Assembly: GCA_900088475.1 (NCBI GenBank)
Contig: FLMG01000761.1
Location: 62,001-126,000 of the forward strand
Direction: 5' to 3'
From: Hyphochytrium catenoides
Lineage: Eukaryota; Protista; Hyphochytriomycota
Length of the DNA: 64,000 nucleotides
Part shown: positions 1 to 64,000 of the stretch, in pieces
Numbering within the stretch: the stretch's first letter is position 1
Layout: every line of letters begins with the position of its first letter
The notes under the pieces: model-generated
What the model was told of the DNA's origin: nothing
The model's database searches: none
What the model saw: the letters and a program-made list of their open reading frames with translations, nothing else
Program-made: the position numbers and the translations under genes

Positions 1-4
1 TCAG

Positions 5-1897
5 CATCTTCTGACAAGTCACTTCGAGCATATGGTACCACAGGGCAGGAGATGTGGACCGCTGCTGACGCCCATTCGTAAGCCTAACTCCTTACCTGTT
101 TGGACCTGAGTTTCGACTCTAACGGCTCCGTTGTTTTACCATCCATTGGTTTGGCGACTGTGTAACCTCGGGTCCAGTTGCGCAGTGAACTGCATGTACT
201 CCGTGGATCAAAATATTCTTGCAAGCGGAGATGATGAAGGAAATCTTAAGGTATATATAAACACAGCGACCAACACCATTGCTCCTGACGCATGTTCCCG
301 CCACCGAGAGTATACCGGGCCTCTTTCTACCCCATCTATGGCTAATCGGCAATCTATCGTCGCGGCATCTCGCCGCATCTCTTCACTAGCGGCTTTCGTT
401 CCTGGAACCCTTATCCACCATTCATCTCTAATACTTTCTCCTCTACTGACACTCCGGTAGATCTGGGATTTAAGGGCTCAGCGGGTCGTGAAGTCCTACA
501 AAGAAAGCGAGGTGCGCCTTGACAGACAAACACTGCATTTTGTAGGCAGTCCTTGGCTACGTTCAGCTGTGTCTATCTCCTGATCTGTGAACAAGCTGTG
601 CAGGATTGCTTAAATATACTTTCTACTTCCAATGTTGCCACATTCGCAACTTCTAACACCTTGTGTACCCACTTAGGACTTTATCTCTTCAATCACCAGT
701 AATCCAGCTAACACACATCTGGTCGCCGGGAGGTTGGTCATCTCTTGGTCTCGCAAGCTCTTGTCACATACCATTTTTCCTATGGAAATCTTTATTTCTA
801 CTCGATGAGTTGCCGTTCCTCAGCTCCGCCCTCGCTTTCTGCTTGCTCGTTGCTGCTTTACTGTCCATCTCTAACGGCAAGTTTCTCCCTTTTCCGTCCC
901 TTCGCCTCTGATCCATCTACCCGCTTGTTCTTGACCTTTACCTCTCTGCGCGGGTTATGTCCTCCGCCGCTTATGGGCCGCAGTGGAGATGGACGCTTGA
1001 CAGTCTTTGATATGGCTACCGGCACATTATGGGGCAAGAGTGATGATATGGAGGATGAGCTTCTGTCCGTCGTCGTGATCAAGGTAGCTGGTTATGAAAA
1101 ATCTCCGGTGTCAAGCCTATCTACATCTGGACGAGTTGATTTTGGACCTCTCCGTTCACTGTTATTTCTAGTATTTAGAGCGTTCTAGTACTCTTTACTT
1201 ATGTGCCATATAGATGATCCTCATTAGTCCTGCTTTCTCTGCACGTGCTAGAATGGTAAGAAGGTTGTTTGCGGAAGTCAAGACGGGGTGCTGATGATTT
1301 GGAGCTGGGGAACGTGGGGAGACATCTCCGACCGGTACCCTGGTGAGTGAAAGGGCGCAATAAGCTACTCCCCTTTTATCTGGAAGAGGCATATCCTCGC
1401 AAGCCATTCTGTGTTTATAGGCATGTGCTCGCTTGTTTGATACCGTTTTTACTTCGTCCTTCCTTCCTCTCAGTCTATGGTAGTTGCGACATTACTTAAC
1501 TACCCGATGTAGGCCATCCGGAGTCAATCGACACGGTCTTGGCCATTGATGAAGACACCATCTGCACCGGGTCAAGTGATGGCATTATTAGGTAGGAAGT
1601 GGCAGCAAACGCTGCGAGATTGGATTATACTTTGAATGGGCCCTGAGATATCTGAGAGTTAATTCCTCAAGAGACAGTTAGAGTGAGGGTGTACTCATGA
1701 GTCTTATCTCCATGACCACCCTAGGATTGTGAACATCCACCCGAATAAGCTGGTAGGACTGGTAGGAGATCATGAGAACTTCCCTGTAGAGCGAATGAAG
1801 GTAAGTATGGCACTACAGGGATAGCTCCTTGGTGATTGCAGTCATGCTAAAACGATACAGCTCAGCTTGTCACTCCTTCTAATAATTACATCATCTT

Positions 1898-1934
<37 letters not shown>

Positions 1935-2370
1935 GTGTCTCTCTCTGTCTGTCTCTCTCTCTTTTTTCTTTCCTTCTAGTGGTCCAGAGATAAGAGCCTC
2001 ATTGGCTCCGTGTCGCACAATAGTACCATCTCATTCTGGGATGTCGAATATCTCAAGGAGGGAGACCTGGCCAACGCCGAAGGTGTTGGTAAGTTGGTCT
2101 TACGAGCTGTCTGAGCTTACCCCACACAAGTCTTCAGTTCTTTGGAGAATCATGCCAGTCATTCTCTCTTTCATCCATTAACAGCCTGATTTTTGTCCCT
2201 TGTCCGTTGCTGGCTTTCAACTTGCGACAGAAATGGATGAGAATGAGGGCACTTCCGACGATGATAGTGATGACAGCATGAGCGAAGAGGAGGAGGACAA
2301 GGCTACAGCCCCCAAAGCTATTCGAGGCAGCAAGAAGTCGGCCGCTGAGCAGTTCTTTGCTGACCTGTAG
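5..2370 (+). CDS. WDR55: WD40-repeat protein WDR55/JIP5 (ribosome biogenesis), 5'-truncated, about 10 exons in window
   Basis: GT-AG exons join to give SSDKSLRAY, ILASGDDEGNLK|IWDLRAQ, SGDGRLTVFDM..SDDMEDELLSVVVIK|NGKKVVCGSQDGVL..WGDISDRYP|GHPESID..ICTGSSDGIIR, HPNKLVGLVGDHENFPVE. An acidic tail ends in the family-typical EQFFADL* (TAG ends at 2370). Confidence 0.9.
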
Positions 2371-2568
2371 AGTTTATTATCTTCTCTTATCAGTTGGCCG
2401 CCTGGAGAGTATCTTTATCACAACCTCTTCCCTCCTACTTCTACTTCTCGTTGGACATCTCGCGCGGGTCCCATATTTATTGCCTGGGTTATAGCTAAAG
2501 ATAACTATCTCACTTATTTTAGGTCCCACCAGCTCCCAATGTCCTTTCCACTATTTCTGCCGTTAGCC

Positions 2569-5500
2569 TTAGAACTGCACCTTGATAGGCCTAAACATCT
2601 GTCTCTCTGAGTTAGCGGCATTGACAGCCTCTTCAGATGCAACAACAGCTATATTCTGTCTCTTTTTCAGAGAGAAGAGAGCCATCGCTACTTCTCCAAA
2701 GTGCCTTCTATCTGTTTTTAGAATCTGCGTCCTCCTTGCCTGTCTTTCTTCCGGGGATTCTCCTACTAGATACTGGCAAAGCGAGGCGAAGCCCTACATT
2801 GTTGTGAAGAAAGGGGTGAGATTGACTGTGACCTCGGCTTGATCGTACGTGACCCACAAGACATCCAGTCCTCTACATCGGTCTTCACCCATGTTTGGCA
2901 TTCACGTGGCCATTTATAGCTTGTATTGCCATGGCTAGCTGATGGCGGTTCTCCCGCTAAGGGAGTCGCGTGTACCTATATCGACACCGTACCCCCAAAA
3001 CCGCCACCTTGCCCCATGGCCCATTAAGAATACTATGTGCGACAGCAGTGCCATTACCTGTGCATCAGGCAGAAGCGGGTGATCTACGCCAGCGATAGTC
3101 CCTATCACAGCATCTGAGATATCTTTCTCCGTCAGCTCGCCGGCCTTGCTCTTCAGAAATGCAGCGGCTCCACCATAAACCTCTAACGTGTCTAACAGAT
3201 TCGGGTCTAGCGAGGCGAGGAAATAACAGCCCATAACGCATGGGGCAGAAGACAACTTAGGTTGTGGAAAGTCAATCGTCGAGACTAATTGGCTGCAAAA
3301 AGTAACGGCCATTCAATAGACCCGAAGCTTGACACGAAGTTATTGCGAACGGGATTGTCACAAGGCAGAGGGTGTCAAGACACAAACTAAACTAATAAAG
3401 AGAAGGGACCTTAGAGTGACGGACAGACTTTACTAGGTGTATACCTCGGTAGCTTAGGAATGCGAATTGCCCCGAACGCCTCGAGAATCTGGCAAAGCCT
3501 CCGTAGGCCCCGCCGTGCACTCTCACCCGATCCCAAAGGTAGGAAGTGCCTAAAAACTTGCTCACTACATGGATAGATCCGTCGTACTTGTAGCCCGTAG
3601 TAAACAGATTTCCCCCGGCACCAACATACTTTTGGTACCAACGTGGAATGAGGCATGGCGCATGGAGGGAGGGAAGTAAGTCAATAAGAACCGAGACAAA
3701 AATAACACATTGCCAAGTCTCGACCTGGGAGTGGGCCGTTATTCAGTCTCAGCAAAAGAGAAGCAGCAGGCAGTAGACCGTCCATTATGCTCAAGACAAG
3801 ACCGCAATGATAATGAGCAAGAGCGTCATCGCAAATAAGTATAAGGGAGAAAAGGAGAGAATAGCTACGAGGCTAAACTTCTTATCTCTAATGCCCTTAC
3901 ATTAACTTGCGTTGGGATAACGAAGGCCTCAGAGAGAGGCTTGGCCGTTGCCTGCCACTTCCAAACATGCTCAGTGCCTAATCAGAGTAGGCAGGGGGTG
4001 AGAAGGGGAGGGCACCCCAGTCAAGCACCAAGAAAAAGGTTACAGGGTTTGTTCTTGTTCTAAGGATTAGGTTGAGCGTTTGTCCCCAGTACCGCTCCTG
4101 TCTAAGATGTGCGGTATACCTCTATCCTCCCCTTCTGGCAAGCTTTCCAAAAGCTCGTGCAGCGGTTTGGAAGAACTATGCAAGGTGCTCTCATCGCCGG
4201 TCAGGTTGACGACAAGCCCTTGTCGCTGAAGGACTGAACTGCGCATGTCTTCGAGCCTGGACTCAAGGTGTAATAGGAAAGAAAGTCAATAGCTCGTTGG
4301 TGTCAGAGGAGAGAGAGTTCCGAACGAGCTTACTAAGGGGCAAGAAGCGGGTGTAGAGGTTATATGCTAGAAGAAGAAGATACATTACCTGTTAAGCACA
4401 CTTGACCAATCAGTCTCTATGTCTTTGAGCAGCGTCTGCAAGTAGTTGTACTGCTCTATTCCACCAAGTACCTCGTCCAGCCATCCAGACACATTGTCCT
4501 GTCCCACTGCGTTAGTTTCACTCTTCCTAGTGCTTACTCCGGCCTATCACGCCTCTAAATTCTGAGCTCAACATCCTTGCATTACTTCTTACTCTCCGCC
4601 CACTCCCCGAAGTGTCTGGGCTACCCGTGGTCTTACCTGCCATCCCAACCTGCTTTGCGCAATAACATGGCCAGAGGCTGAAATTTTGCTCTGCAGGCCA
4701 GAAATCTGCGAACGAACTATTTCTTTGCATCTCTCTCGGTCGTCAAAGCTAATTTCGGTCAGCAAATCGACGAGAATCCTGCCCATGTCGCCTATAACAG
4801 GAAGGCAGAAGATCGAGGACGATTGCAAAAGTCTAAGACATGACCGCCATGGGCAAGCAACGGAACGCTGTATCTTGAGACTCGCAACAAGGGCAGTCCT
4901 GACGGGGTGTGCTCTTATGAGAGGACTAGAATAAAATACTGAATGACTCGGGGTAGCAAAACCGCTTGGAAAGCAGAAGGAACACGGCCACACCAGGGCC
5001 CCTTGTCAATGAAAGAGATAGGCGACGCAAGTGAAGAAGAATTGAATGCGACGAAGAGACAAAAGCTATACCGATTTTCTCCTTTGTTGCCTTGGCTCTA
5101 ACCATCAGCAGCGCCCTAAGATCGTCTCCAGCAAGAGGGTCAACGGCCGTCACATAGCGAGAGGTCGAGATACCGCCTGTGGCTGTCCCTATCCTATTGC
5201 CATTCACCACAATGGTGAGAGCTCTCCTTTGCGATGAAGGCAAAGACAAGACCACCACCAGTCTCATAGAATGAAGAAAGCCAAAGAACTACGACATTTT
5301 TTGCCCGAATAAATAGGTTAAGTGCGAGCAGGGCTCATTTCAACAAAAGCTGAGAGAGCACACATAGCTGCAGGTGAAGATCAGATGCTTCTAACCTCTC
5401 CTTGAACTCTACGAAATTTTCCTTTCTGGTGCCCATACCAGTGAGACAGCGACAGAAGACAGGAAGGAGAGGGACAAGTTCCTGTGCCAGACAAAGTTCA

Positions 5501-8500
5501 GTATGCCAGGCTACTGCCCTTCATTTGCTACCATCAACGGACACAAGAAGAAGAGGAAAAAAGGGTGCACTTGAGAGAAATCTTCCTTGCCGAGACATAA
5601 ATCCTTGATCCTCTACCAGTCACTGTGGTAAGGGCTGGACGGACTTGCAGTCGGTCCAGTACATGAAGGAAAGGCTGAGGGTGCGTTTGTAGAAAGGCTC
5701 ACCTGCCTCAGCCCTCTTAGGTCGAAGGCAAGGTCAACGTAGATAACAGACGATGTTGGCAGGTCATGTGACAGTAGGACCACTTTCCCTCCCGCAATGT
5801 TTGCTATCTCTACGGGAATCTCTGGCTGCTTGTCCTCAATATCTTTGAGGGTGAGCTTCGGAATCTTTGCCAGCTCTTCTGGCGGATCACTGCGCAGCTG
5901 CTTCTCCTTCAGACTCTGCCAATACATAACCATGGACACAACTTAGAGAGTTGATGAGCTGGCTCCAAAGCCCAACCTGTCGACAGTCGAAGCGATCTCA
6001 AGGAAAAGCTACTAAGAGTAGAAGCCATGTAGTGGATGCAACATAAGAGGGAGCTCGTGCACGTGAAGAGAAGCGACTCCGACCTTTGTCTTCTCGATAA
6101 TGTTCTCGAGATCGTCTTCCGAGCACCTTTGCCGGAAATTTTCAACCTCTCGGCCTTCCTCCTCCTCCTGCTTCGTATCGAAGCTTTTGTCTGGTATCAT
6201 ATGAAGAGATACGCGGTGGGAGTTCTCCAGAAGATGTTCGCGAATGAGATCTTGAAATACTGGCTCTCCTTTCTTTAGCTTGTCCTACGCGATGGGGGTC
6301 AGCTGCTTCCCTCTCTTGGACCATCAGCTTATGCAACTCCTCGGTACTCTGTACAAAACCCTGCGTCATGCCTGCATCCTTAACTCAATCTTAAAGTTTC
6401 CTTAGTTCTGTCCAACTTTCAACCAGGCCCTCTCCTTCGGTTCGGTAGCCTCTTTGCACCGGAGTGTTTCCACAGCCAAGCCCTGTCATACGATACCTTG
6501 AGGGCCTGAAGCTCCTTTTCGTACTTGATGCTCTCTATTGGATTCCCATGGTAAACCCAGCGGTCCAGGGCGCTCAGCATCGTAAGGAGGCCGCGTGGGT
6601 ACGACCCGCTATTCTTTTCTCTTAAGGAAAACTCCACGGTGTTCATGGCACTTTCAATTGTGGAAGGCGAGAACCTGCGCGAACAGATACGTAAGAAGAA
6701 AGAAAGAGTCAAAGAGACAATGAGGCAGCAGCTAGCAAGAGATGATGCAGAGGACAGTGCTTAGGTTTCATAAATGACGGATTGTTTGACAGGACTCCTC
6801 CCAGCTTTTTGATGCTTTTGTGGTCATCGCCTCTTCGTGACATGGGTTCTGTATCTTACCCTTCCTCAGAGAGTCTCTTCAGCTCGCTCAGCACCAGTGC
6901 TTCCACTTTGTCGACATCTTCCTCAGCAACCTACGCTTACCGTTAGCATCACGAAAGTCCTATGTCGCTCTCGCTGTCGCAAGCTCGTTTCCGTCCCTAT
7001 TCTATCCACTGCATTTCCTCCTTAGGGTTAATCTTTGCTCTTGTTTTACTTCCTATGTCCGTTACCTTCTTGAGACCCACAGCAAAGGTGAACTGGCGCA
7101 GCGTGGTGGAAAGTCCTCCTCCTGTAAGAGAGAAGCCCAGGCCACTGCTGAGAAGGGCCTTTCTCAGGGGCGACGCCTGGAAGAGCCACAGAAGAGGGAT
7201 CGAAAGTTAGCCGGCTCTGAAACCGAGACTGTCATAGAAGAAAGACGCAGTACGACTTATAAGCGGCATCCTTAAAGAGTTGTGTAGTGGCCCATTGCCC
7301 GCTCGAACAAGACTCAGCGGAGCTGATACTAGCCGTTCATCCAGCTTATGAAGAGCCAGTTAAGGGACTGAGTAAAAGTAGAAAAGCACCTCTGTTCCTA
7401 ACAGCAGTTCGGAGAGAAGAACCAGCTCCAAAGTCCTCTCGGCTGAAGGATCCTCATGATTGAGGACCCACCCAACGGTCATCATGTGCTGCTTATCCTC
7501 CGCGGAAGAAGAAAAAGGAAATCTCACTCTTTTTGGGGAGGAGAATGGTGCTTGGAGGGTAGGGAGAGGCTGCGGACTCTTGCGCTGAAACTCTGTGAGG
7601 TACTCTGCCATGAGCCTAAGTCGTTGTTCCTCAGGATCATCTCCATAGAAATAGATCATAGCGTTGCTGCGGAGAAAATAAAAGAGATATGAGATTGGCA
7701 GGCTAAAGAATGAGATGGAGCATTAAGGAGGGCAGAGCAGATCTTTAGAAGATGTCGGACGGAAGAAGTGCGTCTTGAAGGAGACCATAGTCTTCTATTT
7801 CTTTGTAAAGAACTCTATTAAAATGGATCTTCGACTCCCACTCGGTCCCTAGCTCTGAATACTAGATCGTCTCGTCTCCCTTCTCACCTTGGATGGTAAC
7901 AGTCTCCGTGGAAGGACTGAAACTTCTCACTGTCATAAAGGGAGAGTTAGAGACAGAGATCGCCAGGAAGTTGTGAAGGATGGTCACATCTCAGAAACCC
8001 AGCTTGTAAAGAGGGATCACGGAGTTCTGTGGAAAGGATAGTATGGACTAAGTGAAGGGTTACAGAGAAGACCGAAGAGCTTTAGAGCAATTAGGAGATG
8101 CTCGTGTTGTAGGTTCGGAAAGCCATGAGAGGCCAACGCTAACGATGAAGATGAGAAAGGAATAAAATCCATCATGAAGAGGAATGGAAGGAACCAAGCG
8201 AGCAATGGAGGAGGGAAACAGGAGAAGATCTTCTGCTCTGTATCCTCAGGTGGTGCCTGGTCCGACGGACGCGCCAAGAGAAGGTCAGGCAATCAGAGCG
8301 ATAAGCCTTCTTTCTGAGTTGCTTACAAAGTAAGTGTAGGAATGACTTGAGGATCTCCACCGGAATCTACTCCATAGATATTATCTGGGAATAGGCTCTG
8401 TTGCATCCTCCGATAGTTCATTGAGTCTGGGTTTGAATACACGCCCTTTACACGTGAGGAAGACATGGATGGGAAGAAAGGGGCAGAGAAAGAGAAAGAG

Positions 8501-9724
8501 CGAGAGACAAGGCTCAGACTAACGCGCTATTTCCAAAGGTACATAATAGAGAGCAAGGATAGGAAAGACCAAGAGACGGACTTGACTCTCGTACCCCTGC
8601 GCTGCTGCCTGTTGGTGCTTACCTTCATTTCGTTGAAGACAACTCCTTTTAAAGCCATTTTCCCGTCCTTACTGTCTAACTCATAGTGCCAGCCTTCCTG
8701 CATGAGCACCTGCAAAGAGGCTCAGCTTTGTCTGAAACTCTGACCTGTATAGCAAGAGAGCTCTCCGCCCTCTCATCCCCATTTCCATGGCCTGGGTGCC
8801 CTTCTATCTCCGCTGCCCTTCCTTCTTTATAGTGCTTTCCTTTCTTTCCTATGGGATATCAACCTCACAGCCTCCACCTGGTCGTAGGGCTCGGACAGCC
8901 GTCCTCTATCTCTCAAGCTCATTCCTGCTGACTGCCCCCCCACCCCCCTTTTCTCTCCCCTTTACAGAGCCTCCAGTTATGAAGCTCACACCATTGACGA
9001 GCCTTCTCTCTTTCCTTATTGAGGATTACCTCAGGTGTGAGTCTGGGGTGCAAGACGGCGTCCATGTAGACATCTATGAGATTATAGAAGTCTTTCAGGT
9101 TCTGGCTAGCGACAGGATAGCAGGTGCGATCGGGATAGGTAAAAGCATTGAGAAAGGTCTGCAAGGAGCTCTTCAGGAGCTCTACGAAGGGTTCTTTGAC
9201 CGGATACTTCTTAGAGCCGCACAGGACGGAATGTTCCTATGTCTGTATGGTTAGAGGCTGAAGGTCTGAAGAAGCAGTCACGCACGTCGGAGAGCTAGCT
9301 ATGCTGCTTCGTCTTACCAGAATGTGTGCAATGCCATCGCTAGAGTCAGGAGGAGTTCGAAAGTTGATACCAAAGACTGCAGAGGTGCTTCAATTAGTCA
9401 AGATGTCGAACGGGTCTCCAAGAGGCAGACGATCGGGTGACCACACGAAGGGCCGAGTGTACCTTTGTTCCTATCGTCAACCTTGATAGAAAGTAGCTCG
9501 GCCCCTGTACTCTGGTGCTTCCATAGGGTCGCTTGACCGTCTATCTCTTTGACATACTCCGATTTGAGGGGCTCAAAGCCGTCTACCTTTGGCAGACTAT
9601 AGTATCGTCTGCCAGCACCCGACGAAGCTGCGGTTGCTTGTCGCTGCACCCAGCTCTTGAAAGCAAGTGACTGGCCCCACCGGCACCTCCTATCAGCTCC
9701 AGAGCTCGTCCTAAGAGCTTGCAT
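2569..9724 (-). CDS. PreP: Presequence protease (M16C metallopeptidase, PreP/Cym1/PITRM1), multi-exon
   Basis: The inverted zinc motif HILEH is split across an intron (..FRTPPDSSDGIAHIL|EHSVLCGSKKYPVKEPF). Also FLNAFTYPDRTCYPVAS, KGVVFNEMK, YLWDRVRVHGGAYGG and SYRDPN. The last exon ends KVQF*. The N-terminus is Arg/Ser-rich and presequence-like; the exact start is uncertain. Confidence 0.95.
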
Positions 9725-10297
9725 CCTTCTTAAAGCTTTACCTCGGCTGTCAAACTGGAAGTCTGGGAGCTTCCGAAGTCAGAAGCGCCCGCAGATCAAT
9801 CCGATCAGAATTTTTCTGCTCCTTTCTCCCCACCAAGCTCTTCCCTTGAAGAGAAGAGAACAGCAACAGAGATTTCCCATAGATGTAACCTCACGCCACC
9901 CACGGCGGAGTATTTCCAAGCAGGAATGGCCGTTAGCGTCCCCATTTGCCTCTGTAGTTTGAGATAATAACGCCACAAATGGCAGAATCACATAGAGCCT
10001 CTGACAATATGTGGAGGGATTAGTAATACTACACAGATATTGGGCTTCTGATGCCGGGCGGAATACGTTTGAGTCACCAAAACTCTTCATAACACACTTG
10101 ACCGCTGGAGCTGCAGCTGTTCGCCGCGGACGCGCCGTCTGCGTCTTCACTCAGAGATTTCGCTGGCAATCTTCAAGCTGTTCACTCGCCGTTCGTTCGA
10201 CCGATAGCAAAGAGGGCCTGGAACCTTCATTGTAGCTGACAGAAGACGACTGGAAGGGTTCTTTTCTGCCTGCGTTTGACGAGGAAGCTGGGCAGCA

Positions 10298-12840
10298 ATG
10301 AGCTCAGGAACCACGGTCAAGTTGGGGTTTAAAGGGGAGTTGAGGAGAGTTCATGTGGAGAACCTTGAGACGTTTAGCCTTCACGAGCTGCGGAAATGCG
10401 TAGCCTCGATGTTCCCTCGAGTCTCCCAGCCCATCACCATCCACTACCAAGATGATGAAGGTAAGATCCAGCATAAAAGTGAAAGGACAACTGTGCAGAA
10501 GGCAGAAAGATGAACGTTACGAGAGGAAGGGGTAAGGACAAAGAAACAAGTAGATAGGCGGACATGGGTCAACTGAAGAGGGAGAGGATGTAAGAAAACA
10601 CGGGATTTAAGAAAGCACTGTCTTGGGTCCGTGCGAGGCCTTCTCTTAATCTTCTCCTCATCACACTCTGACTGAAGGTGATGAGATCACCGTCAAAAGT
10701 GATTTCGAGGTCACTGAAGCCATTGACGTGATGCGGCGCTTGAATCGTACCGTCCGCTTTGAAGTCAGTGGAGGTAAGAGACGATGTACAGCTCCTGTTC
10801 TACTTCTTACCCTTAGGAACATGCCGGTTGATCTCCTAGGGGAAGGTACTGCGCCTGGTCGTGACAGGGCTCCTTCAGTGCATTATGAGACCAGCCTTGC
10901 CTCTCTCCTCGGCAAACTGAACGAGGCGCTGGATAGGTGGCAACCGTCCTCCGGGGCAGAGGATGAGGAAAAGTCTACCCTTCAGAGATTGCTAGCTAAC
11001 CATTCGGTGCAGGTAGCCTTTCAGCAGCTACTCTCAGAACCCAAGGTAAGGACAGCGGGAAAGGCTGGTGGGGAGGGAAAGAGAGACATATGAGACTCAA
11101 CGTTGGGGAGAGATAGACAGATGAAAGAGAGGTGCATCACCGAAAGACGACAAGAAAGGACCAAGAAGTAGGGGTTAATCTAAAGAAGTCATACATCCGA
11201 GATCGTTGATATCTCTGCTTGCTCTACGTAGTGGTGGGGATTGTTCCAGCAGATCAATGACTCTCTGGCCCTGGTAAGAGACTCAACTCTAGCCTCCATG
11301 CTCTCTGTTTCTTGAGGCTTAAAGCACAACGATTTGGCTTTTACACCTTATTCCTGTTCAAGGTGACTTTGTCGCTGAATGTGAAAGCCACGTTTGGACT
11401 TTAACCCGTTTTATTCCCGCCTTTGCGCGTAGCATGGCGCCATTCCAAGAGTGAAGGAGCTTCTCTCTTCGCCTGTCAACTCCTCTCTCTCTTGGCAGTT
11501 GCTGGGCCGCTTTCTCTCCCGTTGCCCGGAGGTTCTGCAGCTCGTCCCGAGCATAAGGTCCCAGCTTCCAACCCTTGCTGAGAGGATTCAAGAAGCGATA
11601 CATGAGATGGAGACCGATGTGAAGAACCTGGAATCTATCTCCGCGTCTCTTCCTTCACCGCTATCGTCCACATCTCCTCAGCAGAATGACTCTAAGGAAT
11701 CCACAAGAGAAACTCTATCGCCAATGGAGGAAGAGCCCATTGCGATACCTGTTGAGCCTATCTCTGCGCCTCTGCCTTCCGCTACAGAGAATCTGCAACA
11801 GCCTCTTCTTCCTCCGCAGGAAAGTGTGGAACAGGAAGAGCCAGCTCTCCCGGGAGCAGAGATGTTGGAGGATGTTTCCATCCCGGATGGCACTGTGCTG
11901 CCTCCTAACTTCAAGTTCAGGAAGATATGGAAGATTTCTAATGCCTCAGCAGTGGTAGGAAAAGATACTGAAGGGCTCGGATTTATCTGGAACTGTCTCA
12001 GTTTTCATTCCCTTCCTTCTATGAATGGCTTTCTTTTCCATACTTTCAATATCCTCCCTAACTCTTCGGTTGTCGGCTGTAGGCTTGGCCTGAGGGCTGC
12101 AGCCTTGTGTGCAGTGGAGGAGCGGACATGGATCAGCCTAAGGAGAGGATTTGCCTGGAATCTCTAGCTGCTAACAGCACTGGGGAGATTGGAGTGAACC
12201 TTTGCACACCTTCGGCTACCGGTAAGAGGAAGATGCATGACAAAGTTTGTCGATCTTCTTTCATCTATTGGATGGTCTTCGTCTTAGCACCGTTGCTGCC
12301 TTTCTTCTTGTTCGTTAAGGTCGCTACTCGTCATTCTGGACGCTGGAGTTGCCGAATGGACAGACATTTGGGGATAAGCTTTGGGTCGATATCGTGGTGG
12401 ACGAGGCTCTTGGGGAGGTCAGGAAGCAGTCTGCAGGCGCTCCAGTTGAAGAAGTGACTGCAGCAGCAGCTCCGGCCACAGGTAAAGACACGTACTGTTT
12501 GGCTGTTGACCCTCCCCATCTTTCACAGTGCTGGCCACCAGGACGACTACTCTTCTTGGTAGCCCCATGTTAGACCATGTTCTTAACCCATATACCGTTC
12601 CGTCTCTTGATCCTTCTTTCAGCCCGATTGACTTGTGACTCTTCTGGTGTCTCCCTACATAATGCAGAGGAAGCGATTCCAGCTCCTGTTCCAGCTTCGG
12701 CTCCAGCGGCGGTTGATCAGTGGCTCCCACACCTACTGGAACTGGAAAACATGGGCTTCAGTCAAAGAGAGAGGAACATTCAGCTCCTAGAACAGCACAA
12801 CGGGAATCTTGAGAGTGTTATTGATGCCCTACTTTCCTAG
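10298..12840 (+). CDS. NBR1: NBR1/p62-like selective autophagy receptor (PB1 - FW/NBR1 - UBA)
   Basis: PB1 domain with basic VK..RR and OPCA motif YQDDEG|DEIT. FW domain DVSIPDGTVLPPNFKFRKIWKISN..AWPEG..GRYSSFWTL..FGDKLWVDIVV. C-terminal UBA LLELENMGF..NIQLLEQHNGNLESVIDALL. No ZZ finger seen. Confidence 0.85.
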
Positions 12841-13295
12841 ATCATCCCGTAGTCTCATCGTCCCTTCTCTCAGTTCGTCTCGTTCTCGCTTGTACTGGTT
12901 CAAACTTGCATTATGGAAGCAGGCTAACGCTAATGTTGAGAAGTGACTAAAGTGGAGATTGGTAGCACATTAAGGGATGACGCATCTTATGGGATGCGAC
13001 TCTTATGGACTGTGCTCTTGTCATAGTATTATCAATTAGCTAGGTTTTTGATATAATAATAACTTTTCATTTGTCCATGATCATCGTCTTCGCCCCGTCC
13101 TACTGCCCAATGTCGGCAGCTAGTGAAGCTAGGAGAAACAAGACACCAAGAGATCATTGACCAATTCGCAAAGAGCAAGCTTGGTCCCGAGGGTCTGTAG
13201 GACAAGCTTCGCGCTGTACATAAGCTTAGTCAGAGCCACTGGATAGTGCTGAGTGCTGTTGATCACTCCTGACTGCTTGATTATGCTAGAATCTC

Positions 13296-16200
13296 TCACA
13301 AGAGAGCCGTTGCAAAATTACTGATCAGCTCTTTATGGAGAAGAGAGACCCTTTCCGCCCTGATCAGAAATGACTGACATTTCTCTTCTAGTTCCGGGTC
13401 CACCCCCACTCCGCCCGGACCCGTTCGTAGTCTTTCTTTCTCTGTCAGGTACTTCTTAAGTGGAAGAGGGAACTCTCGCTCCCTACTCTTATCATAGGCG
13501 GCTACTCGTAACAGGTGGAAAGTGAAGTCGAAAGCTTCAAAGCGCCCTTCTTGCTTGAATAAGAAGAGAAGGGCAACGCCCGCCCAGAGGAAGCCATCTC
13601 CGAAGTAATCTTCCATAGGAGTTTCGTGAGCGGCTACCTTACTTTGAACTTCCATTCCAGAGCTAGCAGGTGAGCAGCTGTTTGAGTAGAAGAGAAACTG
13701 TATCAAGGTCAGTGCCTGAAGAGAAAGGAAGTGCTGCAAGCGGGAAGCTGTAGTATAGACTTGGGCCGTGGTCGTTCCACCGACAAGACAATTGGGGAAG
13801 CGCTGGCGCGAGGAAAGGCATTGGGATGGAGAGAGAGAGCATAGCAGAAGGAAGTGAATAATCGTATGTAAGATAGAATTGATAAGAACAAACATTGACG
13901 ATGCAGCTGAGGAGAATAAGAGCGAGAGGTCAGGAAGACAGCTCCAGACTCTAGTCCTACCTGCATGGCACTCCACACACGGTAGTATTCTGGGGTTTCC
14001 AGGATGGGGATCCCCTTGTCAAGAGAGAACGGTACTGTCCAGGTCTTCACAAGGCCCTCTTCAGCCAAGAAGGATGACAAGGATGCCAGAATAGAAGAGA
14101 GAGGATTGTAAGGTAAAGTCAGAAAGGCTTCTTTCTCTTCAAAGAGCTCCAAGAAGCACACAGACTGCCACGTGCTCTGAACAATTGTCGTCTGAGAATC
14201 TTTCTCCGTTCCTCTCCTGGACGGGGTCGACGAATGTTGGCTAGCACTGGACAAACCTCTTTCCGGCTCCGGTCCAGAGTGAAAGCTTCCGATTGTCTGG
14301 AGGTATTGGTCCAGACAGAATCCCAAAAGCGATAGGAAAGCAATGCTGTTGCCAACTTCCCTGCAGGGAAGATTGATCACAAAGAGATAATACGTAGGAA
14401 CAACAGGGAATCTATTGCTAGGCGACTCCATGGCGCTAAAGGTTTTAGCTTCTATTGACAATGCGACATTCCGCGTCTCTCTTAATTCTCTCTCCCTCTT
14501 CTCTTCTTATATCTTTCTGTCTCTCTTTCTCTCCGTCGCTCCGTCGCTCCTCCCTCCTCTTTTCTTTGTTCTTACATGAAACTTTGAAAGACCACGGGCT
14601 TGAGGTCGCGATACTCTAGGATTCCACGAAGCTTTGCCTCATAGAAGCCGAAGCAGCCACTTGCTCGATAAATGAACTTAGGCGGTGAAATGGGAGGGAT
14701 GGCGAGAGAAAGGGGACGCAAATACTCCGCAAAGAGCCCTTTAAGATGACCCTAGGAGAGAGACAGAGAGAGCGAAAAACAGAGCGCGTGAAGGTTGACA
14801 TTGCAAAAAATAGACATGGCTCTTGGGCACATGGTGTGCAGCGAGAAAATAAAGGGTCTAGAGCTTGAGGAGGAAGAGACCTGTTCTGGTTGAACGGCCG
14901 TAGCGATCGTGGACAAGATAGAAAATCATAGCTCTTAGAGATCAGTGACTCAGTCGAACAGTTGACGGAGGACAAAGGAAGACGAAGGTCTTTCATCTCG
15001 AGACCTACAGCTAGAAATACAGCTCGCAACGAGGAAGAGGAAGGATAGTGTTGGCAGAAGCGGAAAACGCGGATAAAAGGAGACAAGGGAAAGCCAAGTG
15101 CCTCACCTTCACAAACTCTTGGACGTCCTCTGCTATACAATGCAGCATTTGAAGCCCGAGTACCCTGATGAGGCTTCCAACGTGTTCTTTTCCAAAGAAC
15201 AATTGAAATGGCCTAAGGCGCAGATCGTATGCCCTAGCATACTCTTTCCCGAACAGAAGAACTCCAGAGAGGAGGTCCCGAGAGGACGTGGACCCGTTCA
15301 TGAAGAAGGGAGAGCAATTCTCTTCGTCTGCTCCCTCTCTTCCCTCGAAGTTCCTGCTCACGAAGCGCTGGCTGGCGTCGCTATACGCGAAATCGGCCAG
15401 CAGCTCTTGCCGAAGCTTCGAAGAACACGCTATAACAAGCCTGCCTCTCCCGGGATGGTTGGCAAGTGTTCGGTCATGGTCGATCTCAGCGAATATGGTT
15501 TCAAAGCTGTCCAAGGTTAAAACCTGAGATGAGAGAACCTGTCAGGAAGTCTTCCTCTGCCCCTTGGTTAACCTCAGTCTTATCCTCTAGGTCTTTCTCC
15601 TTTGATCGGCTATCGCATACCTATCTACCCATCACTGCCAGTAGCACAATCTTTTCTCTGTCTTTTCAAGTAGGCACTCACTCTCTACCTTCCCCTCTCT
15701 CTCTCTCCACAGTCCATACCTTGTTTAGTTCGCAGAGAGTCTCTCTCAATACCAATAGCAGGAGGTCAAGCTCAACGATGGCAGTGACTTCGCTCGCCTC
15801 GAATCGGTGGATTGCCGCCTCGAGATCGGTGCAGAATATGGCCCTTGCGTGCTCAGAGAAGAGCTCATGCAGGTCAATGGGGCGCCCGAGCAGCTAGATT
15901 GTAGAAGATGAGAAACAGTCAAACAAGAGCTATAGCCCGGATAGAAGATAAGTATAGTCGTAGGCCTCCCAAAAGATAGTGACAGCTCTTGATTAGTAGC
16001 AAAGAGATGGATTCAGTCAGACACAAAGAGAGACGGACAAGAGAGACAGAGATAAAGAAAGATAACCAAGTGCAAGCTGTGACCCACCCTAAAGGTCCGT
16101 CGCTGGAGTAGAGGTTCAAAGCTCCTCTGATAGACGGCACGGCCCCTACTTCCTTTCGCCAAGTTCAGACCATCAACTATGGACCCGGGAAGGCACCGCA

Positions 16201-19200
16201 GGGCAGCCATATCCTTGGTGTAGGAGTAGAGCTCATATGCTAGGAGAGCGACCACCTAAAGGAATGCGTTAGAAAGAAAGACTGATAGCTTAGCTCTAAA
16301 GATGATGGAGTTGGAACCCCCTGTCGAGTTGAACGGAGGTTAAGGGTCTAGAAGTCTAGGAAGCGTAAGGGTCTAAAAGGCAGCAGAGACAAACACGACT
16401 TTTAAAAATGGGACTAATAATATCGCGCACACAGGCCTACGTGAGCCTAGTCCAACTGTTCGCATAGTACGTCAACAATAAGAGACTATTAGACGTCGCA
16501 GGAAGCGGAAGCGTGGCTGGTGTAGGGATATGGGACCTGGTCAAAACATAGCGAAAATTCTCCCTCTATTTCCCGGTAGAGGTGTTTTCTTCTTAACTCT
16601 CTCAAGGCACTGTCTGCTGCATCGTTGTACAGCTCAAGGAGGAAAGTAAGGCAGTACAGAAGGTCTGGCGCCCGGTGCTGCCGCTGAGAGGGGGAGTGAT
16701 GGAAGGAAGAGAGGACGTGGAAGAGCAAGATATACGGAAGAGAAGACTCAATGGAGAACTGGACTTTCTTGGACATCTCAAGGTGGTATTCGCGAAACCA
16801 GAGAGCGTTGAAGTCCACGACCTGACGCAGCGGGAACATGAGTAAAGTTGGTAAGCTGTAGAGAAGGAGAGACTAGAATATATTGGGGGAAACTACTCCT
16901 ATTTCGACGCAGAACAGAGGTTCAAGGCAGAGGAGAAGAGAGCAAGGAGCAAAATGTGCAGGGCCCCAAAGGAACCCAAGAGGGCATAAGAAGAGGGAAG
17001 AGAGAGGCTACGGAGGTTTGTACCTGCATTATCACGTCCGGGAAGCGGAGCACGTGCTCGTAGAAGAAGGACGAGGAGTGAAGTGCGAGAAGCCACCCCT
17101 TCTCTTCGGAATCAAAGTCTTTCCTTTGAAACACTCCCTGCTTTTCTCCCTCTTGACACAAAAGCTCGAGCATCCCACGGAGAAGAAATAGTCGCGATGA
17201 GGAGGGAGATACTACCCGAATGGACTTGACAGGCTTTCTGTTCTGTCTCTCAGCCCTAACATCAGTAGAACGGATATCAGGACGGTTGCAAACTAATGCC
17301 ATAAACTCTAAGATTGCATAGTTTTCTTATGCTGAGGATGAATTTTCTGGCACGACTTATGACGCAAGTAGTGGCAAATACGCAGAAGCTGAAGGTCAGA
17401 GATCTGCAACTCTAGGCGAGGGAGTGCGAGATAGGTAGGTGGCTCAGCCAGAAGAACGAGAGCAAAGAGCAAAAAGAAAAGAAAAGAGGCATCAAGAGCC
17501 GAGCAATGGAGAAAGATCAAGCAGAGGCACACTGGCGGACTGAAGGGCAACATAGAGATAACAGAGAGACAACCTTGGGGCCTTGTAATCCTCAGCCAGA
17601 GAGGGAGAGCCATCCCGCCAGTCGGCTATCAAATTTCGAAGAGCGAGAAGCGGGACCTTGACTGGCCGTTTTCTCTTGTCTGCGCGGTGTAGAAGAGTAA
17701 CCAATTCTTGCTGAGAGAACTCCTGCAACTCCGAGTGTACAGCTATCTTGAGGAGAGGCAGGAGCTTTGGGTTGAGACAGGAAGACAAGAGGAATGGAAA
17801 TAGAGATGTTGTTAGGGTCAGTAGCTCTCCCGGATGGTAGCTAAAGATGACGAGATTAGATTAGAGCATCCCAGAAAGGTAAAGAAGAAGTTAAAGTTAA
17901 GAATGGGCCGCTCTGTCTGGGAGGAAGCAGCGGACTCGGAGTAAGCAAAGGAACCCGCCCAGAGAGCTATAAATAGCGGGCTTTGCGGAACATCGCCACA
18001 GGACGTGACAAGAGTAGAGCGCAGGTCCACAAGATAGCTTGGTACCTCTTCTTGTCTCTGCATCAGCAGCGCTCCGACACTCTTTGCCAGAGATATCATC
18101 TGAATAAGCACAGAGAGCTCTTCCTCGTCAAAGTTATATCGTTTGAGCCCATCGAACTGATTTGACTCCCTTGCTTCCTTCTCGTCTGTGTCATATTCGG
18201 GAGGGTTCTAATTAAGGTTGTTAGACTATCAGAGAGAACTAACCTCTCACAGTCAAGACAACACTCGCTATGAGCGGTAGATCGCAGCGGCGGAAGACTG
18301 AAGAGAGGTAGTCTAAGGCCGGAAAACCTAAGCCAGGATGGGTATCGCAGAACCATAAGGCAGAGGCTGAGATTGATGAGTGGGAAGTTGTGCTGCACCA
18401 CATAGGGAGAATACTGAGAGGAGAGATTGACTCTTATGTACTGTGTGGTTTGCAAGCAGCAGGAAATACAGAGGATGTTAAAGCTGACCTCAAGTTTCCA
18501 CGCCAGCAGCTCATGGATTATATTGTTCCAGCGGCTAAGGTGCCTTAGACCTTTCAGTACCAACTCATAGACAGCCTTTGGGGCCACACATTCCCAGGCC
18601 TGCTTGCCTTCACCCTTGCCACACAAGAGCTGTGCACATGCCGCACCCGGACGCGTCGGTGACATACACAAGAGGAAGAGAGAGACAGGTACAACTTAAA
18701 ATAGAGGAATAACAAGAAGTAGCTAGAAGGCGATGGGGACGCATAAGCTCGCCCAAGACAGAGCTTCATCTTGATATTTGGGAGCATGCCGTCTTTAGCC
18801 AAAAGACTAACATAGAAAGCAGTTGGCACCTCATTAAGAGAAGACTCCAAGTCTGCTAGGAAGGCCCGGCCTTCGAGCTGGATTGTAGTCCATTCCAGTT
18901 TGATATCGGGGCACGGCAGATTGTAGGCTTCAAGTTCTTGTGAAGACGGAGAGTAGGATTGTCAGATAGAGGAAATGACGGAGACATTGGAAGTATGACG
19001 TTGACCTGAGGTAAGTAGTTGTATGGTCGGAGTGGCTAAATTATTGTCAAGAGAGGTAGCGAAGGGCAGATAGGTAGGGAGAGATTGAGGGTCGAGAGGT
19101 AAGATAGACCTTGTATCCAGGAAACCTCAGACGAGACTGCATGCGGTATCCTTTGAAGTGCTGCTACCAGGCTGATGTTTACATCCTTGAACACTAGCAG

Positions 19201-21220
19201 ATATGGAGCTGCAGAGAGGACAAGGCGAACCTGGAGATATAATAACACCACGCAGATGGAGAAAAGGTGAGAAGTGAGACAGTTCCCGTTGGTGACTTAC
19301 TGCCGTTGTCATCGAGGTAAAACAGAGGCTACTGTGAAGGCTGCACTATGCTCAGGAAAAGCACTAAGCTCAGAAAGAAGGCATTGTTTGAGAGAAGCTA
19401 AAAAATCTGGCTACGTTATGCCGCGAAGGGTGATACAGGTGAGGAGAAAATCATGAGGTGGAGTCTATCACGTACTCGCTTCAGCGGAATCTGTTTGTCC
19501 TTGAAGACGTTTAATGGCTGCCTGGCATCGTGTTCCCGCTGAAGAAGATGCAGAGCAGCTGGCAGGGCCCGGAGGAGAGAGAGTCGTTCAGCCGGAAGGA
19601 TCCAGTAGCCCCTCTCAAGAGCATGAGTTGCTTCCTGGACCACCGCCAGGAGCACTTTCTCATGGCTGCAGCAAGGAAAAGCACAGTGGAGCGTCATGTT
19701 GGCTTTTCACTATGTTTTCTGAGCAAGTATAGAACCAAGTGGCATGGAGTCATGGATAGTGAAAAGAGACAGAAGTTGGAAAAAGGAAAGAACCAGGAGT
19801 GCAGATAAGGCCACTCAGTCAACAGATATGGCCTTACCCGGCTATGTTCTGTAGGTCAAGTCGGAGGTGGTTGAGCGCTGAGGCTACAGGAGCCCGTGGG
19901 TGGGCCAGGAAGGCCTGAAGCTCTAGAAAATCCCTCTCATGCATGGACGCTTGGTCTTCCACATCCTTTTCTTGCTGTTTGTGGAGCCTTTACAGGATGT
20001 TCCATGGTCAGGCCGATGTTTAGACGTAGGACCACTGTAGATTAACAGCTGGATAAGGTAGATCGAGTGGGGCAGCATGGGTGCTTCACAGAGTAGGAAA
20101 GTTAAGGTGAGCCTGAAGATAGCCAGGGCGCAAAAAGCACTAGATATTAAGAGATTACAAAGGGCGGGAACCTTGCTATGTCCGCCCATAGCCTGAAGAA
20201 ACGGTTTATAGACAAAGGAAAGCATCAAGCGGAAGATAACCTTTTGAGGAAAGCAAAGTCATTCTTCAGTCCCGGTTTTGCCTCTTTGACAACGTCGAGA
20301 CAAAAGAGTAGATCTATTGCTCTTATTAGGGCTCTGATAGACTGGCTTATGACACATATTCCTCCTGCCGTTCCTTCTTTGTCTGTTGCCAATAAGCGGA
20401 GGACGAACTGGCAGAGAAAAGAGGAGAAAGAGACCTGAAAAGTTGGGACGGCTTTGACTCTTTGCATCTCCTTCACAAGCACTAAGAAGGCAGCAAGACA
20501 TTAAGCGTGAGGATGTCAGCTGTTTCTGCAGACCTCAGGCAAGGGCGATGAAGAAAGCACTAAGGAGCACTCGCAAGCGTCTTGAGGAGAGAAACATGAG
20601 CAAACGAGCGAGATTACTGGAGGGGAGGGGATAGGTGGGAAAGGCGGAAGATCAGAGGGTTTGCCAAGGTACCTTCATAAAGGGCAGAATGGAATGCTTC
20701 CACGTCTTTTGGCCGTCTCTCTTGACATCTATAGGCGGCGGCCACGCAGCTCCTGTACGTGTACAGTGTCGCAATATGCCTCCAGCCTTCCTCCACCATC
20801 CTGAGACAGAAGATATTCAGAGCAAGAGAAGGATCAGATTTTAAGAAGGAAGATGAGGTACCAGACAACAGAGATCTAGAAAGGAACATCTCTTTGGTCA
20901 TTAGCCGAGAAGTGGAGGCTGCACAGATGGAGGGGAAGAGGTAATAGACGACCCAAGATGACTCCCACGCTCTCTTCCTCTGTCGACAATCAAAAGTAAT
21001 GTCTCCACACTCATCCATTCCTTCACGCTTCCATTTGATGTAGGTACCTGTCTAGCAATTGTATATCTGTGAGTAAATCAGACATCTGGGCATTCAAGGC
21101 TTGGCACTCCTGCAACACAGGAGGCTCACTCTCAGGACAAAAGCCTATGAGTGGAAGCTCTAACCCAGCGTCTGGCACCTCCCTTGCCAGTTGACCCCGT
21201 AGGTCGCGGAGTGAGTCCAT
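13296..21220 (-). CDS. CYFIP: CYFIP/Sra1/PIR121 (WAVE regulatory complex subunit), divergent, multi-exon
   Basis: ATLYTYRSC, KPGLKNDFAFLKR, LWFREYHLEMSKKVQFSIESSLPYIL, LELYNDAA..LRRKHLYREIEGEFSLCFDQ, LLGRPIDL, EYYRVWSAMQ, FGDGFLWAG..FEAFDF. The start codon at 21220 is tentative. Confidence 0.9.
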
Positions 21221-22245
21221 CCTTTCCTTGTGACGTGAATCTACCTCTCTACAGTCCCGAGCATAGCATGCCTAGGAAGACCCATGCAGCTCTTAAGGCG
21301 TCTCAGCAGCGCCTAGCGCACTGGACTTGTCTTCTCCGTTGGCCGGCTCATCACTTTATCACTGCGCTCATCGCTCGTCCCGCCTCCGCTCAGCGTCCAT
21401 CAACATCGTCGAAAGCTTCGTCTTCTGTCAAAGTGTATGTCTGTTCGTCCAAGCATCCTCCAGAAGCTAGAAAAGTATTGCTTCCCTAAATTTGCGACAA
21501 TCTTCGGATGGCTTGCAGTCGGTTGGGCAGCTAAAGTTCGCCTTGCAGGAATAGCGCTTTGAGATGGCCTTTGACAAGTGGTATATTTATTGTTAGCAAG
21601 CTCTAAATAAGACAATCAGAGGTCACTAACAATGGCCTTAGCTAATGATCGGATGGCAAGTAAAAGAAGAGCTATGTACCAGGAGGTTCAGGAGGTACAG
21701 CGTCCGATGACGAGAGGCATCAAGTGAACCAGTCGGGATGCCATCCGTAGGCGCAGCCACATTGCCTTGGAGGTCATCGTCTTCATCATAACAACTGTAG
21801 ATGCAGTAGTTCTATGAGGTGATATCATTAGGCTCTTTCTGCGCCGCCCAAGAATCAGCAACCGACCACAGGATAGGAAGACCCTTTGAGAGCCTTCACG
21901 CCATAGGCCATTCAGAAGACGTCAAGCAAATGCGCTTAAGCTTAGCTTCATCCGTCTTCTACTTATAGATTCTTCCTTGACAGCGATGACCGCTGTAATG
22001 CAGTAGCGGTCGGCAGTAGAATAAAATAGTACAACTCAAATTAGCAAAGAGCGGGCATTAAGGAAGATATGTAGCCAGCAAAGGTTGCCATGACCCTGGG
22101 ACCGGAGCTCCGTACGTCAAACAGTTGAAGAGCACGGTCAATATCGTCACGTTGGATGTTATCCGGCACTTCCCATCTGAGCAGCCATCGCGAAGTCCAT
22201 GGCACTTTGCAGTTGGACAGAGTTTCTTAGCACTCAACTGGTCAT

Positions 22246-22676
22246 CTAGAGACCTCCGGTCTGCTCCAAGACCACGTCAATCTGGTCCTGGTCTTCAAGT
22301 TCCAGCTAAATAGGGAGCATATTTAGCTTCCTCATACCGTGGAAGATGTAATGGACCAAGTCTTACCATTTTGGGCGTCGACTCTCCTTGAAGCCGTTCT
22401 CCGTCGAGCAAGAACCTGAGCGCCCCAACTTGTACGCCTTTTCTTTGGGCGTAGGCGTTAAATACCTTCTCCATCTTCGTCGTCCTCTTCACCTTGAAAA
22501 ATGTCTCTTCACCTGTCTGCACCGAGAGCGTGGTTTAGTGTTTATCAACTTGCCAAAGCCCGTCATCTACAAACAGAAGTCGTCGCGGTCCGCTGCATTA
22601 TGTGTAGTACCTGGTCCTTAACACGAATTGTGATAGTCTCACCGCCCTCCTTAGGCTTTACATCTCCTTCTGACAT
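22246..22676 (-). CDS. SUMO: SUMO (Smt3) precursor, 3 exons (22611-22676, 22367-22516, 22246-22305)
   Basis: Spliced product MSEGDVKPKEGGETITIRVKDQ|TGEETFFKVKRTTKMEKVFNAYAQRKGVQVGALRFLLDGERLQGESTPKM|LELEDQDQIDVVLEQTGG-L*, i.e. a di-glycine motif followed by a one-residue tail. Confidence 0.97.
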
Positions 22677-23171
22677 CTTGAAAGGCTAAGCTAATGAGAT
22701 GCTTGTCTAAGCTGTGAACTATCTGGTCTGGTAGTTAAAATAGGAACAGAGGCTGAAGATTAGTTCTGCGCCTTCTGTAGATCGCCTCCTTTCTCTATGA
22801 TGAAGAGTGCACCTTTCTACCGGCTGTCGGATCTTCAGTCTTCAGATTTCTGCAGTTCAGCCTGCCGCGAAACACATAATCCGCGCCATCAAACAGAGGT
22901 TTAAACAAAGCCCGCTATCCTGCTTCTTCAAAGTCTAAGGTATGCGGAATATTAAATTCATACCACACCCTTTAGGTAGATTACCATTGTTAGCAGGTTA
23001 GCGGACTTTGATGGTCGTATGAATTCACCCAGTTGTCGTCAACAGCTGCTTTCTTATGGCCATTACAATAGAAACGCTAGAATTAACCATCAGCTGTGGT
23101 CATCATGGTCTAAAGAGATCAGCTGGCGCTAATATGTAACAGTAATCATATAAGTGATTCTTCGCCACCGT

Positions 23172-23179
23172 TTTGGCGC
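23172..23179 (+). promoter_or_regulatory. Candidate E2F site TTTGGCGC upstream of WRNIP1/Mgs1
   Basis: Exact match to TTTSSCGC about 320 bp before the ATG of a replication-stress gene. It is a single short motif, so a chance match is possible. Confidence 0.35.
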
Positions 23180-23501
23180 GATCCGACGATCAGATGCGAA
23201 CCCAAGAAGCAAGATGGCGCGAAGCATGATCTACAGAGCTTCAAGGCGAAGGCAGACCCTCCTGCTGAGCATCATTGACTGATGAACGAGCGTATGACGG
23301 CCTGCCTCTTGAGCGCGCCACCTGGTGATGAGGATAAAAGTCACAGTACCGACGAACTTGCAGCCTGTATACTGGAAAGAAGAGCTCACTTACTCGTCAA
23401 CGAGTTTATATGAGTATGTCTTATTATGATGACGACCAAGGTGCACCTCCTGTTCTGCGGTGACTTGAGTGCACATTTCTTGCTGCACTTCCACAGCGAA
23501 T

Positions 23502-25979
23502 ATGAAGGAAGATAAGGCGATACAATGTCCTATCTGCCATAAGGCAGTGGACTCTGCTGACTTCATCAATCAGCACATAGATAGCGGTTGCAGCGTCTAT
23601 GTCTCTAGCCCTAGGGCTCTTGCGGGAGATGGAAGAGCTGGACGAGACCAGAAGAGATCAGTCCAATCCACCATGTTCGGAGGAGCTGCCTCAAGTACGG
23701 AGTTTAGCTTAGCTCGCCAGTCATCAATAGCAACCTACCGGTCGCCACCCCCGAAGCAGAGGATAGGTACTAGTTCTGTAGCAGATGTCACAGGAGCTCC
23801 GAGCTCCTCTCATTTACTGATGAAAGCTTCGCTGGACCGCAGATCTGCGAATGCAAGTATGATTGGTGTGAAAAGAACGGCGCAGGACCTCACATTGGAA
23901 AATGGGCCTGAAAAACGACGGGAAGGAGAATATGGTACTCCCTCTCCACCTTCAGCCTCCTCCTCCCACAGCCACGTACCGACGCCTGTTGGAATGTCTC
24001 CTCAAATTCCTCATAAACCGCAAGGTAGTCCTAAAGGCCATGTTCCTTTAGCCGACTTGGTGCGCCCCAAAGACCTTGAGTCCTTTTGTGGTCACACAGA
24101 GCTGGTCGGTGAGAAGAGCCTACTTCGTAGCTTAGTAGAGCAGCGTCGTCTCCCATCGATGATTCTATGGGGAACTCCAGGGTGTGGGAAGACGACCTTG
24201 GCCCGTATTATCGCCAAATCGCAGCAGACTTACTATCGAGAGTTCAGCGCCGTCATGCACTCCATCAACGACATCAAGAAGGTCGTTGAGGAGGCAAAGA
24301 ACCATCAGCGTCTGACCGGAAGAAAACCTATTCTATTTATTGATGAAGTGCATAGGTTCAACAAGGCACAACAAGGTAAAGTGAAATGATAGCGCCTCCT
24401 TTGTTCTCATACCTACGTCTATCTCCCATCCTGCATTTCCTTCCTCTTTCTCTTTCGCTGTTGACTCCCTATCTTCGCCGCAACAGTTTAGTTCCCTATT
24501 GACCCCTTTCTTCTCACTATCGCTACCTTTTCATAGTGATTAGCTCTTCTTAGATCCTCCATTTTTAACGAGTCTTCGCTTTGGCTGGTTGCTCATAGTG
24601 GACATCTAGCTTTCTAATGGCTCATACCATCAAGGGCTCTTTTCTTTACTCGTACTCTGAGCACTTTTCTTTAGCCATCTACCTCGCTAAAATCTTCTGC
24701 GCTCTCCGGGCCCTTCTTGTACCTTTCTCTGAGATCGCACTTTAAAGAGTGATCTTATCTTGGTCTTTTTTATCCTCAGACTTCTTTCTGCCTGGAATTG
24801 AAAGAGGGGAATACACTTTCGTCGGCGCCACAACCGAGAACCCCTCATTTCGTATCAACTCTGCGCTTCTTAGCCGCTGCCAGGTCTTCGTCCTATCAAA
24901 GTTGCAGCCGCCAGAGCTTCTCGCTCTCTTGCGACGTGCCTTAAATGTGTACAACGACACCTATAACGGACCGAACACCGGTTGTCCCCGCCTAATAGTA
25001 AAGGACAACCACCTAGAAAAGATATCCTCTCTCTGCGATGGAGACGCCAGGTCTGCCATTAACATGCTTGAGCTAGTGCTTGAGTCTGGCCGTGCGGCGA
25101 GAGGAAGGAGAAAGGAGGGAGAGAGAAAGGAGGAAGACGCGGAAGAAGTGGACGAAGCCACAGTGCTTCAGGCCCTTCAGAAGACCCATCTTCTTTACGA
25201 TCAGGCTGGAGAAGAACATTATAACATCATTTCCGCTCTGCATAAGAGCATGAGAGGAAGTGATCCAGACGCCTCACTTTACTGGCTGGGGAGGATGCTC
25301 TATGCTGGGGAGGATCCGCTCTACGTAGCGAGGAGGCTAGTTAGATTTGCCAGTGAGGACATCGGAATGGCTGATAGCAGGGCGCTTCCTCTCGCGGTCT
25401 CTGCCTATCAAGGTAAGGTCACTCACCACACTTTTTTTCTTTCGGTTGCCCTTTGGGTCGAAGGGCGTCTGTTTATGCTGTTACTAGGTATAAAGCGTCG
25501 AAGGTAGCACATCAGTTCATGCTTGCTGCACACTTTCAGCCGCTGAAGAACTGCGCGTTGTGGTCGGTGGTGGTGGTGGTCGTTGTGGTGGTTGGGGAGG
25601 GGAGGGAGAGAAGCGGAGGACGATTGGGAAGGGATGGGGCAACGCTTTCAGTCCTGACACCTGCCTTCTTGTCCAACCTCCAGCCTGCCATTTCATTGGG
25701 ATGCCAGAGTGCGATGTCATTTTGGGCCATTGTGCCGTTTATCTGGCTCGGGCGCCCAAGAGCGTGGAAATATATCGCGCGATGAAGAAAGTAAAGCAAA
25801 CCATAGAGACAGGAACGGCTTATCCTGTCCCATTGCACTTGAGAAACGCTCCCACGGCTCTGATGGCTCAGGCAGGCTACGGAAAGGGTTACAAGTACAA
25901 CCCAGACTACAAGCCAGAAGAGCTTGCAGACCAGGAGTATCTCCCTATGGAGATGAGAGGATGGAAGTGCTTTGATTGA
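23502..25979 (+). CDS. WRNIP1: WRNIP1/Mgs1/RarA AAA+ ATPase with N-terminal UBZ zinc finger; 3 exons (23502-24375, 24780-25412, 25684-25979), about 600 aa
   Basis: [26 protein letters not shown], Walker [11 protein letters not shown], Walker [14 protein letters not shown]|[63 protein letters not shown]. Exon phases are consistent. Confidence 0.96.
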
Positions 25980-26380
25980 GCCTTCCCTTCCCCAAATTTT
26001 GTCGCAATCTAAGCCCTATGAGGTTCCACTTTATGCGGAGGCTGGCGCGTAACGTCAGCAAGGCGCACTCCTATAGCCTTTCTGTGCTGCAACCTGTGAA
26101 CTACAACTATTATCTGCTGCTAGGGCCTATCGAGCAGCAGCAAGCAACAGCTACTAGGTGGCTGGATGCTATTCCTTTCTTTGGCACAACTAATAAGTGA
26201 ATCTTCTCAGCTGTCATCTGGGTGTTAGTGTACACTATGCCCATAAAGGAGGGACCTGGAGCCGTCTCACAAAAGCCATGATTGTAAAATGGCGAGAGAG
26301 CTGACTAGTACCGCGCTTCCTCTTGTGTGTGAGCTTGAGGCCATCATGGCATTGCATGCTACCTTTACTGAGATAACCAG

Positions 26381-27060
26381 CTATGTGATGTGGTCCGCCC
26401 TTGTTTGACTACTAATGAGAGAAGAAGCGGCTAGTAGTCCGAGCCGAGTCGTTCTGGATTCATAAATGATGCTCACGGATCGACTTCTCCCAATGGCTAC
26501 GACAGTAGAGGGCTCCTCCCTACCTATGTATAGTCGGCCTGGAGTTGCCATTGCTCTTGTCGACTCTCTTCTATTCCCCGCCTTCGCATTGATAGCTGGT
26601 AGTGCTTGACTGATCCAAACGCCGCAGCATTTTACCGTCCTGCTTTTTTGCATCGGTACCCTGTCCTAACCCTCTAGTCCTAAAGGTAGCTAGCAAATGC
26701 CTCGCCGGGGGCTCTACTTGCACTTTCAGAGTCCATTATGAAGTAGCAGATCTGAGATGAAGCAGCACCCATCTCTCCTATCATGGCCAGCAACTGACGC
26801 TGCAACTCGGTCATCGTGCTAAAGAGGAAAGGATGACGGCAGTGAGGCCCGGTGCACCGAGAGGATGGGAAGTCGCCCATCAATAATCACTTCTGCCCCT
26901 AATCTGTTTATTATGCTGCTGCTATAAATGCTGCAGACGGAGCCTCTCATTGTCTGATTTTGTGGACTTCTGTTTGTGGGCATCAAGCTGGAATGCTCCG
27001 ACGTTCTATTAAAAAGAACTTGTCCTCGCTTTGATCTCAATACCAAGCTCAGTTTTTTAT
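26381..27060 (-). mobile_element. Possible decayed hAT-family (DUF659-like) transposase fragment
   Basis: Broken minus-strand frames read SSSIINRL..IIDG, then TMTELQRQLLAMIGEMG..ICYFIMDSESASRAPGE, then VKCCGVWISQAL. The order loosely resembles the hAT core (SIINF..HT.E.I...I.EVG..VTDN..NM.AA..CAAH.LNL). Stops and frameshifts are present; no TIRs identified. Confidence 0.25.
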
Positions 27061-28641
27061 GATAGTTCTGCTGACCGCTCTACTACGTGGTTCTTCGCCT
27101 CCTGCAGACGGCTTACCTAGATAGTGTGTAAGTACTAGACAATCGCAAGAAAGCAACCTGCTGGAAGCGGCAACACTGACTCCGGCCAATGGTCAGTCGC
27201 TCCCAACAGGCCACGACGTACTTTCTTAAGTTTAGAAGAGGAGCTTCCGTTGAGCAGTTCACTCTGCTGTGAGTCAGCATCACTCAGCCTTCATCATCCT
27301 TGTGTTGCGCCAACAGCGCGAGGAAGAAAGACAGCGTATGGGAGTACTGTACGAAGAAAGAAATAGTCGGCAAAATCTCTCATAAGAAGGTCCAGCCAGA
27401 GGAGACAACGCGGTACTCTGACCTCCAAAGAGGCAGGTATCCGAAAGTAGCATCCGATTCAAGGACACCTTCACTTTTGCGTTACAATTAAAACTGGGAA
27501 CGAAGGGGGTTAGGCCACTTCGTTTCGGCAGCTTGCACGAAGATAATCCAATCCAGGAGGGTCACCCTTCCATTCTACAGTACTGTACGTAACAGTGCAC
27601 CAGACCTTTTTCGGTTATCCCAATTTCCAGTCTTCGGTTGCTTCTTCTATGTTCGAAATAATAAGCGCTGAAACTCCCTTATTCTTTTGGACATGGCTAG
27701 TGGTACCCTTATTTTGCAACAATGAAGGGAAAAGCCAGTGTTTATTACTGTAGGTCGAGTCACCTGCGGGGCTGTGAGGCTTTATGAGGGGGAGGAGGGA
27801 CGGAAAGGTAACAAAAGGGCGACGGGCGACGGAGGGAGAAGGGAGAAGGAAGCTTGGGCGCCCATTTTCACGTTGGACAGGACGGGGACCATCACCCACA
27901 ACATGTTTGCATGCGTGAACTATTCAACGAAGAAAGTTAGAGAACGGGCTAACTCTAATATACTAGGCGAAATATTCCCTTCTCTTGAAATGAAGTATTG
28001 CGGAGGACACAGCTGGGGTACGAACGAGGATATTAACCACTGTCATAGTAATCAGGGTTACCCATATCTCAGGAAGTTCCGTTCGGGTTCCGAATGGCGA
28101 AGGATTATTGAAGTGTAATCAGGGTCAGAGTGCGCTTAGATCTATCATATGAAAAGCTTGATTTTAGGGTTAACCCGGTTCACTTCCAGCATGAGTGCAA
28201 CTGAAGAAAAATTTTGCTCGTCCTTCCTTCTCCTTCGCTTTGGCTCTCTGTTCCTCTGTCTCTTGACCACTCTGTCTCAAGGCGCGCGGCTTCCGTTTCC
28301 TTCTGTCACTCGTTTCCCATCTTCGTCACTCTGTCTTGCTATCTCTGGGTTTTCTTGGGGCTGCTCCTATCATCAGATAGATCTTCGCGTCGCCTCATTG
28401 TTTATTGAGCGATCTCAATGCTTCCACAGAGAGAGAGAGAGAGAGAGAGGAGAGAAGAGAGAAGAGGAGAGAGACAGGAAGTACGTTGGTTGCAAGGAAG
28501 GAACTAAGGAAAAAGCCTTCCAACCTCCGGTCGGAGATTGACAGAGAAGGAAAGCAGAAAGCTTCATGGGCGTTGCTGAGTCGAGACGGAGAAGCTGTGC
28601 AATAACATTATTTGCTGCCATCCTGTCTTCTGACTGCACTT

Positions 28642-31600
28642 ATGAACAGTCAGACGACATACGACCAGACTATTGACGATAGCATCCGGGAACCTTTGCT
28701 CAGACGAGAAAGAGAAGACGAGACGTCTCCCTTTCTTAACATAGATCCGTCTTCTTCAGAAAGAGCTGCCAGTCAGCAGCAGGGGCCTCGAAGACGAGTG
28801 GGAGGAGGTTCGAATCCACAGAGCCCCCAAGGACCCCAGGTAACCCGGGAAGCCTCATTGTTTATGGCGGCTAACATTTGCCACGGGTTTATGGTCGTGC
28901 CACGCGATTAACTCTTTCTGTCCGCCACTATTACGTCTCTGTGGATGGGTTCCCCTTTACGGGCCGAGAGGCCTGCTCGCTGTTGCATATTCACGCCTCT
29001 ATTCCCTTTCCCGTCATCAGCACTGGAAAGCACCTGCTAAGACATCTCTGTCTTCTCTTCTATCTAACGGTTGCCAATGTCTGCACAATGGTTTATCCTA
29101 TCCTTTGGTGCCAGAAGCCATCATACAGCACAATGGGACCCAGGAAGGTGGTGGACAGGAGCTACTATGACTTGATGGGAATCGACCCATCAGCTTCAGA
29201 AGAAGACATCAAGCGGGCGTACCGACGGAAAGCCTTGCAACTTCACCCCGATAAAAGAGGCAACTCCCCTGAGGCACAGGAGGAGGTAGCACACTTAGCT
29301 GCTCTTGCATTTAACATTTACTTCCTATTTGAGTTGGCTATATCTAGATTGTCCACGATCGCAGTGCATCATCTTGGATTGCCTTTTCTACTTCTCTAAC
29401 CTCTGTTCCTCAATCCCTGATCGTGACTTATGAGGGTTCTCTGTCTCTTTTCTCTCTCTAAACCCTAGTGGACTCGCTCAAATCTCTTAGACCTATGTCT
29501 GTCTAGTTTGCGAGCTTGCTCAGCCAGAATCACCTCTCTTATGTGCCCCGCTACCTACGTTATTGGAATTGTCATTTTGTTATCTAAGCCTGGACGCCCT
29601 TAAGTCTAACCAGAGCTTGATACTGTCTGCAGTTTACACGGATGAAGCAAGCTTACGATGTACTATCAGACCCAAACAAAAGAGAGATCTATGACAAGTA
29701 AGGCGCCTTCTGTTCCTCTGTCTTTCTTTGGTCAAGCTTTGTTCGTTGGTCTAAGCAAACGCCTCTTCAATCTCTCCAAACCCTTCCCAACGCATCTACA
29801 TATCTGTCGCCCTCTACGCCAATCTCTTCATTGTGTACTTACGTGGTCACTCTTCGTACGTCTTCACAGCTATCTGATGTTCTCCACAGTGAGCAATTGA
29901 CTCTTGCGTCCCCTACCTGACACACTCTCTTTCTCTCACTCTCTCACTCTTGTGTTCTGTTTCACATAGTATGGGGGAAGACGGTCTGAAAGTTATGGAA
30001 GAGTTTGATAGTCTAGATCCGGAGACATTTTCCGTCCTGTTGATGCGATCTTTTCTTGCTTCGAGCAAAAAGGCGCGGTTTATCTTCATCCTGGTTCTCC
30101 TCCTAGTTGTGGGCTTTATGACCCTCTTCCCCATCCTTCTCTGTCTCTGGCTCGATGGCATCATCCACACCAAGTTTGCTGTTGTTATGTTGCCCTTATG
30201 GCTGGGAGATGCAATAGCTCTTTGGTGCGTTGGCTTCAATGCTGCGGCCCCAGGGGAGGGAGGAGAGGACACAGAAAGTAAAGCAGGAAAGACGCACTGG
30301 AAGAAGATGTGAGTGAATCTTTGTCTGAGGCATATTTGGGATCATGGTAGCCTCGCCGTCGTTGTTTATCCATTTGCCGTCTCACTAGAAGCTTAGTCTC
30401 GTATCTGCCTTACCTCTATCCGCCACACCTACCTTAGCAAGGTGTCTCCCGCCCGCATTCCTTTCTCTATATGCTATCGCAGAGCGTCCCCTCTTTCAGG
30501 CTTTCGGCATTTGGTCCTTCCCTCTAATAACTCTTTTCCCTCACTACTAGCAAGCTTCATAAGTCAGCTGCGGCACAGGGCACTCAGCTAATGCTACATT
30601 GTCCTAACGCTTAATTGCTGCTCTTTTTCTTTGGGAATCTTCTATTCGTAGCTCAAGAATGGTCAAAGCCTTCTGTGCTGTTCTGCTTCAGATTTTTGTA
30701 TGCTTGCGGATAGATGGAGTGATCCATTGGTCAGCCTTTGCCTTGCTGGCCCCCTGGTACGCGTTTGAGGTCCTTCTACTGGCAGAGAAGGCCTCTGTGG
30801 GCTATCGGGTCCTAAGAAGTATATCTCTCTCCGCTAGAAGAGCTGACAGGTCAATGAGCTTACTGGCTATCTATTGTTGGGTGACTCCTCTCTAGTGCTT
30901 TTGCTTCATGCTTTGCTCCCTATCAGTTGCCTTTGCTGGCATCTCCTTCCAAGCCGTCTTTCTTCCCTGCTTTCGTCTCAGTCGCACTTGCGGTATGTGT
31001 GGACCGGCAGGTCGAGGCAGTCGACTGCCTCTCCATTGCTGCACTCCCTCCTTTCAGTAAATATGGGTCTCTTTGAGCTTTCCTATAGCTCCTATCGCTG
31101 GTCAACATGCACTTGCTTGAGCTGCTCTTCTCCAAACTCCATCCGCATCCTTGACTTTCGTCTGGCTACTAGTCTCGCCCTCTGAAAGTTGACTCGATCT
31201 CTCTAAATTATCACATCTCTTTAACTTGTAGGGACCCAGTGATATCGGAGAAGCGTTCCTCTGCTGTTTGGTTCAAGCTCGCTTTCAGCCTTCTGTGGAG
31301 CCTTTCCCGAATCGTCCTAGGTGTACTAATAGCCCTTAGAATTGACGGCACATTGCGAATTAGCTGGTGGCTTGTCTTCCTCCCGCTTTGGCTAGCTGCC
31401 GGGATGGACATTCTTAAGCAACTGTTAGACTGCGGTGCCTCGAGCGATGCCAGCAAAAAGAAGACAGAGAGTGAAGAGGTTAGTAGCACTCTGTGAACTG
31501 TCAATCTATTTTGTCGCTTTGACCATCTTCTCACACTTTTTCTGGCTTAATGGTCACTAACTGTTGTTAGCTCAATGTCTCTTTCGGTTGCCGACTCGGT

Positions 31601-32264
31601 GCCTGATGGTCCTCGATCTCCCGCTCTTTCTGTCTCTCCCTCTATCTGCCCTTGGTTATCTGTGCTTTTTGTCTGATGCTTTGCATATTGCTCTCGGCTG
31701 CGGACTTTGTAGGAGACCGACCAGTTCACTACCTCTGCGACCTCTGAGGATAGCGCCACGCACGAAGAGCCAGGAGACACTGCAGCGACCGCCTTTATGA
31801 ACCTTATCGTCATCGCTATCTGGTTATCGACCTCAATCATCATCGTGGCTCTCATACAGGGCAACAGAGGCTTTTCTGCTTTCTACGCGGCGATCCCAAT
31901 TTTTATAGTGGTAAATGAGGCTCTCTATGATTCTCCAGGATTTCGTTGCACTAGACTTTGCCATGTAGCGCATGGATTCTCTTCATAGGCTACGGCCCTT
32001 CTTCAGGCTATTCCAGTCATGCTCCTCTTCTGCTCTCGTCATCTAATGATCAACGCTTTTCGTTGTCTAACACGCTTTGGCCTATAGATTGGACTTGTCT
32101 TGTTCTGCGTACTATGCCAGGTGATGTGCATGACAGATCGCGGACAGGATCAGGCGGAGTCACCGCACACGCCGAATCACCCAGATTCCTCAGTTCCCTA
32201 TTACAACGACCAGAAGGGCCAAGCTTCTCAAGAGAAAGGAAATGGCGGAGAGACAAGAGTGTAG
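28642..32264 (+). CDS. DnaJ-domain multi-pass membrane protein with TMEM185/TMEM60-like repeats
   Basis: J domain YYDLMGIDPSASEEDIKRAYRRKALQLHPDK..|FTRMKQAYDVLSDPNKREIYD. It is followed by repeated L.LDG...W..V.LPLW units (LWLDGIIHTKFAVVMLPLW, LRIDGVIHWSAFALLAPW, LRIDGTLRISWWLVFLPLW). Stop TAG at 32262-32264. Confidence 0.8.
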
Positions 32265-33021
32265 CACGAGAGAGAGTTTGCTGGAGATAGAAGGCTCAGC
32301 TATTCCATTCTCTGTACGATACTACTACCTTTATCTTTTCCGTTAGGAGAGAGCTCTTCGGAGGCGGAATGTACAAAGCCGAACTGGCTCCTTTTGTTTT
32401 TTGTAAAGAAGAATAGTTTGCCTCAAGCCCACGTTTCGTTTCTCCATGTCGTTTCGTTTCTACGTCTTTTACTGTTAGCTCGTCTCTCTTACTGTTAGCT
32501 CGTCCTGTTCTATGGTCACACAGCATCAGCTCCCTTAAAAAGCGTCTCTCTGCTGGTGAGCTCCCAACTGTAGATCCGCGCTCCACCTTACATCTCCGCA
32601 TCTCTCCCGCTTCTTACAGTTGCGAGCTGAGAGGAGCTTGTGAGCTCGGTCAACACTGCACTGCAATTTGCATCTGGCAACTGCACGGTGAACTACTGGC
32701 CTGGGCTTGGGGCTTGGCTGACAGAACTCTTCAAGAATCTTGGCGCATCATCATCACTTCTCTCTCATCATCCTATTTCTCCGTGTGGCTGCCCTTGCAT
32801 GAAGTTCAGTTTGTGAGGCTTTGGCTCTTTGGCTTCCCGCTTGGCTTCAATCTTCAAGCGCACCTTTGAGAAAAACCATCATGAAATCAAAGTGCAGGTG
32901 CGTGCGCTCAAGTGGAAGCAAGCGGTTTCCGCTAGCAGACAGATGGTGATAAGCGCACGGTTTTACGCACTACAATGCGCACAAGATAATTGGACCCGTA
33001 ACGACTAGTATTTTTTCAACT

Positions 33022-33043
33022 TTCAAACCTCTCTCCAACGGTT
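33022..33043. promoter_or_regulatory. CHR-like TTCAAA plus perfect MSA element TCCAACGGTT upstream of kinesin-8
   Basis: TTCAAA at 33022-33027 and a YCYAACGGYY match at 33034-33043, about 840 bp before the ATG. A 5'UTR intron probably lies in between. Confidence 0.45.
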
Positions 33044-33878
33044 ATGATGAGGGACAGACAGGGAGCAGGAGAGAGGACGGAATAGGAGAGAGGGAAGAAG
33101 AGAGAGAGAGACAGAACAAGAGAGAGAGACAAAAAGAGAGAGAGAGAGAGAGAAGAGAGAAAGAGTGGAGAATGAAACAGAGACACAGAGAGAGAGACAG
33201 AGAGAGAAAGAAAGGGGGAGAGACCTCCAATGAGTGAGCAAGAAGAGAAAGCGGCCCGCCGTCTTGGTGCAGGAGGTCCCAGCAGCTACCTCGCCTGATA
33301 AAGGCAAGCCAGGCCGCGCTTGTGCGATAGCTCCAGCGGATTATTCCTAGGATTATGACCCGAGGACACACGGCCATCGACTGCCGCTTGTTCATCACAA
33401 ATTTCTCTTTCTCTTCCTTGTAGTTGGGCTCCTCGGCTCTTCTTGAAGTGCATTGGCCAGCCGCACTCGGGCAGGGCTCTAGCGCCATAGACAGCAGCGT
33501 TGGCCTACACGCTGACCATGTTTGGTTGCTAGGTAACCTTCCTCTTCCTTCTTTCTTTCTCCCCTTGTGTCTCCTTCGGTCTCTTCCCCTCGCTCCCTAT
33601 CTTTCAATGTCTTCGGATGCCCAGAGAGAGCTCTGTCTCGACTTGGGTTTTCTTTAGAGTGGGCTGTTCTTTCTCTCTCTCTCTCTCACACATCACGCTT
33701 GCCTACCGGTCAACTAGATAGCTCTCCTCTTCCCTACAATGACCGAAGCGTGCTCGACCACCGCCCTTCCCTTTTCTCTCCTTTGACGACAATCCCATGC
33801 ATATCTTATTAACATGGCGTGCTTTCTCTCTCTCTCACATACTCTCTCTCTCTTTCCATCAGACATTAGCCTGCAAGA

Positions 33879-34402
33879 ATGACCACAACGGACAGGGAGG
33901 GGCCTCCGCCCTCGATGGTGGTATGTTGCTAGTTTGCTTTTGTTGCCTTGACTCTCGCTGTCTCCTTTTTGTCTGTCTCGCTTCTCTCTCTCTCTCTCTG
34001 TCTCCTGCTCTCCCTCTCCCAACCTCTTCCCCGTTTATCAACCTCATGCACTGCACGTTCGAGAGTGCTTGTCTTCTCAGATGCGACCGCTGTGCTGACT
34101 ACTTGCCTTCCGTATGCCTAGGTTGCAGTACGCGTGAGACCCCTTTCTGCCCGGGAGCAGGCAGAGGGCCATCGTCCCTGTTGTGAGGTCCACGGAGAGG
34201 TGATAACCTTTCTCTTGTTCCGCTTCACTGTTCCGCTTCACTCTTCTCCCTGACATCTTCCTTATCTCTTTTTCGAAATGGTCTCTTTCTCCTTTGAAGG
34301 AGGTGACTCTTTCTGTGAGTCTTCTGCCATCGGTTTGCTTCCTCTTTGTTCTGCTCCTAATCCCTCTTGTAAATCTCTCTTCTCTCTGTCTTCTCTCTCT
34401 TT

Positions 34403-34441
<39 letters not shown>

Positions 34442-34818
34442 NNNNNNNNNNNNNNNNNNNNNNNNNNNNNNNNNNNNNNNNNNNNNNNNNNNNNNNNNNN
34501 NNNNNNNNGCAAGGACAAGTTCATGAGTTTGCCTATGATTACGCCTTCGGCCCAGAGGTAAACCGGTGACTCCTTTCCCTTGCCCTCTTTGCCTCTCTCT
34601 TTCGTCTCACCTCATACTTTCCTCGTCTTGTAGGCAAGCCAGGCGCGGGTCTATCAAAGTACCGCCAAGCCTCTGATTCCTTACCTGCTGGAAGGATACA
34701 ATGCCACCGTCTTCGCGTAAGCCTTGTGGATCCTCTCACTTCTCCACTACTCACCTTATATCCCTGCTGCCAGCGATATTGTCATTCTCTGCTTACCAAG
34801 ATGGGGTCCCTCTCTCTC

Positions 34819-34851
<33 letters not shown>

Positions 34852-36195
34852 GCCCTGCCGGCCTCGCTGTCGTGTTCATCTGCCTACTCAGTTATGGCGC
34901 AACGGGAGCCGGCAAAACCCACACTATGATGGGCTCCGAGAGAGATGGGGATAACTCCCGGTCCAAAAGCTTGGAACATGGCAGCGGCATCATTCCCCAG
35001 TCTCTGTTTGAAATCTTTAACCTCATTGAACAGAAAAGAGGAACAGATTCAGCTAAAGTAAACCCGCTGACCTCTCTTTCCACTATCTGCGTATCTTCTT
35101 TCTGTCTGTCTCTCACTTTCTCATAACTTTGGAGAAGGGCCGTGAGTCTCATTTTAAATGTCCCTCTCCACGTCCAGTCTCTTCTGTCTCTCGTTTTGCT
35201 CTCCGGCAGCTCGCAGTCCCATTTCTGACTCCTGTCGCACAGTACGGGTTGGAATCCTCCAGCTGGAAGGTGATGGTATCTTATTTGGAAGTGTACAATG
35301 AGCAGATCTACGACCTGCTCAATCCCTCGACGAGGACTTTGCAGATTAGGGAGGATGCAGGTCCACAAGCCCTCTTCTTCTGATGACTTCTCCACAGTTC
35401 TGCTCCTTCTTTCTACTGCCATCATGTGCTTTCAGTGATCTCTTTGTCTCTAGTTTTTGCCTTTCTTCTCACGTCTGGTCGGTTAGTAACTGGGATTCCT
35501 ATCCATTTACAGCCCAAGGTGTGGTCCATGTGGCCGGTCTGGCGGAAATAGAGGTACAGAATGCAGGAGAAGTGATGGATCTCCTCCGAAGGTAAAGGAA
35601 AGGACTTCTTCAATCTTTGAAACGAGTGTGATAACCTTCCTGGGTGGACATCGTCTCTCTTCTTGCTAACTTACCTCTCACACGCTGATCACCCCATGCA
35701 GGGGAAACCAGCAAAGGAAAACAGAGCCCACGGCCGCAAACCAGGTGAGTTCCCCCTGAAGTAGAAATTGCTGGGGCCAGGCTTTTCTAGCAGTGTTCCT
35801 GTCCAACTTCTTCAGTTTTCCTATCTCTAACTGCTGCTGCTTCTGCCCTCTAATGTGATTTCTAGGTCTCCTCAAGATCGCACGCTGTACTGCAGATCAC
35901 TGTGAAGTTCTCCTCAGTGCAAGCTGGGCAGAGACTAAACAAGGAAGGAAAACTATCTCTCATTGACCTGGCGGGCTCCGAAAGAGCCTCGAAAACCCAG
36001 AACAGAGGGATAAGGCTGCATGAGGGAGCTAACATCAATAAGGTCAGCGCCGCACTTTGTGGATTGATGAACGTCACTTCCGTCTCCTCGTGACTGAGAC
36101 TGCGTTGCGTTGAGAGTCCCTGAAGCTTGTCCCTGAAAGAGTCTCTTTCGACCTCGCTTCCTGCCATAGTTCAAGTTGATCTCTTCGCGTACTTT

Positions 36196-36228
<33 letters not shown>

Positions 36229-38518
36229 TTAGCTATAAATCCACCAGGTCGTCCCGTCTCTCACATCCACCTTTCTCCTGTCCTCTCGGTCTCTGGATCT
36301 CTCAGTCTCTTCTGGCCTTGGCAAACTGCATCAATGCCCTTGCAGCGAACAGTGGATTGGCGGCCACTCCTTCCCTCTCCTCTTCTTCAACCTTCTCTGC
36401 ACTAGACAGCTTTGCGACCCCTGCAAGAGCCACCAGAAGCATCAGGCGATCCATCCGTGTCCAGTACAGAGACAGCAAGCTAACACACCTACTCAAGGTC
36501 ATCTCGTTGTCCTTTCTCTCGCCTTCAAGAAGTCCTCATGATCCCTTCTCCGATCCTCTATTTCTCACTCTGCTAACCTTTATCTTCTCTTGCTTGCTGC
36601 GTCTCTAGACCTCTCTAGAGGGTAAGTGCCGCCTGGTTATGATCGCCAACGTTAGCGCTGCGAGCTCTTCGTTCGAAGAATCTCTAAACACTCTCAAGTA
36701 AGACATGAAGCCATCTCGTCCCACCGTTCTTGTGCATTGCTTCTCTTCCTTTCGCTCTGTAACCATTCAGCTGCCAATCTGTTCTCGCGATTCTGCAATC
36801 TGTTAAGCCCGTTCAGGCAGACAAATGGCTCTTCTTTTTCTCCCCTAAGCCTTGTCTTTCGTGCTTTGCCTCTCTCTCGCTTTAGATATGCAAACAGAGC
36901 AAAGAACATCAAGGTTGTGCCAAAGGCCACTGTGATGACGGCAGAGCTATCCAACCTCCAGAGAGTTACGAGGCTGGAGGAAGAAAACGCCCAACTGCGC
37001 GAGAAGGTGGCATCTCTCCTCGCGTCTCGAACTCCTGCCCCGTCAGCAGTGCAGCCTTTCCTAGATCAAGGGAAGGAGAACGCCCCGCCTTCTGCCCGGA
37101 AAAAGAAGTGTCTCACTCCTGAGCCCTCCAAGAAGGTCCCACCTGGTCAGTAGACTGAACGGCTTAAGGATGGTGCCTCTCCAAGGCTCCCTGGGGTATA
37201 AGAACTCATCCCCGCATCCTTCTTTGTTGTCCTTATAGAATCGGAAGCCCTTACTGGACTGCAGCTACATGCGCTCTCCCTCTCGTCCACCGCGAAGAAG
37301 GGCAGTAGAAAGAGGGCGCTCCAACCTCCTTGCGAGACGACACAGGAAGAGGAAGAAGAGTTCCTTTCTCCTAAAAAGAGGGCCAGGAGGACACCAAGCC
37401 GAAACCGCAAGAGAGGCGCACCCGAAGACGAAACGGCACAGGAGACGATAGCAGATCTTAAGGTAAGCACTCAAGAGAAGCCGCACTACTTCTGCCATGT
37501 GGTTTGACCTACGTATGTCGCTCTAGCTATGGTAGAACTAGCTTCTTTGTCTCTTCCTTTACCTGTCAGCTCAGCTTAACAGGTTTGTCTGCGTCTCTGC
37601 TCCTCTTTGGCGAGCTAGGAACGTTTGAAGGAGCTCCAAGATGGAAGACGTGTCATGCTGGCACTGATAGATTCTCTGCAACAAAAGCTGGCGACGGCAG
37701 AGGCAGACAAGAAGGCTGCAGAGGAGAAAGCTGCTCTTGTTCTTACCCGTACCGCTTTGTCTCTTGAGGGAGAAAAAGAAGTGGCCAAGGTGCAAAAGTG
37801 CACCTTGTCCGTCACTCCTGGCTCTCAAAAGCACGTTCAGACAGAGGGAGAGAAAGAGAGAGTACGAGGAAGACGGAACTCTCTTCTGCCGGCCCCAACT
37901 CCTGCCTATAAGCTCCGCCTGAGGGCGAGAGAGAGCATTGGTTCCTATTTGCCCACCCCTTGCCGAGATCTCTCTAGGATGGAGGAGACAGAGACCCAAA
38001 GCCAACCTGGAGGCGAAGGAGGAGAGATTATTGACACAGGAAGAGAAGAAGGCCTGCGGAGGAGCAGGAGAAGAGCCAGTCTCATCCCTCGTCTACCTTC
38101 GTACAGCAGCGGCAAGCTTCTAACACCTGCCAGTAAAGAAAATGCCACCGCACTCCATGGCAGCGCCAGGTAAATGAGGCTCAGGAGACTGTTCAGAACA
38201 AAGGTTTTACAGAGAATAGGCGACATAGCGGGAGGGCGACATAGGGAGCAGGCGATAGAGAAAGACAGCGAAAGAGGAAGCAGGCAGGAGAGAGTAGAGG
38301 CCACAGAGAGGAGACGATTCTCTAGGAGTCACTGTATGTGGCCCAATGGACTAACTAAATGCCCGCATTTCAGCTCTAGGTTCTCTTCCAAGCTTCCCAT
38401 GGGAGTGAAGACCCGATCAATGACGGCTGTTCTGGAGACGCCAGAAGAAGAGGAGGCAGCTCCGGCCCATCCTACTTCCCAGAGAAAAATCCTCAGAGAG
38501 ATCACGAACCATGAGTGA
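33879..38518 (+). CDS. Kinesin-8 family motor (KIF18/KIF19-like), multi-exon, part of an exon lost in an N gap
   Basis: [24 protein letters not shown]|[31 protein letters not shown]|[37 protein letters not shown]|[31 protein letters not shown]. Coiled-coil tail with KEN and D-box motifs. Confidence 0.93.
34442..34508. other. Assembly gap (other gaps at 39414-39444, 43384-43449, 49600-49672)
   Basis: Runs of N, three of them next to CT microsatellites or CT-rich tracts. Gaps interrupt the kinesin-8, ALDH12 and New1 genes. Confidence 0.99.
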
Positions 38519-38763
38519 GGCGGTTGACTGTGAAGAAAGTATAAAGACTAATCAAGCGATACAAGCCTTTGCAAATGCTTTGCTCTACCGATAGGCTACA
38601 CCTAGACGCGGCATAGTCAGACCGCCAAGGCACCTAGTGGGGGAAAGAGAGGAAAAAAGACCTGGGGACCATAGTACCGAGTAACAACATCAGAAGAGAG
38701 AAGGAGGTAACCATGGACGTGGGACTGATGTACTTTATTATAGGAATGTAAGGAGTTGCAGCT

Positions 38764-41700
38764 TTAGGTGGCATGCGGCTTAGTCCAGTTGTGAGGCACT
38801 GGCCCTGCGTCCGTGATGATTTCACGCTGAGATGACCAGACCAGGCGGATAGCCTCAGGAGGACCCAAAGCTCCTGCACGAGGGTCACCACAGGGGCCGA
38901 ACCTAGAGAGAGAGAAAGGTTACAACGCTACGCCGCCGACTAGAGATATGACTGGACAAAGAAAGGCTAGTAGACTGGAAGGCCTAGAGTTATTATAGCG
39001 TTCTTGCGCCGTAGCTCAAGTTCACAGAGGTAGAGCACCACGTATACCAAGGAGGGAAAGGTCACGTGCAGCGGCAATACGAAGGGTGCCAACCAGAGAA
39101 GGTAGCAGAGGACGTACCAGTGGTTCTGCGGTGCGCCAGTGGTTCTTGCTCGCAGTCCTACATAGGTTGTACCATTGACTGTGGAACCGAGAACCTACAA
39201 TGCAGTGCGCACCAGCAATGAGATGAGTACGTAGGGAGAGGAAGAGCCATGGAGTCATGGCTCCTTTCTTTAGAGGCAGATCGGCAGATCCTTCTATCGT
39301 TTCTGGAGACTCTTGCTCGAGCATTAATGACTGCTAAAGTGTAAGGTCCCTCTTTCCCTTCCCTTTTGTGGACTTCGTGTTAGCGTAAGCGCTCTCTCTC
39401 TCTTCCCCCTTCCNNNNNNNNNNNNNNNNNNNNNNNNNNNNNNNTGCTGAAAGGCGACATCGTTAGAGACTATAGCTGCTGTGAGGTTGGCTGTCATCCT
39501 CTCCAAGCAGCTGAGCATTAGGTCCAGGTCAGTATCCTTCCACTCGGTCAAAACCTATTGAAGATCACAAGAGCCGTCAATATCACTTTCTACAAGCGCA
39601 CTTCAAGAGGCTTACAACGGTGTGCAAGAGGAAGTGTCTGGGTAAAGAAGGAGAATAACAAGGTAGAACAAGAGAGCAAGAGATTAGAGCCTGAATGCCG
39701 TACCGTCCTATGGCGTTAAACTCAGGATGAACAAGAAGAAGGCCAAATTGGAGACTTCGTGAGGGAGCCTCATAAGTAAGAGAAAGGGTGGGCATAAAGC
39801 GTAGGGAACGGAGAGAAGCAGATGTGACTGTCTTCCTACTTGTAGAGGGCCAAAGATTTCAGTGGTGCAGAGAGCAAAGTTTTCCTCCTTCGCTAACTCT
39901 TCCAGCGGTACGAAGACAGCTGTGGGCTCTATGGCTCCATATTGCTTAGGAATCTGGTGGTCGGCTAAGGTGAAGAAACAGTGGCTTAGACCGAAGAAAG
40001 GAACGGTGATGAGTGAGGGGAGATAGGTCGGACACAGACACACCGGATTTTGAACGCGGTAGAAGAGACAGAGTAGGTACAATAGACGGCGAAAGACCAG
40101 CCCTAGCTTTTTGCATTAAAAAATCGAAGGAGCAAGAACGTCTTACCAAGCTCTTTGCCTCCAAAGGCCAATCTTGCACCTGGAATCTTGAGCAGTGCGT
40201 CGACATGATCCTGGCGGAGATCGAGAAGAGTTGATGGGTGACATGGTCATCAAATCAAACGGATAAGTGAAACAGAGCAGAACTTTGAAGAACGAGGGGC
40301 ACAGAGGGCGCTATCCTAAGCAGTACCAGCATGCGCTTGGTAGTGACTGTAAGAACTGGGCCAATTGTAAGATCACTCAGGTGCCGCCGCTTGGCCAGTT
40401 GTTTGATGCGAGCCTCGAAGTCAGCCTTTACCCTATCAACAACCGATAAAATTGGTAAGCAGAGCAACAAATAGATACCAAGAGTAATCTATAGGGGAAA
40501 GGAAAAAGAAAGTGTGACGGACGAGAGGAGACAGGACTTCCAGCCAAGACATAGGAACTGCGCTTTACCAGTTCTTGTGCATGAAAACAATGGACTGAGC
40601 GGAGCACTTTTGACCCGAGCAAGCGTAGGCATCTTGGTCGCTAACGTAGGCCACATATTCTGGTTCATGCACGTCAGGCCCCAGAATCTGCATGTCGAAT
40701 GTGGATTCAAAAGAGAGACCGGCGGTGAGTGGAGCGCGTAGCCAGGTTCAAGAAGATGAAAAAGGTCAACGAGCGGCAATGAGACGATGAGAGAGAGAGT
40801 GAACAGTAATTAGACAGAAGTAGCGTGCGAAGAAACGAAGAAGAATTTGTGGATTCGACTCCTTGCGTTCCTCCTTTCTAAGATCCACGCACCTTCCAGT
40901 CAAAGCCCGCGTCCTCCACTTTGATCCTTCCATGAAGATCTTTGGCTAACTTCTCAGCCACATGGGCGGACCTGCCGGAATCAGCCATAAGATATCGCGG
41001 GATGAAAGGACGAAGGGATAAGTCCAAGCTCTCTCACTGATAAGATCTGAAAAGCGATTACCCTGTGAACAGCGTATTCCTGGGGTGTCCGGCGAGCAGA
41101 AGCTTGTTCATCACAGGACCGTTGCTGTTGATGAAGTTTACGTCCGAGGCAGGTAGCCCACAGTGGATCAACATGCGTAAGCACTGCTCCATCACGATAC
41201 TGACCTTGGAGTCCACCTGCCGTTTTGAGCGAGAGAGAGAGAGAGGCAACAGAACGGGGGATTCAACCGAGAGAGAGGGGACAACAAAGTAAGGAGATTG
41301 GGGGCGAAAGTGACAGCGCATGGAGGAAGAGTGTGAGAGGCCAATGGCGGGAAGGATAGGCATTCACAAGGCTGGCCCCTGGGTTACTCTTGCCCTGTCC
41401 CCTTTTTCCTTTATGCCGCAAGATTATCTCTTCGCTGCTATTCTGTGTAAGACTAAGTCCCACCCAACAGGTCTCTGTTCGCTGAATATTCGTCTATTTC
41501 TCCCTCTTCCATTGGCTGTATACCTTTAGGGTTACGTGGTTGCCCATATAGAGTGCCGCCATCGCCTGCAGGATCGGGATTTCGAGAGGGAAGTTGAACG
41601 GCGTGACCACTGCCACGGCTCCATAGGGCCAGCGGTAGGATGTAGAGTACTGGCCGTGATGATCCCCAGGCTTGCTCTTCGCCTCAGCTAGGAAGCGAAC

Positions 41701-43182
41701 CTGGGAGGAGGATAGATGGATAAGAATTGTTTAGGGGCAGCAAGAGAGAAAATATTGAGGTTAATGTGAGCCGGAGCCAGCGAGAGCGAGCTGAGGATAG
41801 AGAGAGGAGAAGAGAGGCACATATAGTATATAGTATGGTGCCAAACAAGTGAGAAGCAAATGCCTGGCAAGCTTTTGAAGCGTTTTGACCGAGGGCCTGG
41901 ACCAGGATAGCAAGAGGAGAGAGTGTATGGCCAAAGAGACTCATCAAGCTAGCCAACTCAATGACTCTCCTCTACCTGATCTCCTGAGTAGTTTTGCAAG
42001 AATGTCCGCGATATCTTGACCTCTCCCATCGCCTGAGCGTAGCTCTTGGGGGAAGTTCTCATGATAAGCTTTGCAAAGAAATGCGCCACTTCAGGCTTTC
42101 CGAGCTCCTCCGCAGCCTTGAAAGAGACCTGGCCCAGCATCAGGTACCTGAACGGAGAGAAGAGTGAGAAACAAGAAGAAGAGACAGACCAAGGGAGTAA
42201 GAGGAGTAGAAGGACAAACAGAAGACAAGAACATGGAGATTAGTAGTCCACAAGCATTAGAAGGAGAGCTGAGAAGGGTATTCACCGAAACCAAGATGAA
42301 TAGACAGAAGATGTGATGTGAGCTATGATAGCTGCACAATAACAGAGAGGGCCCTACCGAGAGAGAGAGAGAGAGAGAGAGAGATAAAGGGGAAGATGGG
42401 GGGCCGGGGCCAAAAGAAGAGAGAGGAGAAGCGAAGAGAGGCAGGAACGAGAGACGAGGGGACTGGATAGAGAGAAAGAGAGAGGAGGAGACAGGATAGA
42501 GAAAAAGAGAGAGAGAAAGCAGAGAGAGAAAGAGAGTGAGAAAGAGATAGAAAAAGAGAGAAAGCGAGAAGCGAGGGAGAAAGAGAGAGAAACCAGAAGA
42601 ATAGAGAAGACGAAAAGGGGATAGAAACAAGAGGTTGTTCCTCACCTCTCCACATTCTTCAACGGATTGTGCAGTCCACTCTTAGGAATACTCTTCATGG
42701 TCTCGATGAAAGGTCCAAGCTCTTCCTTACTCGTGAGCGGGACCTTCATGAAAGACTCGCCGTTCATCGGATCCACGATGTCCTCCATCGCCTTCGTCGT
42801 AGCCCATTTGCCATTCACTAGGAGAGAACATAGCAGGAAGGGCAGATGTAGACAGACACAGACAGAAAGAGCCAAAGAGAGAGATGAGACGCCAGTCAAA
42901 CGGGAATGAGAAAGTATATCAAAGGCAAGTGCCCTCGGCGGAAGAAGCACAAGGTCGTCTCCGGCGCCTTCATAGCAAACACATAGCGATGGCAGAGAGC
43001 AGATGGTGACGTGTACCTAGATTGTGCACGGTGGCTGGGTGGCGGTGGCTGATGCCTTCAGGATCTACCGTCGACCATTTGGGAAGCATGGTAGAGATGG
43101 CGCGACAGAGAGCCGGACGAGTCCCACATCGGCCTATGACTTGCCTCTTTCCGAGGAGGACGGTCCTGCTAGAGAGAATCAT
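38764..43182 (-). CDS. ALDH12A1: Mitochondrial delta-1-pyrroline-5-carboxylate dehydrogenase, plant/protist type ALDH12
   Basis: Presequence MILSSRTVLL..RAIS, PKSGLHNPLKNVER, PKSYAQAMGEV, YRWPYG, NTLFTG, DQDAYACSGQKCSAQS (catalytic Cys), TTEIFGPLQV, GDPRAGALGPPEAIRLVWS..HAT*. Confidence 0.95.
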
Positions 43183-44704
43183 CTCTCCCTCTATTCTCCG
43201 TTGATTCGCGGGCTAGAAGAGACGCAATGAGCTTCAAGTTGCAGATCTGATTGAGCTTTCGGCAGTCCACCAGCAGCAGCTCCTCTTTTGCATTGTGGGC
43301 TGCTGGACTGTGGGATGTGATGAGGTTGCTCTATTGCCATCAAAAGCAAAAAGATTCTCATCTCAGTCTTCTCTCTCTCTCTCNNNNNNNNNNNNNNNNN
43401 NNNNNNNNNNNNNNNNNNNNNNNNNNNNNNNNNNNNNNNNNNNNNNNNNTCTCTCTCTCTGTCTCTTTCTTCTCTCTATCTTTCTTTCTCTCTCTCTCTC
43501 TTTGTTTCTCCCTCTCTCTCTCTTTCTCTTCCTCTCTTTCTCTCTTCCTTGCTCTCTCTCTCTCTTTCTTCCTCTGTCTCACTCTGTTCCCATGTTGTCT
43601 TCCGCTGGTCTCCTCTCTTTGTCTCTCTGTCTCTGACTCTTTGCTTTGTCTCTCTGTGTCTCTCTCTCTGTCCTCCACTGTCTGTGTCTCTCCCCGTCTG
43701 CTTTTGCTCTGTCTCTTCCTCGCGTTGCCTCCTACTTCTCCCTCTCCATCTCTCCTCTGACTCTCAGTTGCGAGTCCGAATATCAGCTTTTCCCTATATT
43801 CTGGTTGACTCCGTGTCTCTCTACTCGCTCTGTCTCTCGCCGTTGTGTCCCCACTGTACTACAACTGCGAACATCAAGATGGACCGCCCACCCACCCTTA
43901 AGCAGGCTATGACCTATGGAAAATTTACCAATGGTCCTCCTGGACCACCCATTCTCACTTCAAGCTCATCATTGAGAATGAATGATGCGAAATACCGTTA
44001 CAAGCATGGCTATATTCAGGATAAGCAGTTATTTGGCTTCTACGTTGAAACAGTACTCTTATATTTTTACAGCCCCTCACTTACAAGGAAGGGAAGAAGA
44101 AAAAGGAAGAGGAGAAGAAGAAGATGAAGGAAAAGAAAAAGGAGGAGGAAGAGAAGAAGAAGAGAAGAAGAGACAGGGAAAGCTATAAAGCCTTGATCTC
44201 GTCCTCAGCTCGATCTGCTCAACGCTCATCATCAGTAAAGGAAGAATCATACTTGACTTCCGCAGTAGGTGGAGGAGGTGAAACACCAACAACATTGTCA
44301 TCACCATCGAGCTCGAGCGCGAGGCAAGCATTTTCAGGTTCCAGATGCTGAAGAGGAATACGCTTCAGAATCTTGAAGCGTACGTTCTTCATGAATAGCC
44401 AGAGAGACCGTGGTGTGAAGGCGTACAGCCATGGCCAAGCGGGACCGACCATTGACCAACATGCGAGAAGCATCAAGAGCAGAGCAGCCACACTGAAGCT
44501 TCGCCAGATATCCCAACCACAAAAACAACGACGCCCGGCATAGCTCCCCCAACACTCCCAAACTAGCGGGACAAGTTGCAGCCCTACAGCCTAATAAGGA
44601 ACCTCATACAGTCTATTACCTCTACCTCAAATCGTGGATGACAGACCAGAAAGCAGGTCCTACGCTGATGTTCATACAGCTTGGATGACAACATGACAAC
44701 TCTG

Positions 44705-44997
44705 TCCCTTATTTATTCTAAAGAAAAGTATGTTCTATGCAGACGGGACGCGGACTTCACTGTGAGCTGCAAAAGGGCCACGTTTGTTTGATAATGGGAG
44801 GGGGGACACAGCTTTGGCTTCAGAATAGACTAAAGCTACAGAGATTATATCCCTTATTTATTCTATAGAAAAGTATGTTCTATGCAGACGGGACGCGGAC
44901 TTCACTGTGAGCTGCAAAAGGGCCACGTTTGTTGATAATGGGAGATGGGGGACACAGCGTTGGCTTCAGAATAGACTACTAAAGCTACAGAGATTAT
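44705..44997. repeat. Imperfect direct tandem duplication, about 145-bp unit x2 (44705-44848, 44850-44997)
   Basis: Both copies run TCCCTTATTTATTCTA..GCAGACGGGACGCGGACTTCACTGTGAGCTGCAAAAGGGCCACG..AAAGCTACAGAGATTAT and differ by a few substitutions and indels. Confidence 0.95.
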
Positions 44998-45122
44998 GGA
45001 CAAAGACCAAGTGAGGTCAAGAGTCAAGAGGGCATAGAATTGTTCTACCGTCCAGAAAAAGGAAATACAGAGGCCTTGAAGAAGATGTTCAAGAAGTTCG
45101 GAGGATCATTTATAAGTCTCCG

Positions 45123-45307
45123 CCAATGTAAAGATTGACGGTACCGGTAGAAATGATCTGAGCGTAGTTTCAGCCGAACCTTAATCTTATCCGTATGATG
45201 ATTGGTTAAAGTGGACCAATCGCCTCCTAATAGTCTTATACCACATACGTAAGATAGCCAATGACAATGGGGCGCTCTCCGAGACTTGCGAAACCTAAGC
45301 TTATAAA
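45123..45307 (+). promoter_or_regulatory. Candidate promoter: four CCAAT/ATTGG boxes plus TATAAA upstream of the New1-like gene
   Basis: CCAAT at 45123, 45216 and 45258, ATTGG at 45201, TATAAA at 45302. A CT-rich putative 5'UTR/intron follows. Confidence 0.3.
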
Positions 45308-45499
45308 GCTGTAAACTTTCTGGCCGCTACTGGATGAGATTCATCTACCTAAATTTCTAAATCATGGCAGTATTCTACATGTACTGCTCTCCAGACGGGA
45401 ATTCTCCTAGAAAGTATCTCTTTTATCCTTGATACCTATCTGAAAGACAACTTAGTCTCTAGGGACAGGGAATCAGGCGCAACGGCCATTGGATGTGGA

Positions 45500-45639
45500 T
45501 GGAGATTCTGTCCTCTCTCTCACCCTCGCTCTGTCTCTCTCTCTTTTTCTCTTCGGAAAGGCTTTCCCTCCTCTATCCCTTTCTCTGTCTCTCAAAGCTT
45601 GTCTTGGGAGTACAACCTTGTCTCTCTCTTCTCTCCCCC

Positions 45640-45681
<42 letters not shown>

Positions 45682-45803
45682 CCTCTCTTTCTCCCTCTTC
45701 TCTCCCTCTCTCACTCCTTTTCTCTCTCTCTCTCTCACTTATTTCTCTATCTTTCTCTCACTTACTTTCTCTCTCTTTCTCCCACTTACTTTCTCTCTGT
45801 CTC

Positions 45804-45845
<42 letters not shown>

Positions 45846-46010
45846 GCAACATTGCTTTCGCACCCTTGCAGACACCCCACATCTGTCTCTCTCTCCATGG
45901 CCCTTCGGTGCCAACCATCGCAACTGTGCTCCCTCTTCTTTCCTGCCTCCTGTCTCTTCGGTGCTCCTTCAATTCTTCGCGTGCTCTCTCTCTCTTTCTT
46001 TCTCTCTCTT
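45500..46010 (+). repeat. Long (CT)n-rich microsatellite tract, representative of many (also about 33050-33240, 42360-42620, 43370-43760, 53445-53960, 54420-54700, 55425-55530, 63180-63330)
   Basis: Directly visible CT/GA dinucleotide runs that generate spurious SL/RE-rich ORFs. Confidence 0.95.
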
Positions 46011-46259
46011 CAGGTCGCCGCGGGGCCGCGTCACATTCTCATTGGCGCAGGCATCTTCAGCACTGACACATTCCGGATCTCCGTCTTCAGGAAGAGAGAT
46101 CAAAGAAGTAAAGACGCCCCAAGACGAAGAAGAAGGAGAAGACGTCCATTCAGAGCTCCGTTGTCTGCTACATAACTCTCTTCTCTCTCTTTCCCGTTCT
46201 CTGTCTTTCTCACCCCAGCGACGTCGTTGAGTTCTCCGAAGCCTTGGTTTAAGAGGAAA

Positions 46260-49200
46260 ATGCCTCCGGACGGGAGCACCAATGACAGCGTTAGCACGCA
46301 GACGGTAGACGAGCTGCTTGCCAAAGTGTTCAAAGCGGAGAGCTCCCAAGAATGTCTTGATACGGCCACAGCGCTGGCAGAAGAGGTCAAAGCTGTGGGC
46401 ATCCCCACGCTTCTTAAGCCAGACGCACAGCCTGTGATCCCTGCCATACAAAGAGCGCTTACGGACAAAAAGTCTGGCATAGCTAGAGAGAGCGGGCTAC
46501 TCATTATCGTCGCTCTGGCGCGGGTATGCGGCCGCGCTGCGTCTCCATTCCTCTTTCCGCTCTTCCTGGAAACAAGTTTAGAGCTGCATGCAGATAAGGG
46601 GAATCCAGTCAGAGTGGCGGCTGGGATGGCAGCAGAGGCGCTTCTAGAGTTGCCTCATCCTCTCTCCTACCGGCGTTTCGTTCTTCCCTTTCTCTTCAAA
46701 GTACTTGAGGATGCATCTCGCCGCTGGCAGTGCCGCGTGGCCGTCCTAGAGAGCCTTGAGCAGTGTGCAAAGCTCGCTCCAGAAGAGGTAGCAGAGTGTC
46801 TTCCTGTCATTATCCCTAAGATTAGCGACTGCATGCACACGACTAGGAAGGAGGTGAATGACGCCGCGATGCGCTGTATGACGGCTGTTGTCGGTGTTGT
46901 CGGGAACGATGATCTTCAGCCATATTTGCCCTCGATAGTGAAGTGTATGGAGCAGCCTTCAGGCATCCCAACGATGATCGAGAAGTTATCAGCCACCACG
47001 GTAAGCAGCATACGCAGCTCTCTTCCTCTCTCCTTCGAACCCTCGCCAGCCTACATTGTCTCCTTTTGGACTATGGACTGCCATGGCTATGAGTCATTTT
47101 TTCACCCTGTCTGTCTCCTTTATCACCATCCAGCTTCTGACATCCACTCCTGGGTAGGAACTCCCTTCTCTTACCTATCGAACTGTGACATAACTGCGTG
47201 GGGCTACCTCTCAACGTCATCACCCTCTGCTCCTTCATTCTGTTCCAAAGTTATACTGATGATTCTTTCCGCTGCATCTGCTTCTTACCCGCTGTAGTTC
47301 GTTGCTGAGGTGACTGGGCCTGCTCTGGCTCTGTTGGTTCCTCTGCTAGCGCGCGCTCTATCAGATCGCTCGCAGCTGACCCTAAGAAGGACATCAATTA
47401 TCCTGAACAACCTATGCAAGCTTGTGAGAAACCCAGCCGTCGCTGGACAGTTTCTTCCGCAGCTTCTCTCGAAACTCACCGCGATCTGTGACTCTGCCAC
47501 TTTTCCAGAGGTTAGAGATCTCGCGATGGAGGCGAGAAAGACATTGATCAGCGTTGGAGGAGAAGGAGTAGAATCTAAAGGGACCGGAGAGAAGCAGCAT
47601 GAGATCCCTCTTTCTCTTCTCACTGAGGAAGAATGGAACAAGAAAGACCAAGAAATGATGAAGGTGCTAATGAAACATTTGGAAGGCAAAGAGATGTCCA
47701 CTCCTCTGCATCAAACTTTGGAGCAGGTGAAGCTAGTCTGCGTGGAGATGGACGGGAAGAGAAGTTATGAGAAAAGCTACTGGTCGTCCGCACTCCATGA
47801 GTATCTCTGGCCCTTTCTCTCCAAAGAGGAGCTTCAACAGCTATCCACCAAGCTTTCATCGCACTTTCTGACAGCCTACAGGGCCAGCATGCGAGGAGGA
47901 AGAGGATCTGAGGCTAATGAGGAGGAAGAGGGAGAAGAACTCTGTGATTGCTTCTTTTCTCTTGGCTATGGAGGAAGAATCCTCCTTAGTCATACCAACC
48001 TTAGGCTGCGAAGAGGTAGGACATATGGCCTTCTAGGAGCAAATGGAGCTGGAAAGACTACTCTGATGCGGGCCATTGCAGAGGGAAGAGTCGAAGGCTT
48101 TCCTCCTCCTACAGAGCTAAAGACCGTCTTTGTGGAGCATCGGTTACAAGGAGAGGAAGCTTCTCTCTCTCTTATTGACTTCCTCGCTGCAGACGAGAGT
48201 CTCAAGGGCGTCTCAAAGACAGAGATTCGCGACACTCTTATTTCTTCTGGCTTCACGGACGACTTAATAGGTAGAGAGGTTGGCTCTCTATCTGGAGGAT
48301 GGAAGATGAAGCTTGAACTGTCTCGCGCCATGCTTCTTAATGCCGATATTCTTCTGTTGGATGAGCCAACGAATCACTTGGACGTGAACTCTGTCCAGTC
48401 CTTGATTGACTGGATCAAGTCACAAGAGACAAGGACCTGTCTCATTGTCTCTCACGACTCTGTCTTCCTAGATGCGGTCTGCACGGATATAATCCATTAT
48501 GAAGAGAAGAAACTGGTGAATTACAGGGGCAATCTCACAGACTTTGCGAAAAAGAGGCCGGAGGCAAAGAGTTATTTCACTCTCTCCAATGAGCAAGTGA
48601 GGTTTGTCTTCCCTCCGCCAGGCTTTCTGACCGGTGTAAAGAGCAACACGAGAGCCATACTGAAGATGAAGAATGTGACCTTCACCTATCCTGGAAGAGA
48701 GAAGCCTTCTCTCATCAACGCCTCGGCAGTTCTCTCTCTGTCCAGTCGTGTTGGTATCATTGGAAAGAACGGCGCAGGTAAGCAGGGTCATGATTTTGTC
48801 AGAGGAGAAGATAAGAGAGAGAGAGAGAGAGAGAGAGACAAGAGAAGGAACAGAATGTGGGTTCTATCTACTTATCGGAATCTATGGGAAGATACAGAGA
48901 CCGTGGATGGGGCTCATTTAGTCACCATGTACACTGACGCTTCCTGCTCTCTTTCTTTCCCCAACCCTTATATGATAGGCAAATCTACGATGATCAAGGT
49001 GCTTACGGGAGAAGTGACTCCTCAGACGGGGACGGTGTGGAAGCATCCGAACCTTCGCATTGGCTATGTTGCCCAGCACGCTTTCCACCACATCGACCAA
49101 CACTTGGAAGAGACCCCGGCCAGCTATCTACGATGGAGATACGCCCTTGGCTATGACAAGGAGGTCTTAGAAAAGGAGACGAGAGTGTTGACAGCTGAAG

Positions 49201-50140
49201 AGAGAGAGCAGATGGACAAGCCTATCATCATTGACCACCAAAAGAGACAAGTTGAGTCTCTGCTAGGAAGGCAGAAGCTAAAGAAGAGCTACAGGTATGA
49301 GGTCAAGTGGAGAGGCCTTTCCCATAAGTTCAACACTTGGATGAAGAGAGAAGAACTTCAAGAGCTGGGCTTCTCCAAGCTTATACAGCGCTTCGATGAC
49401 AATGAGAGCTCAAGAGAGGGGCTAGGGTACAGAGAGCTGACCATTGAGACCATACGAAAGCACTTCGAGGACGTGGGGCTAGAGGGAGAGATAGCCATGA
49501 ACAACAAGCTCTACTCTCTCTCAGGAGGACAGAAGGTAAAGGTCGTGATAGCGGCCGCAATGTGGAACAACCCGCACATGCTGGTTCTGGATGAGCCAAN
49601 NNNNNNNNNNNNNNNNNNNNNNNNNNNNNNNNNNNNNNNNNNNNNNNNNNNNNNNNNNNNNNNNNNNNNNNNATGGGAAAGCGTACTTTGTCCCTCAGCC
49701 CTGCCGCTCTCCGTCATTTCTCTTGAGATTCTCTGGCTTCCCTTTTCTTTGGTGGCTGCTTATATTCCTGGATGTAGCAATTCTTTTATAAATGCAAGGA
49801 GCTCTTTGAATATCTCGGTATGCGGTATGCTAACTCGAGCTCACTATTGTCGTCAGGTGTCTGTGCCACTGCTGATGCAAACTTTGCTGACGACGGAGAG
49901 AGCAAGGCAGACGCTGCTGCGGGAGGAGGAGAGAACGGGGAAGCTGCCTCTTCGAAGGGGCCAACGGCGGACGAGCTGATTGAAGCAAAGGCTAAGGAGA
50001 AAAAGAAGAAGAAGAAGAAACTCTCTAGAAATGAACTGAAGGCCCAGGCCGTAAGGAGACAGCAGCGCACTTTGCGTTGGATTATTGCGGGCGGGAACAC
50101 CGCGGGAGCCAAGAGAGAGTCGGACACTGAAAGCGACTAA
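46260..50140 (+). CDS. NEW1: eEF3-family ABC-F ATPase of the New1/Elf1 type (HEAT - ABC1 - ABC2 with chromodomain insertion - basic tail)
   Basis: HEAT region ..ATT|FVAEVTGPALALLVPLL. ABC1 GANGAGKTT, LSGGWKMK, LLDEPTNHLD. ABC2 GKNGAG|KST with chromodomain YEVKWRGL, LSGGQKVK, VLDEP. Tail KKKKLSRNELKAQAVRRQQRTLRW. Exons 46260-47000, 47298-48777, 48979-gap, about 49857-50140. An N gap at 49600-49672 hides part of ABC2. Confidence 0.9.
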
Positions 50141-50511
50141 TCTTCTAAGGCAGTCAGTCCTTGGCATGTTATAGAGTATGATAAGGGCGATGTGGGGCAT
50201 GGGTAACAAGGAGAAGAGCTGAGTAGCGAACCATTAGAAGTGCGAGATCAGGAGAACCGGCTTCCCCAAGAAGCGTTGAAAAGATATTGAAAGATTTAAC
50301 ATTAATTTAAAGGATAAAACAGAGTAAACAGCTAGAGCAATATGTTGAATGAGAGTGGCAGAAGCGAGAGAAGGGATAGAAGGTCAGATGAACAGCTTCC
50401 AGGACACTTTCTCCTTGTTGTCCTCTCTCTTTTCTCCGATGTAAAACTTCTCTTTCTCTCTCTTCTCCCTCTCTCTTTTCCTCTTCCTCTCGCTTCTCAA
50501 TCAGTGACGAA

Positions 50512-53056
50512 TCAGTGACAGTGAAAGTCAAGCAGTGCCACTTGCTGGTACTTGACAGCAGAATATTTGCGCTGGACGGAGTCCTGCTTCTTATGCATCG
50601 ACGCTGGACGACTGTTTGATGGAAGCACCAACTCTTGGAGGTCTGCTATACAATTATCTAGATCCTTGAGCTGATAGCGGGAGCACTCCGCGAGCGCTGC
50701 GTCCTAGAAGTGTGGAAAAACTTGGTCAATACAGAGTTCGCCAGTAGACCTTGTGTCATTCTTTCACTTCTTTTTTCTCTCTTGGAGCACATCGCTTCCT
50801 CAGATATCCCGCAGGTAGTTCTCTGTCATCCTCTTCCCGTAACTCAACCTGATCCGAGTCATCTAGTGGGAGTCTTCTACCCTTGGCGCTTCTATGGTTC
50901 ACCACTTGTGAAGGCTCTGATCCCCCTGAATCACTCTATTGCTGCCCAGCTCGCTGCTCTCTTTTCCGGTCGCCTAGACTTACCCATGGCTCACTCTCTC
51001 CCAGGAGCTTTCTGGCGAGATAGGCGGACGAAGCAGCTAGTGCAGAGGGCAGATAGTCCATCATATGGCTCTCGATAAGCGTCATCTCGCAGAGGTAGTG
51101 TGCCAGAGCTCTGACCTTTTCTTCTCTCATCCCGTCCACTCCCCTGTTCTCCGAAAGAGAGACAGCGCGAAGGAAGCGGTTGAGAAAGTAAAGTGGCGAG
51201 GCAACAGTGACCTTGAAGTTCAAATTCTTCAGGATCTCCTCTTCCATGTCCAGAATGTTCTGGGCAGAGTAGGCTTTGTCCGTGATGTATACAAGGTCAC
51301 TGAGCTCCGGCGGATAGATTTCTTCGTACTTTGAAGCAACCAGCAGAGCTGTGACTCCTACCAGTTGCAGCTGTTCTTGGGGCACTTCCACACGGGCGAG
51401 GAAGCGATCTATGAGGTTTACAGTGAGAAAGAGTGTCTCATCTTCCATCTTGAACTTTGAATGTACATCTATCAGCCAATCCACGAGGATGAGGCGCTTT
51501 CGAGGCGTGATCTCAGGTTGAAGATCCATATAAGCGGAGGAGAGACGTTCTCTAGTCTGTGGAGAGAGCAAGGCAAATGGGAAAATGAGCGAAGAGAATG
51601 AAAGGGAGGGACAGACCAAGAGAGAGACGTGTACACAATGGAAGCAATTACGTTGAGAGAGCTTGCGAAAGACGGCGAAAACGATGAGATGGCACGCAAG
51701 AAGCAGTTTTTAACCCTGGGGTAGAAGAGAGGAGGAGGATAAAGATGTCTGATGAAGTGTGCAAGCCGCAGCTGTGCCTTAGGAATAGCACCTTCCTCCA
51801 TGTGAGAGCATGTGAGATAGGCCATAGCAGTTGTAAACGATATCGAAGACTTCTCGACTCATAAAAAGAGAGAGAGTGAGAGAGAGAAAAGGTCGAGAGG
51901 ATATTGATAGAGAATGAGGACAGCGCCTCGTAGAGAGCAGGAGAAAGAAAGAGCAAGTGCTTCCTACCTCGAGCTCCCGATAGTTAGCGTCAATGTCGTC
52001 AATGTACTCTGGGGCCATCAGAGGGTCATCATACATTACATCTCGTTGTATGTGTCTCTCTCTTCTGTGCTCACTTTCCCGCTCCTCCTCTTCCCACAAG
52101 GGGACTGGGCTTATGAGCATCGCATCCACAGCCTCAAAAGGAGAAGACTCTTCCTCTTGTACAAAGTCCTCTTCTTCCTCCTCTTTTGTGGGTATGGGAT
52201 CCTCTAAGAGTCGAAGTATATCTCGATCTCTCTCGTCCAACCAGCTGGGAGCCTCGTCCTCGCTCTCTCTTCGTCTGCTCTCGTCTCTCACTCTGTCCAT
52301 TTCGTTGATGTCTCTGCAGGTGCCCTGAAGATGGATGTTAACGGTCTTAGAGAGAGAAAGGAAGAAGATTGAGGCGTAGCAGGAAGGGCTGGACCAGAAA
52401 CAAATGTTCTATGAACAGCTGAGAAAAGCTAGAGAAGGAGCCAGTGAGGAAACGGGGGAGGAGGAAATAATGCTTTAAGGGAAAGAGAGAAGGTGTTTTT
52501 CTTTCTTATCAACGAACGATTCACAAGAGATTGTACTAGAGACGACGATACAAAGGAGCAAGAAAAAAAAAGAAGAGGAAGAGAGAGAGAGAGAGAGTCG
52601 GGTTGAGCTAACGGTCAAGGAGAGTTAACAGGGAAGCAAAGTGTTTGCATGAGATAGAAGACAGATGTCTAACCTCTGAAAGCGGAGCCTTCGCATGTCT
52701 CTCTTGAGGTTGAGAGACAACATTTGTCATGTCGCCCAGGATATTCCTCTTAAACCCAGGTTTTCCATGCTGAGAGAAAGAGAGAGAGCCCTTCACGGTG
52801 TCTCCCTTTCTTTTCAATAAGCCCCCTCTCTCTTGCAGCTTAGTGCTCATAAGGCCGACATTGTGGTTCTCATCCTGAGGACCGGGGTCCTGATGCAATA
52901 GAGAAGACGTGAAGAAAGAGAGTCAGAAAAAAAGAGAGAGGAAGAGACAGAAAGGAAAGAGGTGCACGAGTGTATGAGAGGGTTAAATGAGAGAGCCAAA
53001 GAACTTGGAGAGATTATCTCCCCCAGCAGCCTCCTTACCCGATAGACGAAGGCCAT
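50512..53056 (-). CDS. CYCB: Mitotic B-type cyclin, multi-exon
   Basis: D-box RNILGDMTN, DDPLMAPEYIDDI, cyclin box ILVDWLIDVHSKFK..ETLFLTVNLIDRFL..QLVGVTALLVASKYEEIYPP, YLPSALAAS, C-terminal VQRKYSAVKYQQVA. Confidence 0.93.
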
Positions 53057-53879
53057 AATGGACGGCTTTAGCTGCTGCCGGATGACAATGGAAGGTCCTT
53101 GGCAAGTGCGGGAGCCAGGAAGGAGAAACAATTGAGAGGGGAGACCGGACTGTGTGCTGTTTGTTGCCTGGTCGTCTGCTGCTCTTCAGCGCACACTCAG
53201 CAAGACAGAGAAGCTTTTTGAGAGTGATGCCCTCGTCCTCCGCTGATCTTTCTCTCTTGATGAAGCGTCGACCGCGCGTATATCAATCGGTTGAACTCCT
53301 GGCTTCGTTCTTGAGAGGAAGAGGACAAGTCTGGCGAAGAAGCGGCATCTCCCTCGCCACTGAGGTTAAATTCTCCCACGCTCTCTCCCTTTCTGTCTCA
53401 TTCTTGGCGCAAAATCGCGGCAGTTTCTCTCCGCTCGTACTGGCAGAAGAGAGAGAGAGAGAGAGAGAGGGTGCAGATACCCTACGTACAGTTGGATCAG
53501 ACAAGCCATAAAAGTATTTTTTCACCGAGAGAGAGGGAGAGAGAGAGACAGAGAAAAAGAGAGAGAGAGAGACAGAGGTGGAGAGAGAATATTGACGACA
53601 GAGATGACAGCATGTCAGAGTGCAGGAGAGAAGAGAGATGAGGTGCAAAGGGGGCATAATGGAACAACGAACGGCAAAGCCAAAGGCAACAAGCAGAAGA
53701 GAGAGATGACCCAGAGAGACAGACATACACAGCCGCTCCAGATCCGAGCCAGAGGGGAGGAGGAGGGTAGGAAGACACGCCAAAGGACCGGCAGAGACGA
53801 GAGAGAGGGAGAGAGAGACTAAGAGCGAGAGCGAAAGAGACAAGCAGCGAGAGCGATGAATGGAGCGAGAGAGCAGAAT

Positions 53880-53916
<37 letters not shown>

Positions 53917-53987
53917 AAGAGAGAGAGAAAGGCAGAAAGAGAGAGAGAGAAAGAGAGCAGAGAGGCAAGAAGATCCACAGCTTCAGG

Positions 53988-54255
53988 TTTCCCGCGCTTT
54001 TCCCTCCGTCGGAGCTGTCCGCTGAAGAGCCCAACCTTTCTGATCGTTACCCATACATAAGCCGGATACCTACGGCTTATATACGTAAAACCAGTGGTCT
54101 GAGAAGACATCACCCAAACCTACGCCGCCCTTGAATCCCTTGCTGATCGCACTTGGGAGCTAGTGTAACGTCCAGACTGGTTTTGAATTTTGAGCCGTTA
54201 GAAAGAGGGCAGAGTCCGCAAAGCAAATGCTGTAACAGCTGTTAAAGGGCTTGAA
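53988..54255. promoter_or_regulatory. Cyclin B / BTB divergent promoter with E2F, CHR and MYB(MSA) motifs
   Basis: TTTCCCGC at 53988-53995; TTTGAA at 54182-54187; TCTAACGGCT on the minus strand at 54193-54202; palindromic TAACAGCTGTTA at 54233-54244; CTTGAA at 54250-54255. Confidence 0.6.
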
Positions 54256-55036
54256 AAGGCTTTTTCTCGCATTGAACGATGGCGGAGTTCTGATCTGGTA
54301 CGACTGCTTTAAGCTCCTGTAGCTCTGCCTTTAGCGTAGACTGTAAAGAGCAAATTTGGACGAAGGGTTACATTTCGCGTTTGATGGTCTTCTTGACCTT
54401 TTCACTACGAGCGCTCTGTCTGTCTGTCTGCCTGTGTTTTCCTATGTGTCTTTCTCTCTCTCTCTCTTTCTCTCCCTCTTTCTACTTTCTCTCTCTTTTT
54501 CTCTCTCCTTGCCGCTCGTTCTCTTTCTGTTTTCCCACTGCTTGATCTAACATCCTCCTCTCTTTCTCTCTCACTCTTTCTCTCTCTCCCTCTCGCTCTG
54601 TCTCTCTCTCTCTCAGCTCCCACGCTCTTGTTGAACTCTCCTTTCCTCTGCATACACTACTCTCTCTCACTGCTGGCTTTTCTCACTCTTCTTCCTCTCA
54701 GGGCACTCTTTCCTCATGTCTGTCATTCTCCATAGCAGTCTTGAATCCATCAGCTGCCTCAGTAGGACTCTAAGCCTCGCCCTTCACCACCCACGAAGCG
54801 ATCCGATAAGCTCTTGCTAGCCGGAGAGACCTTCTGAGGCAGACATTGAGGGCACAGACGGAGAGGCAAGAGAATCGTTACATCGCTAGAGAAGGGAAGT
54901 CATCGGGCGCTGCATATCCTGACCGGGTTAGATAGACACTGACGGCGGTCAATGGCTCATCAGTAGCAGGTCCGAAGTGCTAAGCAACAGAAGAGGGCAA
55001 CGCCTTCAGGAGGCTCAATAAATAGCGAATAAGAAG

Positions 55037-55423
55037 ATGAGTTCAGCCTTCACTCCTTTCGACTCCAGGTAGAGCGGTGGCTCCTAGCAGAGTCTCTTCT
55101 TTGTCCTCTTTCCTGGGCACTTCATCCTCAACTATTCTTTCCCCTCTTGTTTCCTTACATCTCCTCCTCTATATCTGCCCCTCGCTCACGCTCTGCGGCT
55201 GTGGCGTTTTTCTCTGTCATTGATATCTAGAACTTCCTCTTCTTTGATATCAAGCAGCCCCACGTGACTTAGCCCTATGTTCTCGCCTCTTTGGCTTAGA
55301 GAGTCTTTTGTCCGAGAATGGGAGAAGGTGAAACACGCCCAACACCAAGTAAGAATGGGATACAAGTCATAGACATAGAGATTGAACGATTGCGACAGAG
55401 GACTGACGGAAGTGGGGCAGAAG

Positions 55424-55466
<43 letters not shown>

Positions 55467-56615
55467 GGAGCACAGAGAGAGAGAGCGAGAGAGAGAGAGA
55501 GAGAAGAGAAAGAAGAAGAAGAAGAGACAAGGGAGCTATCAGGAGGAGAAATGGGTCCGGAAACTTTGGGAGCTAACGGCTCTTGGCTTCTCTTCTCTGT
55601 GGAAGATTGAAGAGGAGAAGCTTGCTCTGACGAAGGGGTGGCGAAAGATAGAATTGACACATAAAAAGCTTCAAGATGAGCGAGCACGGTTGGCCTCTAC
55701 TGTCCAAATCTTCTCGGTCCATCTGATATTCTGCTCTTTCTTCATGATGCTCTCCTGCTCGTATGTTACCTGCCTTTGTCTCTCTCGTCCCTTTGACTTC
55801 GTCTCGTTCCAGGTCTCTCCTCCCTCATCAAGGGATTCTTGTCCTTTGCTGCTAACTTTCTCTTTCTCTGTAGCTTTTGCTGCCAATCCACTCTCAATGT
55901 CTGCCTTTCTACAATGGACCTCGCTCGCGTTGTCCTCCCAGCATCTCTCACGACAGCCTTTGACATTCATCGCTATCTTTGTTTCAGCTTCGAAGACGAG
56001 GTTCAGAGAGAGTTGCACTTCCTTCCTCCTCATACAAAGGTTGAAATGAATGTGGGAGGACAGGTAGGCTCCTGGGACGCCTCCTCTCTTTTCTTGCTCT
56101 CTCAGTTCTCTATTCCTCTCTCCCTCTGCCTATGTGCCTCTATCACTCGCTCTCTCTCTCTGGACAGTGGACCTCACCTTTCCTCTTCACAGCTTCTACT
56201 TGCTGCAGTCTGCCTCCTTCCCTTCTGCTCGCCTTGTGCCTGAAGCTTAGAGCACGATTTGTCACAAGTCTCCCTTGGCACCCGAGAGGCTCCTTTTTAA
56301 AGCATCCTCTTCCTTCCTGTCGTCTTGCTGCCTATTCTCTCTCTTGAGGAACGGGATTCTTACTGAACTTGTTAGGTGTTTGTATCAACGGTCGACATTC
56401 TTTCTCGGGATCGCTTCTCTCTACTGGCTCTGCTCTGCACGGAGAATTGTCCCATCGAACGAGACTCAAGCTCCGGGTGCTACTTCTTTGACCGCGATTG
56501 GTAAGCACTATAGATCACTAGAGAGAATAGAGGATAACACCTTGGAGAGAGGAGAAGACCTACCCAAGCGGGAGCGACCCAGCAGAGACTAGAAACGAAG
56601 AAAGAAAGAAAAAAA

Positions 56616-56652
<37 letters not shown>

Positions 56653-57517
56653 CAAGAGGTATAGAGATGAGGGGGCATGCAGTAGGCCAGAAGTGGGTCC
56701 CAGCACGACCAACAAATGGCGAGCACCGCAATCAAAAAGAGTCAAGGAACAAGCAATAGAAGACAGAAACTGAGGCCGAATGCCGGAGAAGAAGAGAGAG
56801 ATGATCGAGAGGAGACTAGTCAAAGGGGCAAGACTGCTAAGCCCCTCTCCTCTCTCGCTCCAGGTACATTTTCCGTTACATTATGCAGTTCTTACAGGAC
56901 AAGTCTCTGCCAGATTCAATGGAGACACTTAGAGAGCTGTACGGATCCGAACTCGGCGTCGTCTCTTATAACCTCTTTCCCGCTACTCCCACGACCAACT
57001 GACTTTGGCTTCCTCGATTTTTCTCTCTTGGGTCTACTCTGTGTTCTTGTTAAGAAGGCTACAGTGACTCTTTCTTATGCACTGTGTGTCTTTCTATCTC
57101 CTCTCCCTCTGTCTCTCTTTTTTATCTCTTCTTCGTACTCCGTTTAGCCTAAGATATCGTCCACCAGGTACTTTGAAGCAAGCTTCTTTCGGATCGGGTT
57201 GCTGCGTCACGCCATAGAGAGACGGTAAGTGCGCCAGTACATTGAGGCCTCCATGTTACCGGTAGGAAAGAAAGAGAGAAGAGAGAGCTGAAGGGGCCGT
57301 CTTTCTCACGATGACGAGTGAAGTCTAGCCTTCTCACTCTATCCCTCGTCTTTATGTCAGTCTCTTGGACTTAGGCCAGGGAGAGCTTACGGACTTCAGT
57401 TACTTCGATGACTTCACAAAGCGAGATGCTGCCTCTGTCAGGCCCGAGAAAGCGGTAGGAGGAAGTGGGAAGGGCAGCTCCGCTAAGGGAAAAGGCGAAG
57501 AGAGACTCAGTTGCTAA
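55037..57517 (+). CDS. Coiled-coil + BTB/POZ (KCTD/T1-type) protein; ends uncertain
   Basis: Spliced exons give IEEEKLALTKGWRKIE.., KVEMNVGGQ|VFVSTVDILSRDRFSLLA..YFFDRDW|YIFRYIMQFLQD..LREL|YFEASFFRIGLLRHAIE, which is a typical KCTD BTB signature. Confidence 0.8.
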
Positions 57518-57973
57518 TGATAATTTATTTATTATCTCGAGAATTTGTTGGTTCCCTCATCAGCTCAGTGGATAGAAAACGTACCTAGCTGCTCCCGTCT
57601 CCGCCCATCTTCTGCTCGGTTCCTTAGTCCCTAGCTCCTGCAGAAAATGTCTTGTTGCAGGCCGTCGACATTGCTGGCTATCCTGTCTCGCCGTGATCTG
57701 CGTTAAACCCATACATCAGGAGCCAAGTGACACCTGGCGTGTCATCGCAGTGTGCCCTTTCCTTCTCGCTGTCTCTCATGAGCAGCGCCTGGCTGAGGTT
57801 CATGCAGCTGACGCTGTCGTTTCGTCCGCTTATTGACCTTTGTCCCATCCTCTGCAGCACTAACAGTGGAGAGAAGCTTTCTTAGTAGAAATAATGCAGT
57901 GTCTTCCTGCTCCTCCTCTTCCCTCAGGAGTGACAGAGCCTAAGCGGTGGCCGAAAAGTCTTGCCCAGTCGAT

Positions 57974-58053
57974 CAACCGCTTCAAATAGCCGCTAACCGA
58001 ATACTATTCAAGGCGTTTTGACCGTTAGCAGGCGTTTGTCAATACGTTAACGG
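57974..58053. promoter_or_regulatory. Dense MYB (YAACNG x4) + CHR-like (x2) cluster upstream of the GNAT-PhzF gene
   Basis: CAACCG at 57974, TTCAAA at 57981, TAACCG at 57994, TTCAAG at 58007, CCGTTA at 58022 and TAACGG at 58048, all within 80 bp. Confidence 0.45.
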
Positions 58054-58505
58054 CTATGGAGGTGGATACGGCCCGGAAGATGGGATGAGAATCTTTTTCT
58101 CTCTCGATTGTTGAGGTTGGCCGAGCTCTTTCTTCTCTCCTCTCTCTTTCACGTCTTCTTCCTCTTATCAGTTCTCTCTTTCTTCTCTCTCCTGGATGAG
58201 TGTTTGACACTCCTCCTTCTCTTCCCTTGCTCATGCGCTTCGTCTCCCTCTTGCTCTTGCTCTCTTTCTCTCCGCTTGATGTTGCTCTCTCCTCCTCTCC
58301 TGTCAGATTGTCAGGAGCTTGTTTCCTAAACCTTCCACCTCGGCAAACCTAGCATCCGCGTTCTTGTCCCGTGACAACACGACCAGGAAAACAGGCGCTT
58401 CTCTCGCAGTGAGGCCTTCCTAACTCATTCCTCTCTTTCTGTGTGCACGTTACTCTGAAGTTAGTAGCAGCTTTTCTCTCATTCGCTTGCTATCTGGACA
58501 CCGTC

Positions 58506-61500
58506 ATGGCCTCTTCCGTCCGCTTCGAGCTGCTGCGAAAGGAGGATCTTCCCGCTTGTCTAGCGCTAGAGCGCGCCGCCTTTCCAGCGGATGAGGCAGC
58601 GAGTGAAGGAGCCCTGCAGATGAGACTAGAGGAAGCACCAGCGTTCTTCCTGGGCTGCTACACCGAGAAGAAGAAGCTGATCGGGTATATCTGCGGCACA
58701 TTGACGGCCGAGACGACGCTAAGCCATAGCACGATGTACACGCACAACCCGCTGGGGTCCACGCTCTGTGTACACTCCGTCGTGGTCGAGAAGGAGAGCC
58801 AGCGGCAAGGCATCGCGACTGCCATGATGAGACATTATGTTAAGAAGATGGTCACTGACCATGTAAGGCAAGGGCTGACCATCTGACAGCTATCTCTATG
58901 AGAACCGTCTCTCTCCTTGCTATTCTCTGACGTGCAATAGTCTGTTTGCTCTCTGCTCTGCTCTCTCTTGCTCTCCAGCTTCTACCACTTTTCTACCCCA
59001 TTCTGTCGCCTTTAGACCAGCACTGTCCTATCGTTCTTCTTATATGAAGTCCTCTATTTCTCTCGGCCAGTCTCCAGCTCTCTCTGTCCTTTCTCATTCT
59101 CCATCTCTCTCTCACTGTCCTCTCTCTCTTCCATCAGATGCTATCTCGATGGGTACGTTCTCTCTCTTCTTCATATTATGATCGCTGCCTCTTCTGACTC
59201 TCTTTCCTCTCAAACCAATCCTCTTCCTCTTTCTCATAAAAAAGCTTGAGATCCGGCGCATAGTTCTCGTGTCAAAAGCCCACCTCATCCCTTTCTATGT
59301 TAATTGTGGCTTTCAGCTGGATGGAGAATCCTCTCTGGTGCATGGTATAACGGGCTCTACTGCTCTTTCTGTCTTTCCTCTTATCTAGCCGTCTTTTTTG
59401 GCCCTCTCACTCTCTTTCGGAGGGATGCTCTATCTTTCTAGCACTCTTCCTCGCTCTGTTCCCTAATCTCTGCCTCACTGGCCTGTAGTCAATCTCTCGT
59501 CCCCTTTGTTCTGACCCACATCTCTCTAGCGTTTACCTCTGTTGGTTCTTGCTCTGTCTCTTTCTGATTCTGTTTCCTTGTCGCTATATGTTGGACAGGG
59601 AAGGACCCCTGGTATGAGCTCTGGTACGACTGCTTTGTGAACCGCTTCGTGAAGATCTATCAAGTGAGCAAGCACAAGCGTTCTTTCTCTCTCTCTCTCT
59701 CTCTTTTTCTCTCTCTCCACCCCTCTCGCTCTCCTCATCGCTCGTACGTTCTGCTGTTCTTCTCCTTCTCTTCCTTTCCTTTCTAGTAGCTTTTGATTAC
59801 ATTGAAACTTGAATCTCACTCTTGCTGGTTCCTGTGGTGACTCTTTTGCGCGCACTCTTGTAACTGGATTGCTAGTTATGTCGTCCTTCCTTTCCTATCA
59901 TCCAAAGAGACGAAACACGTCTGCATGCCATCTTCCATTTCTGCTGGAAGCTGAAGCTTCCCTCTCTCATCTCTTGACTTCTATAGGTGGACTCCTTCAC
60001 GGACCAGATTTTCAAAGGCAATCCCGCGGCTGTGGTTGTCTGTTTAAAGCCTGGGGACCTCCTGATTGCTGACGAAGAGGACGAGGGAATGATGCAACGC
60101 ATTGCTTTGGAGATGAACCTCAGCGAGACGGCGTACGTGAAGAGGAAGAAAGAAGGAGTGGACAACATCTTCTACTTGAGATGGTTCACCCCAGGTGATG
60201 GACGCATCACGTAATGTCTCTCCCTGCCCCCTTTTCTTCTCTCTGTCATCTCTTGTTCTTTCTCTTGTTCTTCTTCTTCTCGTCCTTTCTCTCCTTCTTC
60301 GCTTTCTACACAGGTTGTACACTTCTGCCGCCGCGTTTTCAAGTAAACTCAAACTCTGCCGAACGTCTTCCCTCGCTTTCTCATTGACCGCAGCTGCCGA
60401 AGTGGCGCTGTGTGGCCACGCGACTTTAGCTGCCGCTCATGTGTTATATAACGAGGGCTTCGTGGACAAGGATAAGACGATCGAGTTCCACACAAAGTAA
60501 GGTGCTTCTCAGCAATCTCACCCCTTTCCAAGCCATCATGACAGCTATCATGGCCTGCCTTACTGTCGTCTTCGTCCCCTTAAGCCTTCCCACTGTACCG
60601 TTTTCCACGGGTCTTCCTCTCTTCTGTCGCCGTCTCTCTGTACGTCTTGTGCTCTCTCTCCGCTTTTTGCTCTCACTACTTCTACTCTGCAAAGGCTCAT
60701 AGCGGAGCTGTTCCTTTCTAACTCCACGTTTATTCGTTGGCCAGGAGGAGCGGTGTCCTCAAAGCCTGGCTCACCACCTCCTACTCGGACACTCCTTGGA
60801 TCTGCCTTGATTTCCCAGGCGCCACTCCCAAAAAATTGACGGGAGAGGTTGCTTCCTCTCTCCAGATAGAGAAAGCACTGAACATAGAAGCGAAGGACGT
60901 TCTCTTCCTTGGGGAAGACAGAACCAGCGCCTTCGTGGAGATAACAGATGAGGCATTTAAGCGGTTACGGCCCGATAGCAGCCTGATCAGGGCCATGCCT
61001 TTCCGGTAAGTTGGTCTAGAAGTACCTCTTTTACCTTTGAGGACCATTGTATGCCTCAATCGTAGGCATCTACCACGCTCAGCTAACGGAGAACTGCCAC
61101 CTTCTACGTTAAGACTGTGTCTAGGACTACAATTTCATCTTCTCTCGCCGTTGTTTGCTTCAACAGCTGTTGTTCTCTTTGTACTCCGTCGCTCTAACGT
61201 AGCTTGGATTACTTTGCGCAGTTCTCTCTTTCCTCCTATAGTGCCGAACCTGCTATCATTATTTTGCCTTCCTTTTCGCCTTCTAATTACTTTGTCTCAC
61301 TTTTTTTTCTATTTCTGTCTTAATGTCGGGGGATCGTCAGGGGCCTTACCGTGACATGTGAGGGCAAATATCTTGAGAAATATGACTTTGCTAGTCGCTA
61401 CTTTGCACCTCAAGTTGGAGTGGAGGAGGATCCTGTCACTGGCAGTGCCCATTGCGCTCTCTGCCACTACTGGGCAGCAAAGAGAGAGAAGACCCAGCTG

Positions 61501-61638
61501 CTAGGACTTCAATCCTCTTCGAGGTCAGGAGAGGTGCTAGTCAACCTCCAGAAAGACGGCAGAGTCTTTATCTCAGGGCCTACCGTAAAGGCGTTGGAAG
61601 CGACAATGCCCATCACGCCCAAGTTCTACGTGAGCTAG
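58506..61638 (+). CDS. Fusion protein: AANAT/Paa1-like GNAT acetyltransferase + PhzF/PBLD-family isomerase (7 exons)
   Basis: GNAT part: LERAAFPADEAAS..LCVHSVVV..QRQGIAT..|LVSKAHLIPFYVNCGF..VH|GKDPWYE. It continues in frame to PhzF: KIYQ|VDSFTDQIFKGNPAAV, EMNLSETAY, LRWFTP|AAEVALCGHATLA, SRYFAPQVGVEEDPVTGSAHC. Stop at 61638. Confidence 0.9.
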
Positions 61639-63268
61639 GAGAGAGACAGCACACAGCGGGCATCCAATATGGAAAGAAAGAGAGACTAGAAGAGAAAGAG
61701 AGAGAGATAATCGATAAGAGGAGTAGGGAAGAAATGGAAAGAGAAGGAAAGGGGAAACGAGCTAAGACAAGAAGGAGGAAAGAGAGAGAGAGAAGAAGGG
61801 AGAAACGGCTGCACTCGGGAAGGCAACAAAGGGAGATTCGAAAAATCTAGCGGAGTACATGTGGTTCGCGCTTTTATATAAATAGGTTCACACTTTTTGC
61901 AATAGATAACACTCTTTTTGCCCCATAAGTAACTGCTATAGAGCTGATGGCTTTCCTTTCCCTGTCGGGCCTTAAATGAAAGCCATGGGAAAGAGAGTGA
62001 GCTAATAGAAGATACTGGGGTAGGAGAGATGCCGAACTAGGGTGACGGTGTGCTTCCGTTTGTGCAGAGAGTGGACGCTCACAGGTGCGTGAATGAGATG
62101 ACGACTGACAGATGGTAGGGACACAAGCCCCAGGCCAACCCTAGCACCTGATGATGCAGATCCGCGAGGGAGACACTGAGAAAGAGCTAGATACCGCCAT
62201 CACTCACCTCTTTGAGCGGGGACTAGTTCCTCTTCCGTCTTCTCGTTCTCTTTGGGGCGAGCTTGCTTGCGTGCAGCCTAACTCCACACCTCTTTGGATA
62301 GAGAGGTGTTTCTAGATCTAGCACTACCGGACGGACAATGCCCGTGAATAGCCAGAGATGAAATTAGAAAGCTGCCGAACATCCTCTAGCGAGACCTCCC
62401 ACCGACGTCTTTTAGTACGTTTGAACGTGTTTAGAAAGAAAGAAGCTGGTTCTACTAGCTGCTACTTCGAAGTCCACCTCCTTTCGGCAGCAGAAGACGG
62501 GACTATCAAATGTCAACGCCGATAGACGATAGTAAACAACAGACAAAAGAAAGATAAGGAAAGGTGGCCTTCCCGTCAGAGTGCTTTGCTGGTGGTGGTG
62601 CAACACGTAAAGTTCCTCTGTTGAGCAATTGCTAATAACCTACTCCCAGCAAGTTTATTAACAGAGAGGATGAAGTACGTACTCCGGAGTAGGTTCCTTA
62701 TGACAAGGTTGACGCCTCGGCTGAAGTTAGGGTTATTTAGTCAACAATGAACTTTGGGTCTATGACTCACGGCTTCACTTTCTCTTCGGTCTTGAGGAGA
62801 ATGCCTTTCAGTCTGGGAGTCTCTTCTACTGCTCGGGGCAAAGGTTGAGACTGCTAACCCTTCTTCCTCTTACACTGGTGCAGAAGTGCTTTGTGTTTAC
62901 AGTTTCTGTATCCCATGAGACGTGAGACAGAGTCAAGAAGAAGCCAGCAGCAGGGTGAATTATTAGCCTTCAGCAGTACTCGTAGTAGAACTAGCCTTAC
63001 CTTTCTCTTTCTCTTCATCGTCTTCTTCTTCCTTTCCATGTCCCTCTTCTCTTCATTTTCTTCCGTTATCTCATTTCTCATCTCCGTTTCTGGTGTATCT
63101 TCTTTGCAGATGCCCCACCAAGCAGCCGCTTCTTGTACCAATCGGAGAGCTAAGGAAGAGATGGAAAGGAAAGAGAAGACTAAGAAGAGAGAGACAAAAA
63201 GAAGAGAGAAAGAGAGACAGAGAGCGGAGGGAAGAAAGAGCGCTTCAGAGAACAAGAAGAGAGAGAGG

Positions 63269-63332
<64 letters not shown>

Positions 63333-63486
63333 CTAGCTTGGCGCTATGAGTGCTTGCCTGTTGAGAAAGCCAGCTTCTCAGATGTCCATGGGTCCTGGTG
63401 ACGCTCTCTGCTTTTTTAGCCCCGTCAATCCCTCTCACAGCAGCATCTCGACTATCAGTGGGTGCAGGTGCGGTACGTCCGTGGGA

Positions 63487-63567
63487 TAAAACAGTAGTCA
63501 GGTAAAGAGCGCTCAGGGTTATAAAACAGTAGAGGTAGAGCGCTCAGGGCAGTGTAAAACAGTAGAG
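63487..63567. repeat. Short imperfect tandem repeat (about 34-bp unit, about 2.4 copies)
   Basis: TAAAACAGTAG at 63487, 63522 and 63555, with AGAGCGCTCAGGG twice between them. Confidence 0.8.
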
Positions 63568-64000
63568 ATTACGTGCGCACTGACTACGAAGTTAGGTACT
63601 GTACTGCATCGTTTTCAGTCGCAAAACGAACAATACTCAATACTAACAGAGCGGTTTATCTGTTTAGTGCGCACGTCCTAGACAAGTTATCAATTACTCC
63701 GTACATGATGTTGAAGTAGCCATTTGCGTACGCACCTTCAACCCGAGAATAGGAACTCCCAAATCTAGCAACAATTACCAAAATTAGGTCGATGCTACGC
63801 ATTAGTGTTTTTACATCTCCTCCGTCTTTATGTTTGTTAAAGAGAGTATTTCCGGGGAAGCAATAATAGACAGAAATTTTAGAGATCCTAGGAGAGGAGG
63901 AAAGTCCAGACCGCACTTTTACTGCACCACCAATGTCTACCAGTAGTAGCTAATAAGGCGCTACCATAGAAAGCGAGGCAGACAAACTCTCTAACTAGCG

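Follow-up and report, generated by a model that had tools for sequence, protein, structure and literature searches.

GNATs of the AANAT/Paa1 type N-acetylate small-molecule amines with acetyl-CoA. PBLD, whose relatives include the solved proteins 1s7j and 4dun, is the subject of much work on cancer and antiviral signalling. To our knowledge the chemistry of PBLD is not known, and we know of no activity for 1s7j-type proteins or for proteins which combine such a domain with a GNAT.

Outside vertebrates, AANATs accept a wide variety of amines as substrates and have a presumed role in detoxification (PMC2897805). PhzF acts through Glu45 to convert an amino-substituted dihydro-aromatic acid to an aminoketone by isomerisation (PMC5524880). 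Both types of domain are found together in a single protein. This AT_1 + PhzC-PhzF architecture was recorded in 2016 for oomycetes and Thalassiosira pseudonana by Wang et al., who give the record XM_002895006 and the name 'PifHAT3', a putative histone acetyltransferase of a putative novel HAT family (PMC5112689).

We describe here a gene with this architecture in the window, the stretch of 64,000 nucleotides of Hyphochytrium catenoides DNA that was analyzed.

Gene structure

The predicted GNAT–PhzF gene (58506-61638, + strand) has seven exons, listed in Table 1, which add up to 1392 nt or 463 codons with 0 internal stops. All six introns have GT-AG borders, and the phases of exons 1, 2, and 3 are 0, 0, and 1. 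The joined coding sequence was used for length and stop count. Searches were run exon by exon, by reference, or with database homologues. The first three exons of the initial annotation are exact, with GT/AG borders and consistent phases, and what it described as a region from 59987 onward corresponds to four exons (exons 4 to 7).

Table 1. Exons of the predicted GNAT–PhzF gene and the features they code for
Exon	Position	Strand	Features
1	58506..58862	+	ATG at 58506; first two thirds of the GNAT domain
2	59245..59344	+	GNAT helix and strand; P-F-Y and G-F motifs; last base is base 1 of a split Gly codon
3	59599..59663	+	65 nt; last GNAT strand (G-K-D-P-W-Y-E-L), linker of ~7 residues, start of PhzF strand 1 (ending K-I-Y-Q)
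4	59987..60194	+	Start of the PhzF domain (V-D-S-F, G-N-P-A); putative catalytic Glu in N-L-S-E-T
5	60394..60496	+	L-C-G-H-A-T-L motif; its His is the equivalent of PhzF His74
6	60745..61005	+	Variable middle of PhzF: last part of the N-terminal and first part of the C-terminal half-domain
7	61341..61638	+	C-terminal PhzF half; S-R-x-F-x-P and E-D-P-V-T-G-S-A-H (Asp is the equivalent of PhzF Asp208); stop TAG 61636-61638

Upstream of the ATG of exon 1 there is no in-frame ATG back to the stop at 58410, and the fusion homologues begin at the same Met. Likewise, the frame of exon 3 has no in-frame ATG back to the stop at 59565. An in-frame TAG (59984-59986) lies directly 5' of exon 4, whose frame has no ATG earlier than residue 35 of the exon, so the PhzF part cannot start alone.

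These features bear on whether two adjacent genes, one for a GNAT and one for a PhzF protein, have been wrongly merged through a coincidental bridging exon. Retention of intron 3 would indeed yield a GNAT-only product ending at 59786 (ORF 59637-59786). Nevertheless, besides the stop directly in front of the PhzF part, a start at the first PhzF ATG would remove strand 1 and the G-N-P-A motif, exon 3 fits the junction of more than 100 fusion proteins both in length and in sequence, and complete transcript-derived ORFs of other species carry both domains. We consider a wrong merger extremely improbable.

The junction between both domains

The 65 nt exon had been described as a bridge which codes for the GNAT C-terminus and the start of PhzF, and it matches the conserved junction of the homologues. 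Its first half corresponds to the conserved GNAT tail G-x-D-P-W-F/Y-E-L. The six residues at its end make up the first PhzF strand jointly with the V-D-S-F of exon 4. Among solved PhzF-family proteins V-D-x-F always begins at residue 7-9, so that 6-8 residues must precede it. The spacing from the V-H of the GNAT to the V-D-x-F of PhzF is 22 residues, which is also the mode of the family, and the junction is conserved in length and sequence across the fusion homologues.

In the AF2 model of the homologue P0009 (pLDDT 94.7, pTM 0.86, linker pLDDT 93) the residues matching exon 3 form strands 156-161 and 169-175. According to this model, the two domains and their linker of about seven residues probably form one rigid unit.

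The GNAT domain

Exon 1 alone matches Pfam Acetyltransf_1 (E = 1e-7, 32.5 bits, with a curated cut-off of 20.7 bits). It has five PDB matches, all of them AANAT (1cjw at 9e-6). Exon 2 is covered by tblastn with fusion homologues (59251-59346) and contains the family-invariant Y135, G139, and F140. The acetyl-CoA motif A in exon 1 is Q-R-Q-G-I-A, in line with the pattern Q/R-x-x-G-x-G/A, where the consensus of the fusion family is R-R-x-G-x-A: The family-invariant Arg is replaced by Gln in the window. AANAT His122 aligns with a His found in 40 of 41 family members, and AANAT His120 aligns with a Cys. An invariant P-F-Y-like motif in exon 2 is a candidate for the equivalent of AANAT Tyr168 (sheep numbering), as judged from the motif only.

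The structural comparison gives a similar picture. A Foldseek search with the homologue model found AANAT (1l0c, 1cjw) with TM 0.87 and an rmsd of 2.3-2.5 A, and the fold matches listed contain no GNATs other than AANAT chains. The Atlas clusters closest to the GNAT half carry the name serotonin N-acetyltransferase, which we take only as a lead. The description as an AANAT/Paa1-like GNAT in the initial annotation agrees with AANAT being the sole solved relative by sequence, and with the fold of the homologue model.

A different function has been proposed in the literature. By domain content, AT_1 + PhzC-PhzF proteins have been placed among the oomycete HATs (PMC5112689), in which case the protein would acetylate histones or other proteins and the PhzF domain would be an accessory module. 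The only ground for this placement is the generic Acetyltransf_1 domain. By sequence, the GNAT half matches only AANAT among solved structures, and the listed fold matches include AANAT as their sole GNAT. In addition, Pfam searches with the exons and with P0009 found only generic GNAT models and PhzC-PhzF, with no chromatin-reading domain, and the catalytic residues of the PhzF domain do not vary, as one would expect of an enzyme rather than of a scaffold. We regard acetylation of histones or other proteins as very improbable. Since the GNAT is closest to AANAT, the published 'novel histone acetyltransferase' label looks wrong.

The PhzF domain

Three of the exons match Pfam PhzC-PhzF (PF02567), whose cut-off is 27 bits: exon 4 (E = 6e-17, 62.4 bits, profile positions 1-60), exon 5 (E = 1.6e-7, 31.5 bits, positions 62-94), and exon 7 (E = 2e-19, 70.6 bits, positions 194-278). 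Exon 6 alone has no Pfam match. It is found by tblastn with P0035, P0118, P0104, P0077, and P0123, and occupies family columns 271-369 without a break. NLSET, LCGH, and DPVTGS had been reported as intact motifs, and all of them are present. They include the catalytic Glu (S-E-T), His (C-G-H), and Asp (E-D-P), which are invariant in 41 of 41 family members. The invariant C243, G244, H245, A246, and T247 are all in exon 5, and the invariant family residues of exon 7 are also present.

The closest solved relatives are 1s7j and 4dun. Exon 4 matches 1s7j at 2e-8, and exon 7 matches 4dun at 1.4e-14. The E values for the PhzF half are 5e-29 for 4dun, 7e-28 for 1s7j, 3e-8 for PhzF proper, and 4e-6 for YHI9. 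The fold of the homologue model has TM 0.90-0.92 to 1s7j and 4dun, and 0.71-0.78 to other PhzF-family chains. We assign the fused domain, from these similarities, to the PBLD / 1s7j / 4dun subtype.

PhzF proper was considered and rejected. Its identity is 22-24%, its E value is far weaker than that of the 4dun subtype, and there are no phz genes around. The gene is not classed as PhzF proper because of this weak kinship, and because it is a single eukaryotic gene without phz neighbours.

The PhzF-fold domain might also be an amino-acid racemase or epimerase, with the GNAT acetylating one stereoisomer as a detoxification of D-amino acids. D/L-amino acids had been proposed in the initial annotation, the Cys of L-C-G-H is invariant across the fusion family, and the model has TM 0.56-0.67 to DapF, hydroxyproline epimerases, and O-ureidoserine racemase. 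However, the fold is much nearer to the PhzF family than to these two-Cys racemases, and the invariant set is the Glu/His/Asp of PhzF type. The GNAT resembles AANAT, an acetyltransferase of amines without a carboxylate, and presumably not the known D-amino-acid acetyltransferases. We regard a racemase as very improbable, slightly more so than a histone acetyltransferase.

The fusion family

The initial annotation implied that the fusion was new. In fact, besides its publication in 2016 (PMC5112689), the architecture of an N-terminal AANAT-like GNAT and a C-terminal PhzF is found in more than 100 database protein clusters from stramenopiles and some alveolates. Carriers include Phytophthora, Pythium, Triparma, Aplanochytrium, Pelagomonas, Vitrella, and diatoms, as well as complete MMETSP transcripts. 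The Phytophthora infestans protein PITG_21166 is one of the members. Of the 150 best cluster representatives in the search with exon 1, 32 have the PhzF part too. Both Pfam domains are present in about 115 of the 120 best relatives of P0009, among them named proteins of the first three genera and of Chrysoparadoxa, Fragilaria, and Epithemia, and also MMETSP ORFs labelled 'type:complete'. Entomoneis and Polykrikos have the fusion as well. The fusion has been retained in oomycetes, labyrinthulids, diatoms, bolidophytes, pelagophytes, and a chromerid.

The exon pieces of the window tile the 41-protein family alignment without a gap and in collinear order over its whole length, first Met to C-terminus. 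This alignment has 89 columns which are at least 90% conserved. The window is identical at 82 of them, which include the catalytic residues of the PhzF domain and putative ones of the GNAT domain. Judged by the alignment, such tiling and column agreement is far beyond chance. Overall identity is lower: The window is about 40-45% identical to any sampled fusion member, and none of the fetched proteins is above ~57% identity to any exon. In the host genome we have found one PhzF locus and one locus for such a GNAT, and both correspond to this gene.

The initial annotation had proposed one spliced gene with both domains, in agreement with the open spliced frame and with the fusion homologues. This comparative evidence (more than 100 fusion clusters, the shared junction, and the conserved columns) settles the single-gene question. 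The seven-exon structure and the membership in the fusion family are practically certain. By its sequence we regard the gene as the orthologue of a conserved fusion family present in stramenopiles and in some alveolates.

Bacterial relatives

When bacterial and archaeal genomes were searched with the family alignment, 80 PhzF loci came up, all of them standalone. Within 3 kb of the 80 closest bacterial PhzF relatives, neither tblastn nor an HMM for the fused GNAT detected an AANAT-like GNAT, and clustering of the neighbouring ORFs at these relatives gave no conserved partner. The link between PhzF and GNAT therefore comes from the eukaryotic fusion alone.

In the PhzF-domain tree a single branch (SH-aLRT 89) splits fused from bacterial domains, which is not decisive, and the single-exon rows of the window are too short for placement. 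Per-exon BLAST finds the window about equally similar to fused and bacterial PhzF domains. Given this tree and the equal similarity, a common origin is argued from the shared junction and not from the tree. On one Caldilinea contig a GNAT gene lies just 5' of the PhzF gene, but the family HMM gives no match to this GNAT.

Proposed function

The predicted enzyme has 463 residues, about 160 in the N-terminal GNAT and about 300 in the C-terminal PhzF fold, and is probably cytosolic. From their conserved residues, both domains are likely to be catalytically competent. The explanation we favor overall, with moderate confidence, is a single two-domain fusion enzyme acting sequentially on one amine-bearing metabolite. 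The PhzF domain would isomerise this metabolite by an acid/base proton shift, and the GNAT domain would then N-acetylate the amine of the isomerised product, or of the substrate. N-acetylation would trap or detoxify the metabolite. Coupling as such, as read from the fusion, is a tentative proposal to which we give somewhat less than an even chance.

The fusion may also be real with the domains uncoupled, an independent amine acetyltransferase and an independent isomerase, housekeeping or detoxifying, in one polypeptide. The same GNAT type occurs alone, in tandem, or fused to acid phosphatase, Mss4, or an HMG box, so that it may be a promiscuous fusion partner. The bacterial PhzF relatives, without a GNAT partner or conserved neighbours, and the broad substrate ranges of non-vertebrate AANATs (PMC2897805) also point in this direction. 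On the other hand, some of these other GNAT fusions may be gene-model artefacts, and the fusion in question is kept from oomycetes to a chromerid, with its short junction conserved both in length and in sequence. In addition, the homologue model shows a single rigid body with good confidence, and the host genome has neither domain outside the fusion. Taking both sides together, uncoupled domains seem unlikely, though clearly less so than a histone acetyltransferase or a racemase.

The sequential enzyme which we favor might serve, as the initial annotation suggested, as a Rosetta stone for the orphan eukaryotic PhzF proteins: 'Isomerise then acetylate' is a plausible reading. Among the papers searched, none links AANAT with PBLD/PhzF. 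More specifically, the fusion might report a real two-step pathway, in which PBLD-type isomerases, which occur in animals, plants, and bacteria, would act on an amine-bearing metabolite and the isomerised product would be N-acetylated. We consider this doubtful.

For the host genome, the result is a sound annotation: One gene corresponds to two predicted enzymes, and both domains are unique to it. The window adds one member to an already known, conserved fusion family, for which the label of histone acetyltransferase is probably wrong. Retention of the fusion in much of the stramenopile and alveolate lineages gives a cheap hint that the PBLD substrate carries an amine. This hint is not specific to the window, and any cultured diatom or oomycete is better suited for testing it.

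Comparison with known systems

The GNAT half, which is of the type of AANAT (1cjw, 1b6b, 1l0c) and yeast Paa1, resembles AANAT in sequence and fold, in the equivalent of His122, and, as a candidate, in the P-F-Y motif. It differs from AANAT in its low identity (~24%), in the Cys for His120, in being without the vertebrate regulatory flanks, and in its fusion to a second enzyme.

For the PhzF half, the closest solved proteins, 1s7j (Enterococcus faecalis) and 4dun (Clostridioides difficile), have 33% identity and the same Glu/His/Asp motifs, and a fish PBLD-like protein shares 36% identity with the fused domain. The 1s7j, 4dun, and PBLD proteins are standalone, with about 260-290 residues, whereas the PhzF domain of the window is fused. 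PhzF proper, the trans-2,3-dihydro-3-hydroxyanthranilate isomerase of Pseudomonas (1u1v, 5iwe), has the same fold, and its Glu45, His74, and Asp208 have equivalents in the window, but its low identity corresponds to a different subfamily.

The oomycete 'PifHAT3' family has the same domain order and the same junction as the window. The gene described here differs from it in having six introns and a Gln in place of the invariant motif-A Arg.

Gene structure

The region at 58506-61638 (+) is eukaryotic DNA with pyrimidine-rich introns (C+T 64-74% on the coding strand). The exons are listed in the Table; the first three had been placed exactly in the initial annotation. All six introns are GT-AG with consistent phases, and the spliced model has 1392 nt, 463 codons, a TAG end and no internal stops. 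The joined coding sequence served only for length and stop counts, and every search was run with single exons or database homologues. The motifs N-L-S-E-T, L-C-G-H and D-P-V-T-G-S, reported in the initial annotation, are found in the exon translations.

Table. Exons of the GNAT-PhzF gene. Exons were translated and scored one by one.
Exon	Position	Strand	Border	Pfam domain (E)
1	58506-58862	+	Initial annotation	Acetyltransf_1, GNAT (1e-7)
2	59245-59344	+	Initial annotation	
3	59599-59663	+	Initial annotation	
4	59987-60194	+	This analysis	PhzC-PhzF (6e-17)
5	60394-60496	+	This analysis	PhzC-PhzF (1.6e-7)
6	60745-61005	+	This analysis	
7	61341-61638	+	This analysis	PhzC-PhzF (2e-19)

Long low-complexity tracts which resemble the introns flank the gene, CT-rich upstream (58100-58460) and AG-rich downstream (61640-61830). 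The many short "ORFs" in them are composition artefacts. With intron 3 retained, the frame would stay open for 41 more codons (ORF 59637-59786), with a stop at 59786; the product, a GNAT alone with a low-complexity tail, would be a possible minor isoform.

A single gene

Two neighbouring genes are unlikely. The proposed single gene stands because the PhzF part cannot start alone, the same fusion is found in other species and the junction is conserved. An in-frame TAG (59984-59986) lies immediately 5' of exon 4, whose earliest in-frame ATG is residue 35; a start there loses the G-N-P-A motif as well as the first strand. Upstream, the exon 3 frame holds no ATG as far as the stop at 59565. In all solved PhzF-family proteins V-D-x-F starts at residue 7-9, and the 6-8 residues needed before it are furnished by the end of exon 3. 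From the V-H ending exon 2 to V-D-x-F, homologues have a modal 22 residues, opening with G-x-D-P-W-F/Y-E-L. The window has exactly 22: a split Gly and 21 codons of exon 3. The genome assembly contains one PhzF locus and one GNAT of the AANAT-like type, both in this gene.

Distribution of the fusion

The fusion is widespread among protists. In a full HMMER scan with exon 1, 32 of the best 150 cluster representatives are also collinear with the PhzF exons. With the closest full-length homologue (P0009, 454 aa) as query, both Pfam domains are present in about 115 of the 120 best relatives listed, including named Phytophthora, Pythium, Triparma, Chrysoparadoxa, Fragilaria and Epithemia proteins and transcript-derived ORFs marked complete. 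Cluster look-ups add Aplanochytrium, Entomoneis, Pelagomonas, Polykrikos and Vitrella.

Added as separate fragments, the exons tile a 41-protein family alignment end to end. The family residue is kept in 82 of 89 columns conserved at 90% or more; the Gly of the split codon, omitted from the fragments, accounts for another such column. Identity to any sampled member is about 40-45%. In motif A (exon 1, 58791-58808) the window has Gln where 41/41 aligned fusion proteins have Arg (Q-R-Q-G-I-A versus R-R-x-G-x-A), which is still inside the classical GNAT motif.

The two domains

The GNAT half is AANAT-like. AANAT is the sole solved family matched by sequence, its chains are the only GNATs among the structural matches listed for the AlphaFold model of P0009 (TM 0.87), and in a protein-language-model search this half adjoins clusters named serotonin N-acetyltransferase. 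The equivalent of AANAT His122 is conserved in the family and the window, but the position of His120 is Cys in the window. Other architectures with this GNAT type (P0001, P0002, P0022 and P0032, from the exon 1 search) are GNAT-GNAT-acid phosphatase (664 aa), GNAT-GNAT-PhzF of Vitrella brassicaformis (748 aa), GNAT-Mss4 (385 aa) and HMG box-GNAT (419 aa); gene models merged in error may account for some of them.

The PhzF half is of the same subtype as the function-unknown proteins 4dun (E = 5e-29) and 1s7j (7e-28), with TM 0.90-0.92 to both in the P0009 model. Phenazine PhzF (3e-8) and yeast YHI9 (4e-6) match more weakly. Identity is 36% to a fish PBLD-like protein and 35-41% to many standalone bacterial proteins. 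The window keeps the PhzF Glu, His and Asp, which do not vary within the family; a racemase is unlikely. In a PhzF-domain tree one branch of moderate support separates fused from bacterial domains, the window's exon rows being too short to place; similarity scores do not tell the two apart. The PBLD-like P0228 of Danionella cerebrum (764 aa) has three tandem PhzF domains (1-273, 268-498, 514-728), either a real triplication or merged tandem PBLD paralogues.

Possible function and comparison with known proteins

The gene has one reading frame, catalytic residues that appear intact in both domains and a tight conserved junction. The P0009 model is predicted confidently as one body (pLDDT 94.7, pTM 0.86, about 93 in the 7-residue linker). 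Both domains are probably active, and they may work one after the other on the same small molecule, one that bears an amine. PhzF proper catalyzes a proton shift on an amino-substituted ring acid, giving a reactive aminoketone (PMC5524880). An AANAT-type enzyme would cap an amine of this kind, and this chemistry fits sequential action.

The chief alternative is mere co-expression of the two activities. GNATs of this type also occur singly, in tandem and with other fusion partners, and the closest bacterial PhzF genes (80 loci) have neither a GNAT of the fused type nearby nor conserved neighbours. The only GNAT/PhzF adjacency among them is in a Caldilinea sp. MAG contig (JBDHWM010000424.1, L032:2519-3958). 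Here the two genes share a strand, with the 195-aa GNAT encoded 63 nt upstream of the 262-aa PhzF-family protein. This pairing may be due to chance, since its GNAT does not match the HMM of the fused type.

In the literature searched, PBLD is treated in terms of signalling rather than chemistry, and no paper ties AANAT to PhzF or PBLD. Homologues of AANAT in diatoms and oomycetes were noted by Pavlicek et al. (2010, PMC2897805), who suggested amine detoxification as their role, with no mention of the fusion. Its novelty, raised in the initial annotation, does not hold. Wang et al. (2016, PMC5112689), the only paper found to name the architecture, reported AT_1 + PhzC-PhzF proteins ("PifHAT3") in oomycetes, with one Thalassiosira pseudonana homologue, as putative novel histone acetyltransferases, a function we consider unlikely. 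Since the fusion was already reported, the window gene is a divergent member of a known and widespread family.
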